64,000 bases of DNA from an uncultured bacterium (lineage in GTDB: Bacteria; Methylomirabilota; Methylomirabilia; Rokubacteriales; DASRDR01). The notes beneath the pieces were generated by a model, which was not told the DNA's origin, searched no databases, and was given only the letters and a program-made list of their open reading frames with translations. A program made the position numbers and the translations under genes. How positions within the stretch are numbered: the stretch's first letter is position 1; the number at the start of each line of letters is the position of its first letter. The stretch lies in assembly GCA_964416315.1 (NCBI GenBank), contig CAYQDR010000003.1, forward strand, positions 46,031 to 110,030. The letters run 5' to 3'. Below are positions 1-64,000 of the stretch, in pieces.

Positions 1-3
1 GGA

Positions 4-1257
4 ATGACCTGGGAGGCATCGAGCCCGGGCGCGGCGACCCTCGCGCTGGCGGCCCTCGTCCTCCTCCTGAGCCTCATCCTGGCGTTCTCCGTGGCCAGAG
101 ACATCAGGGAAGGTGCCCTGAATGGCACTCTCGTCGTCCTGGGCTGCCTCATGGCCGCGATCCTGGGGGAAGTGATCGCCCGGGTTGCCCTCGAACCACC
201 GCCCAAGGTGTATTTCGAGGAAGGACGCATCTCGCTTCCCGATGGGGAGAAGACCCTGCTCGTGGACACGCCACGGGGACGCCGTCACCGTCCCAACATC
301 GAAGTGGTCATCGAAGACCCTCCCTCGAGCCCGAATACCAAAGTGGTCTACAAGACCAATTCCCTCGGGTATCGGGATCGGGAGATCGGCCCCAAGCGGG
401 GACCCCGGATTCTCTTCCTGGGGGATTCCATCACCTTCGGCTTGTGGCTGAACGACGAGCTGACCTTCGTTCGTCTGGTGGAGAAGCTGGCTCGGGAGAA
501 CGGGAAAGTGTGGGAAACCGTCAATGCGGCGGTCCAGGGCCTTGGCATGGATGCCGAGTTGGCCGTCTTGAACGAGACCGGACTGTCCATCGAGCCCGAT
601 GTGGTGGTCCTGGGGTATTACCTGAACGATTTTCAGGAATCTCCCGGGATCTATGCCATCCGGCTGCCGGGCCCGCTGAAGCGCAGCTGGCTGGCCTACA
701 GGGTGGTCAACCTCGTCGCGGCCCTGCCACTGGTCTCCCAGGCCGAAGCCAGTGGCGCCATGTTGAAATCGCCCGAGCTTCAGGCGTGGCGAAAGGAATT
801 CGAGGCCAACTCGCCGTTCATTCCGAGGGATCGAGAACCCGATCCCATCGCCGCTCGGTTCAACCAGGCTGTGCTCAAGAGCTTCGACGACTGGGGCGGC
901 GCCTTCAGCCCCCGCGTCTGGGAAAAGCAGAAGCTCCTCGTGGAGGAATTCGCGCGGCTGGCCCGAGCCCACCGGTTCCAGCCGGTGATCGTCGCGTTTC
1001 CCGTTCGCCACCAGGTCGAAGCCGGGCCTCTCTTTGATGAGCCCCAGCGGCGCCTGGGCGGCATCGCGGCGGACCTTCGGATCCCTTACCTCGATCTGTT
1101 GCCGCTGCTCCGGGCGGAGTACCAAAAGAACAACAAGGACGCCGGGAAGCTCTTTTTTGACCAGTGCCACCTCACGCCCTACGGCAGCCAGATCACGGCG
1201 CGGGCGATCTACCAGGTCCTCGAGGGATGGATCGGAAGGCGCGAGAAGGCAGGATGA
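4..1257 (+). CDS. SGNH/GDSL-type hydrolase with N-terminal membrane anchor
   Basis: GDSxT block (LFLGDSITFG), C-terminal DxxH block (DQCHLTPYG), hydrophobic N-terminus. Start codon sits at the window edge. Confidence 0.65.
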   Translation: MTWEASSPGAATLALAALVLLLSLILAFSVARDIREGALNGTLVVLGCLMAAILGEVIARVALEPPPKVYFEEGRISLPDGEKTLLVDTPRGRRHRPNIEVVIEDPPSSPNTKVVYKTNSLGYRDREIGPKRGPRILFLGDSITFGLWLNDELTFVRLVEKLARENGKVWETVNAAVQGLGMDAELAVLNETGLSIEPDVVVLGYYLNDFQESPGIYAIRLPGPLKRSWLAYRVVNLVAALPLVSQAEASGAMLKSPELQAWRKEFEANSPFIPRDREPDPIAARFNQAVLKSFDDWGGAFSPRVWEKQKLLVEEFARLARAHRFQPVIVAFPVRHQVEAGPLFDEPQRRLGGIAADLRIPYLDLLPLLRAEYQKNNKDAGKLFFDQCHLTPYGSQITARAIYQVLEGWIGRREKAG

Positions 1258-1405
1258 GGGAGGCCACGATGCCCTGCCTCGCGGCCGGACCCCGGAGCCC
1301 GGATACACCCCGGCCGCATTGATTTCCCCGGGCGGGCCGCCGTATCCTACCTTCCACCGGCGGCGGCCCGCCGCGTGAGCCCGAGCCCGAGCCCGGAGGC
1401 GATCC

Positions 1406-2752
1406 ATGAGCAAGCCGCTGATCCAGTCCAGCGTCCTCTACCGCGACCTCCAGCGCGACTACCCCGTGATCGTCCGCGGGGAGGGCGTCTACCTCTGGGA
1501 CGCCGGCGGCAAGCGCTACCTCGACGGCTCGGGCGGCGCCTCCGCCGTCACCTCGATCGGCCACGGGGTCCGGGAGGTCGCCGACGCGATGGCCGCCCAG
1601 GCGCGCAAGGTGGCCTTCGTCCCGATGCACCTGTTCACGAGCGAGCCCCTCCCCGCCCTGGCCGAGGCGATCGCGAAGTTCGCCCCGGGCGACCTGAACA
1701 AGGTCTGGCTCGTCTCCGGGGGCTCCGAGGCGACGGAGAACGCGGCCAAGCTCGCGCGGCAGTACTGGCTCGAGCGCGGCAAGCCCGGGAAGGCGATCGT
1801 CATCGGCCGCTGGCAGTCGTTCCACGGGAACCTCTTTGGGTCGCTCGGCTTCGGCGGCCACACGATTCGCCGCCGGAAGTACCTGCCGATGCTCCAGGAG
1901 GGGAACCACCTCCCGCCGATGTACTGCTACCGCTGCCACTTCAAGCTGACCTACCCGGCGTGCGACACCTACTGCGCCGACTACCTCGAGCGCCTGGTCC
2001 GCATGCAGGGGCCGGAGAACGTGGCCGCCTTCATCGCCGAGCCGGTGGTCGGGGCGACGCTCGGCGCGGTGCCGCCGGTCCCCGAGTACTTCCCGAAGAT
2101 CCGCGAGATCTGCGACCGGTACGAGATCCTGTTCATCGCCGACGAGGTGATGACCGGGTTCGGGCGCACCGGGGCGAACTTCGCCGTGGACCACTGGGGC
2201 GTCGTCCCCGACATGATCGCGACCGCCAAGGGGATCTCGGGCGGCTACATCGCGCTCGGCGCCGTCATCGTGCGGGACGAGATCATCGCCGCGTTCGAGC
2301 GGAACAACTCGAACTTCGTCGGCGGCCACACCTACACCGGCCACCCCGTGGCCGCCGCGGCCGGCCTCGCGGTGCTCCGCTACATCCACGAGCACGACCT
2401 CGTCCGGAACGCCCGGGAGGTCGGCGCCCACCTCCTCCGCGGGCTCCAGGGGCTCCTGCCGAAGCACCCGATCGTCGGCGACGTCCGGGGGCTGGGCCTC
2501 ATGGTCGGGCTCGAGTTCGTCGCGGACCGGACGACGCGCGCCCCCTTCCCGGCGGAGCGCGAGGTCGCGCGGGCGATCGCGCTGGAGGCGCTCGACCGGG
2601 GTCTCGTGACCTACCCGGGGACGGGTTCGGTGGACGGCGTCCTGGGCGACCACATGAAGCTCACGCCGCCGCTCATCCTCACGCGGGAGCAGGCGGACGA
2701 GATCGTGAGCGCCCTGGACGCGGCGATCGGCGCGGTCGAGGCCCGGCTTTAG
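1406..2752 (+). CDS. class III (omega) aminotransferase, PLP-dependent
   Basis: Uninterrupted 448-aa ORF. Aminotransferase class III layout with a lysine-containing IATAKGISGG block and an FIADEVMTGFGRTG block. Confidence 0.85.
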   Translation: MSKPLIQSSVLYRDLQRDYPVIVRGEGVYLWDAGGKRYLDGSGGASAVTSIGHGVREVADAMAAQARKVAFVPMHLFTSEPLPALAEAIAKFAPGDLNKVWLVSGGSEATENAAKLARQYWLERGKPGKAIVIGRWQSFHGNLFGSLGFGGHTIRRRKYLPMLQEGNHLPPMYCYRCHFKLTYPACDTYCADYLERLVRMQGPENVAAFIAEPVVGATLGAVPPVPEYFPKIREICDRYEILFIADEVMTGFGRTGANFAVDHWGVVPDMIATAKGISGGYIALGAVIVRDEIIAAFERNNSNFVGGHTYTGHPVAAAAGLAVLRYIHEHDLVRNAREVGAHLLRGLQGLLPKHPIVGDVRGLGLMVGLEFVADRTTRAPFPAEREVARAIALEALDRGLVTYPGTGSVDGVLGDHMKLTPPLILTREQADEIVSALDAAIGAVEARL

Positions 2753-2789
2753 GCCGCCGCTGAAGATGCGAGGACAGGGTTGACGCGTC

Positions 2790-2897
2790 CGCGCGCTCCT
2801 GAACGAAGCGCTCCGAGCGCGGGCTTTGCCCGCGCAATCGATCCTGGGGGGAGGTTCGGCCCCCCGAAACAAAGGGGGGCGTAGCCCCCCTCCGAGG
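2790..2897. repeat. GC-rich multi-hairpin intergenic repeat, family A copy 1
   Basis: About 105 bp made of consecutive palindromes (gcgctc-c-gagcgc, gcgggc-ttt-gcccgc, gggggg..cccccc, ggggggcgtagcccccctccg). Near-identical copy at 18660-18752. Core hairpin also at 15878-15904 and 31166-31192. Confidence 0.6.
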
Positions 2898-2901
2898 GAA
2901 G

Positions 2902-3591
2902 ATGGTCTGCCCGAAGTGCCAGAAGACGATCCCGGACGAGAGCATCTTCTGCCTGGGCTGCGGCACGCGGCTCCGCTCGGTCGCCCCGGGCGACGGGGGC
3001 GTCACGGTTCGCCCGGCGGCGCCCGCCGCGCCAGGGCCCGCCGCCGCGCGCGCCGGGGCGCCCGGCGGCGCCCGGCCTGTCCCGGCGGCGCCTCCCGGCG
3101 CCGCGCCGGGCCCTGCGACCGCGGCCCCCGCGCCGCCGAAGCCGGCCCCGGGGACGAAGCAGGCGTACGCGCTCTCCTTCCGGTCGATCGTGGACGAGCG
3201 CCTGCGCTACCGCGTGGCGCGCTGGGTCTGCGAGCGGGCGCCCGCGCACGATCTCAGCGAGGTGCAGGAGGGGCTCCTGCGGGGCGACTTCGCGACCTTT
3301 CTCGCGCTGACGGAGGAGGACGCGGAGGTCGCCCGCCAGAAGATCCGGCAGATCGGCGTCCACCCGGCGATGGTGCACTTCGCGCCGGCCACGATGGCGG
3401 AGATGCTCCTGCCCGAGCGGCCGTTGAAGAAGCAGGGGGCCGGGCTCTCGACCGGCCAGATGTTCATGATCGCGGGCCTGATCGTCGCCATCCTGCTCGT
3501 CTTCGGCGCGGCCTCGTACTACTGGTACCAGTCTCGGACGGCGATCCACTACGAGCCGCCCAAGCTGCCGAGGATCGGAGGACAGCCCTGA
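2902..3591 (+). CDS. zinc-ribbon protein with Pro/Ala-rich linker and C-terminal transmembrane helix
   Basis: N-terminal CPKC..x12..CLGC ribbon. C-terminal hydrophobic stretch MFMIAGLIVAILLVFGAASYYWY. Confidence 0.5.
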   Translation: MVCPKCQKTIPDESIFCLGCGTRLRSVAPGDGGVTVRPAAPAAPGPAAARAGAPGGARPVPAAPPGAAPGPATAAPAPPKPAPGTKQAYALSFRSIVDERLRYRVARWVCERAPAHDLSEVQEGLLRGDFATFLALTEEDAEVARQKIRQIGVHPAMVHFAPATMAEMLLPERPLKKQGAGLSTGQMFMIAGLIVAILLVFGAASYYWYQSRTAIHYEPPKLPRIGGQP

Positions 3592-3616
3592 CCGAACGTC
3601 TCCCGTCGCGCCAGGG

Positions 3617-4054
3617 CTACGCGGGCGGGCGGAGGCGGGCCTGGAGGGCGGTGATCCGCTGACGGCGCTCGTCCGGCGTGAGCCGCCTGGGCTCGTGTCG
3701 GAGGCCCCACACGGGCTCGCGCGGCGCCGGATCGTCCGGGAGCCGCGGGATCACGTGCCAGTGGATGTGGGCGATCTGGTTGCCGAGGAGCTCGTAGTTG
3801 ACCTTCCGGGCGCCCAGCGTCGCGGCCAGGGCCTCGGCGACGGCGCTCACCTCCTCGACGAGCCGCCCGCGCTCCTCCCGAGTGAGCTGGAACAGCTCCG
3901 TCGCGTGGCGTTTCAGCACCAGCAGCGTCCAGCCGGGGAAGAACTGGTCGTCGTGGAGGTAGGCGACGGCGAGCCCGAGATCGGCGATCCGCTGCTCCGG
4001 CGCCGGCCACGCGCCGCTACAGGCCGGGCAGTCCAGCGTGCTCACCGGGATCAC
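3617..4054 (-). CDS. HIT-family (histidine triad) hydrolase
   Basis: HIT motif HIHWHVIPR. The longer ORF 3617-4378 has an Arg/Gly-rich non-genic N-terminus. The GTG starts at 4054 or 4045 are in frame. Confidence 0.65.
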   Translation of the reverse strand: MIPVSTLDCPACSGAWPAPEQRIADLGLAVAYLHDDQFFPGWTLLVLKRHATELFQLTREERGRLVEEVSAVAEALAATLGARKVNYELLGNQIAHIHWHVIPRLPDDPAPREPVWGLRHEPRRLTPDERRQRITALQARLRPPA

Positions 4055-4108
4055 CCCCCTTCCCCGCCAGTCTGGCGCTTCGGCTAGAATAGACGCGAAG
4101 GGCCGGCC

Positions 4109-4375
4109 GTGCCAGACGCCTACGGCGAGTTCGAAGCGACGACCCTCTTCTGCCCGCGGTGCCGGCGCCCCGTCACCGTGCGGAAGAAGCTCCTCCTCGT
4201 CCTCCCCACGGGGAACAAGTACGACTACATCTGCCAGGAGTGCGGCGCCCCGGTCGGTGGCAAGCTTGACCACGACCCGACGGCGTTTCACCAGACGTCC
4301 CGGGCCGCCGTCGCCGCGGTCCGCCGCGAGCCGCCCCGCCCGCGCCGCCCCCGGCCTCTCCGGCCCACCCCCTGA
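4109..4375 (+). CDS. small zinc-ribbon protein
   Basis: CPRC..x22..CQEC pattern with a basic Pro/Arg tail. 88 aa. Confidence 0.4.
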   Translation: MPDAYGEFEATTLFCPRCRRPVTVRKKLLLVLPTGNKYDYICQECGAPVGGKLDHDPTAFHQTSRAAVAAVRREPPRPRRPRPLRPTP

Positions 4376-4390
4376 CACGGAGGGACAGCC

Positions 4391-4783
4391 ATGCCGAAGA
4401 CCACCCAGATCACCCTGACCCTGGCCTCGAAGCCCGGCGTGCTCGCCCAGATCGCCGGCACCCTCGCCCGGGCCGGCGTCAACATCACCGCCGTGTGCGC
4501 CGCGGAGGGGAGCGGCGGACGCGGGAAGATCCGGTTGCTCGTGGACAACCCGCAGCGCGCCGTGGAGGCGCTCCGGGCCGCGAAGTTCCGGCCCGGCCAG
4601 GAGGAGGCGGTCACCCTGACCCTCGACAACCGGCCCGGCGCCCTCGCCGAGGTCGCCGAGAAGCTCGGCCGCGCCCGGGTCAACGTCAAGTGCGCCTACG
4701 CGACGACGCAGGGCGCTGGGCCCGCGCTCGTCGTCCTCTCCGTCGCGAACGCGGCGAAGGCCCAGGCGGCCCTCGGCGGGTGA
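4391..4783 (+). CDS. ACT-domain protein (tandem ACT)
   Basis: Two ACT-like ferredoxin-fold repeats (GVLAQIAGTLARAGVNI, PGALAEVAEKLGRARVNV). Its stop overlaps the next gene's start as GTGA. Confidence 0.7.
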   Translation: MPKTTQITLTLASKPGVLAQIAGTLARAGVNITAVCAAEGSGGRGKIRLLVDNPQRAVEALRAAKFRPGQEEAVTLTLDNRPGALAEVAEKLGRARVNVKCAYATTQGAGPALVVLSVANAAKAQAALGG

Positions 4784-6372
4784 GGCCGCCCGGGCCCGCG
4801 GGGGCGGAGGTCGTCGGCGCCCGGGCCTACCACGACGCGACCAAGCACTCGTGGGAGAGCGTTCGCTCGGGGGGGCGCTCCCTCGACTGGGCGAACCGGC
4901 CGTTCCCCTTCAAGGTCTACCCGGACGCCCCGGCGGTCCCGCTCCCGCGCGAGGTCGGGGCCCCGGCCCTGCCCGCGCTGGACGCCGTCGCGCGCGTCCG
5001 CGCGGCGCCCGGCCACGGCCGCCTCGACCTCCCCGCCCTCGCGCAGCTCCTCTTCTTCAGCGCGGGGCTGACCAAGAAGCGGGTCTACCCGGACGGCGAG
5101 GCGTTCCACTTCCGCGCGGCGGCCTCGACCGGCGCCCTTTACGAGGTCGAGGTCTACGTCGTCGCGGGCGCGGTGGCGGGGCTCGAGCCCGGCGTCTACC
5201 ACTTCTGCCCCGGCGACTTCACGCTCCGCCGGCTCCGCGGTGGCGACTGGCGCAGGATGCTCGCGGAAGCGGCGAGTCGGCCGGACGGCGTGCGCGGGGC
5301 TCCGGCGACGCTGGTCCTCTCCGCGATCTACTGGCGGAACACCTGGAAGTACGAGGCGCGGGCCTACCGCCACTTCTTCTGGGACTCGGGCACGCTCCTC
5401 GCGAACCTCCTCGCCGCGGCGGCGGCCGCGGATCTCCCGGCCTCGATCCTCCTCGCCTTCGCCGACGCCGAGGTGAACCGCCTCCTCGGGCTCGACGACG
5501 CCCGCGAGGCCAGCCTCGCCCTGGTCCCGCTCGGCGAGGGGGCGCCGGTCCCGCCGGCGGCACCGCCCCTCGAGCCCCTGGATCTCCGAACGGTCCCGCT
5601 GTCCGCGCGCGAGGTGGACTACCCGCTGGTGCGCCGGGCCTACCACGGCTCGACGCTCGACTCCGGGACAGTGGCGCGCGCGTGGGCGGGCCCGCTCGGT
5701 CCTCGCGCTGACCGCGAGCCGCCCGACCGCCCGCTCGAGCCCGCCCCGGCGCCCGCGCGGGCGCCGCTCGGCGAGGTGATCCTCCGCCGTGGCTCGACTC
5801 GCGTCTTCGCGCGGGAGCCGATCGGCGTCGCCGACCTCGCGACGATCCTCGACGCCGCCGTCCGCGACCTCCCGCTCGACGGCGGCGGCCCGGGGGCGCC
5901 GCTCGTCGACTGCTACCTGCTCGTCCACGCGGTCGACGGCCTCCCGTCCGGCGCCTACCGCCTCGACCCGGTCCGCCGCGGGCTCCGCACGCTGCGGGCG
6001 GGCGAGTTCCGCAACGAGGGCGGCTACCTCTGCCTCGAGCAGGCCATCGGGGCGGACGCGAGCGCGGTCGTCTTCTTCCTCTCGGACCTCCGACCCGTGC
6101 TCGAGCGCTACGGCAACCGCGGCTACCGCGCCGTCAACCTGGCGGCCGGCTTGCTCGGCGGGCGGATGTACCTCGCAGCCTACGCGCTCGGCCTCGGCGC
6201 GTCCGGCCTGACGTTCTACGACGACGACGTCGTCCGCTTCTTCTCCCCGGACGCCGCCGGCAGGGACGCGATCTTCGTGACGGCGCTCGGCCGCGCGCGG
6301 CGGGGCCGGCGGCGGTCCGCTCTCCCCCAGGCCGAAGGGACGCTGCAGCCCCTCCGCCCGGGTGAGTCCTGA
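4780..6372 (+). CDS. SagB-type dehydrogenase / tandem nitroreductase-fold protein
   Basis: YHDATKHS N-terminal signature and two nitroreductase-like halves. Start assigned to GTG 4780 (GTGA overlap with the ACT stop). The ORF-track start at 4495 would overlap the ACT gene by about 290 nt. Confidence 0.65.
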   Translation: MRPPGPAGAEVVGARAYHDATKHSWESVRSGGRSLDWANRPFPFKVYPDAPAVPLPREVGAPALPALDAVARVRAAPGHGRLDLPALAQLLFFSAGLTKKRVYPDGEAFHFRAAASTGALYEVEVYVVAGAVAGLEPGVYHFCPGDFTLRRLRGGDWRRMLAEAASRPDGVRGAPATLVLSAIYWRNTWKYEARAYRHFFWDSGTLLANLLAAAAAADLPASILLAFADAEVNRLLGLDDAREASLALVPLGEGAPVPPAAPPLEPLDLRTVPLSAREVDYPLVRRAYHGSTLDSGTVARAWAGPLGPRADREPPDRPLEPAPAPARAPLGEVILRRGSTRVFAREPIGVADLATILDAAVRDLPLDGGGPGAPLVDCYLLVHAVDGLPSGAYRLDPVRRGLRTLRAGEFRNEGGYLCLEQAIGADASAVVFFLSDLRPVLERYGNRGYRAVNLAAGLLGGRMYLAAYALGLGASGLTFYDDDVVRFFSPDAAGRDAIFVTALGRARRGRRRSALPQAEGTLQPLRPGES

Positions 6373-7001
6373 TGCGCCGGGGCCTCCCTGCCCTCCTCCT
6401 CGCGCTGGCGCTCGGTCCCGGCGCAGCCGTCGCGGCCGCGGAGACGGTGCCCTCGCCCGAGGAGCGGCAGCGTCTCACGCGGGGCGAGGTGGTCTTCCGC
6501 GCGGGCGCCGCGCCCCGCAACGGCGCCGTGGTCCCCGGCGCGCGGGGTGGCGTGGCCTTCGTCCGGGTCCCGACGGGGCCGGAGCCGATCTGGACGATCC
6601 TGACCATGCCGCGGCGCTACCCCGAGATTTTCTCGGGCCTCCGGACGGTGGGGGTGCTCGAGGAGCAGTCGGGGATGTGGCTGCTCCGGACCGACGGCAA
6701 GTTCGGCCCGTTCACCTTCCGCTACCACACCCGCTACGAGATCCGCGCCGACGCGCGCACGACCACGTGGCGCCTGGACCCCACGCGGGAGAACGACGTC
6801 TTCGAGGACACCTGGGGCTCGTGGCAGCTCGTCGCCGAGGACGGCGCCACGCTGATCGTCTACGCGATCGGGTCGATCCCCTCGACCTGGCAGCCGCTGG
6901 CGGGGTACTTCGAGCGGCGCGGGATCATCGAGGCGCTCGGCGCGCTGCGGGAGGCCGCGATCCGCCGGGGGGCATCGCCGGACGGGCCGGCCCAGCCGTG
7001 A
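6372..7001 (+). CDS. secreted SRPBCC (START/polyketide-cyclase-like) protein
   Basis: Signal peptide MRRGLPALLLALALGPGAAVAAA. ATGA overlap with the upstream stop. Confidence 0.55.
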   Translation: MRRGLPALLLALALGPGAAVAAAETVPSPEERQRLTRGEVVFRAGAAPRNGAVVPGARGGVAFVRVPTGPEPIWTILTMPRRYPEIFSGLRTVGVLEEQSGMWLLRTDGKFGPFTFRYHTRYEIRADARTTTWRLDPTRENDVFEDTWGSWQLVAEDGATLIVYAIGSIPSTWQPLAGYFERRGIIEALGALREAAIRRGASPDGPAQP

Positions 7002-7702
7002 TCAGCGTCGTCATCCCCGCGCGAAACGAGGCGATGTGCCTCGGCGAGACGCTCACCCACCTGGCGGCGTGCACGCCGCCGGGCGCGGGCGAGGTCATCG
7101 TGGCGGTCGGCGGCTCGACGGACGGCACGGCCGCGATCGCGCGCCGCCGGGCGCGCCTGATCCTCGCCAGCGACGCGAGCCGCGCCGGGCTCCTCAACGC
7201 CGGGGCCCGCGCCGCCCGGGGCGCCGCCCTCCTGTTCCTGCACGCCGACACGCTGCCGCCGGCGGACTACGTGGCCGCGATCGACGCCACCCTCGGCGAC
7301 CCGGGGGTCGTCGGGGGCGCGTTCGATTTCGAGTTCCGCGAGGGCCGCCGGCAGCTCCGCGCGATCGCCGCCCTGAATCGCGTGCGCTGCCGCCTGACCG
7401 GCAACTTCTACGGCGACCAGGGCATCTTCGTGCGGCGCGAGGTGTTCGAGCGGATCGGCGGCTTCCCGCGACGGCGCCTCTTCGAGGACCTCGTCTTCTC
7501 CCAGGCGATGCGGCGGGAGGGGCGCACGGTCCTCCTGCGGGGCCGGCGCGTCCGGTCCTCCGGCCGCCGCTTCCTCCAGCCCGACTGGGCGCGCGCCGTG
7601 GCGCTGATCACCTGGCTCCTTCTGCTCCACACGCTCGGCCGCGACACCGAGGGCTACGCGGCCCGCTACCACGCGGCACGCGCCACCGGTGGGACGGGAT
7701 GA
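6998..7702 (+). CDS. family 2 glycosyltransferase (short TIGR04283-like type)
   Basis: VISVVIPARNE...GSTDGT...LHADT motifs. GTG start overlaps the upstream stop as GTGA. Confidence 0.7.
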   Translation: MISVVIPARNEAMCLGETLTHLAACTPPGAGEVIVAVGGSTDGTAAIARRRARLILASDASRAGLLNAGARAARGAALLFLHADTLPPADYVAAIDATLGDPGVVGGAFDFEFREGRRQLRAIAALNRVRCRLTGNFYGDQGIFVRREVFERIGGFPRRRLFEDLVFSQAMRREGRTVLLRGRRVRSSGRRFLQPDWARAVALITWLLLLHTLGRDTEGYAARYHAARATGGTG

Positions 7703-8066
7703 GCGCCCCGCGGGACCGCGTACCGCCCGGTCAGGTCGTGACGGCGAAGGGGCCGGTCCTCACCTACGGGCCGGCGCCGGCGGTGAGCGCGGCCCGCTGG
7801 CGCGTCCGGATCTTCGGATTTCGCGGCTGACGCGCTGCCGGTGGGGCGCCCGGGGGAGCGGAGCGGCTCTGGGCCGAGCGGAGGCGCCCGCCACGCGCGA
7901 AGGGCCGGAAGCCGCGCGCGTGCGGCGCCGTCCCGGTTCCCGATCCCGAGAGAGGCCGGCGCCTGCTCAAAGAAGTTGCCGGCGCCGCGGCTTCGTTTCA
8001 CACTGGCGACATGCCGGTTGGAGGCGGAACGGTGGCCGGGCGCTGGGCATCGGATCGCGTTCGTGC

Positions 8067-8999
8067 ATGCTGAAAGCGGTGGTCGGGGCCACCGCCACGA
8101 TTGCCGCGCTCCTGGTGGGCGAGCTGACCCTGCGCGCCGCCCGCTTCGAGTTTCACCTCTACCCGCGGGTCGAGTTCGGCTGGCCTGACCCGGAGGAGCT
8201 GGAGGAGCACTATGAGGACGACCCGGATCTGTTCTGGGTCCCCGAGGACTACGCCGAGAGGCTGGAGATGGCCAGAAAGGCGCCTCCCGGCGTCGTCTTC
8301 ATGGGTGACTCCGTCACCGAGTTCGGGACGTATCCGCAGCAGACGATCCAGCTCCTGCACACACGGCGTCCAGCGCTGGCGAGCGGCGTCTCGCTCGGGG
8401 TCGGCGGGTGGTCATCCGAGCAGGGGCTGGCTCAGCTGACGCGCGACGTCCTTGCCCTCAAGCCGAAGGTCATCACCATCTATTACGGCTGGAACGACCA
8501 CTGGATTGCGCTCGGCCCGCCCGATCCCGAGTTGCGCCGCCTCACCTCGGTCGCCGACCGGTTGAGGCTGGTCCAGCTTGTGAAAAAGACCAGGATGGTG
8601 CTGGCGGCAGATCCCGCGCGACCGAATCGGGTGAGCCTCAGTCGCTATCGCTCGAACCTCGAGACGATGGCGCGGCTCGGTGCGGCGGCCGGGGCCCGGG
8701 TGATCCTCCTCACCGCGCCGTCGAATCATGTGCGGGGGCGGGAGCCGGAGTATCTCGCGCTGCGTCACCTCCGGCGACTGGATGAGCTGGTGCCTCTCCA
8801 TCAGGCCTATGTCGAGGCGACACGCGCCGCGGCGGCGGCCACGCCCGCGACGCTATGCGATATTGCCGCCGACCTCGAGAGCGACGCGGTGGTGCGGTCC
8901 TCCTACTTCCGGGCCGATGGCATCCATCTCGCCGAGGCAGGCGACCGGCGCGTGGCCGAGCTGCTGGCCGAGTGCATCGAGCGCGCGTTCGCGGAGTAG
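8067..8999 (+). CDS. SGNH/GDSL hydrolase
   Basis: FMGDSVTE block I, YGWNDH block III, DGIHL block V. ATG at 8067 lies inside the longer ORF 7689-8999. Confidence 0.65.
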   Translation: MLKAVVGATATIAALLVGELTLRAARFEFHLYPRVEFGWPDPEELEEHYEDDPDLFWVPEDYAERLEMARKAPPGVVFMGDSVTEFGTYPQQTIQLLHTRRPALASGVSLGVGGWSSEQGLAQLTRDVLALKPKVITIYYGWNDHWIALGPPDPELRRLTSVADRLRLVQLVKKTRMVLAADPARPNRVSLSRYRSNLETMARLGAAAGARVILLTAPSNHVRGREPEYLALRHLRRLDELVPLHQAYVEATRAAAAATPATLCDIAADLESDAVVRSSYFRADGIHLAEAGDRRVAELLAECIERAFAE

Positions 9000-9142
9000 G
9001 GCCAGGCTGCCCACCGAGGATCGAGCCCCTCTCGGCTCACCCCGGGCCGTGATTTGGGTGTCGGAGCCGCGAGCTCGACCGCGATCGCCCGCAATTCCCA
9101 GAGTTGCGGAAGACGACTGAGAAACGGGCCCGGAGCCCGGGC

Positions 9143-10483
9143 CTACTCCCACATCGCGTCGAAGATGGAGCCGGCGAGCGTCGGGAAGACGTAGTGCATC
9201 GCGGCGAGATCCTGGCGCGTGAGCCCCCCGCGCATGGCGGCCGAAGCGACGTGGATCAGGTCCTCGGCCCCCGGACCGAGAATGTGGGCCCCAAGGAGCC
9301 GCCCGGTCGACGCCTCGGCCACCACCTTGACGAGGCCCTCGGTTTCCTCCCGCACCGCCGCCGCGGTGCTGTCCTCGAAGGGGACCCGGCTTACTGAGAC
9401 CTCGAGCCCCTGCCGCCGCGCCTCGGCCTCCGTGAGCCCGACCTGCCCGATCGCCGGGATCGTGAAGACGGCCGTGGGGAACCACCGGAGGTCCACCGCG
9501 CGCTGGTTGCCTCGGAGCGCGTTCTCCGCGACGAGGCGGCCCTCGTACCAGGCGACGGGGGTGTGCTGGTGCTGGCCCGTGACGTCGCCCGCGGCGTACA
9601 CATGCGCGGCCGTGGGTGACTGGCGGAACTCGTTGACCTTCACCCCGCCCCGCTCCACCGCCACGCCGGCGGCCTCGAGGCCGAGGCCGGCGGTGTTCGG
9701 GGGGCGGCCGGTCGCCACCAGGACGACGTCGCCCGGGAACCGCTCGGCGCGCCCCCCGACCTCCGCCTCGACCGTGCGGTCGGCGCCGATCCGCGTGACG
9801 CGCGCCCCCGTCCGGACCTCGAGCCCGGCGTCCCGGGCGATCGCGAGCAGCGCCTCGCGGATCTCGTCGTCCAGGGCCGGCAGGACGTGCGGCCCCGACT
9901 GGAGCACGGTGACGCGCGTCCCGGCCCGCGCAAAGGCGAAGCCGAGCTCCATCCCGATGTAGCCGCCGCCGACCACCACCATCCGCGCCGGCAGGGTGGC
10001 GTGGTCGAGCAACTCGTCGCTCGTCATGGCGTGCTCGATCCCGGGGATCGGCGGCCGGGCCGGGGAGGAGCCGGTCGCGATGATGACGCGCTCGGCCGTG
10101 ACCCGGCGCCCGGCGACGTCGAGCTCGCGCGGCCCGCGGAACGTCGCGCGGCCGCGGAGAACCGCGATCCCCTGCCGCTCGAAGCCCGTGTCCTTCCCGG
10201 CCGACCACTCCGCCACCAGGCGGTTCTTCCGCGCGATGATGGCACCCCAATCGAGCCCCAGCCCCGCCGTCCCCGTCACGCCCAGCCCGGCCGCGCGGCG
10301 CGCCCGCCAGGCCAGCTCCACGGTGCTGACCAGCACCTTTTTCGGGATTCAGCCGCGCCCGAGGCAGGTTCCCGCGAAGCCGTCCGCCTCCACGAGCGCC
10401 GTCCGGGCGCCGAGCCCGACGGCCGTCCGGGCGGCGAAGCCCCCCGCCGTTCCCGCGCCGATCACCAGGAGATCGTAGTCCAC
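9143..10483 (-). CDS. MerA-like flavoprotein disulfide reductase; in-frame TGA (10351-10349) at the second active-site Cys, candidate selenoprotein
   Basis: MDYDLLVIGAGTAGG FAD-binding fold. Active site GTCLGRG-[TGA]-IPKK where the family has CxxxxC. Blocks IIATGSSPARPPIPGI, LVATGRPPNT and VYAAGD resemble MerA-core blocks as recalled. Strong SD GGAGAGGAGG 5 nt before GTG 10483. The ORF track shows only the post-TGA part, 9143-10336. Confidence 0.7.
10322..10337 (-). ncRNA. SECIS-like stem-loop GGUGCU-GGUC-AGCACC, 11 nt downstream of the UGA at 10351
   Basis: Perfect 6-bp stem with GGUC loop. Spacing and loop match the E. coli fdhF SECIS apical hairpin as I recall it. Confidence 0.55.
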
Positions 10484-10523
10484 ACGGACCTCCTCTCCGC
10501 GAGTGACCCCGACTGCCGTCCTC

Positions 10524-10706
10524 TCAGCCTCGTCCCTCCACGGGCACGAGGGCCCAGGCGCCGAACTCGTAGGTGACGCGCTGCCGCACTCCGTGGCACT
10601 CGATCAGGTCACCGGGCCGCACGTCGTCCGGCAGATGCACGACGTGCTCCCCCACCGCACAGCTCGCCGTCTTGACCGGGCTGACCGTCCACACGCCGTC
10701 CGTCAC
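10524..10706 (-). CDS. hypothetical 60-aa protein between the redoxin and reductase genes
   Basis: ORF MTDGVWTVSPVKTASCAVGEHVVHLPDDVRPGDLIECHGV... No family recognised. Could be a small beta-barrel protein or non-coding. Confidence 0.3.
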   Translation of the reverse strand: MTDGVWTVSPVKTASCAVGEHVVHLPDDVRPGDLIECHGVRQRVTYEFGAWALVPVEGRG

Positions 10707-10824
10707 GCTCGCCCGGAGCGTGAGCCCGGCTCAGTTGGGTCAGTCGAAGACCCCGCCGTTGGCGATCCCGTCCGGGATCGCGATCTGCTGGCCTCAGCCC
10801 GGGCACCAGGCGGTCGGCATCCGC

Positions 10825-11061
10825 CTACGCGAGCCCGAGCAGCCGCTCGAGCCTGCCCCGGTCGAAGCCCACCACGGCCTCGCCGTCGATGACGGTGACC
10901 GGCGTGGCGCGGTAACCGAGCGCCTGGAGCTCCGCCAGGGCGGCTGGGTCCTGACGGATGTTCCGGTCGGTGAACACGACGCCTTTCTGAGAAAGAAACT
11001 CTTTCTCCGCCTGGCAGGCCCCTCAGCCAGGCTGCGTGTAGACGACGACCGACTTGGCCAT
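10825..11061 (-). CDS. NrdH/glutaredoxin-like redoxin with UxxC motif (TGA at 11025-11023), candidate selenoprotein
   Basis: MAKSVVVYTQPG-[TGA]-GACQAEKEFL..TPVTVIDGE..VGF is the NrdH/Grx fold with the first Cys of CxxC replaced by TGA. SD GGAGGG before ATG 11061. Hairpin GAGAAAG-AGUUU-CUUUCUC at 10989-11007, 15 nt after the UGA. Confidence 0.65.
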
Positions 11062-11227
11062 CACGCCCTCCGTTCGCTCACGCGGCGTTCCCCGCCAGGA
11101 GGCCGCCGAAGATCCGGCGGCCGAGCTTGAACGCTTCGCCCACCGTGGCGCCGGCCCCGGGCACGTCGGGGTGCGCGTCGTGCCAGGCCCGCAGGTGCTC
11201 TTCCGACCGGAAGAAGTTGAGCGTCGT

Positions 11228-11758
11228 TCAGAGCGAGGTGAAAACCTTCCGGTCGATCTCCCCCCGCTTCCCGACCCAGACCATGACCCCGTCGGCACCC
11301 GGACCCGGTCCCTCCGCGTCGGCCTCGAACTCGAGGGGCCCCCCGCAGTGGTGGCAGCGCGAGCGGATCTCCATGCACTGGCCCAGCATCGCCGCCACTC
11401 CGAGCGCGTCGATGGCGCAGCACGCGTACCGGCGCCGGCCGCCCGGGAGCACCACCGCGAACGCCGTCGGCACGGCGGCGAAGGGGTAGGCGAGCTCCAC
11501 CCGCCCCTCGCGGACAAGGATCAGGTCCCGCTCGTCCAGGCCCGCGACCTCCTCCAGCAGGCCATCGCGGGGTCGATCCGGAAACCAGGCCACGATCTCA
11601 TCGATCGGGATCGCTCCCTCCCGCTCGACAAACCGCCGGAGGATGCGCTGGAAGACCGCGTCCAGGCGCTCGGCCCGGCGGGTGGCCCAGCGCGCCTCGA
11701 GCTCCGGATCTACCAGCTCCTCGGCGGTCTTGATCTCCAGCGCCACCCGAGGCCTCAT
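11228..11758 (-). CDS. MerB-family (organomercurial lyase-like) paralogue
   Basis: YACCAIDALG and SRCHHCGG align with the MerB WCAxDTL and CxHxHFF catalytic regions. ATG 11758 directly abuts the merE stop. Confidence 0.6.
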   Translation of the reverse strand: MRPRVALEIKTAEELVDPELEARWATRRAERLDAVFQRILRRFVEREGAIPIDEIVAWFPDRPRDGLLEEVAGLDERDLILVREGRVELAYPFAAVPTAFAVVLPGGRRRYACCAIDALGVAAMLGQCMEIRSRCHHCGGPLEFEADAEGPGPGADGVMVWVGKRGEIDRKVFTSL

Positions 11759-12075
11759 GCGGCTGGACGGGGGGAGCCGCCCACCCCATTGGATTCGGCG
11801 ACCGGGGGCCGCGATTCGCCCGCCGTCCGGGGCGTCCCGCGGTCCGGCTCCCCCCAGGCCCGCAACCCGCGGAGCAGCGAGCCGGCGAAGACGACCGTCA
11901 TGACCGCGAAGGCCGCCGCCGCGTGCTCCCGGAGGACGGCGGCCAGGGCCGTGCCGCCCAACAGGGCGAGCGCCAGCGGAAGGTGGCACGGGCACGTGAC
12001 GGCGGCCACCCCGAGCAGGAGGTACGCCTTCCGTGGCCGCCCCGCCTCCGGTACGCCCCGGGTCATCGCCCGCAT
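11755..12075 (-). CDS. merE: MerE-like mercury transporter
   Basis: LLGVAAVTCPCHLPLALALLGGTALAAV matches the MerE LTCPCHLP transmembrane signature as recalled. Alternative ATG at 12066. Confidence 0.65.
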   Translation of the reverse strand: MRAMTRGVPEAGRPRKAYLLLGVAAVTCPCHLPLALALLGGTALAAVLREHAAAAFAVMTVVFAGSLLRGLRAWGEPDRGTPRTAGESRPPVAESNGVGGSPRPAA

Positions 12076-12082
12076 CGCACGC

Positions 12083-12724
12083 TCACGAACCCGGCAGCCG
12101 CCGCGCTTTGAAGCCCGCCGCTGCGATCGCCTCGACCATGCGCTCGATGGTAACCGAGGCGGGGTCGTACGTCACCCACGCCTTCGCCTGCTCGAAGCTC
12201 ACCTCGGCGTGCTGGATGCCCGGGAGCCCTGCCAGGGCTCGCTCGACCACGGTGGGTCAGGACCCTCAGGTCATCCCGTCCACCTGCAGGATCACGCGCG
12301 CCGCGACGACCGCGCCATGGCCGCCGGACGGACTCGGCCCGGTCCCCGCCTCGTGCTCCATCGCCGCGATTCCGCCCCACGACGCGATGAGCCGTGCCGT
12401 TCGGTCAGGGAACGCCGTCAGGACGACGGCAGCGGCGAGCACAACCGTCGAGATCCCCAGGAGCACTCCGTTGACACGGCCGCCGGCCATGGCGCATCCG
12501 AGCCGCTGGCAGCGCCGCCGTTCCCGCAGGTGGAGGTACCAGCCGAGGCCCGTCCCGAGGACCCCCGCGGGGATGAAGACGTACGTGTACCGCATCGTCA
12601 CCGCCATGAATGCCCCACTCCCCAGGCCGAGCACGACGACCGCGAGGGGGAAGAGGCAGCAGAGCGAGGCAACCGACGCGGACGCCATCGCCACGATGCT
12701 CGACCTCACGTCTGCGAGCTTCAC
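12083..12724 (-). CDS. MerT-like membrane protein fused to a MerP-like HMA domain; metal-binding motif reads GMT-[TGA]-GS-[TGA]
   Basis: TM1 with vicinal CC (ASLCCLFPLAVVVLGLG), loop Cys pair CQRLGC, third TM, then an HMA fold ILQVDGMT-U-GS-U-PTVVERALAGLPGIQHAEVSF..AWVTYDP..IERMVEAIAAAGF. TGA codons at 12268-12266 and 12259-12257. Hairpin GAGCCC-UGGCA-GGGCUC at 12224-12240. Start GTG 12724 overlaps the anti-sigma stop. Confidence 0.6.
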
Positions 12725-13368
12725 GGCCGCACCTGGTCCACCGTCGCGAGGCGTGCGAGCCAGAGGCCGGCGAAGGCCCAGAGCACCGCCCCGAGCCCCA
12801 GCCCCGAGACGAAGGCCACCTGGAGGGTGGGCGCGAACTCGCGGCACTGGATGATCACGTAGGGCGCCAGAATCCCGAGGAACAGCACGCCCGCTTCGAC
12901 CGCCCGGACCGCGGTCCCGTGCCGCAACAGCCACACGCCCAGCGCGACCGGTATCCCGTACGCAGCCCCGGCGACGAGATACGGCAGCGCATCGACGTCG
13001 GACCCCTGGAGCGCCTGCCGACACCAGGCGACCAGGAGGGGATACGGCACGAGCAGCGACAGCACGAGCGAAGCCGCGATCCCGATCAAGGCAGCCTGGG
13101 CGGCTGCGGCCCACCCGCGAAGCGCCAGGACGGACTCCCGGAGGGCGCGGCGGCGTACCTCGCGCAGCACCCGGGTCCTCACCGCGGCCGGGGGCGGCGC
13201 CGCCCCAGGCCAGCGGTCCAGGAGCGCCCAGGTCCCCCGGAGCGCCTCCAGCTCGGCGCGGCAATCCGCGCACGTCTCGAGATGCGACGCCACGTCCCCG
13301 GCCGGGGAGTCCTCCGCACCCCCAAGGCCGACGTCAAGCAGCCGGTCCCTGACCCCATCGCACTCCAT
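12721..13368 (-). CDS. membrane-bound ZAS-type (zinc-binding) anti-sigma factor
   Basis: C3...H29-x3-C33-x2-C36 ZAS motif (MECDG...SHLETCADC) followed by several transmembrane helices. Confidence 0.65.
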   Translation of the reverse strand: MECDGVRDRLLDVGLGGAEDSPAGDVASHLETCADCRAELEALRGTWALLDRWPGAAPPPAAVRTRVLREVRRRALRESVLALRGWAAAAQAALIGIAASLVLSLLVPYPLLVAWCRQALQGSDVDALPYLVAGAAYGIPVALGVWLLRHGTAVRAVEAGVLFLGILAPYVIIQCREFAPTLQVAFVSGLGLGAVLWAFAGLWLARLATVDQVRP

Positions 13369-13411
13369 GGCACGCCCCTCTGCCCTGGGAAACGAAAGGC
13401 GACGCGCTCCG

Positions 13412-13963
13412 TTACAGCTCGCCGAGCAGATCGCGGAGCCGGCGAAGGGCCCGGTGGAGGGTGACCCGCACCGCGCCCGGGGACGCCCCGATGATCTCCG
13501 CGACCTCCTCGGCGCTCAATCCGCCGAACCGGCAGAGGAGGACGACCTCGCGGTGGGAGGGGGGAAGCTCCAGCATCGCCGCCTGGAATCGCTCGCTGAG
13601 CTCGCCCGCCTCGGCCCGCTCCAGCGGCGTCGCGCTCGGATCGGCCAGCGTCTCGGCGAGCTCGCCGCCCTCCAGCACTCGCGCTCCGCTCCGTCGCCGG
13701 AACTCGTCCACGACCAGGTTTCGGGCGATGGTGAAGAGCCAGGTCCTGAACGCGGCGCTGGGACGCCAGCCCTCGCGGTGTGCGAACACCCGGAGAAACG
13801 TCTCCTGGAGGAGGTCCTCCGCCTTCCGCCGCTCGCCGAGGGACCGGAGCAGGAAGGTGAACACCCTTCGATGGTGCCGGTCGTAGAGCGCCTCGAAGGC
13901 TGTCGGGCTCCCCGCCCGCACCTCGTCCATGAGCACTTCGTCCGAGCGAGTCTCGCGCGGCAT
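13412..13963 (-). CDS. ECF-type RNA polymerase sigma-70 factor
   Basis: Sigma-70 region 2 and region 4 (FLLRSLGERRKAEDLLQETFLRVF ... LSAEEVAEIIGASPGAVRVTLHRALRRL). Start ATG at M17 of the listed ORF. Confidence 0.8.
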   Translation of the reverse strand: MPRETRSDEVLMDEVRAGSPTAFEALYDRHHRRVFTFLLRSLGERRKAEDLLQETFLRVFAHREGWRPSAAFRTWLFTIARNLVVDEFRRRSGARVLEGGELAETLADPSATPLERAEAGELSERFQAAMLELPPSHREVVLLCRFGGLSAEEVAEIIGASPGAVRVTLHRALRRLRDLLGEL

Positions 13964-14102
13964 GGCGAATCGGGGCGAAACGTCTTGAGTATACGCAGCG
14001 GCCAACCCCACGTCCGCGGGCGGAGATCGTCGCCGAGAATCCCTGGGCGCCCCGGACCCCTCAGAAGGCGTGAAGGGCAGACAGGACGAAGGAGGTCACG
14101 TC

Positions 14103-14765
14103 ATGAGCAACGTCCGCGCAGCCGAAGCCGTGTGGAAGCTGACCAGCGACGGGAGCGTGCTGGACTACGGACCGGATCTCTCGCACCTGCTCGTCCGCGT
14201 CATGCGGGCGCTCGCCCGGGGCCGTCCGGTCGCTGCCCGGGAAGCGGATCGCATCCGCGCCGCCCTCGGCATCACTCGAGACGAGGCGGAGCGCTTCCTG
14301 AGCGGGGTAGCCGAGCGGAACGCCGACGGTGACGTCGTCGGGATCCTCGGGCTGACGCTGACCGAGACGCGTCACCGCTTCGCCGTCAACGGCGCGAGGA
14401 TGTCCACGTGGTGCGCCGAGGACACGTTGTTCCTGCCCGCCATACTGAACGAGACGGCCACAGTCGAGTCCACGTCCCCGGTCAGCAGCCAAACGATCCG
14501 GCTGACCGTGAGCCCGGACGGAGTGGAGGAGGTCAGCCCGGCCAGCGCGGTCGTCTCGCTGGTCGTCGTCGAGCCGGATCGGGCGGACATGAGCTCGGTC
14601 GAGGCGATCTGGACCACGTTCTGCCACCACATCCACTACTTCGCATCGACGGAGGAAGCCGAGCAGTGGGCCGGCGGCAGGGACGACATCGAAATCGTCC
14701 CGGTCCACGAGGCGTTCGAGCTCGGCCGGCGGGTCTCGTCGAGGTTTCTCGCCTACGCGGAGTGA
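14103..14765 (+). CDS. merB: organomercurial lyase MerB
   Basis: TWCAEDTLFLPAIL (Cys/Asp), FCHHIHYFAS (Cys) and VPVHEAFELG match canonical MerB. SD AGGAGG 7 nt before ATG 14103. Divergent from the sigma factor gene. Confidence 0.8.
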   Translation: MSNVRAAEAVWKLTSDGSVLDYGPDLSHLLVRVMRALARGRPVAAREADRIRAALGITRDEAERFLSGVAERNADGDVVGILGLTLTETRHRFAVNGARMSTWCAEDTLFLPAILNETATVESTSPVSSQTIRLTVSPDGVEEVSPASAVVSLVVVEPDRADMSSVEAIWTTFCHHIHYFASTEEAEQWAGGRDDIEIVPVHEAFELGRRVSSRFLAYAE

Positions 14766-14780
14766 GGGGCGGGAGCCAGT

Positions 14781-15443
14781 CTACCGGCCGAGCGACCGGG
14801 CGAGTCCTTCCAGGTCGGCGACCTCGAGGTCGGGGACGAGGCCGAGCTCCTCGAGCGGCGCGCGGGCTCGGTTCACCCAGACGACGGGGAAGCCATAGGC
14901 CTTGGCCCCCGCCACATCCCAGCAGTTCGAGGAGACGAAGCCCAGCGACTCCTTCGGCAGCCCAAGCCGCGCCGGGCCGAGCGCGTAGACCGCCGGGGCG
15001 GGCTTGAAGATCCGCGCGGCGTCCACGCTGATCACCGCGGGGAGGTGGCGGCCCAGCCCCGTGTGCTCGACGGCGGCCTCCAGCATCCGCGGTGCCCCGT
15101 TGGAGAGGATCGCGCACGGCAGGTCCCCGAGCCGGGCGAGGACGCCGCGCACCTCGGGGAAGGGCTCGAGCCGGAGATACGCCTCCATGAGGCGCCGGCG
15201 CTGGGCCGGGGTCAACTCGAGCCCGAGGCGCCGGCAGGCGAAGACGAGGGCGGCCTCGGTCACCGCCCAGAAGTCCTCGTACCGTCCCATGAGGCTGCGG
15301 AGCCACGTGTACTCGAGCTGCTTCGCCCGCCAGAGGTTCGAGAGCGCTTGGGGGTCGCTCGTCACCGCGCCGCAGGCCTCGATGACCGAGTGGACGTCGA
15401 AGAGCGTCCCGTACGCGTCGAAGAGCAACCCCTGGACCTGCAT
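14781..15443 (-). CDS. HAD-superfamily type II haloacid dehalogenase
   Basis: FDAYGTLFDV nucleophile motif and HAD core. Confidence 0.75.
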   Translation of the reverse strand: MQVQGLLFDAYGTLFDVHSVIEACGAVTSDPQALSNLWRAKQLEYTWLRSLMGRYEDFWAVTEAALVFACRRLGLELTPAQRRRLMEAYLRLEPFPEVRGVLARLGDLPCAILSNGAPRMLEAAVEHTGLGRHLPAVISVDAARIFKPAPAVYALGPARLGLPKESLGFVSSNCWDVAGAKAYGFPVVWVNRARAPLEELGLVPDLEVADLEGLARSLGR

Positions 15444-15508
15444 CGTCCGCCTCCTCGGGGCGATCGCGCCTTGCGGGCGGATCGCCGAGTCCGTACACTG
15501 AGGGCGCC

Positions 15509-15874
15509 ATGCCGCGGACCGTGACCGCCGTGAGCGTGCGGCACCGACTCCTCGCGCTGCTCCTGGCCCCCGCGCTCCTCGCCGCCTGCGCGGCGCTCCT
15601 GCCGCTCCGCGAGCCGCCTCCCGGCGCCTCGGGCGACCCGACCGCCGGCGCGACCACGCGCGCCGAGGCGATCGCGCGGCTCGGACCGCCCATGGAAGTG
15701 CGCGCCTCGGACCTCGGAGAAGTGCTGGTGTACCGGCGCCTGAGCGTCGTGGACGCGAACCCGAACCGCTACTACGGCCAGGACCGCGGCGCCCGCCGCG
15801 ACCGCTACGAGCGGATCCTCCTCTACCTCGACCGCGATGGCCGGATCGTCAGGTGGGCGACGGAACCGGAGTGA
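15509..15874 (+). CDS. hypothetical lipoprotein
   Basis: Signal peptide with lipobox LLAAC. Confidence 0.5.
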   Translation: MPRTVTAVSVRHRLLALLLAPALLAACAALLPLREPPPGASGDPTAGATTRAEAIARLGPPMEVRASDLGEVLVYRRLSVVDANPNRYYGQDRGARRDRYERILLYLDRDGRIVRWATEPE

Positions 15875-15877
15875 ACC

Positions 15878-15904
15878 TCGGAGGGGGGCTCCGCCCCCCT
15901 CCGA
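15878..15904. terminator. GC-rich hairpin tcggagggggg-ctccg-cccccctccga between convergent genes (family A core)
   Basis: 10-bp perfect stem directly after the lipoprotein stop and before the dacC-like stop. No U-tract, as usual in high-GC genomes. Confidence 0.5.
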
Positions 15905-15908
15905 CGAT

Positions 15909-16850
15909 CTAGCGGGAGCTGGTCCGGGTCGTCGGCACGCGGCCCCGCCACCGGTGCGTCGCGCCGCGCGGCTCCGGCACCGGCTCGCCGAAGCCGAACC
16001 GGAGGAGCCGCCGCGCGTCGAGGAAGGACAGCCCCCGGGTCTCGGCCCCGAGGATGATCAACAGCAGCCGGTGCCCGGCCTTCCCGGCCGCCACCGCGAG
16101 GTTGTAGCCGGCCTCGAGGCTGTAGCCGGTCTTCAGCGCCGTCACGCCCCCCGGGTCCCGGAAGAGCGGCACGCGGCGCCGGTAGACCCGCCCGCGCCAC
16201 GCAAACTCGTCCTCGCCGAGGAGTTCGCGGCTGTCCGGGAAGTCGGTCAGGAGCCGCTCCGCGAGCTCGGCCATATCGCGGGCCGTGGAGCGCTGCGCCG
16301 GGTCCGGCAGTCCGTGCGGGTTCGCGAAGACGCTCTGGCCGAGGCCCATGCGCCGGGCCGTGGCGTTCATGCGGACGACGAATGCCTCCTCGCTCCCCGC
16401 GACGTGCTCGGCCACCGCGGTGGCCGCATCGTTCGCCGACGCGATCGCCACGCCCGCCAGGAGGACGTCGAACGGGACGACCCGGCCGGTCACGAGCCCC
16501 ATGCGGAAGGGTGGCGTGTACGCCGCGTTCGGGCTCACGATCACCGGGTCCCCGAGGCGCACCTTGCCCGCGCGGAGATCCTCGTGGGCGAGGTAGAGCG
16601 TCATCAGCTTGACGAGGCTGGCCGGAGCGCGATCGCTCTCCGCGTTCTTCGCGTAGAGGACGCGCCCCGTGTCGAGGTCCACGAGCAGTCCGGCCTCGGC
16701 CGTGACCGCAGGGGGCGGCGGCTCGGCGCCGATCGCCGGGGAGACGGCGAGGAGGATCAGGCCCAGGCCCGCAGCCAGGACGCGGCGGACAGGCTCAGCC
16801 CGCGGGACCGGCAATGCGCAGCTCGGCAGGAACGGGGAGGTCTCGGACAC
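15909..16850 (-). CDS. serine-type D-Ala-D-Ala carboxypeptidase (PBP5/6 family)
   Basis: SLVKLMT (SxxK), SANDAA (SxN) and KTG motifs. Signal peptide. The true start may be internal, around 16790. Confidence 0.75.
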   Translation of the reverse strand: MSETSPFLPSCALPVPRAEPVRRVLAAGLGLILLAVSPAIGAEPPPPAVTAEAGLLVDLDTGRVLYAKNAESDRAPASLVKLMTLYLAHEDLRAGKVRLGDPVIVSPNAAYTPPFRMGLVTGRVVPFDVLLAGVAIASANDAATAVAEHVAGSEEAFVVRMNATARRMGLGQSVFANPHGLPDPAQRSTARDMAELAERLLTDFPDSRELLGEDEFAWRGRVYRRRVPLFRDPGGVTALKTGYSLEAGYNLAVAAGKAGHRLLLIILGAETRGLSFLDARRLLRFGFGEPVPEPRGATHRWRGRVPTTRTSSR

Positions 16851-17116
16851 GGAGGTAGAGGTTCAGGCGGGCCTTGGCGGCGGGAGAGAGCCCCGGCGGC
16901 TCGGTGTCACCCCACCTGAGCCAGCCGTCCAGGCACGAGCCGATCGCGCCGTGACCGCGGGCGAGCGGACAGCGGTGCTCGAGGCAGCGTCCCCCGCTGA
17001 TCGCGCACACCGGAATGCCGGCCACGTCCTCTCCCCTCGCGATGTCGGAGCCCGCGATACGACGGCGCGGTCCCCGCCATTGTAGGCGGAGAGCCCTCCA
17101 AATCAAGAAAAATGGC

Positions 17117-17389
17117 TCAGCGGAGGGCGTTCTTGAGGGCGCGGGAGGGGCGGAAGCGGGCGACCCGGGCCGCCTGGATCGTCATGGGCTGCCCGGTCCG
17201 GGGGTTTCGCCCCTTGCGGCCCTTCCGGCGCGTCACGGTGAACGTGCCGAACCCGACGAGGGTGACGGCCTCGCCCCGGCGGAGGCTCGTCCGGATGCCC
17301 GCGAGGCAGCCGTCGAGGGCCCTCTGTGCCGCAGCCTTGGTCAGCCCGGAGGCGGCCGCCATCCTCGCGACGAGGTCTGCTTTCGTCAT
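17117..17389 (-). CDS. HU-family DNA-binding protein
   Basis: MTKADLVARMA...GFGTFTVTRRKGRKGRNPRTGQPMTI is the HU/IHF fold. ATG lies inside the longer ORF. Confidence 0.85.
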   Translation of the reverse strand: MTKADLVARMAAASGLTKAAAQRALDGCLAGIRTSLRRGEAVTLVGFGTFTVTRRKGRKGRNPRTGQPMTIQAARVARFRPSRALKNALR

Positions 17390-17531
17390 CGGTGCCCTCC
17401 CGACCGTCCGAGGGAATGGCCTGGCGGCTGCGGTGTCCGGGGACCGCTCCGGGCACGAAGGCGGCCGCACTCTAGCAGAGGGCGCGACGGGGCGTCAAGG
17501 CGCGCCGGGGCCTCGTGCTAAGGTATGGGCG

Positions 17532-18377
17532 ATGCGACGGCGCCTCCTGGCACTCGGGGCCGCCCTCGTCCTCCTCGGCGGCCCGCGGGCCGGCGGGACC
17601 GAGCTCGACGAGGCCCCGGTCCCGGTGGTGACGCTCGAGGCCCTGCCCCTCGACGTCCCCACGGCGAGCCTGCCCGAGGCCGCCCGCGCCCGGGCCGAAG
17701 GCGTCCTGGCACGGACCATCTTCGCCCAGCGCGTGAGCGGGATCCGCCACCGGAGCCGCGAGGCCGTCTTCCACTTCCTGGTCGAGCACCCGGACTTCGC
17801 CGCGACGATCGTCCGCGCGCTCCGGCTCGGCGAATACCGGGTGATCCCGGTGGAGGACGGCTACTGGGGGGACGACAACCGCGGCGCGAGCGGCGTGATC
17901 CGCGTTCTCTACTCCGACGAGGGGCGGCGCCTCTTCCACCTCGCCGGGCGCTACGACCGGCGGTTCCTCCCCACGATCGAGGGGGAGATCCTCCTCCTGC
18001 TCGAGTACCGCCACGAGGAGGACGGAGGGGGCGGGAGCGTCGTCGAGTCGAGCCTCACCGGTCACCTCAGGCTCGACACTCCGCTCGCGGGCGCCCTTGC
18101 GCAGACCGTCGCCGCCCTCTCGCGGCCGATGGTCGAGCGGACCGTCGAGCGGAAGGTCCGCCGGTTCTTCAACATGGTGGCCCGCTTGAGCCGATGGGCC
18201 CACGACGAGCCGGACCAGCTCGCCGCCGTCCTGGACGGGCACCCGGAGGTCCCGGACGGACCCCTGCTCGCCCGATTCCGAGCGATCCTCCTCGCGGACC
18301 GTCCGCCGGCGTGGGCGCGCGCGCCGTTCCGCCTGGAAGTGGCCGACCCGCTCGGAACGCCCGCCGAGCCCGAGTGA
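17532..18377 (+). CDS. secreted hypothetical protein
   Basis: Signal peptide MRRRLLALGAALVLLGG. No family recognised. Confidence 0.5.
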   Translation: MRRRLLALGAALVLLGGPRAGGTELDEAPVPVVTLEALPLDVPTASLPEAARARAEGVLARTIFAQRVSGIRHRSREAVFHFLVEHPDFAATIVRALRLGEYRVIPVEDGYWGDDNRGASGVIRVLYSDEGRRLFHLAGRYDRRFLPTIEGEILLLLEYRHEEDGGGGSVVESSLTGHLRLDTPLAGALAQTVAALSRPMVERTVERKVRRFFNMVARLSRWAHDEPDQLAAVLDGHPEVPDGPLLARFRAILLADRPPAWARAPFRLEVADPLGTPAEPE

Positions 18378-18571
18378 CGTCGGCGGTCCTCGCGGGCCTC
18401 CTCGCGTTCGTGGCACTCGCCGTCGCGGCCGGCCTCTTCTACCTCTTCCGCGTCCGGCTGCAGCTCTGCCCGCACTGCAGCTGGGTGGTGAAGAGGGTCC
18501 AGCACGGATGGGCGCGCTGCCCGCGCTGCCACAAGCAGTACGCGCGGCGCACGAAGCTCCGCCCCCACTGA
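18374..18571 (+). CDS. small membrane-anchored zinc-ribbon protein
   Basis: GTGA overlap with the upstream stop. One TM helix, then CPHC..x12..CPRC. Confidence 0.4.
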   Translation: MTSAVLAGLLAFVALAVAAGLFYLFRVRLQLCPHCSWVVKRVQHGWARCPRCHKQYARRTKLRPH

Positions 18572-18659
18572 CCCGGCTCCCGCTTCCCGCCGCGGGGCAG
18601 AGGGGGGAGGGTGAGGGACCCTGTCAACGGCAAGAAACCCGCCGGGGGTCAGGTCATCC

Positions 18660-18752
18660 GCGCGCTCCTGAGCGAACCGCTCCGAGCGCGGGCTTCGCCC
18701 GCGCAATCCCTCCTGGGGGAAGTTCGGAAGGGGGGCGAAGCCCCCCTCCGAG
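18660..18752. repeat. family A multi-hairpin intergenic repeat, copy 2
   Basis: Collinear with 2790-2897 at about 90% identity: gcgctcctgagcgaaccgctccgagcgcgggcttcgcccgcgcaatccctcctggggga...ggggggcgaagcccccctccgagg. Confidence 0.6.
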
Positions 18753-18755
18753 GAT

Positions 18756-19274
18756 CTACATCCCCATCGCGCTCCGCGCCTCGTCCATCACCGCGTCGGT
18801 GATGGTCCCGTAGCCGCGCTCCCGGGCGAAGCGCTCGATCGCCTGCTTCGCCATCGGGCGGATGAAGGCGGGGATCCGATCGATGCGCGCCTCGGCTTCC
18901 GGCGTCCAGGCCGGGGCGTCCCGCGACGCCTCCGCGTCGGCGCCCGGGATCATCGCGGCGAAGGGGCAGCCGGGACCCTCCGCCGGCGCCGCGGGCGCCT
19001 CGCCCGGGCGCGGCGCGGCGTCGTCGACCAGGGCGCCGTCGCGCTGCCGCGCGAGGTTCGCGCGCACCTGCTCGAACGGCGGCGCCTCGCCCGTCGCGCC
19101 GCCGACCTTGACGCCGAGCGAGCGGACGAGCTGCGTCTCCCAGGGATTCGTGAGCATGGCGATGCGGTGCCCGCAGGCGGGGCAGGCGAAGGTCACGGTG
19201 AGCGAGCCCTCGTCCGGGCCGGCCGTGGCCTGGAGCCGCATGGCCGCGTCGCACGTGATGCAGAGGAACTTCAT
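18756..19274 (-). CDS. zinc-ribbon protein with C-terminal PCP-reductase-like domain
   Basis: N-terminal CITC..CPAC. C-terminal AWTPEAEARIDRIPAFIRPMAKQAIERFARERGY resembles the protochlorophyllide-reductase 57 kDa subunit-like (PCP_red) domain. Confidence 0.5.
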   Translation of the reverse strand: MKFLCITCDAAMRLQATAGPDEGSLTVTFACPACGHRIAMLTNPWETQLVRSLGVKVGGATGEAPPFEQVRANLARQRDGALVDDAAPRPGEAPAAPAEGPGCPFAAMIPGADAEASRDAPAWTPEAEARIDRIPAFIRPMAKQAIERFARERGYGTITDAVMDEARSAMGM

Positions 19275-19317
19275 GCGCGCACGCTCCTGACCATCATGGC
19301 GCGCCGGATGCGCTGGA

Positions 19318-19953
19318 TCATTTCGGGCTGGCGCCGGGCGTCACGCCGGTCGGGCCCAGGATCCGCCGCGGCCCCGCCGTCCCCGCGGAGAGGATGACGC
19401 GGATCCCCTCCTCGATCGTGAGGCCGGTGGAGATCACCGAGTCGCGCGGCACCAGGATGATGTCGCCGAGGTAGAGGTGGTTCGTGGGAACGTAGACGGT
19501 GACGAGGTCCTCCGGCTTGGCGCCCTCCACCCGGACGTCGCTCGTGCGGAAGCCGTAGGCGTAGATTCCCTCGCGCGGGTGCTCCACGATGACGAACTCC
19601 CGGAAGCCGCGCTCGCGGCGCGGCGTGAACGCCTCGACGAGCTGCTTCACCGCCGGGTAGACGCGCCCGAAGACGGGCAGGCGGAGGAGGAGCAGGCGCT
19701 CGGCCCAAGTCAGGATGCGCCGGCCGACCACGTTCGTCGCGATCACGCCCATCACGAAGATGATGACGACCGCCGTCACGAACCCGAGCGCGGGAACGGA
19801 TCGACCCAGGATCCGCTCGTAGAGGGGGGAGAGGAAGCCGTCCACCTGCTGGTAGAAGATCCAGAGGACCCAGGCGGTGAGGACGACGGGGACCGTGACG
19901 AAGAAGCCGGTGATGAACCGGACCTTGAACCAGGACTGGATCCGCTGCTTCAT
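19318..19953 (-). CDS. DUF502-family membrane protein
   Basis: MKQRIQSWFKVRFITGFFVTVPVVLTAWVLW N-terminus and DUF502 core. Confidence 0.65.
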   Translation of the reverse strand: MKQRIQSWFKVRFITGFFVTVPVVLTAWVLWIFYQQVDGFLSPLYERILGRSVPALGFVTAVVIIFVMGVIATNVVGRRILTWAERLLLLRLPVFGRVYPAVKQLVEAFTPRRERGFREFVIVEHPREGIYAYGFRTSDVRVEGAKPEDLVTVYVPTNHLYLGDIILVPRDSVISTGLTIEEGIRVILSAGTAGPRRILGPTGVTPGASPK

Positions 19954-20051
19954 CGCCGCGCGCCCCACCCTCCCGTGGCAGGGATGAAACCATACGTCCG
20001 GAGGCGCGTCAAGTTGAGGGCCCGTCGGCACCGTGCTAGGCTCGGTCCTGC

Positions 20052-20945
20052 ATGGGTCGCCCCGGCGCGATGCTCCTCCTGGCCACGGCGATCGCCGGCC
20101 TCGCGCTGGCCGCGGGGGCCCAGCCAGCCGCCGTCACGACCGAGCTCGTCCGGCTGGCGACGCCGGACGGCGGCCAGACGGCCGGGCTCGCCCACACCCC
20201 CGTCGGCCCCCCGCGAGGCGGCGTCGCCCTGATCCACGGCTACGGGTCGAACTTCTACTCGGGGGCCCAGGCCCACCTCGCGCGCGGGCTGGCCGAGCGC
20301 GGCTTCGTCACGATCGCGACCAACCTGCGGGACCACGACGGCGGTCCCAAGACGACGCTCTTCGAGGAGAACCGGTGGGACCAGCAAGCCGCGGTGGACG
20401 AGCTCGCCCGCCGCGGCCTCGCTCCCCTGGCGATGGTCGGTCACAGCCTCGGGACCAACAGCGTCCTCCACTACCTCACCGAGACCCGGGACTCCCGTGT
20501 CCGGGCGGTCGTGCTCCTCGCCGGGCCGGGGAACGCCTTCGAGTGGAACGTCCGGATCTTCGGCCGGGAGCGCGCGACGCGGGTCCTCGAGGACGCGCAG
20601 CGGCTCCAGCGGGAGGGGCGCGGCAAGGAGCTCATGCTCGTGGACCTCGGGCCGCTCGGCAAGGCCCTCTACTCGGCCGACCACCTGGTGAGCCTCCGGG
20701 GGCCCCAGACCAAGTCCGACCCCTACCGCAACGTCGCGCCGGTCACGCTCCCGGTCCTGCTCGTCTACGGCACGGCCGACCGGCTGGTGGACCTCGAGGT
20801 CGGCCGCCGCCTCAAGGCGGCCGCGACGCGCGCGCCGCGCGTGGACCTGGTCGAGATCGCGGGCGCCGACCACGGCTTCTCGCGGCACCCGGTCGAGCTG
20901 GCCGGCCTGGTCGAGCGCTGGCTCGGCGAGGTCCTGGGTCGCTAG
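20052..20945 (+). CDS. secreted alpha/beta hydrolase
   Basis: Signal peptide, GHSLG nucleophile elbow, C-terminal D and H residues. Confidence 0.7.
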   Translation: MGRPGAMLLLATAIAGLALAAGAQPAAVTTELVRLATPDGGQTAGLAHTPVGPPRGGVALIHGYGSNFYSGAQAHLARGLAERGFVTIATNLRDHDGGPKTTLFEENRWDQQAAVDELARRGLAPLAMVGHSLGTNSVLHYLTETRDSRVRAVVLLAGPGNAFEWNVRIFGRERATRVLEDAQRLQREGRGKELMLVDLGPLGKALYSADHLVSLRGPQTKSDPYRNVAPVTLPVLLVYGTADRLVDLEVGRRLKAAATRAPRVDLVEIAGADHGFSRHPVELAGLVERWLGEVLGR

Positions 20946-20954
20946 GAGTCTCTC

Positions 20955-21720
20955 GTGCCCTGGGACCCCGCGCAGTACCTGAAGTTCGCCGGCCATCGTC
21001 TGCGACCGGCGGTCGATCTCCTCAGCCGGATCGACGTCGCCACCCCGGCCGAGGTCTACGATCTGGGCGCCGGCGCCGGCAACGTGACCCGGCTGCTCCG
21101 GGAGCGGTGGCCGAACGCGCGCATCACCGGCGTGGACGAGTCTCAGGAGATGCTGGCGAAGGCGGCCGCCGGGGCCCCGGAGATCGTGTGGCAGCGGGCC
21201 GACCTGGCGGCCGCCGCGGCCGGCCGACGTCATCTACTCCAACGCCGCGCTCCACTGGCTCGGCGACCACGACCGGCTGTTCCCCGGGCTGCTCTCCGCG
21301 CTGGCGCCCGGAGGCGTGCTCGCCGTGCAGATGCCCCGCAATTTCTCGGCCCCGTCCCACACCGCCATCGCCGAAGCGGTCCGGGGGGGACCCTGGCGCA
21401 CCCGCCTCGAGCCGCTGCTCCGGCCGCCGCCGGTGGCCGAGCCGGCCTTCTACTTCGACCTGCTGGTCCCCCGGGCCGCGGCGCTCGACATCTGGGAGAC
21501 CGAGTACCTCCAGGCGCTCGAAGGCGACCAGCCGGTCAAGGAGTGGACCAAGGGCACGTGGTTGAAGCCCTTGCTCGACGCCCTCGACGAGCCGGAGCGA
21601 AGCCGCTTCGAGGCGTGTTACGCGGAGCTGGTGGCGCAGGCCTATCCGCGGCGCCTGGACGGCCGCACGCTGCTTCCGTTTCGACGACTCTTCATCGTAG
21701 CCACAGCTCGCGAAGCCTGA
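20955..21720 (+). pseudogene. trans-aconitate methyltransferase (Tam)-like gene with internal frameshift
   Basis: N-terminal half MPWDPAQYLKFAGHRLRPAVDLL..YDLGAGAGN in the 20955 frame. C-terminal half ..TWRPPRPADVIYSNAALHWLGDHDRLFPGLLSALAPGGVLAVQMP.. in the 21316 frame. The junction is near 21201-21210. Confidence 0.6.
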
Positions 21721-21756
21721 CCGGCGAGCCCGGGCGGTCACCCGGGGCCTTCGCGT

Positions 21757-22437
21757 TCAGGGCAGGACGATCCGGCCGCCTCCCATCGTGCGCAGGAACT
21801 CCGCGAGCCCGATCCGCATGAAGGGGTTCTGGCGCTTCTCGTCGCCGATCGTCGAGGACGGCCCGCCGTAGTTGTGGCCCGGGAGCAGGATCGTGTCGTC
21901 GGGGAGCTTCGCGAGCCGCTGCGTGAGGCTCCGGTGCATCTCGGCGGGATCCCCGCCGGGGAGGTCCGTCCGGCCGCACGCGTTGATGAAGAGCGTGTCC
22001 CCGGAGATCAGGCGGCCGTCCACGTAGAAGCACTGGGAGCCCGGCGTGTGGCCGGGCGTGTGGATGAACGTGACGGTGAAGCGCCCCACGGCCAGCTCGG
22101 TCCCCGCCTCGACCGGCGCCAGGTCCGACCCGAACCCGCGGAGGAGCTCACGCTCGGCCTTGTGGACGTAGACCTTGGCCGGCGTGAGCTCGAGCAGGGT
22201 CTCGACCCCGGGAATGTCCATGCCGAAGAGGTGGCCGCCGACGTGATCGGGGTGGGTGTGGGTGACGAGCGCCCCCGTGATCCGCATCCCGTCCGCCTCG
22301 GCGGCCTGCACGATCGTGTCGAGCTCCCAGGCCGGGTCCACGACGAGGCACTCGCCCGCCTCGCGGTCTCCCACGAGGTAGACGAAGTTCTGCATGGGGC
22401 CGAGCTCGAGCTGCTTGAGGTAGAGACCTTCCGCCAT
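21757..22437 (-). CDS. MBL-fold metallo-hydrolase (glyoxalase II-like)
   Basis: THTHPDHVGG metal-binding motif. SD GGAGGAGG before ATG 22437. Confidence 0.8.
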   Translation of the reverse strand: MAEGLYLKQLELGPMQNFVYLVGDREAGECLVVDPAWELDTIVQAAEADGMRITGALVTHTHPDHVGGHLFGMDIPGVETLLELTPAKVYVHKAERELLRGFGSDLAPVEAGTELAVGRFTVTFIHTPGHTPGSQCFYVDGRLISGDTLFINACGRTDLPGGDPAEMHRSLTQRLAKLPDDTILLPGHNYGGPSSTIGDEKRQNPFMRIGLAEFLRTMGGGRIVLP

Positions 22438-22445
22438 CCCGCCTC

Positions 22446-22498
22446 CTCCCGGAGTCTGTCCCCTCACCCCCGCCCTGTCCCCCAGTGGGGGAGAAGGG
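22446..22498. repeat. family B intergenic repeat (ccctcacccc + ctccc-loop-gggag palindrome)
   Basis: tcccctcacccccgccctgtcccccagtgggggagaagggaa. Related copies at 23289-23337, 28586-28686, 30697-30720 and 35387-35468. Confidence 0.5.
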
Positions 22499-22500
22499 AA

Positions 22501-23286
22501 TCAGCGCCCGGTGAACCGCGGCTCGCGCCGCTCGCGGATCGCCGCCACGCCTTCCCGGAGATCGGCCGTCGTGTAGGTCACGGCCTGGCAGAGGGCCTCG
22601 TACTCCAGCGCAGGCGCCAGGGCACCCTCGAGCCCCTGATAGACCGCGCGCTTGAGCATCCGCAGGACGACCGGGGCGTTCCTGGCGATCGTCCCGGCCA
22701 CCTCGAGGACGGCCGGCATCAGCTCGGCCCGCGGCACGGCGCGGTTGACGAGCCCCAGCGCCTCGGCCTCGCGGCCCGTCACGAGCCGGCCCGTGTAGAA
22801 CAGCTCGAGGGCCCGCGCGAGTCCCACGGCGCGCGGCAGGGTCAGGGTCGAGGCCATGCCCGGATGGATCCCGAGGCGGGCGAAGTTGACGCCCATCTTC
22901 GCGTCCTCGGCGGCGTAGCGGAGGTCGCACGCGAGCGCCAGCGCGAGTCCGCCCCCGATGGCGTAGCCGTGGATGGCCGCGACCGTCGGGAGCGGGAAGC
23001 GCAGCAGGGAGAGGTAGCGCGCGTAGTAGTCGAGCATGACCTGGCGGCTCTCCTGCACGGGCCGCCGCGTGTTCGCCTCGATGAGCGCCATGTCGCCACC
23101 CGCGCAGAACGCCTCCCCCGCCCCCGCCAGCACCAGCACCCGGACGTCCTCCCGGGCTTCGAGGTCCGCGAGCGCCTCGGCGATCTCCTCTCCCATCCGC
23201 GCGCTCATCGGGTTTCGCTTCTCAGGCTGGTCGAGGGTCAGCGTGGCGATCCCGTCGGCGACCTCGAGGCGGATGGTCTCGGGCAT
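22501..23286 (-). CDS. enoyl-CoA hydratase/isomerase (crotonase family)
   Basis: Crotonase fold with oxyanion-hole motifs (FCAGGDM ... GYAIGGGLALALACDLR). Confidence 0.85.
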   Translation of the reverse strand: MPETIRLEVADGIATLTLDQPEKRNPMSARMGEEIAEALADLEAREDVRVLVLAGAGEAFCAGGDMALIEANTRRPVQESRQVMLDYYARYLSLLRFPLPTVAAIHGYAIGGGLALALACDLRYAAEDAKMGVNFARLGIHPGMASTLTLPRAVGLARALELFYTGRLVTGREAEALGLVNRAVPRAELMPAVLEVAGTIARNAPVVLRMLKRAVYQGLEGALAPALEYEALCQAVTYTTADLREGVAAIRERREPRFTGR

Positions 23287-23288
23287 GG

Positions 23289-23337
23289 CCCCCTCACCCC
23301 ACCCCTCTCCCCTGAGGGGAGAGGGAGGTCCTCAGGG
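23289..23337. repeat. family B intergenic repeat
   Basis: ccctcaccccacccctctcccctgaggggagagggaggtcctcagggatc. Confidence 0.5.
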
Positions 23338-23338
23338 A

Positions 23339-25096
23339 TCAGAGCAGGAGATCCTCAGGGGACGACGGGATCTGGCCGAGGCTCTTCGCCTCGATGGCGT
23401 AGAGCGGCGGCTCGCCCGGGACGTGGACGTAGGTCACGTCCGTCTCGCGCCGGCCGACGGCGAGCGTCGCGAGCGTCTTGCCGTCCTTGGCGGTGAGCGT
23501 GATCGTGGTGGCCGGGGGCTCGAGCCCGTATCGCGCGGGCGCCCACCCCTCGGCGGCGACGAGGTCGCGCCACTTGAGGTTCCGGAGTGTCCAGACGACA
23601 TCGCTCACCCGGGACGCCCGCGCCTTGCCTGGCTTCGGGCTCACGAGCTGCCAGTCGTCCTCGCCCCGGCGCGTGAGCTCGAGGGTCTGGCTCCCCTGCT
23701 GGATCCGGACCCCCGTGACGTCGCGCGTGTCGAACGGGGCGAAGAGCGACTTGTCCCGGAGGTCCTGGGCGGAACGGCCCAGGTCGGCCAGCGCGTTCGC
23801 GTCCACCAGGACGACCGGGCCCGCGGCCGTCGCGTAGGCCCGGTCCTTCTCCTTCGCGGGCGCCAGGAGCAGGGCCTTCGGCTCCTTCGCCCCCTGCTCC
23901 CAGAGCACGAGCCGGACCTGCGGCCGGTCGAGCCCGAAGCGGGCGAGCCCCTTCTGGTCCTCGGCGACGAACTCCCTGGCCCGGAGGTCGCGCGCCTTCC
24001 AGAGGAGGTCGTTCATCGCGCCCTCGTCCACCTTCAGGGGCGCGGGCGCCGTGATGCGCCACGCGCCGGCCTGGAGCGCCAGGGTCACCTTGCCCTTCGG
24101 GCTCTCGAGCTCCACGCGCTCGAGTTTCGCGCGGTCGTAGGTGAACACGGCCTTGTCCCGGAAGGCCGTCACCGTCGTCGGCACGGCCTTCAGCAGCTCC
24201 TCTTCGACCGTGAAGATCGTCGGGTCGCCCTCCCGCTGCGCGTAGACGGCCTTCTGGTCCGGGAGCACCTTGCCGAGCCGGAGGGTCTTCGCGACCCGGT
24301 CCTTGCCCTCGCCGAGCCAGAGCGCGAGCTTGAGCGGCCGCTCGAGGCCGTACGGATCCGGGCCCCTCGGCGGCCCGGCGACGAACTCCTTGATCTTCGC
24401 CGACCGGAGCTTCTCGAGGAGCGCGGAGACCTGCTCCCGGTCGCCCGGGACCGCGGCGGGCGCGGTCACCTGCCACTCGTCCGTCCCCTTGAGCTGGAGC
24501 GCGACCGTGGGGCCGCCGCGGACCTGCACCTCGATCCCCTTGACGTCCTTCCGGTCGAAGGCGAGCAGCGTGCGATCACGGAAGTCGGCGGCGGGCTTCT
24601 GCGCGTCGCGGAGCAGCGCGTCGGACACGAGGAAGACCGCGGGCTTCCCCGCCTCCTGGGCGTAGACCCAGATCCCCGTCGGGCTCTTCGCCCCGAGGCG
24701 GAGGCGGCGCTCCTGGCCCTTCGCGCGGAACGCGATCTCGGCGGCCGGCGGCTCGAGCCCGAACTCCGCGGGCTTCGCCGGGCTCGGATCGATCTCCCGC
24801 TCCATCCGGACGGTCGCGAGCGAGAGGAGCAGGTCGTCCACGGGCCGGGCCTCGGCCCGCGCCTCGACGGGAGCGGCGAGCGCCCAGTGGTCGCCGGCCT
24901 TCTTGAGCCGGATCGTCTCGGCCCCGCGCGTGATCGTGAGCTCCTCGATCTCCTTCGACTCGATGTCCTTGAAGACCCGGTCCTTCTCGGCGGCGGCCTT
25001 TTCCCGAGCGGGGCCCTGGCGAACCTCGTAGACGTAGAAGAAGGTCCCGAGGCCGACGAGGAGCAGGGCGAGGACGGCGGTCGTCTTCCAGCGCAT
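23339..25096 (-). CDS. DUF4340-domain protein (accessory to GldG-type ABC system)
   Basis: N-terminal TM, then repeated DUF4340-like modules. Follows the gldG-like gene. Confidence 0.65.
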   Translation of the reverse strand: MRWKTTAVLALLLVGLGTFFYVYEVRQGPAREKAAAEKDRVFKDIESKEIEELTITRGAETIRLKKAGDHWALAAPVEARAEARPVDDLLLSLATVRMEREIDPSPAKPAEFGLEPPAAEIAFRAKGQERRLRLGAKSPTGIWVYAQEAGKPAVFLVSDALLRDAQKPAADFRDRTLLAFDRKDVKGIEVQVRGGPTVALQLKGTDEWQVTAPAAVPGDREQVSALLEKLRSAKIKEFVAGPPRGPDPYGLERPLKLALWLGEGKDRVAKTLRLGKVLPDQKAVYAQREGDPTIFTVEEELLKAVPTTVTAFRDKAVFTYDRAKLERVELESPKGKVTLALQAGAWRITAPAPLKVDEGAMNDLLWKARDLRAREFVAEDQKGLARFGLDRPQVRLVLWEQGAKEPKALLLAPAKEKDRAYATAAGPVVLVDANALADLGRSAQDLRDKSLFAPFDTRDVTGVRIQQGSQTLELTRRGEDDWQLVSPKPGKARASRVSDVVWTLRNLKWRDLVAAEGWAPARYGLEPPATTITLTAKDGKTLATLAVGRRETDVTYVHVPGEPPLYAIEAKSLGQIPSSPEDLLL

Positions 25097-25121
25097 GGGA
25101 ACCTGCCGCGGTCGCCCGGCC

Positions 25122-26684
25122 CTACCGCCTCCGTTTTCGGACGACGGCGTACACGCCGGCCACGACCATCAGGAGCGGCATCACGACGACGGGCACCCAG
25201 AGGACGACCTGGCCCTGGGCGGCCGTGAGGAACACGGGGGTGTTGCGCGGCTCCTTCGGCCGGATGGCGATGAGGCTCTCCTCCTCGCCGAGCCAGGCCA
25301 GCACGTTCAGGACGAAGTCCCGGTTCCCCTGGACGTTGACGAAGAGGTTCGTGACGAAGTCCGAGTCGCCGATCACGACCAGCCGCCCCTTCGCGCCCTT
25401 CCCGGGTTCCGCGGGCTCCCTCGGGGTCACCGTCGCGGCGGCGCCGAGCGTCAGCGGGCCGCGCGGTTCGTTGGGGTCGCGCTTGACCTGGCCGCTCCGG
25501 TACTCGGCCTGGTTCAGCTCTGCCCAACTGTCGGTTCCGGTGCGCGCGAGCGCCTGGGCCGTCACCCCCTCCGGCAGCTTCTCCCTGACGGCGACGGTGC
25601 GCGCCTCGGGGAAGATCGTGGCCAGCCGGAACCCCTGCGTGATCGGGTGCGCGGGGTAGTCGGCCACCACCGGGATCTCGGGCCCCGCCTGGAACATCCG
25701 CCCGAGGGGGTTGATGTCGATGATCACGTCGTTGCCGAGGCCGAGCCCGTAGCGGTCGAGGAGGGTCCCGAGGCCGGAGGCCTGGAACGGGTCCACCATG
25801 AGCAAGAGCTTGCCCCCGCGCCCGACGTAGGCGTGGAGGGCGTCGAGCTCGTTCGCCAGGGGGTCCTTCTGCGGCCCCGCCAGGACGACGATCGCCGCGT
25901 CGTCGGGGACCTTCGGCTCGCGCGCCAGCAGGAGGTCCTTGACCTCGTAGTGCTGCTTCTCGATGGCGGCCTTGAGCTGCGCGAGTCCGGTGCGCTCGCT
26001 CGACTGGAGGTCGCGCTCGCCGTGGCCCTTGACGAAGTAGAGGACCCGCTTCCCCTCGCGGAGGACGCGGAGCAGCGCGTTCGTGAGCTTCTCCTCCTCG
26101 GCGTCGAGGATCTTCTCCTCCTTGACCTGACCCTCCTTCGGCGTCGCCTCGAGAACGACCGTGCCGTAGGTCTCGACCCCGTAGCGCCGGGCGAGGCTCG
26201 GGTTCCGGTCGGCGTCCACGATCTCCCAGGTGAACTTGCCCTCGGCGTAGGTCGCGTACTGCTTGAAGAGGTCCTCGGCCGTGCGCTTCCCCGGCTGATC
26301 GGGCCGGAAGAACCCCGTCGCCTTGACCGGGACCTTCAGCTCCTTGAGCACCTTCACCGTCTGTGGGGAGAGGCTGTGGCGCCGGTTCTCGGTGAGGTCG
26401 AGGCGGTAGCTGTGACGGTACGAGACCGCCTCCACCAGGGCGATGATACCGAGGACGAGGACGATCATCACGAGCGCGTTGAGCCCGTACCGCGTCGTGC
26501 GCCGCCCCCAGACGTCCCGGAAGCTCGAGAAGCTCGCATAGAGGGCGAAGAGGACGAGGAGGCCGCCCGCGATCAGGGCGACCGGCCAGGCCGCGGTCCA
26601 CGACGGCCGGTAGACGCGGAGGATGCCGCCGGCGGCGATGCCGACGAGGCCCAGGACGAGCGCGGGGGTCGCCAGGCGTTCCAT
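25122..26684 (-). CDS. GldG-like ABC transporter auxiliary protein
   Basis: N- and C-terminal TM helices flank a large periplasmic domain typical of GldG/ABC-type uncharacterized transport auxiliary components. Confidence 0.7.
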   Translation of the reverse strand: MERLATPALVLGLVGIAAGGILRVYRPSWTAAWPVALIAGGLLVLFALYASFSSFRDVWGRRTTRYGLNALVMIVLVLGIIALVEAVSYRHSYRLDLTENRRHSLSPQTVKVLKELKVPVKATGFFRPDQPGKRTAEDLFKQYATYAEGKFTWEIVDADRNPSLARRYGVETYGTVVLEATPKEGQVKEEKILDAEEEKLTNALLRVLREGKRVLYFVKGHGERDLQSSERTGLAQLKAAIEKQHYEVKDLLLAREPKVPDDAAIVVLAGPQKDPLANELDALHAYVGRGGKLLLMVDPFQASGLGTLLDRYGLGLGNDVIIDINPLGRMFQAGPEIPVVADYPAHPITQGFRLATIFPEARTVAVREKLPEGVTAQALARTGTDSWAELNQAEYRSGQVKRDPNEPRGPLTLGAAATVTPREPAEPGKGAKGRLVVIGDSDFVTNLFVNVQGNRDFVLNVLAWLGEEESLIAIRPKEPRNTPVFLTAAQGQVVLWVPVVVMPLLMVVAGVYAVVRKRRR

Positions 26685-26687
26685 TTC

Positions 26688-27455
26688 CTACCCCCGCCAG
26701 CGCTTCGACTCGAGCGAGCGCAGGGTCAGGAACAAGCTCAGGATCGTGAGGTTCAGGTAGTAGATCACGTCCTTGGTGTCGATGACGCCCTTGGCGAAGG
26801 AGTCGAAGTGCTCCGTCAGGGACAGGTGTGAGAGGATCCGGCCGAGCATCCCCCCGGCCGAGTCCGCGGCCCACGAGATGACCCAGAAGATGAGGAGCGT
26901 GCCGAACGTGGACACCGCGGCGACGACCTGGTTCTCGGTCAGGGAGGAGATGAGGATGCCGACGGCGATGAACGCCGCCCCCTGGAGCAGCAGCCCGAGG
27001 TAGCCGGTCAGGAGCGGCCCCCACTCCATGCCGGCCGTCCAGAGGACCAGCGCCGGATAGACGGCCGTGAGCGCGAGCATCCCGAGGAAGATCACGAGGG
27101 CCGCCAGGTACTTGCCGAAGAGCACCTCGCCATCGCGCACGGGATAGGTGAGCAGCAGCTCGATGGTCCCGCTCTTCTTCTCCTCGGCCAGGAGGCGCAT
27201 CGTGAGGATCGGCATCATGAGGAGCAGGATGACGCTGATGTTCTGGAAGAGCGGGCGGATGACCCCCTCCGTGACCGACAGGTCGCGCGCCATCATCGGA
27301 TTGAACGCCGCCTGCATGCTGACCAGCGTGTAGAAGGCGAAGACGTTGTAGAAGAACCAGCCGGAGACGAGCGTGAAGATCGCGAACACGGCGTATGCGA
27401 TCGGCGAGACGAAGTAGAGCCGCATCTCCTTCTTGAAGACCGCCCAGGCCCTCAT
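26688..27455 (-). CDS. ABC-2 type transporter permease
   Basis: Six predicted TM helices, ABC-2 family pattern. Start overlaps the ATPase stop. Confidence 0.75.
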   Translation of the reverse strand: MRAWAVFKKEMRLYFVSPIAYAVFAIFTLVSGWFFYNVFAFYTLVSMQAAFNPMMARDLSVTEGVIRPLFQNISVILLLMMPILTMRLLAEEKKSGTIELLLTYPVRDGEVLFGKYLAALVIFLGMLALTAVYPALVLWTAGMEWGPLLTGYLGLLLQGAAFIAVGILISSLTENQVVAAVSTFGTLLIFWVISWAADSAGGMLGRILSHLSLTEHFDSFAKGVIDTKDVIYYLNLTILSLFLTLRSLESKRWRG

Positions 27456-28495
27456 GCCGGGGGTTCCTCCCCGGACTCCCGTGCCTGATTGTCCATCTGG
27501 TCGCGACGGCTCCGGCCTGCGGCCTGCGCGACGTCGCTCCCTTCTTCACCTGCCTCTTCGTGCTCCTCGCCGGTCACGACCCGGATGAAGAGGTCCTCCA
27601 GAGAGAACCCGACCGGCCGCAGCTCGAGCAGCCCCCAGCGCTGCTCCGTCACGAGCTGGACCAGGTCGCGCCGGATGTCCCGCGCCCGTTCCGCCTCGAC
27701 GACGAACGTCCCGACGCCGTCGGCCACCCCCCGGCTTTCCACCCGGGTCACGCCGCGCAGGGCCCGGAGCGAGGCGGAGACCAGCTCGGGGGGGCCCTCC
27801 ACCTGCACCTGGACGCGCGCGACCGGCGAGAGCTCCTCCATCAGCCGATCGAGGGTGCCCGAGGCGACGATCCGCCCCCGATGGATGATCACGACCCCCT
27901 CGCACACCATCGAGACCTCGGGCAGGATGTGCGTCGAGAGGATGACCGTGTGCTCGCCTGCCAGCGACTTGATCAGGGCGCGGATCTCGATGATCTGCTT
28001 CGGATCGAGGCCGATGGTCGGCTCATCGAGGATCAGGACCTCCGGGTCGGCGATGAGCGCCTGGGCGAGCCCGACCCGCTGCCGGTAGCCTTTGGACAGC
28101 CGGCCGATCAGGCGGCCCGCTACGTCCTCGATCCGGCAGCGCTCCGTCACGTCGCCGATCCGGCGGCGCCGCTCGGCCCGCCCGAGCCCCTTGGCGTCGG
28201 CGACGAAGTCGAGGTAGGCTGCGACCGTCAGGTCGCCGTAGAGCGGCACGTTCTCCGGCAGGTACCCGATCCGCCGGCGGACCTCGAGGGAGTGCTCGAA
28301 GACGTCGTAGCCAGCGACGCGCGCAGTCCCGCTCGAGGCGGGCATGTAGCAGGACAGGATCCGCATCGTCGTCGTCTTCCCCGCCCCGTTCGGGCCGAGG
28401 AAACCGACGATCTGGCCCTTCTCCACGGAGAAGGAGACGTCGCGGATGGCCGCGACCGGGCCGTAGTACTTCGTCAGGCGATCGACCTCGATCAT
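27452..28495 (-). CDS. ABC transporter ATP-binding protein
   Basis: Walker A GPNGAGKTT, signature LSKGYRQR, Walker B ILILDEPT. Confidence 0.85.
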   Translation of the reverse strand: MIEVDRLTKYYGPVAAIRDVSFSVEKGQIVGFLGPNGAGKTTTMRILSCYMPASSGTARVAGYDVFEHSLEVRRRIGYLPENVPLYGDLTVAAYLDFVADAKGLGRAERRRRIGDVTERCRIEDVAGRLIGRLSKGYRQRVGLAQALIADPEVLILDEPTIGLDPKQIIEIRALIKSLAGEHTVILSTHILPEVSMVCEGVVIIHRGRIVASGTLDRLMEELSPVARVQVQVEGPPELVSASLRALRGVTRVESRGVADGVGTFVVEAERARDIRRDLVQLVTEQRWGLLELRPVGFSLEDLFIRVVTGEEHEEAGEEGSDVAQAAGRSRRDQMDNQARESGEEPPA

Positions 28496-28585
28496 CGCGC
28501 GCTCCGGTCAGGGCTCGGGATCAGGCGTCGGGGCTCCCTGAAGTTGAAGCAGTGTCCGGCGAGGATTATAGCACGTCGCCGATTT

Positions 28586-28686
28586 CCCTCTCCCCGCCGG
28601 GGGAGAGGGTGGGGTGAGGGGGACCCAGCACCCGCGCGCCTCCCTCACCCTGGCCCTCTCCCTCCCAGGAGGGAGAGGGAAGAATC
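28586..28686. repeat. two inverted family B repeat units
   Basis: ccctctccccgccgggggagagggtggggtgaggggg ... cctccctcaccctggccctctccctcccaggagggagagggaag. Confidence 0.5.
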
Positions 28687-28691
28687 CAGCG

Positions 28692-30347
28692 TCAGATGAG
28701 CCCAGTGATGGTGCCGGCCGCGTCGACGTCGATCCGCTCGGCGTTCGGCGAGCGCGGGAGGCCCGGCATCGTCATGATCTCGCCCGTGATCGGCACGAGG
28801 AACCCCGCCCCGGCCGAGATCCGCACTTCGCTCACGGTCACCGCGAAGTCCCGCGGCCGGCCGAGGAGCGCCGGGTCGTCCGAGAGCGAGCGCTGGGTCT
28901 TCGCCATGCAGATCGGCAGCCCCGCGTACCCGAGCGCCTCGGCCTGGGCGATCTGCGCCTCGGCGCGCTTCGTGTAGACGACCCGCTCGGCCCCGTACAT
29001 CCGCGTCGCGATCGTCTCGATCTTCGCCCGGATCGGCGCTGCCCAGTCGTAGAGCGGCCGGAAGCGCGCGGGCTCGCGCGCGAGGAGATCCACGAGCGCG
29101 GCAGCCAGGCCCTCGCCCCCCGCGCCGCCCTGCCGGAAGACGTCGGCGACCTCCGCGCGGACGCCCAGGCCCGCGCAGTGCTCGGTGATCGCGGCCAACT
29201 CGGCATCCGTGTCGGAGGGGAAGCGGTTCAGCGCGACCACCAGCGGCACGCCGAAGAGTCGGATGTCCTCGACGTGCTGCTCGAGGTTCGCGATCCCGCG
29301 CTTGATCGCCGGGAGATCCTCCTGGTCCACCCCGCTCATGGGCACGCCGCCGTGGTACTTGAGCGCGCGCGCCGTGGCGACCAGCACGACGGCGTCGGGG
29401 GCGAGACCCGCGTAGCCGCACTTGATGTCGAAGAACTTCTCGGCCCCGAGGTCGAAGCCGAACCCTGCTTCCGTCACGCAGATCTCGCCGAGCTTGAGGG
29501 CGAGCTTGGTGGCGACGACCGAGTTGCAGCCGTGCGCGATGTTCGCGAAGGGCCCGCCGTGGATCAGCGCCGGCGTGCCCTCGAGCGTCTGGACGAGGTT
29601 TGGGTGGATCGCGTCGCGGAGGAGCGCCGCCATCGCGCCGGTGACCTTCAGGTCCGCCGCGTGGACGGGGCGGCCGTCGAAGGTGAAGGCGAGCAGGATC
29701 CGACCCAGGCGCGCCTTGAGATCCGTCAAGTTCTCGGCCAGGCAGAGGAGGGCCATGACCTCCGAGGCGGCCGTGATGAGGAAGCCCTCTTCCCGGGGAT
29801 AGCCCTGGAGGCGGCCCCCCAGCCCCAGCACGGTCTGGCGGAGCGCCCGGTCGTTCATGTCGAGCGCCCGCCGGAAGAGGATCTGCCGCGGGTCGATCCG
29901 GAGCAGGTTGTCGTGGAAGAGGTGGTTGTCGAGGCACGCCGCGAGGAGGTTGTGGGCACTCGAGACGGCGTGGAGATCGCCCGTGAAGTGGAGGTTGATC
30001 TCGTCGGCGGGGACCACCTGGGCGCGGCCGCCGCCAGTCCCGCCCCCCTTGACGCCGAGGCAGGGGCCGATCGAGGGCTCGCGGAGGGCGACCACGGCGC
30101 GCCGCCCGACGCGGGCGAGGGCCTGGCCGAGGCCGATCGTCACGGTGGTCTTGCCGTCCCCGGGCGGCGTCGGCGTGATCGAGGAGACCACGACGAGCTT
30201 CCCGTTCGGGCGGTCGCGCCGCGTCTCCAGCACCCGCAGGTGAACCTTGGCCTTGGCGTGGCCGTAGGGGATGAGGTCGGCGTCGCCGAGGCCGAGGCCG
30301 GCCGCGACCTCGCCGATCGATCGGATCGTGGACACCCGCGCGCTCAC
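28692..30347 (-). CDS. fhs: formate--tetrahydrofolate ligase
   Basis: TPTPPGDGKTTVTIGL (PTPAGEGKTT signature) and full-length FTHFS homology. GTG start at 30347 chosen by N-terminal alignment to known Fhs proteins. The rest of the 671-aa ORF overlaps arsC in another frame. Confidence 0.85.
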   Translation of the reverse strand: MSARVSTIRSIGEVAAGLGLGDADLIPYGHAKAKVHLRVLETRRDRPNGKLVVVSSITPTPPGDGKTTVTIGLGQALARVGRRAVVALREPSIGPCLGVKGGGTGGGRAQVVPADEINLHFTGDLHAVSSAHNLLAACLDNHLFHDNLLRIDPRQILFRRALDMNDRALRQTVLGLGGRLQGYPREEGFLITAASEVMALLCLAENLTDLKARLGRILLAFTFDGRPVHAADLKVTGAMAALLRDAIHPNLVQTLEGTPALIHGGPFANIAHGCNSVVATKLALKLGEICVTEAGFGFDLGAEKFFDIKCGYAGLAPDAVVLVATARALKYHGGVPMSGVDQEDLPAIKRGIANLEQHVEDIRLFGVPLVVALNRFPSDTDAELAAITEHCAGLGVRAEVADVFRQGGAGGEGLAAALVDLLAREPARFRPLYDWAAPIRAKIETIATRMYGAERVVYTKRAEAQIAQAEALGYAGLPICMAKTQRSLSDDPALLGRPRDFAVTVSEVRISAGAGFLVPITGEIMTMPGLPRSPNAERIDVDAAGTITGLI

Positions 30348-30691
30348 GAGAGCCCACCCAGCGCGCGCCGATAGAGCTCCTCGGTGAAGCCCCGCACGAG
30401 GAGCCCGCCGTCCACGAGGACCGGTACCCGCATCCAGCCGTCCTCGTGGATCAAGTACGTCGCCACCTCCTGGTCCGTCATCGCGCCCCCCTCCGCCGAG
30501 AAGTGCAGGATCTCCTGCCCCGCCTTGACCCAGAGCTCCCGCGCCGCCCAGGCCAGCGCCAGCGTCACCGCGCGCCCGACCGGCCGCTCCTCGACGTAGC
30601 GGTTCTCGAACGCGATGCCGTGAGCCGAGAGGAACCCTCTCGCGCCGGTGCAGGTCGGTCAGTTGTGGCGGTTGTAGAGGATCGCGGTCAT
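30344..30691 (-). CDS. ArsC/Spx-family protein with catalytic Cys replaced by in-frame TGA (30661-30659), candidate selenoprotein
   Basis: MTAILYNRHN-[TGA]-PTCTGARGFL...MRVPVLVDGGLLVRGFTEELY aligns with the ArsC/Spx fold (IYHNPAC / NCDT region, C-terminal RPIVV.DG...GF). Hairpin CGAGAGG-AAC-CCUCUCG at 30626-30642, 16 nt after the UGA. Stop overlaps the fhs GTG as GTGA. Confidence 0.6.
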
Positions 30692-30734
30692 TCCGGTCCC
30701 CCCTCACCCCAGCCCCCTATCAAGACAGCCTGTC

Positions 30735-31163
30735 TCATGCCGGGGGCCCGGGCGCCGGATCGGGCTCGGGCACGAGGAGCGCGCCGAGCCACTCGGGGAT
30801 GGCGATCATCTTCTGGGTCTCCGGGTGCCAGCAGGCGTGGCGGGTCTCACCGGTCGCGACGAGCTCGCCCGTCTCGGCGTGCCGGATCTCGTAGCGGAAG
30901 AGGAAGGAGGCGCGCCTCCGCTCGCCGATCCAGCAGCGCACGCGGAGGAGGTCGTCGAGCCGCGCGGCCCGGACGTAGCGCACGCTCGCTTCGACGACCG
31001 GCATGTGGATCTTCCGGTCCACCTCCGCCATCGGGAAGCCGTTCTGCCGGAGGAACTCGACGCGCCCGACCTCGAAGTAGACGAGGTAGTTCGCGTAGTA
31101 GACGACTCCCATCGTGTCGGTCTCGGCGTACCGCACGCGCATCGTCGTCTCCCCGATCATCAC
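30735..31163 (-). CDS. hotdog-fold acyl-CoA thioesterase (YbgC/4HBT family)
   Basis: RVRYAETDTMGVVYYANYLVYFEVGR is the 4HBT thioesterase signature. Confidence 0.75.
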   Translation of the reverse strand: MMIGETTMRVRYAETDTMGVVYYANYLVYFEVGRVEFLRQNGFPMAEVDRKIHMPVVEASVRYVRAARLDDLLRVRCWIGERRRASFLFRYEIRHAETGELVATGETRHACWHPETQKMIAIPEWLGALLVPEPDPAPGPPA

Positions 31164-31165
31164 TT

Positions 31166-31192
31166 CGGAGGGGGGCTACGCCCCCCTCCGAC
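31166..31192. repeat. family A core hairpin tcggagggggg-ctacg-cccccctccga
   Basis: Same palindrome as 15878-15904 and the 3' part of 2790-2897. Immediately upstream of the thioesterase start. Confidence 0.5.
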
Positions 31193-31373
31193 GGCCCTCC
31201 CGGCAAAGCCGGGCCGTTCGCCCTCCGGCGAACGGCTCGGGCCTGCCTCCCCCCAGCATTCCCCGGCAAGGCGACACCGCGAACCCGATCATGGCGTCAG
31301 GGTCGCGCGGGCAGACCGCGGGGGTGGCGCCGGGCGAGCCGCAGAGCGCCCGCGCGCAGTGGGACCCCTTTAG

Positions 31374-31406
31374 CTCCTCCCGCGATTCCGCGAATCGCGG
31401 GAGGAG
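31374..31406. terminator. 33-bp near-perfect palindrome ctcctcccgcgattc-ccg-cgaatcgcgggaggag
   Basis: 15-bp arms. Lies downstream of the AAA ATPase gene and upstream of the thioesterase-arsC-fhs unit. Confidence 0.45.
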
Positions 31407-31468
31407 GTAAACGGGTGACGCGCGCGGGCGCGGCCGTCGGCGAGCCCGGCGACAGGACCCCCGCGCTC

Positions 31469-32395
31469 TCACAGGTACTGGCCGTAGCGGATCTTGACCA
31501 CGACGTCGCGGACCCGCCGGAAGTCGTCCACCGCCTGCAGGAGGTTCGCCGTGCTGACGAGCCCCGGGTCCGCGCCCGACCCCGCGAGCTGCACCTTGGC
31601 CTCGAGCGCCCGGCGCAGCACCTCCGCGATATCGCCGCCGCTCATGCCCGCGAGCCGGGGCGAGAGCGCGTCGAAGTCCAGCGGCTCGAACAGCGGCCGC
31701 TCCGCCCGCTTCTCCGCCCGCACCCGATGGATCTCCAGGATCTCCCGGAGCGCCGCGCCCTCGGGGAGCGGCACCTCGATGAGGCGGTCGAGGCGGCCCG
31801 GCGCGATCAGCGCGGACTCGATCCCGTCGGGACGGCTCGTGGACGCGAGCACGAAAAGGTTCGGGAAGGCGTCGAGCCCGTCGAGCAGGTCACAGAGCCC
31901 GCTGACGAGCGGGGCCGCGGCTTCGCGGGCGCGCTCCAGGGGCAGCACGTGCTCGAGCGACACGGCGTCGGCGTCATCGAAGAACACGACCCCTTTCCCC
32001 TCCGACGCCGCGAGCTGGAAGACCTCCCGGACGACCTCCACGGCGCCGGGCCCGACGCGGGAGGTCAGCGTCGCGAGCCGCAGGTGGTAGAAGAGCGCTT
32101 CGGCGGCGGTGGCGAGCGCCTTCGCGAGCAGCGTCTTGCCGTTCCCGGGCGGCCCGTAGAGCAGGGCGCCGCGCGGGGGCGCGATGCCCCAGCGCCGGTA
32201 GAGCTCGGGGGTGCGCAGCGCGTACGAGAGCCCGCTGACCACGCGCTTGGCTGGCTCGGCGCCCCCGATCATCTCGAACGTCACGGCGGGGCGCGGCACC
32301 ACCTCGATCCGCCCCCGCAGGTCGCCGAATTTCGGCTCGAGCTTCGTCAGCAGGTCGTCGAGGCGGCGCTGGACCGTCCACTCGAGGGCCGGCAC
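31469..32395 (-). CDS. AAA+ ATPase
   Basis: Walker A GPPGNGKT and Walker B VVFFDDAD. Confidence 0.7.
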   Translation of the reverse strand: MPALEWTVQRRLDDLLTKLEPKFGDLRGRIEVVPRPAVTFEMIGGAEPAKRVVSGLSYALRTPELYRRWGIAPPRGALLYGPPGNGKTLLAKALATAAEALFYHLRLATLTSRVGPGAVEVVREVFQLAASEGKGVVFFDDADAVSLEHVLPLERAREAAAPLVSGLCDLLDGLDAFPNLFVLASTSRPDGIESALIAPGRLDRLIEVPLPEGAALREILEIHRVRAEKRAERPLFEPLDFDALSPRLAGMSGGDIAEVLRRALEAKVQLAGSGADPGLVSTANLLQAVDDFRRVRDVVVKIRYGQYL

Positions 32396-32417
32396 GGCCA
32401 GGCTCAGACCTGGGGCT

Positions 32418-32945
32418 CTAGAAGTGAGGCGTGGGACCGATCTTCGGCATCACCCGCTCCGCCTTGTCGAAGACGCGGTCCTCCACGAGGATCGGGACCT
32501 TCGCGCGGAGCGCGAGGGCGATGGCGTCGGAGGGGCGTGAGTCCACGGTGCGCTGGGCGCCGTTGACGTCCAGGTGCAGCACCGCGTAGTAGACGTCGTC
32601 CTTCAGGTCCGTGATCACGATGCGCCGCAGCGAGACCTTGAGGTCCGTCAGGAGCGTCAGCATGAGGTCGTGCGTCAACGGGCGCGGCGGCGTCACGCCC
32701 TGGAGGGGGATCGCGATGCCGTTGGCCTCGAAGTGGCCGATGGTCATGACCAGGTGGCGCTTGTCGCGCTTGCCCTGGAGGATGACGACCGGCTGCCGCG
32801 ACTGCGGATCGAGCACGACCCCGGTGACCTCGGCCTCCTGCGGTCCCGTGGCCGGCCCGGTTTTCTCGGCGATGTCCTTTGCCCCCAGGGTGATCAGCCC
32901 GATCACCATCAGGACCCCGACCGTACCGCCCCGGCGCATCCGCAT
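32418..32945 (-). CDS. bifunctional nuclease (BFN/DUF151) domain protein
   Basis: PVVILQGKRDKRHLVMTIGHFEANGIAIPLQG..THDLMLTLL matches the BFN domain. Start chosen at the internal ATG before the hydrophobic signal. Confidence 0.6.
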   Translation of the reverse strand: MRMRRGGTVGVLMVIGLITLGAKDIAEKTGPATGPQEAEVTGVVLDPQSRQPVVILQGKRDKRHLVMTIGHFEANGIAIPLQGVTPPRPLTHDLMLTLLTDLKVSLRRIVITDLKDDVYYAVLHLDVNGAQRTVDSRPSDAIALALRAKVPILVEDRVFDKAERVMPKIGPTPHF

Positions 32946-33004
32946 GGCCCGCTCCTTCCCGCGACTCGACGCGGCCGCCTGCGTCGCGGGCTCAGTATAC
33001 AACC

Positions 33005-34180
33005 TCACCGCTCGAGCCGGAAGGCCAGCACGCCCGCCGCCCCGAGCATTCCCGCGAGGATGGTGAACATCGGGCCGTGGCCCAGCGCCTGGACCAGCCA
33101 GCCGAAGCCGATCGCGCCGGTCGCGTTGCCGGTGAGGATGAAGGCGCTGAAGACGCCCAGGACCTGGCCCCGCGCCTCGGCGGGGGTCCGGTCGATGACG
33201 AGGGCCGTGAGGGCCGGGTAGAGGAAGCCGTGCGCCGCGCCGGCGACCAGGCCCGTCAGCGCGAGCAGCGGCAGCGCCGACAGTCCGGTCCCGGCCACGA
33301 TCGGCCCGAGCGCCGCCAGCAGGGCCGCCGCCCCCGCCTGGAGCCCGAGCGCCGGGATGATGACCGGCCGCCGTCCCAGGGTATCGATCAGCCGGCCCCC
33401 GAGCGCCCGCACGGCCAGGGCCGCCAGCGAGTAGGCCACCGCGAAGAGGCCGATCCGCTCGACGCCGAGCACCGCGGCGTGCGTGGGGAGGAACGTGAAG
33501 ACCGCGCCCATCCCGAGGCCGAACGCGAAGGCGAGCGCCATCGGGATCCGCGGCGCGCGCAGGACTCCCCGGACGAGGCGCCCCAGGGCCACCCGCTCGG
33601 CCCGGGGCCCGCCCAGCGGCGCCTCGAGCCGGGCCGAGACGATCAGCGCCGCCCCCGCCACCGCCGCGGCGGTCGCGAAGAACACCCGGAAGCCGAACGC
33701 CCGGACCACGGCCTCGCCGAGCGCGGGACCGACCGCCGTCGAGGTCAATCCCGAGATCCCGAAGATCCCGATGGCCTGGCCGCGCCGGTCCGGCGGGACG
33801 AGGTCCACCACGAGCGCGAAGTTCGCCACGAAGTAGGCCGAGAAGGCGACGCCCTGGAGGGCACGCCAGAGGGGGAAGAGCGCCATCGCGTCGGGGGCGG
33901 CGGCGAAGGCGAGGGAGGCCGCCACGCCCAGGGCGGCGCCAGCCAGGAGGAACGGCCGCCGCCCGGCGCGGTCCACCCAGGCGCCGACCAGCGGCTGACA
34001 GACGATCGCCACCGCGCTGTAGGCCCCCATGATCAGCCCGAGCTGGACCTCGGTGGCCCCGAGGCGCTTGATGTGCAGTGGCAGGAGGAAGAAGGCGGAA
34101 AGGTTCGTGAAGAAGAGGAAGTTCGCGACGGCCGCGGTCAGAAAGGCCGGGGAGAGGATGCGCGCGCGGCCCGCCGTCAC
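33005..34180 (-). CDS. MFS transporter
   Basis: 12 predicted TM helices, MFS loop motifs. Confidence 0.8.
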   Translation of the reverse strand: MTAGRARILSPAFLTAAVANFLFFTNLSAFFLLPLHIKRLGATEVQLGLIMGAYSAVAIVCQPLVGAWVDRAGRRPFLLAGAALGVAASLAFAAAPDAMALFPLWRALQGVAFSAYFVANFALVVDLVPPDRRGQAIGIFGISGLTSTAVGPALGEAVVRAFGFRVFFATAAAVAGAALIVSARLEAPLGGPRAERVALGRLVRGVLRAPRIPMALAFAFGLGMGAVFTFLPTHAAVLGVERIGLFAVAYSLAALAVRALGGRLIDTLGRRPVIIPALGLQAGAAALLAALGPIVAGTGLSALPLLALTGLVAGAAHGFLYPALTALVIDRTPAEARGQVLGVFSAFILTGNATGAIGFGWLVQALGHGPMFTILAGMLGAAGVLAFRLER

Positions 34181-34295
34181 GCTTGCTTGCCTTTCCCGGC
34201 CCGATTCCTTATGATGCCCTCACCGTTCGCCAGGCGCAGGACGCGAGCCTGGTCGCCCGACCGGCGCCCCGTCCGACAAAGAGCGGAGGTCGGCC

Positions 34296-35357
34296 ATGGG
34301 TCTCTTCAGCTTCATCAAGAAGCAGTTCATCGACATCCTCCAGTGGACGGAAGACGACGACCAGACCCTGGTCTGGCGCTTCCCGACCCAGGACTTCGAG
34401 ATCCAGCAGGGCGCCCAGCTCATCGTCCGCGAGACGCAGATGGCGCTCTTCGTCCACCAGGGGCAGGCCGCCGACCTCTTCGGCCCCGGTCAGCACACGA
34501 TCAAGACCCAGAACATCCCCATCCTGACCGACCTCATGCACTGGGACAAGATGTTCGAGTCGCCGTTCAAGAGCGACGTCTACTTCTTCTCCACGCGCCT
34601 GCGCATGAACCAGACGTGGGGGACGTCGAACCCGATCACGATCCGCGACAAGGAGTTCGGCGCCGTCCGCCTCCGCGCCTTCGGGATCTACACCTACAAG
34701 ATCGCCGACCCGAAGCTCTTCTTCACGAAGGTCTCCGGCACGCGCGAGCGCTACCTGATGGCCGACGCCGAGGGGCAGCTTCGGAACTCCATCGTCGCCA
34801 CGCTGACGGACCACTTCGCCGAGAGCGGGGTGCCCTTCCTCGACATGGCCGCCAACCAGGTCGAGCTGGGGAACGCCGTGGCGCCGAAGCTGGCGCCGGG
34901 CTTCGCGGCGCTGGGCCTCTCGCTCGAGGGCTTCCAGGTCCAGAACATCTCGCTCCCCGAGGAGCTCCAGAAGCGGCTCGACGAGCGGATCGGGATGGGG
35001 GTCGTCGGGGACCTCGGCCGTTACACCCAGTTCCAGACCGCTCAGTCGATCCCGGTCGCCGCGGCGGCCGAGGGCGGGGCGGCGGGGGCGGGCGTGGGGC
35101 TCGGCGCGGGCATCGCCATGGGCCAGGCCATGGGCCAGGCGATGAGCCAGGCGGCGCAGGGCGCCGGCGCGGCGGCGCGACCGGCGGCACCGGCCCCGGC
35201 GACGGTGGCGTGTGTCAAATGCGCCAAGCCCATCGCGGCGGGCTCCAAGTTCTGCCCCGAGTGCGGCGCGAGCCAGGTGCTCGCCTGCCCACGCTGCAAC
35301 GCGCGGCTCGATCGGCCCAGCAAGTTCTGCCCGGAGTGCGGCCAGGCGATCCAGTAG
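34296..35357 (+). CDS. SPFH/band-7 domain protein with C-terminal double zinc ribbon
   Basis: SPFH-like core, then Gly/Ala-rich linker and CVKC..CPEC..CPRC..CPEC. Confidence 0.7.
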   Translation: MGLFSFIKKQFIDILQWTEDDDQTLVWRFPTQDFEIQQGAQLIVRETQMALFVHQGQAADLFGPGQHTIKTQNIPILTDLMHWDKMFESPFKSDVYFFSTRLRMNQTWGTSNPITIRDKEFGAVRLRAFGIYTYKIADPKLFFTKVSGTRERYLMADAEGQLRNSIVATLTDHFAESGVPFLDMAANQVELGNAVAPKLAPGFAALGLSLEGFQVQNISLPEELQKRLDERIGMGVVGDLGRYTQFQTAQSIPVAAAAEGGAAGAGVGLGAGIAMGQAMGQAMSQAAQGAGAAARPAAPAPATVACVKCAKPIAAGSKFCPECGASQVLACPRCNARLDRPSKFCPECGQAIQ

Positions 35358-35386
35358 GCGGCGGAGGGCCCGGCGCCCGGCGGCGG

Positions 35387-35468
35387 GGGGTGTGAGGGGA
35401 CCTGACGACATGCCCGGTCCAGCACGGCCCCCATCCCCCCTCAGGGTGGGAGGGGACGGGGGTGCGGG
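35387..35468. repeat. family B intergenic repeat
   Basis: ggggggtgtgaggggacc...cccccatcccccctcagggtgggaggggacgggggtgcggggggaccc. Confidence 0.45.
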
Positions 35469-35480
35469 GGGACCCGAATA

Positions 35481-36110
35481 ATGCGTGAGGTCTCCTGCCC
35501 CTCCTGCGGGGCGGCGGTGAAGTTCGTCTCCCGGGTCTCCCTCCTCGCCGTGTGCGGCTACTGCCGGGCCACCCTCATCCGTCGCGACCTCGACGTCGAG
35601 CAGGTCGGGACGATGGCGGAGCTCGTCGCCGATCCGACGCCGCTACAGCTCGCGGCCGAGGGTAGCTACCGCGGCGTCCACTTCGCCGTCGTGGGCCGGA
35701 TCCAGGTGCAGTACGACGCGGGCGCCTGGAACGAGTGGTTCCTGGTGTTCGACGACGGGCGGCCCGGGTGGCTCGGCGAGGCGGCCGGCGAGTACAGCGT
35801 CTCCTTCGAGACCCCCGTCAAGGAGCCCCTGCCGGACTGGGAGAAGCTCGAGCCCGATGTCGACGTGACGCTGAACGGGGTCCGGTACGTGGTGGCGGAC
35901 GTCCGGGAGGCGCGGGTGGTGGGCGGCGAGGGGGAGCTCCCGTTCCTGGTCGCCGGCGGGTACGAGATCTACGTCGCGGACCTCCGCAACGCCACGAACC
36001 AGTTCGCGACGCTCGACTACAGCGAGGATACGCCGCGGGTCTATGTCGGCGAGGTCGTGGAGTTCGCGACACTCAAGCTTCGCGGGCTCCGGGAGCTCCC
36101 CGGGTGGTAG
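35481..36110 (+). CDS. DUF4178-domain protein with N-terminal zinc ribbon
   Basis: CPSCG..CGYC ribbon then DUF4178-like beta-rich domain. Confidence 0.6.
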   Translation: MREVSCPSCGAAVKFVSRVSLLAVCGYCRATLIRRDLDVEQVGTMAELVADPTPLQLAAEGSYRGVHFAVVGRIQVQYDAGAWNEWFLVFDDGRPGWLGEAAGEYSVSFETPVKEPLPDWEKLEPDVDVTLNGVRYVVADVREARVVGGEGELPFLVAGGYEIYVADLRNATNQFATLDYSEDTPRVYVGEVVEFATLKLRGLRELPGW

Positions 36111-37417
36111 CGAAGCCGGCCGCGCCCGCCGCGCCGGCGGCCAAGACGCTGGCCTGCACGAGCTGCGGCGCCTCCCTGACGGTGCGCGCGCCCGGCCACA
36201 CGGTGTCGGTGGCCTGCTCGGCGTGCGGCGCGGTCCTCGACGCGCAGGACCCAGACTTCACCGTCATCGCGAAGTACGAGCAGAAGACCAAGATCAAGCC
36301 CGACATCCCCCTCGGCTCTCGCGGCAAGCTCCGGAACGAGATGTACGAGGTCATCGGCTTCCTCGTCCGCCGGATCAAGGTCGAGGGGGTCTACTACTCG
36401 TGGCGGGAGTTCCTCCTCTTCAATCCCTACCTCGGGATGCGCTGGCTCACCGAGTACGCGGGGCACTGGGTGTTCGCGAAGGCCGTGTCCGGCCGCCCAC
36501 AGAAGAACCCCGACACCACGGTGACGTACCTCGGCGCGACGTTCCGCCACTTCCAGACGGCGATGGCCGAGGTCGCCTACGTGCTGGGCGAGTTCCCCTG
36601 GCGGGCCAAGGTCGGCGAGACGGCGGAGGTGTCCGACTACGTCGATCCGCCACGCGTCCTCTCCTCCGAGAAGACGGCGGAGGAGACGACCTGGTCCATC
36701 GGCGACCACATCGAGGGCGCCTACCTCTGGGAGGCCTTCAACCTGAAGGGTGAGCCCCCCGTGGCGCGCGGGGTCGGGATCGCCCAGCCCTCCCCCTACG
36801 AGCCCCAGGCGCGGCCGATGCGGCGGATGTTCTGGGGGTTCCTGGGGGCGGCCGTCCTGATCCAGGTGGTCTTCAGCATCCTCGCGCAAGGCAAGCTCGT
36901 CTTCGAGCAGACGTTCGCGTTCGACCGGACGCGCGCGAACGCCGCGGTGGTCACCGAGCCCTTCGAGCTCGGCGGGCGGCGCTCCAACGTCCAGATCGAC
37001 ATCCGGACCGACCTGTCGAACAACTGGGCCTACTTCAACCTGGCGCTGATCAACGAGCAGACGGGGCGCGCGCTCAACTTCGGGCGGAATGTCGAGTACT
37101 ACTTCGGCCGCGATTCGGACGGCTCGTGGTCCGAAGGCGCGAAGTGGGACCGCGTCTACCTCCCGAGCATCGAGTCGGGTCGCTACTACCTCCTCATCGA
37201 GCCGGAGACCGGCGCGGCCCAGTTCACGTACGCCGTCGAGGTCCGCCGCGACGTCACGCGGTCGAGCTATCTCTGGTACGTCCTCGGCCTCCTCGTCATC
37301 CCGATGCTGATCTTCTGGTACCGGAAGCGGAGCTTCGAATACAAGCGCTGGGCGGAGAGCGACCACCCGATGTGGAGCGTGAGCGACATGGCGTCGGACG
37401 ACGACGATGATGACTAA
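36104..37417 (+). CDS. DUF4178-domain membrane protein
   Basis: GTG start overlaps the upstream stop. CTSCG..CSACG ribbon, DUF4178-like domain, TM helices, acidic tail DDDDDD. Confidence 0.6.
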   Translation: MVAKPAAPAAPAAKTLACTSCGASLTVRAPGHTVSVACSACGAVLDAQDPDFTVIAKYEQKTKIKPDIPLGSRGKLRNEMYEVIGFLVRRIKVEGVYYSWREFLLFNPYLGMRWLTEYAGHWVFAKAVSGRPQKNPDTTVTYLGATFRHFQTAMAEVAYVLGEFPWRAKVGETAEVSDYVDPPRVLSSEKTAEETTWSIGDHIEGAYLWEAFNLKGEPPVARGVGIAQPSPYEPQARPMRRMFWGFLGAAVLIQVVFSILAQGKLVFEQTFAFDRTRANAAVVTEPFELGGRRSNVQIDIRTDLSNNWAYFNLALINEQTGRALNFGRNVEYYFGRDSDGSWSEGAKWDRVYLPSIESGRYYLLIEPETGAAQFTYAVEVRRDVTRSSYLWYVLGLLVIPMLIFWYRKRSFEYKRWAESDHPMWSVSDMASDDDDDD

Positions 37418-37592
37418 GGTCTACGCGGTCGTCGGGGCCCTCGTGCTCTCCGCCCTCGGTTGGGCCCACTTCACCGGCTGGGCCCCGACCGACGTCGACG
37501 AGGTCAAGAACGTGCCGAAGTCGATCCGCGACAACCCGGGGTCGTACCGGTCGGCCTACGGCTGGGCGCGCCCCTACACGGGAGCCAAGTGA
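37407..37592 (+). CDS. small membrane protein
   Basis: 61 aa, one TM helix, overlaps the upstream gene end. Confidence 0.35.
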   Translation: MMTKVYAVVGALVLSALGWAHFTGWAPTDVDEVKNVPKSIRDNPGSYRSAYGWARPYTGAK

Positions 37593-37593
37593 C

Positions 37594-37812
37594 ATGACGC
37601 TACCGGACCTCCACTGGATGACCATCGTCGCCGCGCTCTTCTACGCCGTCATGGGGCTGCTCGTCTTCGCGCTGGCCTTCTGGCTCGTGGACCGCTTCAC
37701 GCCGTACCAGCTCTGGAAAGAGATCGTCGACGAGCACAACACGGCCCTGGCGATCATCGTGGCCGGGCTCTCGATCGGCATCGCGATCATCATCTCCTCG
37801 GCCATCCGCTGA
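37594..37812 (+). CDS. DUF350-family small membrane protein
   Basis: Two TM helices, 72 aa, typical DUF350 size and hydrophobicity. Confidence 0.5.
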   Translation: MTLPDLHWMTIVAALFYAVMGLLVFALAFWLVDRFTPYQLWKEIVDEHNTALAIIVAGLSIGIAIIISSAIR

Positions 37813-37831
37813 CCCGGCCGGCCCTGCGCCG

Positions 37832-39334
37832 GTGTCCTACGCCATCTATGCCACGATCGTCGTCATCGCCACGGCGGGGCTCGTCTACGAGCTCGTGGCC
37901 GCGACCGCCGCCTCCTACCTCCTGGGCGACTCGGTCACGCAGTTCTCGACCGTGATCGGCGCGTACCTGTTCGCGATGGGCATCGGCTCCTTCCTGTCGC
38001 GCTACGTGGCCACGGGGCTGGCGGCCCGCTTCGTCCAGGTGGAGATCCTCGTCGGGCTCGTCGGCGGCTGGGGGGCGCCGCTCCTCTTTCTCGCCTTCGT
38101 CCAGACCCAGCATTTCCGCCTCGTCCTCTACGGGCTGGTCCTCGTCGTCGGCATCCTGGTGGGCCTCGAGATCCCGCTCCTCCTCCGGCTCCTCCGCGGG
38201 CGGCTCACGTTCCGGGAGCTCGTGGCGCAGGTGCTCTCGCTCGACTACATCGGGGCGCTCGCCGCCTCCATCCTCTTCCCCCTGCTCCTGGTCCCGCGCC
38301 TCGGGCTCGTCCGGACCTCCCTCCTCCTCGGGCTCGGCAACGCGGCGGTCGGCCTCTGGTCCACGTGGATCTTCCGGGCGCAGCTCCCCGCGGCCGGGTT
38401 CCTCCGCGCGCTCGCCGCGGTCGCGATCCTGTCCCTGGGTGCGGGCGTCGTCGGAGCGGACCGGATTACGGAGTGGTCGGAGGACCGACTCTACGCTGAC
38501 GAAGTCATCCTCGCCCGCTCCTCCCCCTACCAGCGCATCGTCCTGACGCGGTGGCGTGACGACGTGCGGCTCTACCTCAACGGCCACCTCCAGTTCTCCT
38601 CCCGCGACGAGTACCGCTACCACGAGGCGCTCGTGCATCCGGCGCTCGCCGCCCACCCCGCGCCGCGCCGGGTGGTCGTCCTCGGCGGGGGCGACGGCCT
38701 CGCCGTCCGGGAAGTTCTCAGATACCCGACGGTCGCTTCGGTCACGGTCGTGGACCTCGATCCCGAGATGACACGCCTCTTCGCGACGAACCCGCTCCTC
38801 ACGGCGCTCAACGAGGGCGCCCTCACCGATCCCCGGGTGCGGATCGTCAACGAGGACGCCTTCGTCTGGCTGGACCGGAACGCGGGCGAGTTCGACGTCG
38901 CGATCGCGGATTTTCCCGACCCGCACAACTTCTCGCTCGGCAAGCTCTACACGCGCTCCTTCTACCGGCTGCTCCGGACGCGCCTCGCCCCGGACGGGAT
39001 CGCCGTCGTCCAGGCGACCTCGCCGATGTTCGCGCGCCGCTCCTTCTGGTGCATCGTCGAGACCCTCCGCAGCGCCGGGTTTGCGCCGCGCCCGTACCAC
39101 GCCTACGTCCCCTCGTTCGGCGAGTGGGGGTTCGTCCTGGCCCCGAAGGCCGGCTGGAGGCCCCCGCGCGCCTATCCCGCCGGGCTCCGCTTCCTCACGG
39201 CGGAGGCGACGCCGGCCCTCTTCGCCTTCCCCCCCGACATGGCGCCGGTGCCCGTCGAGGTGAACCGCCTCGACAACCAGGTCCTCGTCCAGTACTACGG
39301 CGCCGAGTGGCAGCGGATCGCGCCGTCCTCGTGA
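37832..39334 (+). CDS. membrane-anchored polyamine aminopropyltransferase (spermidine synthase) homologue
   Basis: Multi-TM N-terminal half. C-terminal SpeE fold VVVLGGGDGLAVREVL...DVAIADFPDP. Confidence 0.75.
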   Translation: MSYAIYATIVVIATAGLVYELVAATAASYLLGDSVTQFSTVIGAYLFAMGIGSFLSRYVATGLAARFVQVEILVGLVGGWGAPLLFLAFVQTQHFRLVLYGLVLVVGILVGLEIPLLLRLLRGRLTFRELVAQVLSLDYIGALAASILFPLLLVPRLGLVRTSLLLGLGNAAVGLWSTWIFRAQLPAAGFLRALAAVAILSLGAGVVGADRITEWSEDRLYADEVILARSSPYQRIVLTRWRDDVRLYLNGHLQFSSRDEYRYHEALVHPALAAHPAPRRVVVLGGGDGLAVREVLRYPTVASVTVVDLDPEMTRLFATNPLLTALNEGALTDPRVRIVNEDAFVWLDRNAGEFDVAIADFPDPHNFSLGKLYTRSFYRLLRTRLAPDGIAVVQATSPMFARRSFWCIVETLRSAGFAPRPYHAYVPSFGEWGFVLAPKAGWRPPRAYPAGLRFLTAEATPALFAFPPDMAPVPVEVNRLDNQVLVQYYGAEWQRIAPSS

Positions 39335-40983
39335 ACGCCCGTTTCGGGCCCGCGCTCACCCGCCGGGAGCTGCTCACGGGCGGGCTCGCGGCGACGGCGG
39401 CGGGCCTCCTGCCCGGGTGCGGGGCCGCCGCGCGGTCGGGCGACGCCGGGTCGGCGATTCAGGGCGGGATCGTCGGGGCGTCCCAGGCCCTCGGCCACCT
39501 CCTCCGCGACGGCTTCGCCTTCCCCGCAGCGGCGCGGACCGAGCGCGTCGCCGCGGTCGTCGTGGGTGGCGGGGTCGCCGGCCTCGCCGCTGCGTGGCGG
39601 TTCGCCCGGAACGGGTTTCCCGACTTCCTCCTCCTCGAGCTCGAGGAGACGGTGGGCGGCAACGCGCGCGCCGGGCGCTCCAGCGTGACCGCCTACCCGT
39701 GGGGGGGCCACTACCTTCCGCTCCCCGGCCCCGAGACGCGCGCGGTGCGGGAGCTCCTCCTGGACCTCGGCGTCATCGAACGGTTCGATCGGAGCGGGCG
39801 ACCCGCCTACGACGAGCGGTCCCTCTGCTTCGCACCGCAGGAGCGGCTCTTCCTTCACGGCCGGTGGCAGGAGGGGCTCTTCCCGGTGACCGGGGCGACG
39901 GAGGCGGACCTCGCGCAGCTCGCCGCGTTCCGGCAAGAGATGGAGCGGCTCCGACGGCTGCGCGACGGGAGCGGGCGGCGGCCGTTCGCCATCCCGCGCG
40001 CCGCCGGGGCGCCGGGCGCCTTCCGGGAGCTCGACCGGGTCTCGATGGCCGACTACCTCGTCGCCCGCGGCTGGACCTCCCCGCGCCTGCGCTGGTACGT
40101 CGAGTACGCCTGCCGCGACGACTTCGGCACGGGCCTCGCCGAGACCTCGGCGTGGGCGGGCGTCCACTACTACGCGGCTCGCGTCCCGGACCCGGAATAC
40201 GGCGACGTCGTCCTGACCTGGCCCGAGGGCAACGGCTGGCTGACGGAGCGCCTGGCGGCGCCCGCGCGGGAGCGGATCCGCGCGGCCCAGCTCGTCTTCA
40301 ACGTCGAGCCGGCGGCGGACGGCGTCCTGGTCGAGGCCTACGACGCCGGGACGCGGCAGGCGACGCGCCTCCTCGCGCGCGAGGTGATCCTGGCGTGCCC
40401 CGTCTTCGTCGCCGCGCGGATCTTCCGGCCCTGGCGCGAGCGCCCGCCGGCGTTCCTCCCCGCCTTCCGCCACGCGCCCTGGCTCGTCGCCAACCTCCAC
40501 CTGGCCCCCGTCCCGCCCGACGGGGAGGGCGCCCCCCCGGCCTGGGACAACGTCCTCTACGAGAGCGCGGGGCTCGGCTACGTCGTCGCCACCCACCAGT
40601 CGCTCCGGACGCACCACGGCGCAACGGTCTGGACCTACTACCGCCCGTTCGCCGGGCGCGATCCCGTCGCCACGCGGCGCGAGCTGGCGGCCACGCCCTG
40701 GGCCGTGTGGCGCGACCGGATCCTCGCCGACCTCGGCCGCGCTCACCCGGAGCTCGCGCGATCCGTCCGCCACCTCGACGTCATGCTGTACGGCCACGCG
40801 ATGGTGCGCCCCGAGGCCGGCTTCGTGTGCGGCCCCGCCCTCGCTGCGGCCGCGACGGCGCTCCGCGGGCCCGTCCACCTCGCCCACTCGGACCTGTCGG
40901 GCTTCTCGCTCTTCGAGGAGGCCTACGAGTGGGGAACACGGGCCGCCCAGCGAGTCCTCAGGCGGCTCGGGTCCGTCGCGTGA
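39331..40983 (+). CDS. Tat-exported FAD-dependent amine oxidase-like oxidoreductase
   Basis: Twin-arginine signal RRELLTGGLAATAAGLL. GxGxxG VVGGGVAGLAAAW. GTGA overlap with the speE-like stop. Confidence 0.7.
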   Translation: MNARFGPALTRRELLTGGLAATAAGLLPGCGAAARSGDAGSAIQGGIVGASQALGHLLRDGFAFPAAARTERVAAVVVGGGVAGLAAAWRFARNGFPDFLLLELEETVGGNARAGRSSVTAYPWGGHYLPLPGPETRAVRELLLDLGVIERFDRSGRPAYDERSLCFAPQERLFLHGRWQEGLFPVTGATEADLAQLAAFRQEMERLRRLRDGSGRRPFAIPRAAGAPGAFRELDRVSMADYLVARGWTSPRLRWYVEYACRDDFGTGLAETSAWAGVHYYAARVPDPEYGDVVLTWPEGNGWLTERLAAPARERIRAAQLVFNVEPAADGVLVEAYDAGTRQATRLLAREVILACPVFVAARIFRPWRERPPAFLPAFRHAPWLVANLHLAPVPPDGEGAPPAWDNVLYESAGLGYVVATHQSLRTHHGATVWTYYRPFAGRDPVATRRELAATPWAVWRDRILADLGRAHPELARSVRHLDVMLYGHAMVRPEAGFVCGPALAAAATALRGPVHLAHSDLSGFSLFEEAYEWGTRAAQRVLRRLGSVA

Positions 40984-41207
40984 GCCTCCCAGGGAGCCAG
41001 CGATGAAGAGCGTCCAGGCGTTCGCCGAAGGACTGTCCCGGATCCCGGAGCCCTTCCGCGCGAGACCCGTCCGCGGTATGCTCTCGGCCTGGACCGCAAC
41101 TCGACCGCTCCAGGGAGGGCCCATGGCGCGCATGCTGGGTTGGCGTGAGGTGAGGACACAACTGGCGCCGGGGGGGGGGCGCAGCGCGGACCCTGCTGAG
41201 CCGGGCG

Positions 41208-42236
41208 GTGCTGCTGGGCGTGGCGGCGGCGGTGCTCGGCTGGCTTCCGGCGGTTGACGCCGCCGGGTTCGTGCTGGACCAGGCCGACTACGTGTACAAC
41301 CCGAGCGCGCCGGCAGAGCCCGACGCCGCGGTCTGGCAGAAGTCCGGGAACATCACCCCGATCCTCGGCGCCGACTCGCTGGTCTTGGTCGACCCGGACA
41401 GTTCCTCGTCGCTCCTCTATGCTCATTCGGTCGCGCAAATCCCGGTCGGAGCGACAGCGAGCTTCCGCGTGACCCTCAGGATTCCTTCGGTCTCCGACTC
41501 CTCCCCCGCGTTTGACGGCAATGTAACCGGCGGGCGAGTGATTCTCGATGACGGCGTGAAACGCGCGGAGCTGCAGTTCGCTCGTGACGCTACCAACAGC
41601 AATACGCGCATCCTTGGATTGGGTGGCGCCGCCACGGGTCAGCCCATTCCATGGATCTGGGACAACAACATCGCCACGACCTACGCGATCGCGCGTGCGT
41701 CCGATGGCAGCATGACCGTGACGATCACCAGCAGCGATCCGACCATCGCGCCCATCTCGAAGACATACTCACCAGGCGACCTGACCGGGACGAGTGGCCA
41801 AGCCCACTTTGCCTTCGGCACGGGGGATCTCGGCGGTGGCGCCTTCGCGTTCAGCGAAGTGCACGGCGTGATCAGTGATGAGGTTGTTCTGGTCGCCATC
41901 GACATCAAGCCGGGCAGCGACGATCCCGCCACTGTCAATCTCGGCTCGGCGGGCGTCATCCCGGTGGCCATCTTGAGCAGCCCGAGCTTTGATGCCACGC
42001 AGGTCGTCCCGGAATCGGTGTCGCTGGCGGGGGCCAAGGTCAAGCTGATCGGCAAGGCCGGGCGCTACTCATGCGCGACCACGGACGTGAACACCGACGG
42101 CCTCCTGGACCTGCTCTGCCACGTGGAGACGGCGCAGTTCTTCCTGGAGCCGGGCGAGTCGCTGGCCGTGCTGGAGGCGGAGACCCTGGGCGGGCGCGCG
42201 ATCCGGGGTCAGGAGATGGTCCGCATCGTCCCCTGA
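41208..42236 (+). CDS. secreted hypothetical protein in a lower-GC segment
   Basis: Ser/Thr/Gly-rich beta-type sequence. Upstream poly-G tract separates a plausible signal-peptide start (ATG about 41125) from this frame. Confidence 0.45.
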   Translation: MLLGVAAAVLGWLPAVDAAGFVLDQADYVYNPSAPAEPDAAVWQKSGNITPILGADSLVLVDPDSSSSLLYAHSVAQIPVGATASFRVTLRIPSVSDSSPAFDGNVTGGRVILDDGVKRAELQFARDATNSNTRILGLGGAATGQPIPWIWDNNIATTYAIARASDGSMTVTITSSDPTIAPISKTYSPGDLTGTSGQAHFAFGTGDLGGGAFAFSEVHGVISDEVVLVAIDIKPGSDDPATVNLGSAGVIPVAILSSPSFDATQVVPESVSLAGAKVKLIGKAGRYSCATTDVNTDGLLDLLCHVETAQFFLEPGESLAVLEAETLGGRAIRGQEMVRIVP

Positions 42237-42251
42237 CGGCGTCGGCCGGCT

Positions 42252-42638
42252 TCAGGATCCAGGCCGCGCCCCCGTCTCGACGGGTGCGGGCGGCTGGGCG
42301 GCGGGGTGCAGGACCCCAATCGCCCAGTCGAGGTCGAGGCGCTCGCCGAGCCAGCTCGGGCACCCCGTCCGCGCGTCGATCGCGAGCCCGCGCGCCCGGT
42401 GGGTCGCAACCAGCGCGTCGGTCGGGTCGCCCGGGACCGCCGGCGCCCGCGGGACTGCGGGAATCGGCCGGCCGTCCGGCGTGGCGAAGCGAAGCGTGCC
42501 GTCGCCGTCGCGCGTGACCTGGTAGCCCTCCTCGTGGACGGCCCGGTGATGGCGCCGGCAGAGCAGGGCGAGGTTCTCGAGCCGGGTCGGCCCGCCGTTC
42601 GCCCAGTGGTGGAGGTGATGCCCCTGGGCGTGGCGCAC
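42252..42638 (-). CDS. HNH endonuclease domain protein, possibly a fragment of a DUF222-type gene
   Basis: HHLHHWANGGPTRLENLALLCRRHHRAVHE HNH motif. Only the C-terminal region of typical DUF222/HNH proteins is present. Confidence 0.45.
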   Translation of the reverse strand: MRHAQGHHLHHWANGGPTRLENLALLCRRHHRAVHEEGYQVTRDGDGTLRFATPDGRPIPAVPRAPAVPGDPTDALVATHRARGLAIDARTGCPSWLGERLDLDWAIGVLHPAAQPPAPVETGARPGS

Positions 42639-42639
42639 G

Positions 42640-44500
42640 GCTTACCGATGATCTCTCGGCGTCAAGCATGCGCAGCGCCAGGATAGCGGACCGTGCCGAA
42701 CAACCGATGCAGCCCGAGCCCCCTCAGCCAGCCGAACGACCACCGGGAGATCGCCGCGTGCCGGTCCCGCAGACCGTGACGCCGGGCCAGAAACAGCCCG
42801 AGCCGTTGCCGCACGTAGTGATCGATCTGGTTGAACTTCAGGGTGGCATTCCCAGCCGCGCGATGACGACCCGCACGTCCTTCACCCCGCTGTGCCGCGC
42901 GTCCGTCAGCTCTCGAATGCGAGCCCCGAAGCCGCTTCATGCTCCTCGGCGACGGCCATCGCTGCAAAAACATCCGGCCGGGATACCGCACCGACCGGCA
43001 CTTCTTCAGCCGACATCCGAGGAACTCGAAGCCCTCCTGCCCGCCCCCGAGCGCCACCAGCCGCGTCTTCTCCGGATGCGCCTCCAATCAGCCCCACCCG
43101 CCTGAGCGCCTCCCGCGCCTGCCCCTCGGTGCGACAGAGCACCACGAGATCGTCGGCGTAGCGAACCAACACGCCGAGCCCCGCGCACCGCTGCTGCCAG
43201 ATCCGATCGAGCCCATGCCGGGAGATGTTCGAGAGCAGCGGCGAGATTACCCCACCCTGCGGCGTCCCCACCACCGTCGCCTCTCGACGCCCTTCCTCCA
43301 GCACCCCGGCCTTCAGCCATCGCCGGATCAGCTTCAGCACCCGCCGGTCCGACACCCGCCGCCCCACTTCCCCCATCAGCCGGTCGTGGTCGATGCGGCC
43401 GAAGTAGTCCTGAATGTCGACCTCTACCACATGATCGTGCCCCTGGTTCGCTGTGACCCGAATGGTCTCCAGCGCCTCCGTGGCGCTTCGCTTCGGCCGG
43501 AACCCGTAGGACACCGGCAGAAAATCGGCCTCGAAGAGCGGCTCGATCACCAGCTTGGTCGCCATCTGCACGACCCGGTCCCGGACTGTCGGAATGCCCA
43601 ACGGCCGTCGCCGTCCATCCGCCTTCGGGATGTACCGCCGCTCCACCGGTGCCGGTCGGTACCGCCCAGCCTTGAGGTCGGCCTGGATCTCGTGAAGAAA
43701 CCCCTCGACCCCCCGCTGCTCAATGGCCGCGATCGTCTCGCCGTCCACCCCCGCAGCGCCCCGATTCGCTCGCACCCCGCGCCACGCTTCCCACAGGACG
43801 TCACTCCTGTAGATCCGGTCGTACAGCGCGTGGAACCGCCGCCCCCGACTCCGCTTGGCCGCACGCCACAGCGCCCGCTGGAGTTCTCGCACTTTGCCGT
43901 CCGGGTCGTTGGAGCTTGCGCTCATGCCCTCGCGCTTACCCCCAGGCGGACGCATGACCAAAGCAGGGGCCCTTCCCTCCAGGCGATTGTCTCGCCCTTC
44001 CCCGGTACTCCGACCCCCTCGGACGCCCTCCCGACGCCCCGCCGTTTCGGACTCGCCTTATCGACGTGGCCGTGCTCTGACTTGAGCCGTCGGGGAGGGC
44101 CTCTCCAGTTCCGCACCGGGCCATGGACACGTGCCGCTCCCCGTACCCCGGAGGGGTCCAGCGCCGCGCCGATCCTTACGCGCTGTCTGTGGCCTTCGCC
44201 GTGACATGCCCGGCTCGGCCCCCTCTGCCTTTCGGCTGATAATCTGACGAGGCGGCAGGATTCACGTGATGTTGCGGCCCGCGCCCTCGCTCCCTCCGTA
44301 GAGGCTCTTGACGCCCTGCTCAGCGTCGAGGCTCTCACCTCGCCGCCAGGGCCTGCTACTGAGCGCATCGGCGCTTACTCAGGCGGGACTTCCACCCGCA
44401 GGTCCGGTGCAGCTTGGCTGGACGCAGCACGGGAACAGCATACCACTCGCTCCCCTGGACTGGACCCCAAGGGCGCCGTCCGTGGGTGATCCAGGATCCG
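42640..44500 (-). mobile_element. group II intron (boundaries approximate) with degenerate intron-encoded protein
   Basis: Intron-encoded protein has RT motifs [30 protein letters not shown] and YADDLVV. The maturase/X domain [11 protein letters not shown]...NQIDHYVRQRL continues in a different frame. About 550 nt of non-coding 5' sequence fits domains I-III. Confidence 0.55.
42662..43925 (-). pseudogene. group II intron RT/maturase with frameshift between RT and X domains
   Basis: RT domain in frame of ORF 42906-43961 (start ATG 43925). X domain in frame of ORF 42662-43087. Confidence 0.55.
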
Positions 44501-44509
44501 GAGGGTTGC

Positions 44510-46231
44510 TCAAAGCAGCGGCGGCACGTACGCCTGGCGCTTGACGTCGAGGAGGCCGCGGGCTGTGAGGCGGAGCGCCGGGATGGCGGTGAAGGTCAGC
44601 GTCTGGAGGGTCAGCAAGGGGCGCGGGAGCCGACAGCCGAGGGCGCGCGCCGCCTCCTCGATCGCCTCCAGTCCGCGCGCGACCTCGCGGAGGGGCAGAT
44701 CCGAGGCCACGCCGCCGAGCGGGAGCGACAGGTCCGCGCGCACGGCGCCGGTGCCATCCACGACCGCGAGGCCGCCTCGCAGCTCCACCACTCGGCGCAG
44801 GGCCGCGCTCAACGCCTCGGGGGAGGCGCCGAGGACGACGAGGTCCGCCGTGTCGAAGGAGACCGTCGAGGCGAACGCGCCCTCGCGGAGCCCGAAGCCC
44901 CGGACGATCCCCAGTGCGCGGCGCCCCGCGACGCGGCGATCCAGCGCCGCCGCGACGAGGCAGTCCCGCCCGGGATCGGCGACGACGGCACCGTCCCGCA
45001 CGGGGAGGGTCACCGCGTCCTCCGCGGTCAGGATGTCGCCCGCGATCCGGATCACCCGCACCCGCGCCGTCGGCCCCGGGGCCGTGAGCCGCAGCGTCGC
45101 CGGCTCGAGCGGCCCGGCGCACAGGCCGGCGTAAACGCCCGCCGGCAGGACGGCCGGCTCGAGGGGCGCCAGGCACTGCCCCTCGCGGGCGACGACGCGG
45201 CCCCGCGCGACGACGACCTCCGGACGCACCGTCCGGAGGCCCGGCAGCAACACGAAGTCCGCGAAGCGCCCGGGCGCGATCCCCCCGAGGTCGCCGTCGA
45301 GCCGGTAGTGCTCGGCGACGTTCAGGCTCGCCATCCGGTACGCCGTGACGGGCGGGATGCCGAACTCGATCGCCTTCTGGACGATCCCGTCCATGTAGCC
45401 GTGGGCAAGGAGGTCGGCCGGCCAGACGGCGTCCGAGGCGAGTGCCGCGCGCCGGAAGTCCACGCCGTCGTGGCGGACCCCCGCAACGGCCGCGAGGTCG
45501 CGGCGCACCGAGCCCTCGCGCACGAACACGAACATCCCGAGCCGGAGGCGCTCGAGCGCCTCGGCGGCCGTGATCGGCTCGTGGCAGGAGCCGACGCCAG
45601 CCCCCACGTACGCGGCGAGCTTCGCGCCGCGGGCCCCCGCCGAGTGGCCCTCCACGGTCTTGCCGAGCACTCGGGCCCGCTCGATGAGCCCGCCGAGCCG
45701 TTCGGGCTCCGGGAGGAGGCGGTGCCAGTAGACCTCGCCGAGGCCCAGCACGGCCGGGTCGTCGAGGAGCGCCCGCATTTCGACCTCCCCGATGACCGGA
45801 GCCCCCGTGCCGTCGTCCGTCGAGAGGAACGAGATGACCGGCGCCGTCGCGAAGGCGTGGATCGGCTGCGCGCGGAGACAGTCGAGGAACCAGCGGGCGC
45901 CCGCCGACCCGAGCGCGGAGGTGAGCTGCCCCATCTCGGTGACCAGGGCCGTGAGCCCGCGCGGGATCGCCTCGCGCAGCAGCTCGGGGAGGCTCACCAG
46001 CGTGTCCAGGTGGGTGTGGCCGTCGATGAAGCCGGGCACGAGGACGTGCCCCGCGGCGTCGAGCCGCGCCGTCGCCGGCCCGGCGAGCCCCCCGAGGTCG
46101 GGTCCCGTGGCGGCCACCCGCTCGCCCGCGACCGCGACGTCCCAGCGGATGAGCTCGCCCGTGTAGACGTTGACGACCGTCGCGCCCGTGACGAGCAGAT
46201 CGGCGGGCGCCTCGCCCAGGGCGACCCGCAT
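44510..46231 (-). CDS. ade: adenine deaminase
   Basis: FIDGHTHLD metal-binding motif and amidohydrolase fold. Full-length match to the adenine deaminase family. ATG 46231. Confidence 0.8.
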   Translation of the reverse strand: MRVALGEAPADLLVTGATVVNVYTGELIRWDVAVAGERVAATGPDLGGLAGPATARLDAAGHVLVPGFIDGHTHLDTLVSLPELLREAIPRGLTALVTEMGQLTSALGSAGARWFLDCLRAQPIHAFATAPVISFLSTDDGTGAPVIGEVEMRALLDDPAVLGLGEVYWHRLLPEPERLGGLIERARVLGKTVEGHSAGARGAKLAAYVGAGVGSCHEPITAAEALERLRLGMFVFVREGSVRRDLAAVAGVRHDGVDFRRAALASDAVWPADLLAHGYMDGIVQKAIEFGIPPVTAYRMASLNVAEHYRLDGDLGGIAPGRFADFVLLPGLRTVRPEVVVARGRVVAREGQCLAPLEPAVLPAGVYAGLCAGPLEPATLRLTAPGPTARVRVIRIAGDILTAEDAVTLPVRDGAVVADPGRDCLVAAALDRRVAGRRALGIVRGFGLREGAFASTVSFDTADLVVLGASPEALSAALRRVVELRGGLAVVDGTGAVRADLSLPLGGVASDLPLREVARGLEAIEEAARALGCRLPRPLLTLQTLTFTAIPALRLTARGLLDVKRQAYVPPLL

Positions 46232-46248
46232 GAGGCGAGCCCGATCGC

Positions 46249-46821
46249 TCACGCGCGTGTGATCAGGAGCGTCCAGTTCCGCCGCCGCGCCCAGCTCGCT
46301 TCGAACGCCGCGTAGGAGGCCACGCGGTAGGGCGTAGTCCCCGAGTGGAGGACGACGACGCCGGCCCGGTCGTCGTAGCCCAGGAGCACGGCGAAGTGCG
46401 GAACCGGGTAGCCCGGAAGGCCGAGGTCCTGGAAGACGATCAGCGGTCGGCCCCGCCGCAGCTCGTCCCGCACGCGGTCGAGGGTCCCCTGGAAGGCGCG
46501 CGCCTGGAAGCCGCGACGGCGCGCGTAGAACTCGAGGTCGAGGTTCAGCGTGCCCCGGATCGAGGGGAGGTAGATCTCCCGGGCGATCTCGTCGTGGTCC
46601 ACGGCCGCCCCGTAGAACCGGAGGACCATGGCCAGCGCGGCCGGGCCGCACTGGAACTCCTCCTGGGCGATGAAGGGGACGCCGGTGATCAGATGACCGT
46701 GGCCGGCCGCGACGTCGCGTCGCACGTCGTCGAGGCCCGGGCGCACGCAGGCCGCGGCGCCGAGGAGGATCGCGACCAGGAGCGCGCGGACGCGAGGATT
46801 CCCTTGAATCGCTCCGCGCAT
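46249..46821 (-). CDS. secreted C39-like (papain-fold) peptidase domain protein
   Basis: Signal peptide, QCGPAALAMVL catalytic Cys context, downstream His. Confidence 0.55.
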   Translation of the reverse strand: MRGAIQGNPRVRALLVAILLGAAACVRPGLDDVRRDVAAGHGHLITGVPFIAQEEFQCGPAALAMVLRFYGAAVDHDEIAREIYLPSIRGTLNLDLEFYARRRGFQARAFQGTLDRVRDELRRGRPLIVFQDLGLPGYPVPHFAVLLGYDDRAGVVVLHSGTTPYRVASYAAFEASWARRRNWTLLITRA

Positions 46822-46850
46822 CGCCCTTACTATAGCACCCGGGCCACGCC

Positions 46851-46967
46851 ATGGTCGGGCAGCGCGACGCCTATCTGTGCTGGGTCTGCGGTGCCGTGAT
46901 GCGGGAGATCAAGTGCAAGATCGTCTGCCCGCATTGCGGCTACATGCGGGATTGTTCTGACCCGTAG
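46851..46967 (+). CDS. 38-aa zinc-ribbon peptide
   Basis: MVGQRDAYLCWVCGAVMREIKCKIVCPHCGYMRDCSDP. Below the ORF-track size cutoff. Confidence 0.35.
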   Translation: MVGQRDAYLCWVCGAVMREIKCKIVCPHCGYMRDCSDP

Positions 46968-46995
46968 CGCCCGGGCCGACCACGGGCTCCGACCT

Positions 46996-47871
46996 GTGAC
47001 CATCGAGGATGCGCTGCGGCAGGCGCTCGTCGAGGCGCCGCAGGGGCGCGTCACGTTCCCGCGCGACCTCCGCGGCTTCCCCGACACGACCCACGGCGGC
47101 GCGGTGGCGGCCCTCTTCTACCGCACGACGACCCCGCGCGCGCCCGTCCACCTCCGGATGAGTCTCCTGCGCGGCGTCCCGACCGAGACGCCGCTGCGCC
47201 TGACGACCGGGAGCGTCGGCACGGAGGCGCGCCTCGCGCTCGCCCAGGACGACCGCCCGGTCGCCGAGGCGACGCTTTCCCGCGCCGCGGTGCCCGCGGT
47301 GGATCCGACGCCCGTCTTCGCCACGTGGCGGGCCGGGCGCGTCGCGCAGGGCGAGCTCCCCGGCACGAACACGTGCCTCGCCTGCGGCGGCCTGAACCCG
47401 CTCGGCCTCCAGGTGCGCTTCGCCTTCGACGACCGCTTTCTCTGGCGCGAGTACTCGCCGCGCGAGACGTACCGGGCCGCCGACGGCTCGCTCCACCCGG
47501 CGCTCGCGACGATCATGCTCGACGAGCTCGGGTGGTGGCTCGGCGCCCTCGCGCAGCAGGAGTGCGGCGTGACGACGGAGGTCGCGATCAGCGTCTACGA
47601 GCGGCTGCCGTTCGCGCCGCTCCTCGTCATCGGCGACCGCGCCGCCGCCCGGGCGGATGACGACGACCCGCGCGGTCGCTACTCCCGCGTCGGCGGGCTC
47701 TTGCTCACGCCCGCGGGCGATCTCCTCGCGGCGGCCGACGTCCGCTTCGCGGGGAGCCGCGCCTACACGAAGCGGCTGCTTCAGCCGTTCCTCGAAGCGA
47801 CCGACTCCGAGAGCCTCTTCCGGCTGTTTCCCAGTGCTCGGACCCTGACGGCGGCCGACCGCGCGCCCTGA
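46996..47871 (+). CDS. tandem hotdog-fold (PaaI-like thioesterase) protein
   Basis: Two hotdog repeats with an HGG-like motif TTHGGAVAALF. Confidence 0.55.
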   Translation: MTIEDALRQALVEAPQGRVTFPRDLRGFPDTTHGGAVAALFYRTTTPRAPVHLRMSLLRGVPTETPLRLTTGSVGTEARLALAQDDRPVAEATLSRAAVPAVDPTPVFATWRAGRVAQGELPGTNTCLACGGLNPLGLQVRFAFDDRFLWREYSPRETYRAADGSLHPALATIMLDELGWWLGALAQQECGVTTEVAISVYERLPFAPLLVIGDRAAARADDDDPRGRYSRVGGLLLTPAGDLLAAADVRFAGSRAYTKRLLQPFLEATDSESLFRLFPSARTLTAADRAP

Positions 47872-47953
47872 AAACGTCCGTCCGCGGACAGCAGATTTTT
47901 CCTTGCAAACTCGGGCGGATGCGGCGAAAATGACTGGCCGAGGCCCCCGGCTG

Positions 47954-48367
47954 ATGAAGAACATTATCGTCTATACCCGACATGTAAGGCCTCAGAATCT
48001 TTATCCGAAACGGATCATCTCCCCGCCGGCGCCCAACAAGTGCTGCGCCAGCCGGATGGAGGTGCTGGGCCGGCCGCGCGTCGATCCGCAGGGACGCCGA
48101 TTCTGCTATAAACGATGCAGAGTTTGCGGCTTCGCCCTCCGCTACTTCCTCGAGCCGGTGCCCTCCGTCTTCGTCTCCCCCACGGGCGAAGCCAAGGCCC
48201 GTAAGCCCGCGCCGGTAAAGGCGGCGAGCCCGATCCACCTCCCGGCGCGCCGGACCCGGCCCGCCCCACGCAAGCCGGCGCGGAGCCGTCACATCCGGCG
48301 GAAGCCGCCTGGCCGCCGGCCCCACGCCCGGGCCACCCGGCGCAGCGCCGCACGGCGCCGCCGGTAA
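47954..48367 (+). CDS. Cys-rich, highly basic small protein; AT-richer 5' part
   Basis: MKNIIVYTRHV...CCASR...CYKRCRVCG then an Arg/Lys/Pro-rich tail. Local GC is well below the window average. Confidence 0.35.
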   Translation: MKNIIVYTRHVRPQNLYPKRIISPPAPNKCCASRMEVLGRPRVDPQGRRFCYKRCRVCGFALRYFLEPVPSVFVSPTGEAKARKPAPVKAASPIHLPARRTRPAPRKPARSRHIRRKPPGRRPHARATRRSAARRRR

Positions 48368-48434
48368 GAGGGGCCGGCAGCCCCGATCCTCACCGGGGCC
48401 CGGCGCCGTCACCGAGCCGAGAGGAGGACTCGCC

Positions 48435-48533
48435 GTGCTGACCGAGTTCAAGAAGTTCTACTGCCTGTCGGTCATCCCCCTGAGAGCCACCCGGTGCGCG
48501 CACTGCACGGCCGAGGTGGCGGCGGCCCGCTAG
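48435..48533 (+). CDS. 32-aa Cys-containing peptide
   Basis: SD GAGAGGAGG 8 nt before GTG. MLTEFKKFYCLSVIPLRATRCAHCTAEVAAAR. Confidence 0.25.
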   Translation: MLTEFKKFYCLSVIPLRATRCAHCTAEVAAAR

Positions 48534-48637
48534 CTCCGGAGCCGCCGAGTGTCTTTCGCCGTGGGTCGCACATCACGTAGTCGGGATCGGGCAATCTTGT
48601 CGCTCCCCGGCGGGGAGCCGCGTTCAGGTGAAAGAGC

Positions 48638-51133
48638 ATGGACAAGCCGATCGAGTGGCACCTTTGGTCTGCCGAGCAGATCGTCGACGTGTTGCCTGAC
48701 CTCGTCCGTGAGGTGGAGTCCCGCCTCGCGGACTTCCCGGAGGAGCATCGGGAGAAGAACCGCGGCGCCGCAGAGTCGCTGACGGCCGCGCTTCCCACCC
48801 CGGCGCAGGTCCGCGACGCCTCGCGAAGCCGGGAGCTCGTGACGCTCGGCTTCGCCCTGGATGTCCTCGGGCGCCGCACCGCCCGCGACGGCGCACTCGA
48901 GTCGAGCCTCCGCCTCTTCCAGGCCGCGCACGAGCTCTTCCGCGGGGGGAATCCGCTGCTCCGCGCCACCAAGCCGATGCGGCAGACGCTCGGCAACGCG
49001 CTGAGAGCCCTCGTCGTCCACGACGTCGAGCGCCTCCGGGCGGGTGAAACCACCGCACGGGCGATCCGCGAGGGGCTCCTCACCTTCGTGACCTCCGCCT
49101 GGGGCGCCGTGCCGCCACAGCTCGCGCTCGGGATCAACGAGCTGACCCTCGGGGAGCTCGAGCGCGTCCGCGCGGCCGCCGAGTCCGACCCGGGCCTCCA
49201 CGAGCGGGTCGTGCGCGACAACTTCGAAACGGTCCTCGCGATGGAGCTCCCGACCCGGCTCGAAGCCCTCCGCAAGGAGTGGGAGACGCTGGGCGCCCAG
49301 ATCGCCCCGGAGGCCGCGCGCCGGGCGCAGCGCGCGCTGCGCCGGGCCGAGCCCCTCTCGACCCTGCTCCCCCCGAGCGCCTGGACGGAGATCCAGCAGG
49401 CTGTGGAGCGGGGCGACGCCGAGGCGCTCGGCCACACGCTCGCCGAGATGGAAGACGTGCTCGAGGCGAACCTGCGGCTCCGCCTCGACGCGAAGGCGGA
49501 GTACCGCGAGCCCGTCTCGGAGGTCCGGCTCACCGGGGGGCCGGACCCGGCGTTCGTGGAGGCCCGCGGGTTGCTGCTCCGTCGCGACCCGGAGGCCCTC
49601 GACCGCTTCAACAACATCCACTACCGCCGGAGCGCCAACACGATCGCCAAGGAGTGGTACGCGTACGCCCTGAGTGTCTTCGGCCGACCGACCGACATCC
49701 ACGACATCATCGAGCTCCTCGAGGAGGCGATCGCCTCCGAGCACTACCGGCTGGAGCGCGGCTGGACGGCCCGCTGGAATCTCGCCTGCGCGCTGCGCCG
49801 GCTGCCGTCCCGCGCGGGCGAGGCGCTCGACGTGCTCCTCCCCGTGCTGGACCAGGACGCCCACCCGGCCGAGGCCTTCGAGCTCTGCCTCCTCTGGGCG
49901 CTCGAGCAGAACCGGCAGGACGTCCTCGCCGGCCTCTTCCTCCGGGCGCGCTACCACGAGGCCCACCTGCTCGCGGCGCTGCAGGACGCCGAGACCCTCG
50001 ACGACCGGAGCGCGCCCTCGGCCTTCCGGGACCACTTCCGGCGGCTCAACCGGATCCTGCGGGACCCCGATCGGATCTTTCCCGACCCGAAGGAGCGGCT
50101 GACCTTCAACGAGCTCGACCAGCTCATCCGGGACTTCATCGAGGCCTCGCTCGTGGCGGCCGGCGTCGAGTGGTTTCGCCAGCGGGTCTCCTACGGGCAC
50201 GAGCGCGGCGTGTTCAAGAACTGGGAGTGCGCGGCCAGCCTCCATGAGGCGGCCGGGGACCTCGCCGCCGCCTGGCGCTGCCGGCAGCAGAGCTGGCGCG
50301 CCACCCAGCACAAGAAGAACGTGGACCCGCGGAAGAAGGCGCAGGTGCTCCGCGGGCTCCTCGTCTGGGCGCAGCGCAACGGCTTCCGGGAGGATGCGCT
50401 CCGGCTGCTCAAGCAGAGCTGGCGGGACACGAGCATGACCGACGCCGACGCCCGCGTCTGGGAACAGCGGCTCGGCGCCGCCGGTCCCGGCGGCGAGCCG
50501 GCGCGCGACGCCAACGCCGAGGTCGCGCGGCCCACGGCGCCGGGCGCCGCCGGCGCGCGCCTGCGACCCCCCGGGACCCCGCGCGACGACGCGCGCCGCC
50601 GGCCGCTCGCCCTCATGCTCGACTGGGAGAACGTCAAGATCAGCCTCGCCGAGCTGCTCGACGAGATGCCCGAGGCGCGGGCGCAGGTGCTCCGCCCGCG
50701 GCTCGCGGGGGCGGAGCTCGCCGGGCGGCTCCTCGACGCCGCCTGGCGCCACGGGTGGCCGCGCGAGCGGTGGGCCGTGGCCGACTGGGATCGGCCGTTC
50801 TTCGAGGGAGACCAGAAGGCGGTCAAGGCCGCGCGGTACGCCCCCGACATCGCCGGCCGGGAGAAGTTCAACTCGTCCGACCACGTGCTACGCGAGAAGA
50901 TCCATCTCGTCCTGCGGGAGCACCCGGACATCCAGGTCTACGTCGTCGGGACCGGGGACGCCGACTTCCACGAGGCGATCCGGACGCTCCAGCAGGAGGG
51001 CAAGCAGGTGATCCTCTGGGCGACCCGGCGCGCCATCAGCGAGGTCTACGGCGAGAGCCTCAAGGGGCCCGACCGGATCCAGATCGAGTGGCTGGAGGAC
51101 CTGGTGTTCGGGGAGGACGCGATCCAAGGCTGA
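48638..51133 (+). CDS. large helical protein with C-terminal NYN/LabA-like (PIN-related) nuclease domain
   Basis: C-terminal MLDWENVKISL...IQVYVVGTGDADFHEAIRTLQQEGKQVILWA matches the NYN pattern (D..N...SGDsDF...G..V). Confidence 0.55.
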   Translation: MDKPIEWHLWSAEQIVDVLPDLVREVESRLADFPEEHREKNRGAAESLTAALPTPAQVRDASRSRELVTLGFALDVLGRRTARDGALESSLRLFQAAHELFRGGNPLLRATKPMRQTLGNALRALVVHDVERLRAGETTARAIREGLLTFVTSAWGAVPPQLALGINELTLGELERVRAAAESDPGLHERVVRDNFETVLAMELPTRLEALRKEWETLGAQIAPEAARRAQRALRRAEPLSTLLPPSAWTEIQQAVERGDAEALGHTLAEMEDVLEANLRLRLDAKAEYREPVSEVRLTGGPDPAFVEARGLLLRRDPEALDRFNNIHYRRSANTIAKEWYAYALSVFGRPTDIHDIIELLEEAIASEHYRLERGWTARWNLACALRRLPSRAGEALDVLLPVLDQDAHPAEAFELCLLWALEQNRQDVLAGLFLRARYHEAHLLAALQDAETLDDRSAPSAFRDHFRRLNRILRDPDRIFPDPKERLTFNELDQLIRDFIEASLVAAGVEWFRQRVSYGHERGVFKNWECAASLHEAAGDLAAAWRCRQQSWRATQHKKNVDPRKKAQVLRGLLVWAQRNGFREDALRLLKQSWRDTSMTDADARVWEQRLGAAGPGGEPARDANAEVARPTAPGAAGARLRPPGTPRDDARRRPLALMLDWENVKISLAELLDEMPEARAQVLRPRLAGAELAGRLLDAAWRHGWPRERWAVADWDRPFFEGDQKAVKAARYAPDIAGREKFNSSDHVLREKIHLVLREHPDIQVYVVGTGDADFHEAIRTLQQEGKQVILWATRRAISEVYGESLKGPDRIQIEWLEDLVFGEDAIQG

Positions 51134-51149
51134 GGGGGACTCGCCCCTG

Positions 51150-54100
51150 ATGCGCTGCCCGCACTGCCAGCACGAGAACGCGGCGGAGGCCCGCTTCTGC
51201 AACGCCTGCGGCGCGCGCCTCGAGGGGGTCTGCCCGGCGTGCAGCCACGCGAACGCGCCCGGGAGCCGCTTCTGCAACCAGTGCGGGCAGGCCCTCGCAC
51301 CGGCCGCGCCGGCAGCCCCGCCGACCTCCGCCGCCCCGCGCTTCGCCTCCCCGCAGACCTACACCCCGCAGCACCTCGCCGAGAAGATCCTGAGCTCGAA
51401 GGGCGCCCTCGAGGGCGAGCGCAAGCAGGTCACCGTCCTCTTCGCCGACCTCAAGGGCTCGCTCGAGCTCCTCGCCGACCGCGACCCCGAGGACGCCCGG
51501 GCCCTCCTCGATCCGGTGCTGAAGCGCATGATGGAGGCCGTCCACCGCTACGAGGGGACGGTCAACCAGATCATGGGTGACGGGATCATGGCGCTCTTCG
51601 GCGCGCCGGTCGCCCACGAGGACCACGCCGTCCGGGCCTGCTACGCGGCGCTCCGGATGCAGGAGAGCGTCAGCCGCTACGGCGATGAGGTGCAGCGCAC
51701 ATACGGCGTCCCCATCCAGATCCGCGTCGGGCTCAACTCGGGCGAGGTCGTCGTCCGCGCGATCGGCTCGGACCTCCACATGGACTACACGGCTGTCGGA
51801 CAAACGACCCACCTCGCCGCCCGGATGGAGCAGATGGCGAAGCCCGGCTCGGTGCTCATCACGGCCGACACGCAGAAGCTCGCCGAAGGGTACGTCCAGG
51901 TGAGACCCCTCGGGCCGGTTCCCGTGAAGGGGCTGGACGCGCCCATCGACGTCTGGGAGCTCGTCGGGGCCCAGCCCGTGCGCTCGCGCCTGCAGGCCGC
52001 GGCCCCGCGGGGGCTCACCCCGTTCGTCGGCCGCGAGGTCGAGATGGCCGAGCTCCGTCGGGGCCTCGCCCGGGCGCGTACGGGCCACGGCCAGGTGGTC
52101 ACGCTCGTGGGCGGCCCGGGAGTCGGCAAGACGCGGCTCTTCTACGAGTTCACGCGCCAGGCAAGGGCCGACGGCTGCCTCATCCTCGAGGGGAGCGCGG
52201 CCTCGTACCTCGCCGCGACGCCCTACCAGCCGCTGATCGACCTCCTGAAGGCGTACTTCGAGATCGAGGAGCAGGACACGCCGCAGACCGTCCTCGACCG
52301 CGTCACGGCCCGCGTCCTCGCGCTGGACGAGCGGCTCCGGGACGCGGTCGCGCCGATCCTCTGGCTCTTCGACGTCCTCCCCGAGAGCGACCCGCTCCGC
52401 GCGCTCGAGCCGCCGCAGCGCCGCGCCCGCACCCTCGACGCGCTCAAGCACCTCCTGCTCCGCCAGAGCCGCGAGCAGCCGCTCCTCCTCGTCCTCGAGA
52501 ACCTCCACTGGCTCGACACGGAGACCCAGGCGCTCCTGGACACCCTGATCGAGAGCCTCCCCGCCAGCCGCATCCTGCTCCTCGTGAGCTACCGGCCCGA
52601 GTACCAGCACGCGTGGGGGAGCCGGAGCTACTACACGCAGCTCCCGGTCGAGCCCCTGCCGCCCCCGAGCACGGCCGCGCTCCTCCGGGCGCTCCTCGGG
52701 GACGATCCGGGCCTCGAGCCCCTCAAGCGCCTCCTCGCCGAGCGGACCGAGGGGCACCCGTTCTTCCTGGAGGAGAGCGTCCGTCGCCTCGTCGAGACGC
52801 GCGCGCTCACGGGGAGCCCCGGCGCCTATCGCCCGGCGAAGCCGCTCGGGGCCGTCCAGGTCCCGGCCACGGTCCAGGCCGTCGTCGCCGCGCGCATCGA
52901 CCGGCTCCCCCCCGACGAGAAGCGCCTGCTCCAGGCGGCGTCCGTCATCGGCAAGGACGTGCCGTTCGCGCTGCTCCAGGCGATCGGGGAGCTCCCCGAC
53001 GACGAGCTGCGCCGGAGCCTCGGGCACCTCCAGGCCGCCGAGTTCCTGCACGAGACGAGCCTCTTCCCCGACCTCGAGTACACGTTCAAGCACGCCCTCA
53101 CCCACGACGTGGCCTACGGCTCCCTCCTCCACGACCGACGGCGCGCGCTCCACGCCCGGATCGTCGCCGCCATGGAGTCCCTCGACGGGAGCCGGCTGGG
53201 CGAGCAGGCGGACCGGCTCGCGCACCACGCGCTCCAGGGGGAGCTGTGGGAGAAGGCGGTGGCCTATTTCCGGCAGGCGGGCGCCCGCGCCGCCGAGCGC
53301 TCGGCGAGCCAGGAGGCGGTGGCGCGCTACGAGCAGGCGCTGGCCGCGCTCGGCCGGCTGCCCGAGACGCCCGCGCGCGTGGCCCTCGGGATCGACCTCC
53401 GCTTCGAGCTGCGCCCGCTCCTGGTACGGCTGGGCCGGCTGCAGGAGCTGCTCTCCCTCTCCCACGAGGCCGAGCGCATGGCCCGCCAGATCGGGGACGA
53501 GGCGCGGCTGGCGAGCGGCTACACCTACCTGATCAACTACCACTACCTGAAGGGCGAGCCGGACCGCGCGCTGGAGTACGGCGAGCGCTGCCTCCAGATC
53601 GGCGAGGCGCGGAACGACCTCGCGCTCCAGGCCCTCGCGCGCCGCTACATGGGGCACAGCTACCACGCGCAGGGGCGCTACCGGCTCGCGGAAGACGTCC
53701 TGCGCCAGAACATCGAGGCGCTCGAGGTCGCGGGCGACGGGGCCCTCGCATCCCAGGACGAGCTCTCCTACGTCGGCTCCTGCGCCTGGCTCGCCTTCAG
53801 CCTGGCGGAGCGAGGCGAGTTCAACCAGGCCCAGGGATACCTCGCGAAGGCGCAACGCGCGGCCGATCAGACCCACCACGCCTACAGCCAGGCGATCGCC
53901 TGGACGCTGGCGGGGATCGTCTGGGCACGCCGCGGCCACCTCGAGGGGGCGGTGCCCCTCCTCGACCGGAGCCTCGAGACCTGCCGCGACAAGCACCTGC
54001 CCGTCTGGCAGCCGATCCCTTCGGCGTGCCTCGGGCTCACGCTCGCGCAGCTCGGGCGTGTCGCCGAGGGGCTCCCGCTCCTCGAGGAGGGCGTGCGGCA

Positions 54101-54752
54101 GAGCGAGGCGCTCGGCATCCGGGCCTACCTCGCACTCTGGACCGCGCAGCTCGGCGAGGGGTTGCTCCACGCCCGCGACGTCGAGCGCGCGCGGGCCACC
54201 GCAGAGCAGGCGCTCGCGCTCGCCCGCGCGCACGGAGAGCGCGGGCACGAGGCCTGGGCGCTCCGGCTCCTCGGCGACGTCCTCGCCCAGTGCGACCCGC
54301 CGGCCATCACCGAGGCCGAGGGCTACTACCACCAAGCCCTCGAGCTCGCCGAGGAGCTCGGGATGCGCCCGCTCCTGGCTCGCGCCTGCCTCGGGCTCGG
54401 CCGGCTCCACCGCCGCGCCGGGAACTCCGGGGCCGCCCAGGAGCCCCTCACGACCGCGATGACGCTCCTCTGCGAGATGGACATGCGGGCCTGGGTCGAA
54501 CAGGCCTGGCCGGAGCTGAAGGAGCTGGGGCGGCTCCTGATCGTGGCCCAGGACCGGCGGAGCCTTTACGACTACCTCACGCAGATGTTCGGGGGGAACG
54601 GGGAGGTCGTGGTCGTCCTCGACCGCCGGCACGGCGAGCGGCGCCAGCGCGCCGAGCCCTCGGCCCCGGACCAGCGACGGAGCGACCGCCGCGCCCAGCC
54701 GCTCCCGGGAGACTTCCCCGCGCGCGGCCTCGTCATCATTGCCAAGCGCTGA
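51150..54752 (+). CDS. double zinc ribbon, class III adenylate/guanylate cyclase, AAA/STAND NTPase, TPR protein
   Basis: CPHC..CNACG / CPACS..CNQCG ribbons. Cyclase motifs VTVLFADLKGS and MGDGIMALFG. Walker A GGPGVGKT. Long TPR array. Confidence 0.85.
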   Translation: MRCPHCQHENAAEARFCNACGARLEGVCPACSHANAPGSRFCNQCGQALAPAAPAAPPTSAAPRFASPQTYTPQHLAEKILSSKGALEGERKQVTVLFADLKGSLELLADRDPEDARALLDPVLKRMMEAVHRYEGTVNQIMGDGIMALFGAPVAHEDHAVRACYAALRMQESVSRYGDEVQRTYGVPIQIRVGLNSGEVVVRAIGSDLHMDYTAVGQTTHLAARMEQMAKPGSVLITADTQKLAEGYVQVRPLGPVPVKGLDAPIDVWELVGAQPVRSRLQAAAPRGLTPFVGREVEMAELRRGLARARTGHGQVVTLVGGPGVGKTRLFYEFTRQARADGCLILEGSAASYLAATPYQPLIDLLKAYFEIEEQDTPQTVLDRVTARVLALDERLRDAVAPILWLFDVLPESDPLRALEPPQRRARTLDALKHLLLRQSREQPLLLVLENLHWLDTETQALLDTLIESLPASRILLLVSYRPEYQHAWGSRSYYTQLPVEPLPPPSTAALLRALLGDDPGLEPLKRLLAERTEGHPFFLEESVRRLVETRALTGSPGAYRPAKPLGAVQVPATVQAVVAARIDRLPPDEKRLLQAASVIGKDVPFALLQAIGELPDDELRRSLGHLQAAEFLHETSLFPDLEYTFKHALTHDVAYGSLLHDRRRALHARIVAAMESLDGSRLGEQADRLAHHALQGELWEKAVAYFRQAGARAAERSASQEAVARYEQALAALGRLPETPARVALGIDLRFELRPLLVRLGRLQELLSLSHEAERMARQIGDEARLASGYTYLINYHYLKGEPDRALEYGERCLQIGEARNDLALQALARRYMGHSYHAQGRYRLAEDVLRQNIEALEVAGDGALASQDELSYVGSCAWLAFSLAERGEFNQAQGYLAKAQRAADQTHHAYSQAIAWTLAGIVWARRGHLEGAVPLLDRSLETCRDKHLPVWQPIPSACLGLTLAQLGRVAEGLPLLEEGVRQSEALGIRAYLALWTAQLGEGLLHARDVERARATAEQALALARAHGERGHEAWALRLLGDVLAQCDPPAITEAEGYYHQALELAEELGMRPLLARACLGLGRLHRRAGNSGAAQEPLTTAMTLLCEMDMRAWVEQAWPELKELGRLLIVAQDRRSLYDYLTQMFGGNGEVVVVLDRRHGERRQRAEPSAPDQRRSDRRAQPLPGDFPARGLVIIAKR

Positions 54753-54880
54753 GCAACCGGTCCGAGCCCGCGAGATTCCGACCGCCCTCGGCAAGCCCAT
54801 CGGGACCTACCGGGGCGCGGCGCCCGGCTTCTTGGCGAGACAGTTTGACAAAGTAACCACCGGTGACTACAATGCCGCCG

Positions 54881-55186
54881 ATGGCCAAGGCCGTTGGAGT
54901 CAGGCAGCTCAAGGCGCGGCTCTCCGAGTACCTCCGCCTGGTGCGGGCCGGGGAGACCGTGCTCGTGACCGACCGCGACGAGGTGATCGCCGAGTTGCGG
55001 CCCGCACGGCGTCAGGGGCGCCCGCTCGATGCGCTCGAGGAGATCCTCGACACCCTGGCGGACGCCGGTGAGGTCACGCGGGCGAGCCTCCCCAAGGGTG
55101 GCTGGACCTGGAAGGTCCCCGGGCTCGGGCTCGCGCCGGGCACGGCGCGCGTGCTGATCGACGAGTTGAGGGCCGAGCGGGGGTGA
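54881..55186 (+). CDS. vapB: VapB/Phd-type antitoxin
   Basis: LKARLSEYLRLVRAGETVLVTDRDEVIAEL matches the Phd/YefM-type antitoxin. Overlaps the PIN gene start. Confidence 0.6.
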   Translation: MAKAVGVRQLKARLSEYLRLVRAGETVLVTDRDEVIAELRPARRQGRPLDALEEILDTLADAGEVTRASLPKGGWTWKVPGLGLAPGTARVLIDELRAERG

Positions 55187-55602
55187 GCGCGGCGGCCGGC
55201 AGCCTGTACCTCGATACCTCCGCCGTCCTTCGGGCCGTGCTCGAGAGCGGCACGACCCCGGAGGTCGAAGCCCGCGTCCGGGACGCCCCCGTGCTGATCA
55301 CCTCGCGCCTGGCCCTGGTGGAATCGGCACGCGCCCTCCACCGGTTGCGGCTCGGGGGGCGCGTCCCTGAGGCGCGGCTCGCGGATGCCGAGCAGGCCCT
55401 AGCGGCGGTGTGGGCGCGCTGTGAGCTGTGGGAGCTGACGCCGGCCGTCTGCGAGACGGCCCGCCACGTGGCCCCCGGCATCCCGCTGCGCACACTCGAC
55501 GCCCTCCACCTCGCGACGTACCTGCTGGCGCGGCGCCGCATCGAGGCGCTCGAGCTACTCACCGTCGACGACCGTCTCAGAGCTGCAGTCCAAGGCGCCT
55601 GA
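55183..55602 (+). CDS. vapC: VapC PIN-domain toxin
   Basis: LYLDTSAV N-terminal Asp, PIN acidic residues and a C-terminal DxxL block. Confidence 0.7.
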   Translation: MSAAAGSLYLDTSAVLRAVLESGTTPEVEARVRDAPVLITSRLALVESARALHRLRLGGRVPEARLADAEQALAAVWARCELWELTPAVCETARHVAPGIPLRTLDALHLATYLLARRRIEALELLTVDDRLRAAVQGA

Positions 55603-55701
55603 CCGCTCAGGTCACTCCTGGTCGGGGCGAAACCGCACGCACTCAGGGTTACAAGTTCCGCGTCGAGCGCGAGCGCGAACAGCTCGTCAGCTCGCCTCCC
55701 C

Positions 55702-57525
55702 CTATTGGAACGCGAGGCTGTCGAGGAGGCGCTCGATCTCGGCGCGGATCGCCGAGTCGCGCCAGGCGTCCTTCTCCGCCGTCACGTCCACCACGAAGAC
55801 CCAGTTCCCGCGGGCGACCGCGGCGACGTAGTGTTCCATGCGGACTCCGCCCGACCGGTACTCGATCTGCCGCGAGATCCCCGTCCGCCCGCCCACCCGG
55901 GCGCTCCGGTTCTCTCGGACGAGCGTCGGGGTCGCGCCACCGAGGCGCTCCCGCACGGCCTCGTCGAGCCGCGCACCGAGATCCTGCGGCGCCCCGTAGT
56001 CCTGGGAGGCGACGCGCAAGGTCACGACGGGGTCCTCGCGGCGGAGGACGACCTCGCCGCCGCGGCGGCCGCTCCGCTCTTCGGCCACCTGCCAGGTCGC
56101 GGGCACCCGGAGCCGCGCGCGCACGGTCGCGTTCGAGTACGACTCGGCGCCGGTCGCGGACAGGGCCTGGAGCCGCTGGCGCGCCTGGCGCCCGAGGTCG
56201 GTGTCGGGCGCCGCGGCGAGCTGCGCCCGCCAGGCGGCGGCCGCCGCCCGCGGGTTGCCCGTGGCCTCGTACGCCTGGGCGAGGACGCCGTGGACCTCGG
56301 GGTGCTTCGGTGCCGCCTCGGCCACCGCGCGGAGGTGGGGGATCGCGGGCGGGTAGGCCCCCGTGCCCACGAACGCGAGCCCGAGGACATAGCGCGACGG
56401 GAGATGGCCCGGCACGAGCTGGAGGCTCTCCTGGAGCGCGGGCACGGCCTGCCGGGGACGGCCGAGCCGGTACTCGGCCACCCCGAGGCCGTAGAGCGCG
56501 GGCTGGTAGCCGGGGTAGCGGGCGAGGGCGCGCGCGAACGCGTCGCGGGCCTCGGGGAAGCGCCGCTCCCGGAACAGGATCGCGCCCTGGAGCGTGGAGA
56601 ACTGGGCCTGGTCGCCGAGCCGGAGCGCCTCGCCGACCTCCCGGTGCGCGGCGGCGAGCGCGCTCCGCCGGTAGGCGACCCGGGCGCGGTCGTAGTGCGC
56701 GTAAGCCGGGGCGAGGGCGCGGATCGTCGCCGTCCACTGGGCCCAGCGACCTCCGAAGCGCCCGTCGCCCTGGGTGCGGACGTCCGCCGGCGGGAGCTGC
56801 CGGGTGAACGCCTCCAGGTCGGCGAGCCGCGCCTCGTGGCGCGGGTGGGTGGAGAAGAGCTCGTCGAGCGCGCCGGGCTCCTCGCGGCGGCGGCCGACGT
56901 TCTGGAGGTACTGGTCGATCGCGCGGTTCAGGACCTCGTGAGCGCGGAGGGCTTCGCGCGGGTCGTAGCCCGCACGCGCCATGTAGAGCACCCCCAGCCG
57001 GTCGGCCTCGATCTCCTGAGCGCGGTCGTAGCGGAGGAGGACGAGGCCGGTCCCCAGCGCGAGTCCGCCGGCGGCCAGCTCCCCGAGGCCGCCGTCCCCG
57101 AAGACCACGGCCCCGAGCCCCACGAGGCCGCCGCCCACCATCCCCCAGGTCTGACGCTTGGCCGTGTGGCGCGCGGCCACATGCCCGAGCTCGTGCCCCA
57201 TGACGAACGCGAACTGCGCCTCGTTCTCGAGCGCCTGAAGGAGCCCCCGGTGCATCGCGGTGTGGCCCGGGATCGCCCACGCGTTCGGCACCGAGGCGCT
57301 GTGGAGCGTGAAGTCCACGGGGAGCTGCGGTCGGTGGGACACGAGGTGGAGGTTGCGGACGATGCCGGCGAGATAGGCGGCGGTGACGGAGCGCCGGGTA
57401 GGCCTCGCGCCCGAGGGCGAGACGAGCATGAACTCGGACTCGCCCGTCACGGGGTTCACCGCGCAACCCGCGAGGGCGGCGACCCAGACCACGAGCCCGA
57501 CCGCGCGCGCCAGCCGGGAGGTCAT
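55702..57525 (-). CDS. M48-family zinc metallopeptidase lipoprotein with TPR repeats
   Basis: Lipobox LAGC, HExxH in FVMGHELGHVAARH, C-terminal TPR region. Confidence 0.8.
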   Translation of the reverse strand: MTSRLARAVGLVVWVAALAGCAVNPVTGESEFMLVSPSGARPTRRSVTAAYLAGIVRNLHLVSHRPQLPVDFTLHSASVPNAWAIPGHTAMHRGLLQALENEAQFAFVMGHELGHVAARHTAKRQTWGMVGGGLVGLGAVVFGDGGLGELAAGGLALGTGLVLLRYDRAQEIEADRLGVLYMARAGYDPREALRAHEVLNRAIDQYLQNVGRRREEPGALDELFSTHPRHEARLADLEAFTRQLPPADVRTQGDGRFGGRWAQWTATIRALAPAYAHYDRARVAYRRSALAAAHREVGEALRLGDQAQFSTLQGAILFRERRFPEARDAFARALARYPGYQPALYGLGVAEYRLGRPRQAVPALQESLQLVPGHLPSRYVLGLAFVGTGAYPPAIPHLRAVAEAAPKHPEVHGVLAQAYEATGNPRAAAAAWRAQLAAAPDTDLGRQARQRLQALSATGAESYSNATVRARLRVPATWQVAEERSGRRGGEVVLRREDPVVTLRVASQDYGAPQDLGARLDEAVRERLGGATPTLVRENRSARVGGRTGISRQIEYRSGGVRMEHYVAAVARGNWVFVVDVTAEKDAWRDSAIRAEIERLLDSLAFQ

Positions 57526-57562
57526 GACGCTCCTAGTCTAGCCCCACCACCCGGGTGCTAGA

Positions 57563-58729
57563 GTGGAGGTCGTGCCCGCTGCGCCCGGCCTGTGGAGCCT
57601 GGCCGCCGCCCGGCTCTGGATCGCGAGCTTCCTCGTCTTCCTCTCCTTCTTCCTGCTCATGCCGGTGCTCCCCCTCTATGCTCTCCGCGAGGGCGTCCCC
57701 GAGTCCGCCATCGGGCTCATCATCGGCGTGTTCGCGCTCACCGCAATGGTCGGGAAACCGCTGGTGGGCTGGCTCCTCGACTGGCGCGGCCGGCGGGGGT
57801 TCCTCTGGACCGGGGCCGCGCTATTCGGCGTGGCCTCGGCGCTCTACCCGATGGCCCACTCCACGGCCCCGCTCCTGCTCGTGCGCATGCTCCACGGCGC
57901 CGGGATGGGGTTGTTCCCGACAGCCGGCGTCGCCGTCGCGGTGGACCTCGCGCCGCCGGAGCGGCGCGGCGAGGCGTTGGGGCTCTTCGGCATGGCGGGG
58001 ACGCTCGCCCTGGCGGTGGGGCCGCTCGCCGGCGTCGCGCTCGACCGCGCGCTCGGGTTCCCCGCGCTCTGCCTGAGCGCAGCGCTCCTCGCCGCGCTCG
58101 GCACCGTCCTCTCCCTGTGGGTCCCCGAGACGGGCGTGCCCGCGGACCCTCCGCCGTTCCGCGTCGGCGGCCTCTTCGCGCCGGCCGCCTTTCGCCCGGC
58201 CGCCATCGCGCTCGCGCTCTGTCTGACGTACGGGGCGCTTGCCTCCTTCCTGCCGCTGCTCACCCAGGCGCGCGCGGCGGGCAACCCCGGCGCCTTCTTC
58301 GGCCTGATGGCACTGGCGCTCCTCGTCGTGCGTGCCTACGCCGGACGACTCTCGGACCGCTACGGGCGGCGCGCCATCGTCCTGCCGGCGACGGTGCTGA
58401 CGGCGGGATCGCTCGCGCTCCTGGCGTGGGGGCCTTCGGCGTCGTGGGTCTACGGCGCGGGGTTCGTGTTCGGGCTCGGCTTCGGCTCGGCCCAGCCGGC
58501 GCTCCTGGCGTGGGCGGCCGATCGTGCGCGACCGGGGGAACGCGGGAAGGCGATGGGGACGTTCTACACCGCGTGGGAGCTCGGGATCGGCGGGGGGTCG
58601 ATCTTCGCCGGCCTCCTGCTTCCCTACGCCGGTTTCGGCGGCGTCTTCGGCCTCGCCGGGGTCGTCGCGCTCGCCGGCGGGGCGCTCGCCACGCGGGGCG
58701 CGGCCGAGCCGCTCGTCGCGCGGCGCTAG
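57563..58729 (+). CDS. MFS transporter
   Basis: 12 TM helices, MFS fold. Confidence 0.8.
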   Translation: MEVVPAAPGLWSLAAARLWIASFLVFLSFFLLMPVLPLYALREGVPESAIGLIIGVFALTAMVGKPLVGWLLDWRGRRGFLWTGAALFGVASALYPMAHSTAPLLLVRMLHGAGMGLFPTAGVAVAVDLAPPERRGEALGLFGMAGTLALAVGPLAGVALDRALGFPALCLSAALLAALGTVLSLWVPETGVPADPPPFRVGGLFAPAAFRPAAIALALCLTYGALASFLPLLTQARAAGNPGAFFGLMALALLVVRAYAGRLSDRYGRRAIVLPATVLTAGSLALLAWGPSASWVYGAGFVFGLGFGSAQPALLAWAADRARPGERGKAMGTFYTAWELGIGGGSIFAGLLLPYAGFGGVFGLAGVVALAGGALATRGAAEPLVARR

Positions 58730-58912
58730 CTCCTCATACCAGCCCCTCCTTTGGCGGCCCCGAGCGGCCGCGCCAACGTGCGCCCACGATAGACTGGACC
58801 CCGCGCCCGGGCAAGGGTCGCCGGCGGGCGGCCTCGAGTCCGGGAGCGCCGGTCCCGCGGCGATTGACGGCGGTGCCTCCGATGCGTATCATGTGACCAC
58901 TGGGGTGGTCAC

Positions 58913-59176
58913 ATGAAGGTCGCAACCGTCAGGCAGTTCCGTGACCGGGCCACGACCCTCCTCAAGCAGCCGGAGCCGATCCTCGTGACGCGCCGCGGAA
59001 GGATCGTCGGGTTCTTTCTCCCCGCCGGCGGCGAGTCCGTGCCGCTCGAGGCGAAGCGTGAGCTCTTCTTCGCGCTCACGGACGCCATCCGCAGCCTGAT
59101 GAAGCGCCGACGCCTCTCCGAGGAGTCGGTCGTTGCCGACTTCGAGAAAGCCCGAGCGGCTCGTCGTCGACGCTAA
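58913..59176 (+). CDS. type II antitoxin (Phd/YefM-like)
   Basis: MKVATVRQFRDRATTLLKQPEPILVTRRGRIVGFFLP is an antitoxin N-terminal fold. Overlaps the following PIN gene. Confidence 0.55.
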   Translation: MKVATVRQFRDRATTLLKQPEPILVTRRGRIVGFFLPAGGESVPLEAKRELFFALTDAIRSLMKRRRLSEESVVADFEKARAARRRR

Positions 59177-59570
59177 TCCCATCCTGGCCGCCCTGCTCGG
59201 CGGCCAGGCCCGGCGGGTCTTCTTCGAGGCCGGGGTCCAGGAGTTCGCAGTCCCCGAACCCGTGATCGACGAAGTCAGCCGGTATGTGCCAAGTCTGGCC
59301 CGCAAGCTTGGCGTGGACGTCGCGCTCGTACAGTACGCGCTCGAACTCCTCCCCCTGCGCCGCTATCCTGCGGGTGCATACGCTCGCGCGCTCGGGGAGG
59401 CCAGGCGGCGCCTCGCGGGGCGGGACCCCGACGACGTCGCCCCGCTTGCGCTTGCCCTACAGCTCGGGATCCCCCTGTGGTCGAACGATCGGGACTTCGA
59501 GGGCACCCGCATCGAGTGGTTCACCAGCGCGCAACTCCTGGCGCTCTTCTTCCCGCCCTCCACGCGCTGA
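59133..59570 (+). CDS. PIN-domain toxin (VapC-like)
   Basis: LVVDANPILAAL ... LWSNDRDF PIN motifs. TTG/internal start uncertain. Confidence 0.6.
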   Translation: MPTSRKPERLVVDANPILAALLGGQARRVFFEAGVQEFAVPEPVIDEVSRYVPSLARKLGVDVALVQYALELLPLRRYPAGAYARALGEARRRLAGRDPDDVAPLALALQLGIPLWSNDRDFEGTRIEWFTSAQLLALFFPPSTR

Positions 59571-61674
59571 ACAGCGGTTCTCCAGCGCGCCGTCCACGCT
59601 GCGCTCGGGATCCGGAAGGCCCTGGAGAGCTATCAGGAGGAGCTCCGGCGCGAGAGCGGGGTGAGCTTCCAGGCGCGTCAGGGGCTCAATACGGGTCTCG
59701 TCGTGGTGGGGAGCATCGGGAGCGACCTCCGGATGGACTACACGGCGGTCGGCGACACGACCAACGTGGCCGCGCGTCTCCAGCAGGCGGCCGGCCCGGG
59801 ACGGATCGTCATCGCCGAGGCGACGCGCCGGCTGGTCGAGGGCTATTTCTACACCCGGCCCCTCGGGCCGATCCCCCTCAAGGGCAAGGCCGACCCGGTC
59901 CGGGCATGGGAGGTGGTCTCAGCCCGCGTGGCCCGGACACGGCTGGAAGTGGAGGCCGAGCGAGGGCTGACCCCCTTCGTGGGCCGCGAGCGCGAGCTCC
60001 GGCTCCTCGAGGAGTGCTTCGAGAAGGCCCACGCGGGCCACGGGCAAGTCGTCTTCCTGGTCGGCGAGGCGGGAATCGGTAAGTCGCGGCTCCTCTTCGA
60101 GCTCCACCGCCGCCTCGGCGACCGCGCGACCTGGGTCGAAGGTCACTCGATCTCCTTCGGGCAGTCGATCGCGTTCCACCCGCTGACCGACCTCCTCAGG
60201 CGGACCTTCAGGATCGAGGAAGGGGACACCGACGCGGGCATCGGCGAGAAGATCGACCGGAACGTGCTGCTCCTGGGCGAGGACCTTCGGCCGATCCTCC
60301 CGTTTCTCCGCTTCCTCCTGTCCGTGGACCCGGGTGATGCTGGCGTGAGCAAGATGGACCCGAAGGAGCGCAGGCAGGGGATCTTCGACGCCGTCCGGCG
60401 CCTCACGCTCCGCGCGTGCGAGGTGCGGACGCCGGTCGTGGTCTTCGAAGACGGCCACTGGATGGACAAGGCAACGGAGGAATACCTCGTCTTCGTCGGT
60501 GACAGCGTCGCGGCCAGCCGGCTCCTGGTCGTCCTCACCTACCGGCCGGGCTACACCCATCCTTTCGGCGAGCGCACATATCACACGCGGATCGCGCTGG
60601 ACAGCCTGCCCGCGGAGGCCAGCATCGCCATGGCACAGGCGATGCTGGCGACCGAGGGCCTCCCCGAAGAGCTCAAGTCCCTGATCGCTCGCAAGGCCGA
60701 AGGCAATCCCTTCTTCGTCGAGGAAGTGGTCAGGTCCCTCCAGGAGGTCGGCGCCATCCGACGGGTCGGCGACCGATATGTCTTGGCGAAGCGCCCGGAG
60801 GAGCTCGTCGTCCCGGACACGATCCAGGATCTGATCATGACCCGGATCGACCGCCTTGCGGAGGCCCCGAAAAAGACCCTGCAATTCGCCTCGGTCATCG
60901 GCCGGGAGTTCACGCGGCGGCTGCTCGACCGGATCGCGGAGATCCGGGAGCGCACGGACGAGGTCCTGCGGGAGCTGAAGGCGATCGAGCTGATTTACGA
61001 GCGACGGCTCTTCCCCGAGCTCGCGTATATGTTCAGGTGCAGCTCCTTGCGCCGCCCGACGAGCAGGGAGTTGTAGGCCACCTCGTGGGTCAGCGCGTGC
61101 TTCCTCGTCGGGGTCGCGATCGAGGAACTCTACGCGGACCGGCTGCCCGAGCAGTATGAGGGCCTCCCCCATCACTTCTCGAAGGCGGGAGAGTGGGCCA
61201 AGGCAGTCGCGACTACCTGTTCCGGCGACGTGTCGCGGGCCAATGAGGCATGCGAGGCAGTGAAGCGGATCCAGCGTCACACCTTCCTGGGCTGCAGCTT
61301 CGAGGACGCCGCCGCCGTCGGGTTCCACTACTTGCGGCAGGGTGCATGGGACGGCGCCAGAGAATATCTCGAGGGGACCCTACAGGTCCATCGTGAGCGC
61401 AACAACATCGGTGCCGTGGGCGCCTGCTGCTTCTCCCTGGGTGCACTCCACATGGAGCGAGACGGCGCTCGCCATCAACAAGCGGTACGGACTGCCCTGG
61501 GACGAGGCGAAGGTCCTCTCCGAGTGGGGCCGCATGCACCTGGCCCGGGGTAGGGCGCGCGACCGTCAGAACGGCCGGGAGAAGCTCGGCGTAGCGCTCG
61601 CGACCTTCGAGCGGATCGGCGCCCGGACAGACGCCGAGAAGGTTCGAGCCGAGATCGCAGGGCTAGGAGCCTGA
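59571..61674 (+). pseudogene. 5'-truncated, 3'-degraded paralogue of the cyclase/AAA/TPR gene at 51150-54752
   Basis: Reading frame opens directly after the vapC stop, in the middle of a cyclase domain (AVHAALGIRKALESYQ..GLNTGLVVVGSIGSDLRMDYTAVGDTTNVAARL). Intact AAA part to 61076. TPR remnants in two other frames (61230-61553, 61342-61674). Confidence 0.6.
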
Positions 61675-61690
61675 TAGGGCTAGGAGCCTG

Positions 61691-63202
61691 ATATGGAAGG
61701 ACCGTCCGTCAAGCGGGTTCTTCATGGGTCCGGTTCCGGGCTGGAGCGGAGTGATTCCTGAGGGCGCCAACGTCGGTCCCGATGAGGCGGCTTCGACGAC
61801 GAATCAGGCTGATATGCGCGGGTTACTCCGAGGAGCAGAGCCGCATGACCGTGGTTCGTCGGGAGCGGCCTCCGTCTAGGAGCGCGAGTCGTCCCAGTGC
61901 GAGGACCAGGCGTCGCATAGGTTCGGCGAGGGCTCTCCAATCGTGCCTGCATCGTGCCCGCCGCGACGCCGCTCAGGAAGCTCATGTCCACGAGTTCGGT
62001 GTTGCCGTGCCTACGCCACTGCGGTGCGCTGAGTCATGGCGGCCCAGATGAACCCGACGAGTTCGCGGGCGATGGCCGTCACCGCGACGGGCGGGCGTTT
62101 GCCGTGCCCGACGAGATGTCGGTAGCGACGATGCAGGCGTTGTTGCGCGCGCCACGCCTGCGCACGACACTCCGGGGGGTTGGCCGTCACTGCGGGCCGC
62201 CAAGCCCCGGCCCAGTGTGGGGCGGTGGCGATCGTGCCACGCGGCCTCTACGAGCACACGCCGCGCGTGGGTGTTGCCGGCCTTGGTGATGGCCCCGCGA
62301 CGCTGGGCCTCGCCGGAGGAGTACTCACCGGGGACCAGACCGAGGTAGGCCATCAGCTCCCGGGGGTGCGTGAACCGCTGGAAGTCGACGATCTCGGCGA
62401 GGAGGATCATGGCCGACAGGGTGTCGATCCCCCGGAAGCAGCGCAGCCAGCCGACCGGCTCGCGATAGGGCGCCTGCTCGGCGAGCGCCGCGATCTCCTT
62501 GTCCAGCTCGGCCTGGTGGGCGAGCGCCTGCTCGAGGGCGAACAGGGTGGCGTCCAACGTCCGTTGCAGCGCCGGCAGATCGAACCGCTGGGTCCGGATC
62601 CAGGCCCAGTGGCGCCGGCTCCAGTTCCTCCCCGTGACGTAGAGGCGCCCGTGCCGATCCAAAAACTTCAGCAGCCGATGGCGCCACCGCAGGACGTCCC
62701 GGCGCACGTCCTCCCGACACCGCGTCAGGTCGCGGACCGCTTCCTCGGCCTCGTCGGGGACATGGATCGCCGTCAGCTCGCCGGCGCGGAAGAGCCGGAC
62801 CAGCTTGACGGCATCGCGGCGATCGGTCTTGATCCGCTGGCCTGGCCGTCGTGGGGGTCAACGCTGGCGCGATCGCCTGACAGGTCACCCCGCAGGCGGA
62901 GATCTGTCGGTAGAGGTCGTACCCCGACACTCCGGCTTCGTAACAGACCGCGACGGTGCCCTCGCGCGCCAGTCGGCGAAACAACCGCTGGATCAGATGC
63001 GGCTCCTTCGGCATCTCCCGCTGCTCCGGCTCTCGTTCCCCGGGGCGCAAGATCGCCACCACGAGCTTCCGCTTGCTGTCATCGAGCCCCACGTAGGTCG
63101 TAGTATCCTTTTCCATGACCGGCCTCCTTTCGCATGTGGCTCTGTTCCGTGCTCGGAACAACCCACGCTACTCTGCGATAGGTCAGGCCGGTCCTTCCAT
63201 AT
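61691..63202 (-). mobile_element. IS110-family insertion sequence with frameshifted transposase
   Basis: 14-bp terminal inverted repeats atatggaaggaccg (61691-61704) / cggtccttccatat (63189-63202). Transposase N-term MEKDTTTYVGLDDSKRK (frame of ORF 62325-63161). C-term ..PRRPGQRIKTDRRDA...GIDTLSAMILLAEI...ITKAGNTHARR (frame of 61982-62707). Confidence 0.7.
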
Positions 63203-63221
63203 GGTCTAGGCGCCCGCCGAG

Positions 63222-63608
63222 CTACAGCCCGTAGGCGGGGATCCGCAACGCGTGCGCCGCGGCGAGCAAGCGATCGTCGTAGCTCGCCAGCGTCACAGCC
63301 TGGCCGTGGGCTCGCAGGAACTCCATCGACGCCAGGTGCAGCGCGTCGAGCGTCCGCACCGGAGCGGGGAAGGGTTCCAGGGCCCGGGCCAGTACCGGCG
63401 GGGCCAACTCGAGGAGGGCGATGCGACCCACGAGTGCCCGGACGTGGTCGCCATGCGACGGGCCGAGCCGGCGCGCATGAATCCGCGTCCAGATCTCGCA
63501 CTCGAGCAGCCGGCTCGAGATCAGCGACTCCTGCCAGAGTCGCTCGGGCGGCGCCTGGTCCTCGGCGAGCAGTTGAGCCAGCGCGACCGAGGTGTCGAGG
63601 TAGATCAC
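63222..63608 (-). CDS. vapC: VapC PIN-domain toxin
   Basis: MIYLDTSVALAQ..., conserved PIN acidic residues. Confidence 0.7.
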   Translation of the reverse strand: MIYLDTSVALAQLLAEDQAPPERLWQESLISSRLLECEIWTRIHARRLGPSHGDHVRALVGRIALLELAPPVLARALEPFPAPVRTLDALHLASMEFLRAHGQAVTLASYDDRLLAAAHALRIPAYGL

Positions 63609-63895
63609 CGCCCGTTCCGGTCTTCCCGCAACTCGGCGAGCAGCTCGGCCAACGGCGCGACGGGTGCCCGCGGCGGTGCCCCGGCCACGGGCAGGACCGG
63701 GGGAACGACCCAGCCGTGGCGGACCGCCTCCGCCAGGAGCGCGTCGGCCAGCAGGACGCTCCGCCCTGCCCGAGGGGGCACCAACTCGGCCACCACGCGG
63801 TCCCGGTCCGTGACGAGGACGGTCTCCCCGCCCGCCGCGAGCCGGACGTACTCGCTCAGCCTGTTCTTGAGGACCTTCAGCCCGACGGCCCGCAC
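63605..63895 (-). CDS. vapB: VapB/Phd-type antitoxin
   Basis: LKNRLSEYVRLAAGGETVLVTDRDRVVAEL. Paralogue of the antitoxin at 54881-55186. Confidence 0.65.
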   Translation of the reverse strand: MRAVGLKVLKNRLSEYVRLAAGGETVLVTDRDRVVAELVPPRAGRSVLLADALLAEAVRHGWVVPPVLPVAGAPPRAPVAPLAELLAELREDRNGR

Positions 63896-63901
63896 GCCCC
63901 C

Positions 63902-63925
63902 AAAGTAGCTTCCGGAAGCTACTTT
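63902..63925. promoter_or_regulatory. 24-bp perfect palindrome aaagtagcttcc/ggaagctacttt upstream of vapBC, candidate antitoxin operator
   Basis: Perfect inverted repeat 7-30 nt upstream of the vapB start. Confidence 0.4.
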
Positions 63926-64000
63926 GTCAATCGGGGGCGGCCGTTGGGGCGCACGTCAGGGTTGTGAGGGAGGCGGACGATGCGGGTTGCGTCTTGGTGG

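Follow-up and report, generated by a model that had tools for sequence, protein, structure and literature searches.

The locus raises two questions: whether a small glutaredoxin-like gene interrupted by an in-frame TGA is a broken gene or encodes a selenoprotein, and what its product would do in a mer-like operon. The gene, hereafter grx, occupies positions 10825 to 11061 on the minus strand of the window, by which we mean the whole 64,000-nucleotide stretch of Rokubacteria DNA that was analyzed. It has 78 codons, and its minus-strand translation reads MAKSVVVYTQPG, an internal stop, GACQAEKEFLSQKGVVFTDRNIRQDPAALAELQALGYRATPVTVIDGEAVVGFDRGRLERLLGLA and the terminal stop. The internal stop, the only one in frame between 10825 and 11061, is a TGA at 11025 to 11023, corresponding to residue 13 and followed by GGG GCC TGC. 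The reading frame is closed by TAG (10827 to 10825), and a Shine-Dalgarno sequence, GGAGGG (11066 to 11071, minus strand), can be read 4 nt 5' of the ATG. With Cys in place of the stop, the product matches Pfam Glutaredoxin PF00462 over the full domain (E value of 2e-14, residues 5 to 63, profile positions 1 to 60 of 60). We modeled the structure on a natural Cys homolog, P0001, which is 78% identical to the window protein. The AlphaFold model of P0001 (pLDDT 94.7) has a beta-alpha-beta-alpha-beta-beta-alpha topology, with strands at residues 5-9, 31-34, 55-58, and 61-64 and helices at 14-25, 39-47, and 68-74, and its top Foldseek match is the glutaredoxin cGrx1 (7C10; TM 0.92-0.95). In this model, the site corresponding to U13-G-A-C16 is predicted to lie at the N-terminus of helix 1. 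A preliminary description of this DNA had read the active site as UxxC spelled TGA-GGG-GCC-TGC, within an intact redoxin fold that has a Shine-Dalgarno sequence and no further lesion; the minus-strand translation, the full-domain Pfam match, the GGAGGG, and the single stop bear out each of these points.

We looked among homologous loci for fragmentary genes with random stops and found instead a positionally conserved TGA. Across the 58 loci that bear the motif, the codon at the Sec site is TGA in 50, TGT or TGC in 7, and TGG in 1, and a second in-frame stop occurs in none. The TGA-bearing loci span at least eight phyla, with representatives in Rokubacteria/Methylomirabilota, Binatia, Syntrophobacteraceae, Acidobacteriota, Chloroflexota, Nitrospinota, Nitrospirota, Zixibacteria, and Clostridia, and they keep the 12 codons 5' of the TGA (VVVY[TS]QPG). 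Elsewhere in the window, TGA also occupies Cys positions in four operon neighbors of grx and in an ArsC-family gene at 30661, in each case followed by a hairpin.

The grx hairpin, GAGAAAGA-GUU-UCUUUCUC (10989 to 11007, minus strand), lies within the coding sequence, where it encodes EKEFLS. It begins 15 nt past the TGA and has an 8-bp stem, an A-GUU-U loop, a UGA-to-apical-loop spacing of 23 nt, and a fold energy of -8.7 kcal/mol, all within the limits given for bacterial SECIS elements, namely, a loop of 3-9 nt, a stem of 4-16 bp, a G in the first two loop positions, a spacing of 16-37 nt, and an MFE of -7.5 kcal/mol or lower (PMC13188914). In an alignment of 44 distinct sequences, 96.9% of cells are paired, compared to 39-76% in slid controls, and two pairs covary, with a covariation score reached by 0 of 500 shuffles. 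Pair 20-36 is UA in 25, AU in 8, and UG in 5 sequences, and pair 23-33 shows a change from AU to CG; in one of the two, 6 cells (U-C or A-C) are unpaired. The hairpin draws on four codons that this 72% GC genome uses very seldom (AAA, 4.6%; TTT, 4.6%; CTT, 2.0%; and TCT, 1.7% of the codons for their own amino acids; joint p of ~5e-7). Seven Cys forms of the genome set have neither the hairpin nor the KEFLSQ peptide; the Cys form L071 retains the hairpin, and in the Cys form L072 it has decayed. By fold energy, the hairpins do not stand out from shuffled sequence (z between -0.6 and -1.7; for grx, z of -1.7, with 13 of 200 shuffles equally stable), so we base the case for a SECIS element on conservation, covariation, and codon choice, which indicate that the grx hairpin is under nucleotide-level constraint.

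Given that 50 of the 58 loci share the TGA, that a SECIS hairpin with compensatory changes and rare codons follows it, and that protein homologs (P0001, P0010, P0019, P0040, and P0079) have Cys in its place, the TGA is almost certainly read as Sec, and we infer that Sec is actually inserted at codon 13. The 64-kb window contains no selA, selB, selC, or selD and no tRNA gene detectable by ARAGORN, and an Rfam search of the window with gathering thresholds detected neither tRNA-Sec nor any other RNA in the vicinity of grx, so the Sec machinery is deduced rather than seen. The sole Rfam match in the window is a group II intron at 44 kb.

Two other readings of the TGA have to be weighed against this one. 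Gene callers split grx, and the record for the window contig is a 50-aa fragment, P0029, as might be expected if the TGA had arisen by nonsense mutation in a glutaredoxin gene undergoing decay. However, the recurrence of the same TGA in so many loci and phyla, with its upstream codons kept and no other stops, the constraint on the hairpin, and the presence in four neighbor genes of TGA at Cys positions only make such decay extremely improbable, and the conserved TGA and the hairpin constraint refute it for practical purposes. It is just as hard to credit that TGA has been reassigned genome-wide (e.g., to Trp or Gly) or that an internal start yields the downstream part only. Such readings draw on the W found at the Sec site of the database homologs P0005, P0017, and P0062 and on the many annotated proteins that begin just past the TGA, since most database homologs of the grx product are 65-aa fragments starting one codon beyond it. 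The W of P0005, however, is a gene-caller artifact, as the underlying DNA has TGA (L070); the site aligns with Cys in homologs; and TGA closes 27 of the 50 long open reading frames (ORFs) of the window and thus serves here as an ordinary stop. As for an internal start, the codon past the TGA is GGG, which is no start, and the first possible one would give a 50-aa piece without strand 1 or any part of the active site.

With the TGA read as Sec, the relatives of the grx product can be identified. BLASTP aligns it without gaps to cGrx1 of Clostridium oremlandii at 55% identity over 77 residues, and phmmer matches it to the cGrx1 structure 7C10 (E value of 1e-19), with Cys13 of the crystallized U13C form aligned with the TGA. 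cGrx1 is a native selenoprotein, with U13 and C16, and has been characterized as an oxidoreductase (PMC4479559; PMC7642778). Since cGrx1 already has Sec at the same residue, sequence comparison identifies the grx product as a further member, of cGrx1 type, of a selenoprotein family that is already known, in line with the earlier statement that Sec-containing glutaredoxin- and thioredoxin-like proteins are a known class. Besides Sec13 and the resolving Cys16, the window protein and cGrx1 (Clostridium [Alkaliphilus] oremlandii OhILAs; PDB 7C10/7C12) share the C-terminal motif VVGFDR...LL(G), the same ranking of NCBIfam models (YruB > NrdH > Uxx-star), and placement in a genome with other selenoproteins that could be served, in the case of cGrx1 Sec-MsrA. 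The VKEFLS of cGrx1 corresponds to the EKEFLS stretch of the window protein, which is SECIS-encoding in the window gene and its sequenced relatives, the DNA-level comparison covering that gene and these relatives. The two differ in active site (UGAC versus UPHC in cGrx1), host (72% GC Rokubacteria versus Clostridium), and neighborhood (mer-like versus MsrA-linked). The Natronincola relative L054 adjoins ArsR and an ACR3-type transporter.

YruB (TIGR02196) is the best-scoring model for the window protein (68.9 bits; cutoff, 88.55), cGrx1 itself also remaining below its cutoff with 85.9 bits, and the window protein falls under the curated cutoff of every NCBIfam glutaredoxin model. We describe it as cGrx1/YruB type, its best relative, cGrx1, being a glutaredoxin of YruB type. 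The NrdH label of the preliminary description has to be dropped. NrdH proteins have a C-V/M-Q-C active site and a WSGFRP motif, where the window protein has UGAC instead of CVQC and VVGFDR instead of WSGFRP. Its NrdH scores are far from the cutoffs (TIGR02194, 56.6 bits versus 85.75; NF007657, 34.8 versus 131), and no nrdI, nrdE, or nrdF lies nearby, the neighbors being MerB-like, zinc-ribbon, MerA-like, MerE, and MerT-HMA genes. NrdH proteins are not known to be selenoproteins. The resemblance is one of size (~75-80 residues), glutaredoxin fold, and placement of CxxC where the window protein has UxxC, and NrdH-redoxins (Escherichia coli 1H75, C. glutamicum 4FIW, and M. tuberculosis 4HS1) are the next-best structural and HMM matches. 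UXX-star (NF041212 and relatives) was rejected, as the C-terminus (...LLGLA-TAG) has no Sec three residues before the stop and the score is 55.6 bits versus 66, with the other models lower. A classical Grx3 reading was ruled out on motifs and HMM cutoffs.

The setting of grx is a Rokubacteria operon in which five genes carry eight in-frame TGAs, all at Cys positions, within ~3.6 kb. The same-strand gene string (minus strand throughout) is headed at 12721 to 14011 by ORFs for an ECF sigma factor (14011 to 13412; Pfam Sigma70_ECF in the gene table of the related locus L001) and a zf-HC2-type anti-sigma factor (13368 to 12721; anti-sigma HMMs). Next comes a fusion of a MerT-like membrane domain and an HMA domain (12083 to 12724; NF041115, 92.2 bits versus a cutoff of 95) with TGAs at 12268 and 12259; they give a UxxU motif, GMT-U-GS-U, that is kept in L003, L010, and L062. 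It is followed by a MerE-like small membrane protein with a CPC motif (11755 to 12075; NCBIfam MerE, 59 bits; Pfam MerE in L001) and a MerB-like lyase homolog, FTSL-U-TTLNFF (11078 to 11758; SaoL, 59 bits, and MerB, 50 bits, both under cutoff), whose TGA at 11230, 49 residues from the C-terminus, is kept in L010 and L062. Downstream of grx, and beginning 4 nt past its stop, is a tandem LysW-like zinc-ribbon ORF of 98 codons (10524 to 10820; LysW domain, 41 bits) whose three in-frame TGAs give CPGU ... UPNU. Of these, L003, L010, and L015 keep the one in the first knuckle and the last one of the second, and have Cys (CPNU) in place of the TGA that opens the second knuckle. P0241 and P0242 are full-length Cys forms. 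The last gene encodes a MerA-like homolog of class I flavoprotein disulfide reductases, GTCLGRG-U-IPKK (CxxxxU; 9143 to 10483; MerA HMM and 5X1Y matches). Thus, grx does adjoin the merB-like gene as first described, but the zinc-ribbon ORF separates it from the MerA-like gene on the other side. Divergent from the operon is a conventional all-Cys MerB (14070 to 14765, plus strand; NCBIfam MerB, 189.7 bits versus a cutoff of 193). A promoter and terminator scan of 8900 to 14300 gave nothing useful, the single "terminator" being the reverse complement of the reductase SECIS hairpin.

Mapping the neighborhoods of related genes, we found that the usual neighbors of Sec-glutaredoxins are metal transporters and metal-responsive regulators. 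MerT, HMA, MerE, MerR, CsoR, MerB-like, or zinc-ribbon genes flank 18 of the 40 TGA-bearing genome loci, and further TGA-bearing loci have P1B ATPases (three) or ArsR with an ACR3-type transporter (one). At about half of the homologous loci, metal genes are missing from the neighborhood, so the role of the family need not be mercury-specific.

Taken as a whole, we consider it very likely that grx is a functional selenoprotein gene with SECIS-directed Sec at codon 13 and that its product is a cGrx1-family redoxin of the mer-like operon. In the proposed mechanism, UGA codon 13 would be read as Sec under the direction of the intragenic 8-bp hairpin, and the U13 selenolate would attack an oxidized or metal-bound Cys or Sec of a partner protein. 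C16 would then resolve the mixed Se-S intermediate, and the resulting intramolecular selenenylsulfide would be re-reduced by a low-molecular-weight thiol or possibly by the CxxxxU flavoprotein of the operon. The likeliest job of the protein there would be to keep the metal-handling Sec and Cys residues of its neighbors reduced or adduct-free. This proposal is modeled on the "tandem use of selenocysteine" of Kim et al. 2011, in which cGrx1 reportedly acts on Sec-MsrA.

Whether the flavoprotein is the specific partner of the glutaredoxin depends in part on what kind of enzyme it is. MerA is recognized by Tyr264, Tyr605, and two Cys pairs, one of them redox-active and the other vicinal and C-terminal (PMC8261052). 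The window reductase has instead a C-x4-U active site and scores 352.8 bits against the MerA HMM TIGR02053 (cutoff, 454.45); its best PDB match is nonetheless MerA 5X1Y, and in the residue-level alignment Asp aligns with the Tyr of MerA QKYMD and Phe with the Tyr of APYLT. We take the Tyr of QKYMD to be the equivalent of Tyr264. The protein has no NmerA domain and ends 9 residues past the APYLT-aligned Phe, without a C-terminal Cys pair; it also lacks the His-Glu dyad of disulfide reductases, reading FPTLAG. Among the matches listed, the best 120 homologs are all truncated at the TGA. This CxxxxU reductase family is found mostly away from mer genes: homologs 71-78% identical occur in five other contexts that have neither a glutaredoxin nor a mer gene close by, one of which (L068) belongs to the same MAG as the Grx-U cluster L010, on a different contig.

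The preliminary description proposed a dedicated Se-redoxin/reductase pair, in which the glutaredoxin would be the protein substrate of the MerA-like reductase in a relay from NADPH through the flavoprotein to the Sec-redoxin. Both genes share an operon in the window, L001, L002, and L062, and the Acidobacterial Grx-U clusters L021 and L023 contain an unrelated, Cys-type flavoprotein reductase. In the window operon the two may be paired. A precedent that likewise connects a glutaredoxin with a MerA-like flavoprotein, in the reduction of Hg(II) and tolerance to it, is Slr1849 of Synechocystis PCC6803, under the control of glutaredoxin 1 (Marteyn 2013, as cited in PMC8261052); as related there, however, both are Cys proteins, the link is regulatory, and no operon pair is reported. 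The five separate contexts of the reductase, the scarcity of CxxxxU reductases at Sec-glutaredoxin loci (most have none outside the lineage of the window), the lack of a conserved gene order, and the missing His-Glu dyad weaken the proposal, and class I flavoprotein reductases of this size usually reduce small disulfides, not proteins. We consider such a dedicated pair unlikely. Instead of or besides electrons, the glutaredoxin might carry metal: U13 and C16 would hold Hg(II) or organomercury as a linear Se-Hg-S complex, and the redoxin would receive it from MerT-HMA or the MerB-like lyase and hand it to the CxxxxU flavoprotein, in place of the missing NmerA domain and C-terminal Cys pair. Selenolates hold Hg(II) more tightly than thiolates, grx lies among metal-ligand proteins whose ligand Cys is Sec, and it recurs beside MerT-HMA, CsoR, MerR, and P1B ATPases in other phyla. 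However, no sequence feature distinguishes a metal-binding from a redox-active redoxin, the characterized relative cGrx1 is an oxidoreductase, half or so of the loci have no metal gene, and a very tight Hg-Se bond would hinder onward transfer. A mercury-shuttling role is therefore rather unlikely in our estimate; it would overlap with the reducing role preferred here, and neither excludes the other.

Close counterparts of grx among known mercury systems are the Hg(II) hand-off modules of canonical mer, namely, the HMA modules of NmerA/MerP type and the Cys pair at the C-terminus of MerA, which are likewise small dithiol(ate) modules of mer operons. Like them, grx is placed to relay Hg(II) or reducing equivalents among transporter, lyase, and reductase, but it has a thioredoxin-like rather than a ferredoxin-like HMA fold and is free-standing with one Sec, and its role as a metal carrier is hypothetical. 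The HMA domain of the operon resembles the UxxU metal-binding protein NF041115, against which it scores 92 bits. The SAO system differs in several respects: SaoL has a C-U dipeptide where the window MerB-like protein has L-U (59 bits versus the SaoL cutoff of 140), the ABC transporter and other SAO-type genes are absent from the window operon, and the SAO host is an anaerobic Firmicute rather than a Rokubacterium. The accounts of MerT-family selenoproteins, NF041115, and SaoL (Zhang and Gladyshev 2008; Haft and Gwadz 2022) include no glutaredoxin, zinc ribbon, or CxxxxU flavoprotein, and the current catalogue of prokaryotic selenoproteins consulted here contains neither a CxxxxU flavoprotein nor a Sec zinc-ribbon protein.

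The glutaredoxin alone adds little to a known family, although cGrx1-type Sec-glutaredoxins prove to be widespread in uncultured soil and groundwater phyla and systematically misannotated, the annotation giving either 50-65-aa fragments or a spurious Trp in place of Sec. The operon setting is worth more. As a tentative and on balance improbable extension, the operon might serve Se-based detoxification of mercury or organomercury, with nearly every ligand or redox Cys of MerT-MerP, MerB, and MerA replaced by Sec and with the Sec-glutaredoxin, possibly together with the zinc ribbon, as a relay. If so, this relay would carry Hg(II) and/or electrons, with the Sec-lyase or transporter at one end and the CxxxxU flavoprotein at the other, grx would replace the NmerA domain and C-terminal Cys pair needed by all canonical MerA, and the CxxxxU flavoprotein and the LysW-like Sec zinc ribbon would each represent a selenoprotein family not described before. 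Mercury toxicity stems largely from selenol binding, and yet this apparent mercury-handling operon is made almost entirely of selenoproteins. If the operon works, it would show Se-Hg chemistry used for scavenging or demethylation rather than poisoning and would provide a defined gene set for testing that chemistry.

The glutaredoxin gene, a 78-codon ORF on the minus strand (11061..10825), translates as MAKSVVVYTQPG and GACQAEKEFLSQKGVVFTDRNIRQDPAALAELQALGYRATPVTVIDGEAVVGFDRGRLERLLGLA on either side of an internal TGA at 11025..11023 (codon 13), which is followed by GGG GCC TGC, and it terminates with TAG. GGAGGG is found 4 nt 5' of the ATG, and the stop of the preceding gene lies just 16 nt upstream. 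With Cys substituted for the stop, the protein matches the Pfam Glutaredoxin model end to end (E 2e-14), and among NCBIfam models it scores highest with GlrX_YruB (68.9 bits), NrdH (56.6), and Uxx_star (55.6), each below the curated cutoff. The preliminary description had reported an in-frame TGA-GGG-GCC-TGC within an intact glutaredoxin-like ORF, and both the minus-strand translation and the profile match that it had proposed as a check confirm this.

A protein search for homologues returned 804 sequences, a large share of which are 65-aa "proteins" starting one codon past the TGA because gene callers restart there at ATG, GTG, or TTG. We retrieved DNA for 9 metagenome and 52 genome loci and added the window; 58 sequences of this set, the window included, have a recognisable ..VY(T/S)QPG-x-xxC.. 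motif. Of the 58 x codons, 50 are TGA, 7 are TGT or TGC, and 1 is TGG, and no sequence has a further in-frame stop. TGA forms come from Rokubacteria/Methylomirabilota, Binatia, Syntrophobacteraceae, Acidobacteriota, Chloroflexota, Nitrospinota, Nitrospirota, Zixibacteria, and a cultured isolate of the Clostridium class, Natronincola peptidivorans. The homologues are thus not the fragments with random stops that the preliminary description had named as evidence against selenocysteine (Sec). A Trp form suggested by one database protein (P0005) was rejected, since its DNA reads TGA and does not give the deposited protein under code 11; this Trp arose from a gene caller applying an alternative genetic code, and other database proteins with PGW..C at the Sec site can be artefacts of gene calling too. 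In a Rubrobacterales MAG (L032:5022-5078), the assembled DNA does have TGG at this position, and the hairpin described below is nonetheless preserved by a double compensatory exchange (GACAG...CUGUC). Possible explanations are a functional WxxC form, a recent loss, or an error in the assembly.

The hairpin, GAGAAAGA-GUU-UCUUUCUC (11007..10989), begins 15 nt past the TGA. The bacterial model of SECIS, the hairpin directing Sec insertion, specifies a loop of 3-9 nt, a stem of 4-16 bp, a G within the first two loop positions, a UGA-to-loop distance of 16-37 nt, and an MFE of at most -7.5 kcal/mol (PMC13188914), and the glutaredoxin hairpin falls within all of these limits (loop A-GUU-U, spacing 23 nt, MFE -8.7 kcal/mol). 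Its folding energy by itself is ordinary (z -1.7), so we put no weight on energy alone. Across 44 distinct sequences, the 8 hairpin pairs are 96.9% paired, compared to 39-76% in slid controls; pair 20-36 is U-A in 25, A-U in 8, and U-G in 5, pair 23-33 shows one double change from A-U to C-G, and the observed covariation score was reached by 0 of 500 shuffles. The hairpin codons, GAG AAA GAG TTT CTT TCT CAG, encode EKEFLSQ and include several that are rarely used for their amino acids among the 14,109 codons of confident ORFs in the window, which has a GC content of 72% (AAA 4.6%, TTT 4.6%, CTT 2.0%, TCT 1.7%). Given the peptide, the joint probability of this spelling is ~5e-7, and the AT-rich spelling is almost invariant between phyla. 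The seven TGY forms of the genome set read KAWLQDK, KAYLEAN, or similar and are without the hairpin, while one metagenomic Cys form (L071) retains it and another (L072) has a decaying version, GAAAAAGAGTTTCTATCTC, a pattern expected once replacement of Sec by Cys releases the RNA constraint.

Conserved position, SECIS, codon choice, and Cys forms are four independent lines of sequence evidence that the TGA is almost certainly a Sec codon. Genome-wide reassignment is excluded because TGA is otherwise an ordinary stop, terminating 27 of 50 long coding ORFs in the window. Of the Sec-decoding machinery, neither a tRNA nor a sel gene is present within the 64 kb.

The nearest solved structures are PDB 7C10/7C12 (E 1e-19), aligned gap-free over residues 1-77 of both proteins with 55% identity. 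These are glutaredoxin-1 of Clostridium oremlandii, cGrx1 (PMC7642778), a native selenoprotein with catalytic U13 and resolving C16 (PMC4479559), the same positions as in the window protein. Both proteins share the stretch VKEFLS (EKEFLS in the window protein) and the VVGFDR motif, as well as the NCBIfam ranking (for cGrx1, YruB 85.9, NrdH 62.0, and Uxx_star 54.5). Structural modelling, also proposed earlier, agrees: the AlphaFold model of a natural Cys homologue (P0001, 78% identical; pLDDT 94.7) has the glutaredoxin beta-alpha-beta-alpha-beta-beta-alpha topology, with 7C10 as best Foldseek match (TM 0.92-0.95). Sec-glutaredoxin (PF00462, UxxC) is among the experimentally supported prokaryotic selenoproteins (PMC13188914), so the earlier appeal to a known class of Sec glutaredoxins holds. 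The NrdH label does not, since CVQC, WSGFRP, and nrd neighbours are all missing and the score on the NrdH HMM does not reach its cutoff. Thus, the gene adds a member to a known, experimentally characterised selenoprotein family. In a Rokubacteria MAG (L062), the gene table gives a 78-residue product across the TGA while Sec-containing neighbours are split into pieces, so that this family may already be recognised by NCBI's annotation pipeline.

The glutaredoxin gene forms one cistron in a tightly packed minus-strand string, where several neighbouring genes either overlap (GTGA or ATGA) or lie 4-40 nt apart. The string is headed by an ECF sigma factor (14011..13412) and a zf-HC2-type anti-sigma factor (13368..12721), followed by a MerT-like and HMA fusion (12724..12083), a MerE-like protein with a CPC motif (12075..11755), a MerB-like protein (11758..11078), the glutaredoxin (U13-G-A-C16), a tandem LysW-like zinc ribbon (10820..10524), and a MerA-like flavoprotein (10483..9143, GTCLGRG-U-IPKK); a conventional all-Cys MerB (14070-14765) is divergent from the operon. 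All eight in-frame TGAs are at metal-ligand or redox Cys positions of homologues, each followed by a hairpin, and they are shared by related Rokubacteria loci (L003, L010, L015, L062), with Cys/Sec swaps at single positions, e.g., CPNU versus UPNU in the zinc ribbon. The fusion spells GMTCxxC as GMT-U-GS-U (TGAs at 12268 and 12259), a UxxU conserved in L003, L010, and L062, and scores 92.2 bits against NF041115, the UxxU metal-binding (seleno)protein model (cutoff 95). The Sec of the MerB-like protein (FTSL-U-TTLNFF, TGA at 11230) aligns to the Cys159/160 region of MerB, 49 residues from the C-terminus; the protein matches both the MerB and SaoL models weakly and has L-U where a C-U dipeptide is described for SaoL. 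The 98-codon zinc-ribbon ORF has three in-frame TGAs in CPxC knuckles (CPGU...UPNU). Its relatives (L003:5310-5597, L010:2213-2497, L062:5517-5816) read CPGU...CPNU, with UPNR (CGA) in L062; the search found only 34 homologues, mostly from Rokubacteria, and some full-length forms are all-Cys (P0241 and P0242, PF21344). Directly downstream, this gene is the most constant partner of the glutaredoxin in the phylum (window, L062, L003-6, L010, L015).

Elsewhere in the window, an ArsC/Spx-family ORF (~30320-30690, minus strand) reads MTAILYNRHN-U-PTC (UxxC, TGA at 30661), with a hairpin, CGAGAGG-GUU-CCUCUCG, that has the GUU loop and spacing of the glutaredoxin one; it scores 47 bits against the NCBIfam ArsC family (seleno)protein model (cutoff 85) and is likely a further selenoprotein of this genome. 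A group II intron D1-D4 RNA (44267-44401, minus strand; RF02003, 90.5 bits) is unrelated to the glutaredoxin.

In other lineages, MerT, HMA, MerE, MerR, CsoR, MerB-like, or zinc-ribbon genes flank 18 of 40 TGA-bearing genome loci, HMA-bearing P1B ATPases are found at three more, the Natronincola gene adjoins ArsR and an ACR3-type transporter, and the remaining loci have unrelated neighbours. This context supports a link of Sec-glutaredoxin to soft-metal handling. Rokubacteria-type clusters (L003:4681-4962, also L004-L006 and L015) carry upstream of the glutaredoxin a small MJ0307-like thioredoxin gene, which likewise has an in-frame TGA in its active site (LTAPG-U-ANC) and adjoins genes for a MerR regulator and a DsbD_TM protein. 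Acidobacterial clusters have, between MerT-HMA and the glutaredoxin, a conserved 177-aa secreted-looking protein (L007:5419-5949; homologues in L016, L021, L023) that matches neither Pfam nor NCBIfam models.

Homology to cGrx1 suggests nucleophilic attack by U13 and resolution by C16. Kim 2011 reportedly described a "tandem use of selenocysteine" in which cGrx1, itself a selenoprotein, is adapted to the reduction of a second one, Sec-MsrA. The window protein is likewise a selenolate redoxin, encoded among proteins with Sec at functional Cys sites, and because this tandem logic fits the operon, we favour by analogy a role in which it would reduce or de-adduct Sec/Cys sites of the metal-handling proteins. 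Direct carriage of Hg(II) on U13/C16 is an alternative that overlaps with this role. The preliminary description had instead proposed a dedicated pair with the MerA-like flavoprotein, which shares the operon and has Sec in place of the flavin-proximal Cys (CxxxxU). The case for such a specific redoxin/reductase pair is weak, because the reductase family is large (the best 120 database homologues listed are all truncated at the TGA, to 392-401 aa) and is found mostly away from mer genes, with members of 71-78% identity in five non-mer contexts without glutaredoxin. One of these five, L068, which has TGA at both redox positions (UxxxxU), shares its MAG with a Sec-glutaredoxin cluster (L010) but is on a different contig. 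The closest among the matches listed (92% identity) are named "Candidatus Rokubacteria", which along with the 72% GC assigns the window to this phylum. Moreover, the flavoprotein is not a bona fide MerA: it scores 352.8 on the MerA HMM (cutoff 454), is without the C-terminal Cys pair, and has Asp for the residue taken as the Tyr264 equivalent and Phe for Tyr605. Unlike disulfide reductases, it has FPTLAG instead of the His-Glu dyad.

Earlier descriptions cover selenoproteins of the MerT type, those with a UxxU HMA, and SaoL, a Sec lyase resembling MerB. Neither a CxxxxU class I flavoprotein nor a LysW-like Sec zinc ribbon is in the prokaryotic selenoprotein catalogue consulted, and in a limited literature search no mer-type operon with essentially all partners as selenoproteins was seen to be described. 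For the glutaredoxin itself, the practical value is a corrected annotation, and the surrounding operon makes it more interesting: the string may, though we consider this rather unlikely, be a working selenium-based mercury system in which the glutaredoxin would act as relay.

Follow-up and report, generated by a model that had tools for sequence, protein, structure and literature searches.

The locus described here raises the question of whether mercury resistance genes can be controlled by an ECF sigma factor and its anti-sigma factor. To our knowledge, characterized mercury-responsive gene control always relies on one-component DNA-binding sensors (MerR or ArsR-type MerR). In the window analyzed (the whole 64-kb stretch of DNA from an uncultured Rokubacteriales bacterium), a mer-type operon begins with a sigma factor gene and an anti-sigma factor gene, and the original prediction was that this pair forms a thiol-based Hg sensing circuit used instead of MerR. 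Our preferred reading, to which we assign a probability of about one half, is that the locus is a conserved signalling-plus-detoxification module, in which an ECF sigma factor and the class-I anti-sigma factor cognate to it are combined with genes for Hg transport and organomercury/Hg(II) detoxification.

The minus-strand operon is 4.9 kb long and encodes, in order, the sigma factor, the anti-sigma factor, a MerT-HMA fusion, MerE, a MerB-like lyase, a glutaredoxin-like protein, a zinc-ribbon protein, and a MerA-like reductase. All the way from the sigma gene to the one for the MerA-like reductase, adjacent genes overlap or are separated by very short gaps; the anti-sigma gene starts 43 nt downstream of the sigma gene, and its stop overlaps the start of the MerT-HMA gene (GTGA). 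The sigma and anti-sigma genes are probably cotranscribed with the mer genes, and translational coupling is probable. The sole promoter-sized gap of the whole operon is the divergent intergenic region at 13964..14102, as read from the sequence, which separates the sigma ATG (13963) from the ATG of a divergent merB gene (14103) by 139 bp. A region of this length common to the two genes had been predicted, and the coordinates agree.

The divergent gene (14103..14765, plus strand) encodes a canonical organomercurial lyase (Pfam MerB, E = 1.1e-30; NCBIfam MerB equivalog, 189.9 bits, slightly below the 193-bit cutoff), and the catalytic C..D and C of MerB (Cys96, Asp99, and Cys159) are kept in WCAED and FCHH. 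The Hg(II) transporters expected of a mer operon are represented on the minus strand by the MerT-HMA (MerP-like) fusion (12083..12724; HMA, 3.6e-16; UxxU_metal_bind NF041115, 92.2 bits; MerTP_fusion, 4e-21), whose metal motif reads GMT-TGA-GS-TGA-P, and by a MerE-like protein with a CPC motif (11755..12075; Pfam MerE, 1.2e-10; NCBIfam MerE, 3e-16). The remaining four genes lie on the same strand. The MerB-like lyase gene (11078..11758; Pfam MerB, 2.3e-27 on read-through) contains CCAID and carries an in-frame TGA (11230-11228) where MerB has the catalytic Cys159; it is broken at the identical place in the related loci L032 and L033. The glutaredoxin-like gene (10825..11061; Pfam Glutaredoxin, 2e-14; Uxx_star family) has a TGA-GAC (UxxC) motif. 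It is followed by orfX (10524..10820), which encodes a 98-aa tandem LysW-like zinc-ribbon protein (Zn_ribbon_LysW, 4.5e-6) in a frame conserved across eight loci and contains three in-frame TGAs (10796-94, 10742-40, and 10733-31), the last of which is replaced by a Cys codon (TGC) in L025. We rejected an internal promoter within the apparent gap between the glutaredoxin-like gene and orfX, as this gap is coding and has in-frame TGAs. The MerA-like pyridine-nucleotide disulfide oxidoreductase (9143..10483) scored 352.8 bits against TIGR02053 MerA (cutoff 454), about the same as its lipoamide dehydrogenase score; its active site reads C-LGRG-TGA, and the C-terminal Cys pair of MerA is absent. 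Across the operon, eight in-frame TGA codons occupy cysteine positions and probably encode selenocysteine.

The first gene of the operon (13963..13412, minus strand) was identified as an ECF (group IV) sigma factor gene by Pfam and TIGR02937. Its 183-aa product matched Sigma70_r2 (residues 26-92, E = 1.4e-18), Sigma70_r4_2 (residues 124-176, E = 4.8e-16), and Sigma70_ECF, and it scored 116.6 bits against TIGR02937 (E = 8e-34, cutoff 42.9). It thus has the composition of an ECF sigma factor, with regions 2 and 4 only, without 1.1 or 3, and within the usual length of approximately 180-200 aa. Because the N-terminus MPRETRSDEVLM aligns with the orthologues, the ATG at 13963 is favoured over a GTG at 14011. 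The nearest relatives with solved structures in the PDB are Mtb SigE, Mtb SigL, and B. subtilis SigW; CnrH is more distant (E = 9e-13).

The anti-sigma factor gene (13368..12721, minus strand), assigned from a profile match and AlphaFold2 helices, encodes a 215-aa protein with an N-terminal zinc-motif domain (residues 1 to ~85) followed by a four-helix membrane domain (~86-215). Its family profile matched the anti-sigma domains of RsiW (E = 1e-4), ChrR, and RslA, and the N-terminal 85 residues gave a weak, sub-cutoff match to zf-HC2. Alignment of relatives placed the zinc-binding motif H29-x3-C33-x2-C36 at 13261..13284 (minus strand), where it reads H29-LET-C33-AD-C36; gaps aside, these three residues are kept in all aligned full-length relatives. 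The C3 codon lies at 13360-13362 (minus strand; Cys in 88 of 98 members), and the 25 residues separating C3 from H29 agree with the ZAS pattern Cys/His-x23-26-H-x3-C-x2-C. The protein thus has the sequence of a class-I anti-sigma factor with a ZAS motif and is predicted to bind zinc and the sigma factor. A sigma gene and a membrane anti-sigma gene with C..HxxxCxxC had been proposed as the head of the operon, and every one of these features is located where it was predicted to be.

The further step from this motif to a thiol switch is weakened, since RsiW, ChrR, and RsuA carry the same HxxxCxxC and are insensitive to thiol oxidants (PMC3177212), and the motif flanks here (SHLETCADCR) resemble those of RsiW (EHLETCEKCR). 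The thiol sensitivity of RsrA depends on the specific flanks K33FEHHFEECSPCLEK47 (PMC3177212). The full-length protein matched RsrA-type models weakly (RsrA equivalog, 20.8 bits versus a cutoff of 62.5) and, with its RsiW-like flanks and four helices, differs from the thiol switches of the RsrA/RshA type. An attack of Hg(II) on the zinc site would still be compatible with these findings, because Hg(II) binds thiolates whatever their redox sensitivity.

The membrane domain contains two further conserved cysteines, which the original prediction had overlooked. C116 (codon 13021..13023, minus strand; Cys in 92 of 98 relatives) and C175 (codon 12844..12846, minus strand; Cys in 97 of 98) are predicted to lie at the periplasmic ends of membrane helices 1 and 3, respectively; this topology, like the pairing of the two residues, is deduced from hydrophobic stretches, the positive-inside rule, and AlphaFold2 helices. 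R176 and E177, which adjoin C175, are not kept in distant relatives. As the conservation of C116 and C175 equals that of the zinc ligands, they appear to be equally good candidates for the sensor, bringing the conserved candidate ligand residues of the protein to six. The four helices were supported by hydrophobicity and by a single-chain AlphaFold2 model (pLDDT 80.6), in which they are joined by short loops only. The membrane domain matched no Pfam family even at E values up to 10, hhalign detected no similarity between it and MerC or MerT, and a Foldseek search of the full-length model against the PDB returned nothing below E = 1, a result that is uninformative for a small helical membrane protein. 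There are 64 close homologues of the anti-sigma factor. The membrane domain is rare, with 64 representative clusters out of 1.84 billion, and is nearly always fused to the zinc-motif domain. We consider it a novel, family-specific domain.

A search for the same pair beside mer genes, as the original prediction had proposed, was strongly positive in Rokubacteria, NC10, Desulfobacterales, and other distant lineages, with all members of the family coming from uncultured organisms. Mer-type genes followed the anti-sigma gene on the same strand in all 31 related loci with at least 700 nt of downstream sequence, and the sigma gene was directly upstream of the anti-sigma gene wherever upstream sequence exists. 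Because the arrangement recurs in 31 of 31 informative loci, the link of the sigma/anti-sigma pair to mer genes is not due to chance. It spans three phyla, with the distant relatives at approximately 25-30% identity. The order is sigma, anti-sigma, HMA, MerB-like, Grx, zinc-ribbon protein, and MerT in an NC10 locus; sigma, anti-sigma, and MerT with overlapping codons in a Desulfobacterales locus; MerC, sigma, anti-sigma, MerF, HMA ... MerE, MerT in P0102; and sigma, anti-sigma, MerT, HMA, and MerF in P0075. MerT, MerC, MerF, and MerE are the constant neighbours, and several loci have no MerA. A promoter in the apparent gap after the anti-sigma gene in relatives was rejected, as in many of them this gap encodes a secreted Met-rich protein. 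The divergent merB is kept in 99%-identical strains (L033-35), and a toxin-antitoxin pair occupies its place in the 92%-identical L032. The chromosomal neighbourhood around the locus (S11 peptidase, HU, DUF502, and HAD) is conserved in L003 and L032, indicating that the locus is neither an assembly chimera nor a mobile insertion. A literature search revealed no link of an ECF/anti-sigma pair to mer genes, and mercury is absent from the main text of the ECF re-classification paper. Together, these observations point to an undescribed mercury-linked signalling module, in which a known kind of system, the ECF/anti-sigma pair, takes a new form associated with genes for mercury transport.

The predicted absence of a MerR-family regulator was borne out within the 64-kb window. 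Searches by tblastn with MerR(Tn21), Bacillus MerR, CueR, and ArsR gave nothing better than E = 0.1 over the 64 kb (an approximate "Streptomyces ArsR-like MerR" query was disregarded), and HMMs built from MerR-like and ArsR-like proteins, including those from related loci, gave best E values of 2.7 and 0.17, respectively, in all six frames of the window. A scan of 13300-14300 for sigma-70 two-hexamer promoters and terminators found zero sites. The intergenic region contains the short palindromes GTATAC and CCGCGG only, with no long dyad of the MerR-operator type and no dyad operator between -35 and -10 elements with a 19-20 bp spacer. The operon thus lacks the marks of MerR control, namely a MerR homologue within the 64 kb, a two-hexamer promoter, and a suitable dyad. 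The phrase "instead of MerR" holds for this window but not for the family, because several relatives have MerR- or ArsR-family genes adjoining the sigma gene. In L015, L022, L023, and L028, a MerR-family gene is oriented divergently to the sigma gene; the encoded proteins were rejected as true Hg sensors, as the Cys82/117/126 pattern is missing, and the L015 protein is CueR-like. In an NC10 locus, TTGACA-N16-TATACG and the inverted repeat GACAGA-N7-TCTGTC precede arsR-sigma-anti-sigma-merB, and a Calditrichia locus has a divergent ArsR gene with a palindromic operator.

No ECF-type promoter was found at the head of the operon. Neither GGAAC nor AAC followed by CGT at a spacing of 15-19 nt occurs in 13964-14102, and GGAAC-N15-18-CGT was present in the window at the chance level (10 versus 8.8 expected). 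Across the upstream regions of 18 non-redundant orthologous sigma genes, four degenerate ECF patterns were not enriched over shuffled controls, and an exhaustive search for bipartite 5-mer/4-mer motifs did not rise above such controls. The search for ECF -35/-10 elements suggested by the original prediction was therefore negative both in this region and in its orthologues. An autoregulatory ECF promoter is typical of the sigma family and not strictly required, so the membership of the sigma factor in this family stands. The intergenic region contains a -10-like box, TGCGTATACT (13988..13997, minus strand; TATACT = 13993..13988), 24 nt before the sigma ATG. In 11 of the 18 non-redundant orthologous loci, the box recurs 19-38 nt upstream of the start codon (consensus CGCGTATACT, in which TAnACT never varies), and no conserved -35 element accompanies it. 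TA[TCG]ACT occurs only six times in the 64-kb window; four copies are located 9-48 nt before long ORFs, three of which are unrelated genes. The conserved TATACT box is best read as a putative -10-like element of general type. An interpretation of CGTATA as a SigW-like -10 was rejected as the principal one, as none of the 11 aligned promoters has an AAC-type -35 at 15-18 nt and the same box is found ahead of unrelated genes. An Rfam scan of 9000-14300 matched no family. The NC10 locus, in which a near-identical box follows a perfect TTGACA and is accompanied by an operator-like dyad, points to transcription by the housekeeping sigma factor, perhaps under a one-component metal sensor.

These promoter results can be explained if the sigma factor is a passenger whose output lies elsewhere. 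The housekeeping sigma factor would transcribe the entire operon from the TATACT promoter, constitutively or under a one-component sensor encoded elsewhere, and the ECF sigma factor would relay mercury or thiol damage to an unlinked regulon (thiol homeostasis, envelope repair) and not to the mer genes. We regard this explanation as possible, if rather unlikely. It accounts for a general-type box without an ECF promoter, and the NC10 promoter with its inverted repeat, the Calditrichia ArsR gene, and the divergent MerR-family genes all agree with it; however, no MerR or ArsR regulator gene is present within the 64 kb around the operon, and the cysteine triad of Hg-type sensors is missing from the MerR-like neighbours. 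Autoregulation and action on adjacent genes are the usual pattern among ECF sigma factors (established family knowledge; PMC7826278). Moreover, it leaves unexplained why Hg transporter genes always directly follow the anti-sigma gene.

Two other explanations concern the signal, and both seem improbable to us. The anti-sigma factor might sense envelope stress or thiol oxidation instead of mercury, being proteolysed as RsiW is or oxidized as RsrA is, with the Cys- and Sec-rich proteins of the operon being needed or vulnerable under such conditions. RsiW is indeed its best structural-sequence match, with nearly identical motif flanks, and zinc-motif anti-sigma factors are mostly not metal sensors (PMC3177212), but cascades of the RsiW type need single-pass proteins with an extracytoplasmic domain, and a thiophilic-metal signal is favoured by membrane cysteines that are nearly universal and by a gene context that, across phyla, is exclusively one of mer transporters. 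Such a signal could, however, be a soft metal or metalloid other than mercury (Cu(I), Ag(I), Au, or organo-tin, -arsenic, or -selenium species), in which case the Mer names would be family labels only. The secreted protein of many relatives is rich in Met, as proteins that bind Cu(I)/Ag(I) typically are, L015 and L004 have a CueR-like regulator and P-type ATPases in the vicinity, and L043 has an ArsP permease. The MerA-like reductase is without the C-terminal cysteine pair of MerA and below the MerA cutoff, and MerA is absent from several loci. Against this stand the two MerB-family lyases of the window (one near-canonical), its MerT, MerE, and MerA-like reductase, and the constancy of MerT, MerC, MerF, and MerE as neighbours.

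Under the preferred reading of a signalling-plus-detoxification module, basal transcription of the operon would start from the general-type promoter marked by the TATACT box, and the sigma factor would be kept at the membrane by the anti-sigma factor. Conserved cysteines in the membrane pair, the zinc site, or both would bind a thiophilic metal, as Hg(II) or RHg+, which the adjacent MerP, MerT, MerC, or MerF might deliver, and this binding would inactivate the anti-sigma factor; the freed sigma factor would then increase transcription of its targets, which could be unlinked genes or the operon itself. We infer the signal, the site of sensing, and the action of the sigma factor on this operon. 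Several results count against the module. No ECF-type promoter exists here or in the 18 orthologous loci, whereas SigE, SigL, and SigW use a clear AAC-type -35, and within the window unrelated genes, too, have the TATACT box ahead of them. Zinc motifs of the RsiW type do not act as thiol switches, and the SigW regulon of B. subtilis is not induced by Hg(II) (PMC12563154). The originally predicted thiol-based Hg sensing circuit therefore stands in part: the pair is genuine, operonic with mer genes, and without MerR, but it has no ECF promoter and its zinc motif is RsiW-like. A tentative extension, which we consider rather doubtful, is that the membrane-embedded anti-sigma factor doubles as the mercury receptor, whose periplasmic-face cysteine pair would take Hg(II) from the MerP/MerT/MerC/MerF relay and so release the sigma factor.

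Known systems resemble parts of this arrangement. As in SigW-RsiW of B. subtilis, the sigma and anti-sigma genes are adjacent and cotranscribed and the anti-sigma factor is membrane-anchored; the sigma factors are related, and the N-terminal domains match (E = 1e-4) and share H-LET-C-xx-C-R. However, RsiW is a single-pass protein with an extracellular domain and undergoes PrsW/RasP proteolysis, whereas the protein described here has four helices, lacks an extracytoplasmic domain, and contains the conserved pair of membrane cysteines, and the -35 of the autoregulated SigW promoter (TGAAAC-N16-CGTA) is absent. SigR-RsrA and SigH-RshA of actinomycetes share the Cys plus HxxxCxxC zinc site, and RsrA provides the model for the originally predicted mechanism, in which thiol modification releases zinc and the sigma factor, but RsrA is soluble with its own specific flanks, whereas the present anti-sigma factor is membrane-integral with RsiW-like flanks. 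In MerR (Tn21/Tn501) and ArsR-type MerR systems, regulator genes likewise head the mer operon at a short divergent control region, and cysteine thiolates are the presumed Hg ligands, as they are here; the candidate regulators here are a sigma/anti-sigma pair and not a one-component DNA-binding sensor. CnrYXH (Cupriavidus) and CorE (Myxococcus) similarly tie an ECF sigma factor to metal resistance with a metal as the signal. CnrX is a separate periplasmic Ni/Co sensor and CnrY a short anti-sigma factor, whereas the candidate sensor here is a multi-pass anti-sigma domain; CorE senses Cu via a cysteine-rich sigma extension without an anti-sigma factor, whereas an anti-sigma factor is present here and the cargo is mer genes. 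CarR of CarQ-CarR (Myxococcus) is also a polytopic membrane anti-sigma factor without a large extracytoplasmic domain and is inactivated by a chemical signal at the membrane level, which in that case is light and singlet oxygen; we know of no zinc motif or mer context for CarR.

If the module reading is true, a second, membrane-level route for sensing mercury or related soft metals would exist in at least three phyla, and a new anti-sigma sensor domain with a testable cysteine pair would be defined. The sigma/anti-sigma pair might also be of use as an orthogonal part for mercury biosensors. If the anti-sigma factor proved to be the receptor, it would be the first sigma-factor-based mercury sensor, neither MerR nor ArsR, controlling a pathway composed largely of selenoproteins. 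Even if the sigma factor is only a passenger, the locus would still show that a stress-relay output can be built into mer operons. For the uncultured soil and groundwater bacteria of the Rokubacteria and NC10, the module, if real, would offer a handle on selenocysteine-rich detoxification.

The window has a G+C content of ~72% and is closest to Candidatus Rokubacteria (Methylomirabilota) genomes assembled from metagenomes. Its mer operon formed a single tightly packed minus-strand transcription unit running from 13963 to 9143. The ECF sigma gene (13963..13412, -) came first and the anti-sigma gene (13368..12721, -) second. A MerT-HMA fusion (12724..12083, -) came third, its start codon overlapping the stop codon of the anti-sigma gene (GTGA); after it lay MerE (12075..11755, -), genes for a MerB-like lyase (11758..11078, -), a glutaredoxin-like protein (11061..10825, -), and a tandem zinc-ribbon protein (10820..10524, -), and, last, a MerA-like flavoprotein disulfide reductase (10483..9143, -). 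A near-canonical merB (14103..14765, +) lay divergent from the operon, with exactly 139 bp between it and the sigma ATG, and was followed by a type II haloacid dehalogenase gene. Because all operon junctions overlapped or were very short, 13964-14102 was the only plausible promoter region.

The sigma protein consisted of regions 2 and 4 only and passed the ECF superfamily model; its closest solved relatives were Mtb SigE, Mtb SigL, and B. subtilis SigW. The anti-sigma protein carried C3 and H29xxxC33xxC36, and its family profile matched the anti-sigma domains of RsiW (E 1e-4), ChrR, RslA, and DdvA. Four membrane helices were recognized from an AlphaFold2 model (pLDDT 80.6) and hydrophobic stretches, and in the topology predicted from them the cytoplasmic parts are an N-terminal linker rich in arginine, loop 2, and the C-terminus. 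The membrane domain had no Pfam match and no detectable relationship to MerC or MerT, and database homologues were named only "hypothetical protein" or "anti-sigma factor family protein". By sequence, the pair passed the tests for the ECF sigma and class-I anti-sigma families and would work like a class-I ECF/anti-sigma system. It failed the tests for RsrA-type thiol switches, for mer operons under MerR control, and for the autoregulated promoter typical of ECF genes. The original prediction that an ECF sigma and a zinc-motif membrane anti-sigma, with no MerR, head this operon was an accurate description.

Close homologues of the anti-sigma protein numbered 64, all from Rokubacteria or Methylomirabilota metagenomes, and 45 loci were assembled from genome, metagenome, and assembly collections. 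MerT, HMA/MerP, MerC, MerE, MerB-like, glutaredoxin-like, zinc-ribbon, and Met-rich protein genes were counted as mer-type. Such genes lay 3' of the anti-sigma gene, on the same strand and within 3.5 kb, in all 31 loci with at least 700 nt of downstream sequence, and the sigma gene was directly upstream in every locus with upstream sequence. When the membrane domain by itself served as the profile query on 1.84 billion representative proteins, only 64 clusters were retrieved, nearly all with the same zinc-motif N-terminus; named members came from NC10/Methylomirabilales, Desulfobacterales, and Calditrichia. The gene order was [ArsR]-sigma-anti-sigma-HMA-MerB-like-Grx-zinc-ribbon-MerT in an NC10 locus (P0082; Grx, glutaredoxin-like), sigma-anti-sigma-MerT with overlapping codons and then HMA in a Desulfobacterales locus (P0092), MerC-sigma-anti-sigma-MerF-HMA...MerE-MerT in P0102, and sigma-(cyclase)-anti-sigma-MerT-HMA-MerF in P0075. 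Since this context was kept in distant members, what constantly accompanies the anti-sigma gene is a set of Hg(II)-type transporters. The pairing with mer genes therefore recurred in related genomes, and these comparisons argue strongly for a functional tie between the anti-sigma and Hg(II)-type transporters.

The locus lies in a conserved chromosomal neighbourhood and is therefore not a chimera. The divergent merB was variable, being kept in 99%-identical strains and lost in a 92%-identical genome (L032), where a PhdYeFM/PIN toxin-antitoxin pair takes its place (1580-2967 versus window 14134-14780) and merB's first 30 nt and the whole intergenic region are kept. The 99%-identical locus L033 has an extra MerC gene exactly between anti-sigma and merT (2044-2481 versus window 12718-12734), indicating that transporter content at this junction is fluid even between strains. 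In many relatives (L006 2230-2500, L008 10660-10960, L010, L011, L016, L017, L030, and L031), a small secreted and extremely Met-rich protein (MPGMMMPMMPMMGNMAQMMQ...) is encoded directly after the anti-sigma, followed by a periplasmic HMA protein with the metal motif C-S-G-TGA; their sequences suggest periplasmic Cu(I)/Ag(I)/Hg binding. Several paralogous sigma/anti-sigma/mer modules can occur within one genome: one 49-kb contig (Ga0137796_10000114, the source of both L015 and L020) holds three anti-sigma copies, and in L008 a MerB-like gene comes after a second, divergent pair (14845-16245). In one Methylomirabilota lineage (L044 and L045, 1564-2325), a guanylate/adenylate-cyclase-domain gene sits between sigma and anti-sigma. 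L004 (9345-10337) and L005 (8201-9193) carry, on the opposite strand between MerE and canonical merB, a sigma-54-dependent activator without an obvious sensor domain, hinting that merB there may be sigma-54 dependent.

Eight in-frame TGA codons were found in five consecutive proteins of the operon (9143-12724, -), each at the cysteine position of a metal- or redox-active motif. They lay in HMA (12268-66 and 12259-57, -; GMT-U-GS-U, UxxU), at the Cys159 position of the MerB-like protein (11230-28, -), in the glutaredoxin-like protein (11025-23, -; UGAC, UxxC), in the zinc-ribbon protein (10796-94, 10742-40, and 10733-31, -; C-PG-U and U-PN-U, CxxU/UxxU), and in the reductase (10351-49, -), which reads C-LGRG-U (CxxxxU) where the CxxxxC redox disulfide is expected. 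The reductase had neither an NmerA domain nor the MerA C-terminal Cys pair, and its scores with the MerA and lipoamide dehydrogenase models were equal, each under cutoff. A hairpin followed each TGA by 11-16 nt, two with GGUC loops. The TGAs were kept in independent genomes, with Cys/Sec exchange at one site, and the genes of L032 (92% nt identity) were split at the same places. Some of the selenoprotein families represented here are already known, namely NF041115 UxxU, the MerT-type, and the Uxx-star glutaredoxins (PMC13188914). Very probably, then, the locus is a mercury operon rich in selenocysteine. The apparent gap between the glutaredoxin-like gene and the small ORF after it (orfX) proved to be coding: ORF calling gave 60 aa, and the real product is a 98-aa tandem LysW-like zinc-ribbon protein whose N-terminal ribbon is masked by TGAs. 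Homologues occurred in L001, L004, L008, L024, L025, L027, and L031, with the last TGA replaced by TGC (Cys) in L025. No NCBIfam or Pfam selenoprotein family covers this protein, which may represent a new one.

An attack of Hg(II) or organomercurials on the zinc thiolates makes chemical sense, but the motif by itself gives this idea no support. RsiW, ChrR, and RsuA bear the motif yet are insensitive to thiol oxidants, and thiol sensitivity hinges on RsrA-specific flanking residues (PMC3177212); the flanks here, SHLETCADCR, match EHLETCEKCR of RsiW. The SigW regulon stays repressed under Hg(II) exposure in B. subtilis (PMC12563154). The family alignment revealed two extra conserved cysteines, C116 and C175, predicted to sit at the periplasmic end of helix 1 and of helix 3, respectively. 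Of the 98 full-length family members, all had H29, C33, and C36 apart from alignment gaps, and C3, C116, and C175 were present in 88, 92, and 97, respectively; the residues adjoining C175 vary in distant members. A thiol site at the membrane, adjacent to and probably translationally coupled with MerT/MerP-type proteins, is therefore no worse a sensor candidate than the zinc site, and may be a better one; the zinc site is unlikely to be the primary sensor.

The original prediction looked to 13964-14102 for an ECF-type promoter, and none was found there. Alignment of the regions upstream of 22 sigma orthologues (18 non-redundant loci) gave a single conserved element, consensus CGCGTATACT, found in 11 of the 18 at 19-38 nt upstream of the start codon; in the window it is the -10-like box TGCGTATACT (13997..13988, -). 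T, A, and the final ACT were invariant. No conserved -35 was present in the aligned regions, and neither exhaustive bipartite-motif counts nor four degenerate ECF patterns exceeded shuffled controls. TA[TCG]ACT was very rare for a sequence of this G+C, with only six occurrences over both strands of the window (128 kb), four of them at 9-48 nt upstream of long high-GC3 ORFs (random positions, 24%). Three of these four front unrelated genes, and one is a textbook extended -10 (TGTATACT at 33001..32994). The boxes include those at 15494-15499 (+), 32994-33001 (-), and 57535-57540 (-). Two boxes are only 9 nt before a start codon, suggesting -10-only promoters and possibly leaderless mRNAs in the source organism. 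In an NC10 locus, an arsR-sigma-anti-sigma-merB operon is preceded by a near-identical box and, 16 nt from it, a perfect TTGACA, with an inverted repeat lying between these hexamers. On the simplest reading, the box serves as the -10 to a general, housekeeping-type promoter. The ECF sigma may itself recognize it, since CGTATA equals the SigW -10, but the missing AAC-type -35 argues against this.

A serious rival is layered control: a one-component sensor would regulate a housekeeping-type promoter, leaving the sigma/anti-sigma pair as a second layer or as the output. This rival draws on the MerR- and ArsR-family genes that adjoin the sigma gene in relatives. L015 (second copy), L022, L023, and L028 have a divergent MerR-family gene upstream of sigma, and L004 and L024 have one in the vicinity; in NC10 and Calditrichia loci, the sigma gene is preceded or faced by ArsR-family genes with palindromic operator-like sequences. 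The metal-binding residues of these MerR-family proteins were not of the Hg type, the L015 protein resembling CueR, with Ser in place of Cys82 and a C-x8-C motif. Within the 64 kb, no MerR- or ArsR-family protein was detected by tblastn (best E 0.1) or six-frame HMM searches for MerR-like and ArsR-like proteins (best E 2.7 and 0.17). Control "instead of MerR" thus fits the window but does not extend to every member of the family.

The pair is functionally tied to soft-metal handling, most likely of mercury, with a probability of roughly 0.7. In the full explanation, to which we give about even odds, metal would trigger sigma release and the freed sigma would feed back on mer expression. Control of mer genes by an ECF/anti-sigma pair was not described in any paper that the literature searches turned up. 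The ECF/anti-sigma class itself is known; what is new here is a putative sensor domain in the anti-sigma, together with a genomic cargo that is likewise new and very consistent.

Follow-up and report, generated by a model that had tools for sequence, protein, structure and literature searches.

A predicted UxxC selenoprotein gene with an ArsC/Spx-like thioredoxin-fold product, next to fhs in a Rokubacterial contig

The window, the whole stretch of 64,000 nucleotides that was analyzed, carries a short gene interrupted by an in-frame UGA, lying between a thioesterase gene and the gene for formate--tetrahydrofolate ligase. The features at the locus are as follows.

28692..30347, minus strand: fhs, full-length formate--tetrahydrofolate ligase gene (Pfam FTHFS, 819 bits; NF010030, 822 bits)
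30344..30691, minus strand: predicted ArsC/Spx-like thioredoxin-fold selenoprotein gene, 115 codons
30626..30642, minus strand: predicted bacterial SECIS hairpin, CGAGAGG-GUU-CCUCUCG, with a perfect 7-bp stem and a GUU loop
30659..30661, minus strand: in-frame UGA, codon 11, predicted selenocysteine of a U-P-T-C (UxxC) redox motif
30735-31163, minus strand: YbgC/FadM-type hotdog acyl-CoA thioesterase gene (Pfam 4HBT_2 and 4HBT; TIGR00051)

Translation of the minus strand places the start of the ArsC/Spx-like gene at an ATG (30691-30689), with GAGGGGGG standing 6 nt 5' of it, and its end at a terminal TGA (30346-30344). The product has 115 residues and begins MTAILYNRHN-U-PTCTGARGFLS. An earlier reading of this DNA, made from the sequence only, had given the gene start as 30735, a coordinate that belongs to the stop codon of the thioesterase gene and falls outside the ArsC/Spx-like gene. 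The hotdog thioesterase that it had described 5' of the gene is indeed present, 43 nt upstream, and scored 103.9 bits against TIGR00051 (cutoff 68.7 bits). The GTGA overlap with fhs was also found as described, with the fhs GTG start (30347-30345) sharing bases with the terminal TGA of the ArsC/Spx-like gene in an overlap of 4 nt. The N-terminal MSA(A)R of the fhs product was found in the orthologue comparison also at locus L014, where the genes do not overlap, and for this reason the GTG at 30347-30345 is supported as the fhs start. Scans for promoters and terminators over positions 28400-32600 gave no candidate above chance.

To place the in-frame UGA in an evolutionary context, we compared 11 distinct sequences at the DNA level, consisting of the contigs of five truncated database matches, the loci from scans of genome contigs (one locus) and metagenomes (three loci) and four more distant truncated matches. 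These sequences span 36-69% identity and include Candidatus Rokuibacteriota MAGs and soil metagenomes, with most of the diversity coming from the contigs that encode truncated database proteins. The sequence-only reading had held that the TGA replaces the catalytic Cys, and codon 11 does align with Cys10 of Spx; the motif itself is UxxC (U-P-T-C) and not the "NxC" that had been named. A check for relatives with a broken gene and non-conserved stop positions had the opposite outcome, in that TGA was found at the identical codon in 11/11 sequences, and because of this the feature goes beyond chance. The residues flanking the TGA were kept in frame on both sides (xILYxRxx-U-P[TSA]C..AREFLS), and the seven residues before it and a start codon were conserved in the orthologues too. 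In addition, the third codon position varied more than the first and second among the orthologues, and this held upstream of the TGA as well as in the stretch from the TGA to the annotated starts. A code in which TGA is reassigned throughout the genome (code 4 or 25) was ruled out, since TGA terminates six of the eight genes checked (the ArsC/Spx-like gene and its neighbors).

The hairpin lies where it had been reported, its stem starting exactly 16 nt 3' of the TGA and its apical loop 23 nt after it. The energy of the core is -9.3 kcal/mol, or -13.8 kcal/mol with the lower extension included. The published model of the bacterial SECIS element (bSECIS) calls for a loop of 3-9 nt, a stem of 4-16 bp, a G in the first two loop positions, a UGA-to-loop distance of 16-37 nt and a minimum free energy of -7.5 kcal/mol or lower (PMC13188914), and all of these constraints are satisfied by the GUU loop, the 7-bp stem, the spacing and the core energy found here. 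The hairpin was present in the same register in 11/11 sequences, with 90.9% of cells paired. A covariation check of the kind proposed by the sequence-only reading identified two stem pairs with compensatory double changes among the 11 sequences: pair 35-39, where the window has G-C and seven other sequences have A-U, and pair 31-43, which is A-U, C-G or G-U. The covariation is modest, as each double-change pair rests on a single sequence; 17/500 shuffles did as well as the real alignment, and partial pairing of the (GA)n/(UC)n stem persists when it is slid by 2 columns.

Codon usage in this region is also unusual. The pairwise synonymous difference rate was 0.05 in the hairpin codons versus 0.377 in the other codons. 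The hairpin invariably has AGA for Arg, a codon that accounts for 0/163 Arg codons in the neighboring genes, and TTT, used in the hairpin codons of the orthologues, accounts for 1/86 Phe codons in the neighboring genes of the window. Part of the conservation of the hairpin is at the protein level, because it overlies the conserved peptide AREFLS, and the fold of a 66-nt segment was no stabler than its shuffles (z = -0.2) in this GC-rich context. Rfam searches of the whole window at the gathering threshold, and of positions 30560-30720 at E values up to 10, returned no SECIS-type match, a result that says little because we saw no Rfam family for generic bacterial SECIS hairpins. A role of the hairpin as a terminator was ruled out, as it is part of a conserved ORF and lacks a T-run. 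The second TGA of the gene (30346-30344) has no such hairpin.

Homologues with Cys at the Sec column were identified among full-length proteins, namely P0016 (CPAC) and P0042 (CPSC), and also P0033, P0038, P0054 and P0055 (CxTC or CxSC). The one Cys form examined at the DNA level (L015) had no hairpin in the corresponding columns (-0.4 kcal/mol). The closest full-length relative, P0008 (49% identity), has Arg at the Sec position.

A tRNA search of the whole window identified no tRNA genes, tRNA-Sec included. When a covariance model was built from the orthologue hairpins only, its second-best match in the window was a separate Grx-like UGA gene, and Sec decoding is independently supported for this reason. 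A MerA-like reductase gene in the window carries a third in-frame TGA, within its CxxxxC motif. One Methylomirabilota MAG has been reported with 63 selenoprotein genes (PMC13188914). These two further candidates and the reported MAG are consistent with the proposal of the sequence-only reading that Sec machinery may be active throughout the genome.

The family assignment given by the sequence-only reading, ArsC/Spx, stood in one part and not in another. It is supported by a full-length profile match to Spx, which was the top result of the PDB profile search (E 1.6e-6); the hhalign comparison with an Spx sequence gave a probability of 98.5% and aligned U11 with C10 and C14 with C13. It is not supported by the standard family models. 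Pfam at E <= 0.01 identified only PF00462 Glutaredoxin (residues 4-41), and the threshold of PF03960 was not passed. The best NCBIfam match, NF041106 "ArsC family (seleno)protein", was full length (positions 4-107 of 107) at 47.4 bits and missed the cutoff of 85 bits, as did the close relatives at 34-59 bits, in comparison with 93-119 bits for the true NF041106 members P0033, P0038, P0054, P0055 and P0051. A structure model of P0008, used as a stand-in for the window protein, has a thioredoxin fold in which strands 2 and 3 are separated by an insert with a predicted beta-hairpin. By full-length profile and fold similarity together, the protein belongs to the ArsC/Spx superfamily.

Both the UGA and the hairpin are conserved, the hairpin co-varies, Cys homologues exist and the fold family could be assigned, and on this basis we consider it very probable that the gene is a genuine selenoprotein gene whose product belongs to the ArsC/Spx-like branch of the thioredoxin fold. 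The UGA at codon 11 is most likely read as selenocysteine with the help of the conserved hairpin. The ribosome would start at the ATG at 30691 and meet the UGA at codon 11, where the hairpin would act as a bacterial SECIS element, recruiting SelB with Sec-tRNA(Sec), and selenocysteine would be inserted in place of termination. Translation would then continue to the second TGA, which overlaps the fhs start codon. The predicted 115-residue product would carry U11-x-x-C14 at the start of helix 1, as is the case for the CxxC of Spx and glutaredoxins. The ArsC/Spx-like protein is most likely a small selenol/thiol-disulfide oxidoreductase, in which the selenolate of U11 would attack an oxidized substrate, C14 would resolve the adduct to give a selenenylsulfide, and a cellular reductase would regenerate the protein.

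Sequences with the motif HEDG[WF][ML]RVP form a clade drawn from Rokubacteria and other lineages of soil and groundwater metagenomes. One could speculate further that this clade is a distinct, mainly Sec-containing ArsC/Spx-like subfamily outside the curated models, with the predicted beta-hairpin insert and a role tied to its AAA-ATPase/thioesterase/fhs neighborhood, for example in the redox regulation of acyl-CoA or C1 metabolism; we regard this extended proposal as unlikely, at roughly one chance in ten.

A related proposal links the selenoprotein functionally to formate--tetrahydrofolate ligase, the thioesterase or both, e.g., by having it serve C1 or acyl-CoA metabolism as a dedicated redox partner or as a regulator, with the GTGA overlap reflecting a requirement for stoichiometric co-expression. 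The sequence-only reading had pointed to the pairing with fhs, and the 4-nt overlap in the window speaks for such coupling. The check that it had proposed, for recurrence of the order thioesterase, arsC, fhs in relatives, was positive for L020 and, with an extra ORF, for L001/L011, and the order AAA, ArsC-like gene, fhs recurs in L007/L014; elsewhere the order is lost, and as a functional unit the pairing is not conserved across relatives, in which there is an intervening ORF or a gap, or no fhs. The overlap itself is unique to the window: the gap is 43 nt in L020 and ~140 nt in L014, and a 92-aa ORF separates the ArsC-like gene from fhs in L001/L009/L010. The locus of L012/L013 has kept the selenoprotein gene and has no fhs, and that of L007/L014 has no thioesterase. 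Moreover, the loci that share synteny are close relatives, with 60-69% identity in the ArsC-like protein and 82-88% in FTHFS, such that shared ancestry suffices as an explanation. More distant forms occur in unrelated contexts, with the Sec form L016 beside Cu-oxidase/SCO1/AsnC genes, the Sec form L017 beside FAD-monooxygenase genes (many L017 ORFs have no family match) and P0008 beside luciferase-like and cupin genes. The chemistry of FTHFS is also not known to have a redox requirement. Functional coupling is an improbable explanation. The position next to fhs belongs to a conserved Rokubacterial neighborhood (MFS, BFN, AAA, thioesterase, ArsC/Spx-like gene, fhs, ABC transporter), fhs and the ArsC/Spx-like gene are not an obligate functional pair, and the adjacency to a folate enzyme gene appears to be a lineage-specific accident.

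Only marginally less probable is that the protein is a Sec-containing Spx-like regulator, that is, a redox switch that binds the alpha-CTD of RNA polymerase and alters transcription under disulfide stress. Spx is the best relative of solved structure by both sequence profile and fold, and its C10-x-x-C13 redox switch coincides exactly with the UxxC in the alignment. However, the identity to Spx is only ~18-22%, and the alignment has a 4-residue deletion adjoining Spx Gly52, a region that we take to be the alpha-CTD contact. The window protein also stops at approximately Spx residue 116, without the C-terminal tail of Spx, and its insert is predicted to have a beta-hairpin where Spx has a helical subdomain. 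To our knowledge, characterized Spx proteins are confined to Firmicutes, and nothing in the analysis points to binding of RNA polymerase by the window protein.

A still smaller chance attaches to the protein being an R773 ArsC-type arsenate reductase that is coupled to glutaredoxin and has a Sec nucleophile. Judged by eye from the spacing to a conserved Tyr, the Sec position presumably corresponds to Cys12 of R773 ArsC, and JGI gives one homologue the name "arsenate reductase-like glutaredoxin family protein". Set against this, the hhalign probability was 84.9%, a much weaker match than that noted above for Spx, and the C-terminal alignment was out of register, so that the Arg60/Arg94/Arg107 triad cannot be placed; the clade of the window protein has two conserved Arg residues, R88 (in the RVP motif) and R100. 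Among the identified neighbors, in the window and at most related loci, there was no ars gene (arsR, arsB, acr3). Sec "arsenate reductase" families have been described in the literature (PMC2398784, PMC13188914), but the published Sec-ArsC of the TIGR00014 type has UxxS, not the UxxC of the window protein (PMC13188914).

The least credible explanation is that the gene encodes no selenoprotein and the TGA is a real stop, leaving a pseudogene or a 10-codon leader and a 74-aa ORF from a GTG at 30568 as the product: automatic gene callers do annotate the downstream part only (P0001-P0005), and no tRNA-Sec was found in the window, but the annotated starts vary among orthologues (74-103 aa), the residues encoded between them and the TGA are conserved with coding-type substitutions, as are the seven residues 5' of the TGA and the start codon, the TGA is invariant down to 36% identity, and a truncated product would lack the first strand of the fold as well as its redox motif.

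The practical value of recognizing a selenoprotein gene here is in annotation. All the database entries found for the clade (five matches) are truncated ORFs of 74-103 aa without a Pfam domain, and the truncation arises because the Sec codon is taken for a stop by gene callers. Correction adds one selenoprotein to Rokubacterial/Methylomirabilota genomes, a phylum for which very large selenoproteomes have recently been reported (PMC13188914), and the 11 aligned hairpins, together with the Grx-like and MerA-like Sec candidates of the window, illustrate the SECIS elements of the phylum. What is known of selenoproteins and of folate metabolism is unchanged by the finding.

Among known systems, Spx (Bacillus subtilis, Streptococcus; PDB 1Z3E, 6GHB, 3L78) has Cys10 where the window protein has Sec, and only ~86 residues superpose in the fold comparison. 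The R773-type ArsC proteins (PF03960, TIGR00014) are of the same superfamily and share the position of the nucleophile, and differ in having UxxS or CxxS in place of UxxC. Glutaredoxins and thioredoxins with Sec, such as the UxxC Grx of Clostridium oremlandii (cited in PMC13188914), are similar in being UxxC redox proteins of the thioredoxin fold with a bSECIS directly 3' of the UGA. In contrast to the window protein, simple Grx and NrdH have no insert of ~45 residues between strands 2 and 3, and the best full-length matches of the window protein are ArsC/Spx proteins. NF041106, the best NCBIfam match, corresponds to the "Arsenate reductase 2, cd03032, UxxC" of Zhang and Gladyshev 2008 (PMC2398784) and to what a selenoproteome review from 2026 (PMC13188914) lists as "Arsenate reductase-like protein, UxxC". 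NF041106 members and the window clade both have ~110-120 residues, a thioredoxin-like fold with an insert and an N-terminal U/CxxC at the same position, and Sec and Cys forms coexist. NF041106 members carry G[RP]SGxLRAP, whereas the window clade carries HEDG[WF][ML]RVP and VRG[YF], and judging from these motifs and the scores given above the clade looks like an unmodelled sister clade of NF041106. As the sequence-only reading had stated, Sec-containing ArsC-like proteins were predicted earlier, UxxC ArsC/Spx-like selenoproteins having been predicted since 2006-2008, and the gene in the window adds one member to them.

The ArsC/Spx-like gene had been proposed from its sequence as a selenoprotein gene coupled to fhs, the formate--tetrahydrofolate ligase gene. 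All four local features named in that sequence-only reading (an in-frame TGA, a hairpin 16 nt downstream, an fhs GTG overlapping the stop as GTGA, and a preceding hotdog thioesterase) were present, as follows.

30344-30691, minus strand: ArsC/Spx-like gene; the reverse complement reads MTAILYNRHN-stop-PTCTGARGFLSAHGIAFENRYVEERPVGR...LYRRALGGLS-stop
30691-30689, minus strand: its ATG, with a Shine-Dalgarno-like run, GAGGGGGG, 6 nt before
30661-30659, minus strand: in-frame TGA, codon 11
30642-30626, minus strand: perfect hairpin CGAGAGG-GUU-CCUCUCG, 16 nt past the internal TGA
30347-30345, minus strand: GTG start of fhs, overlapping the terminal TGA
30346-30344, minus strand: terminal TGA of the ArsC/Spx-like gene
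30735-31163, minus strand: YbgC/FadM-type hotdog thioesterase gene, ending 43 nt upstream of the ArsC/Spx-like gene

Two details required correction: 30735, taken as a boundary of the gene, belongs to the thioesterase, and the motif given as NxC is U-P-T-C, i.e., UxxC. The fhs gene is full-length (Pfam FTHFS, 819 bits; NF010030, 822 bits), and GTG 30347-30345 is a credible start because the N-terminus read from it, MSARVSTIRSIGEV, resembles that of the non-overlapping fhs in the related locus L014, VSAARLRPISDI.

Only five relatives were identified among 5.8 billion proteins. All were short ORFs (74-103 aa) in which no Pfam domain was found, the pattern expected when automatic annotation takes a Sec codon for a stop. 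We compared DNA, using the contigs encoding these five relatives, one genome-scan locus (from a Candidatus Rokuibacteriota MAG), three metagenome-scan loci and more distant truncated matches from an exhaustive HMMER search, for a total of 11 distinct sequences with 36-69% protein identity to the window. The TGA was at the same codon in 11/11. In-frame conservation extended to both flanks in all of them, with a start codon and [IVL][LF]Y... preceding the TGA and P[TSA]C..A[RG]EFLS..G[IV] following it, and on either flank codon position 3 varied more than the first two positions. Genome-wide reassignment of TGA was ruled out because TGA is the ordinary stop of 6/8 genes checked (the ArsC/Spx-like gene and its neighbours). 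Full-length homologues carry Cys at the Sec column (P0016, CPAC; P0042, CPSC; P0033, P0038, P0054 and P0055, CxTC or CxSC), which is the classical Sec/Cys signature. Two full-length database relatives have Arg at this position (P0008, RPSC; P0046, RSGS); a single mutation separates TGA from either of the Arg codons CGA and AGA. The Sec form in L018 (635-) reads U-E-S-S and is without the resolving Cys.

The hairpin has a core energy of -9.3 kcal/mol (-13.8 with a bulged lower extension). Its 7-bp stem, 3-nt GUU loop opening with G then U, 23-nt UGA-to-loop distance and energy satisfy the four limits set by the published model for bacterial SECIS elements, namely a 3-9 nt loop, a 4-16 bp stem, a G in the first two loop positions, and 16-37 nt from UGA to loop with an energy below -7.5 kcal/mol (PMC13188914). 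The 11 sequences align gap-free with the stem in the same columns throughout and 90.9% of cells paired. Covariation was supported in part: the register is conserved and two pairs show double changes (the apical pair, a G-C in the window that seven others replace by A-U, GGG/TTC vs GAG/TTT; and pair 31-43, which nine sequences form as A-U, L018 as C-G and L017 as G-U), but the shuffle control was only moderately convincing, with the observed value reached by 17/500 shuffles, and the GA/UC-rich stem also pairs partly after a two-column slide. Codon usage is the stronger evidence and shows the hairpin to be under codon-level selection. In pairwise comparisons of the seven close orthologues, synonymous differences occurred at a rate of 0.05 in the six hairpin codons vs 0.377 in the remaining gene; the Arg codon AGA, fixed in the hairpin, accounts for 0/163 Arg codons in six neighbouring genes, and TTT, fixed in the orthologues' hairpin, for 1/86 Phe codons in neighbouring genes. 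No hairpin was found in the same columns of L015 (-0.4 kcal/mol), the single Cys-form homologue examined as DNA. Together, these data make the selenoprotein gene prediction solid.

A covariance model built solely from the 11 orthologous elements was run over both strands of the whole window. It recovered its training site at 54 bits, and its second-best match (20.9 bits, rough E ~0.004) was at the UGA of a Grx/YruB-like gene at an unrelated locus (11025). This match is not fully independent, since the two genes are distant homologues sharing an E-F-L peptide at the place of the hairpin. Other features of the window were as follows.

10825-11061, minus strand: second selenoprotein candidate, a 78-aa glutaredoxin/YruB/NrdH-like ORF with TGA at 11025-11023; it reads MAKSVVVYTQPG-U-GACQAEKEFLS... 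and has an 8-bp hairpin, GAGAAAGA-GUU-UCUUUCUC, 15 nt past the TGA
about 9143-10500, minus strand: MerA-like flavoprotein disulfide reductase (best NCBIfam match MerA, 305 bits, under that model's cutoff), with TGA 10351-10349 in place of the second Cys of the redox-active CxxxxC (GTCLGRG-U-IPKK) and a hairpin, GGUGCU-GGUC-AGCACC, 11 nt downstream
11228-11995: MerB-like, SaoL-related ORF
44267-44401, minus strand: group II intron domain D1-D4 RNA (Rfam RF02003, 90.5 bits), the window's only Rfam match above the gathering threshold

The MerA-like/MerB-like region is probably the mer locus of the sequence-only reading.

To examine the pairing with fhs, the window's neighbouring proteins were mapped onto all related loci. 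The thioesterase-arsC-fhs order recurred in part. The window and L020 share BFN, AAA, thioesterase, ArsC/Spx-like gene, fhs and ABC, with an MFS gene before BFN seen in the window and not in L020, and a 43-nt gap before fhs in L020. The window order is also found in L001 and L011 (in part in L009 and L010), but with a 92-aa ORF between the ArsC/Spx-like gene and fhs. The window, L020 and L014 do not have this ORF (L001 6255-6533), which is conserved in these four loci and had no NCBIfam match. The order is broken in L007/L014 (AAA, ArsC/Spx-like gene and, after ~140 nt, fhs; no thioesterase) and in L012/L013 (AAA, a 19-residue thioesterase remnant, ArsC/Spx-like gene, ABC; no fhs). The distant Sec forms lie in unrelated contexts, L016 among Cu-oxidase, SCO1/AhpC and AsnC-type genes and L017 adjoining an FAD monooxygenase, as does the P0008 gene, which adjoins luciferase-like and cupin genes. 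Common descent accounts for the shared synteny, since the loci that have it are closely related (82-88% identity in FTHFS); nothing apart from the selenoprotein gene is constant. In the window's genome alone, tight co-expression is a probable effect of the GTGA overlap, and comparison across the mapped loci gave no support to a functional partnership. The meaningful pairing proposed earlier is unsupported, and a specific link of the protein to fhs is improbable.

The protein is most likely a general or stress-related thiol/selenol oxidoreductase. Based on known bacterial Sec decoding, SelB with Sec-tRNA(Sec) would bind the GUU-loop hairpin and insert Sec at codon 11. As in known CxxC thioredoxin-fold proteins, the selenolate would be the nucleophile, C14 would resolve the adduct to a selenenylsulfide, and a cellular reductase would recycle the protein.

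Pfam matched only the N-terminal third of the protein, as Glutaredoxin. A clade profile searched against PDB sequences placed Spx first (E 1.6e-6, full length), followed by other ArsC-family proteins and glutaredoxins. In hhalign comparisons, B. subtilis Spx aligned at 98.5% probability, pairing U11 with Cys10 and C14 with Cys13; a Spx-like regulatory role is unlikely. R773 ArsC aligned at 84.9% with its C-terminal part out of register, and we consider arsenate reduction similarly unlikely. The structure model of P0008, the closest full-length relative (49% identical; pLDDT 89.9), has a thioredoxin fold; the architecture is ArsC/Spx-like, and the UxxC of the window protein falls at the start of helix 1. 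In the P0008 AF2 model, strands 2 and 3 are separated by an insert predicted to comprise helices and a beta-hairpin (residues 52-65, equivalent in the alignment to residues 52-64 or so, WVKAGQEILHFSA, in the window protein), whereas the insert of Spx and ArsC is all-helical; this limits superposition to ~86 residues. These comparisons support the ArsC/Spx assignment in a broad sense, with the Spx-like (cd03032) branch the closest match and the insert divergent.

This kind of selenoprotein is already known: a 2006 paper listed 'ArsC-like' selenoproteins (PMC1794560), 'Arsenate reductase 2, cd03032, UxxC' comprised 42 Sec and 238 Cys sequences in a GOS analysis (PMC2398784), and a Methylomirabilota MAG has 63 predicted selenoprotein genes (PMC13188914). 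The best NCBIfam match of the window protein was NF041106, 'ArsC family (seleno)protein', over its full length at 47.4 bits vs a cutoff of 85. Proteins passing this cutoff (P0033, P0038, P0054, P0055 and P0051) score 93-119 bits and carry G[RP]SGxLRAP, whereas the window clade scores 34-59 bits and carries HEDG[WF][ML]RVP and VRG[YF]. The HEDG[WF][ML]RVP clade appears unmodelled and uniformly mis-annotated, and from these motifs and scores it is probably a sister clade of NF041106 rather than a member, the gene probably representing a sister subfamily within a known kind of selenoprotein.
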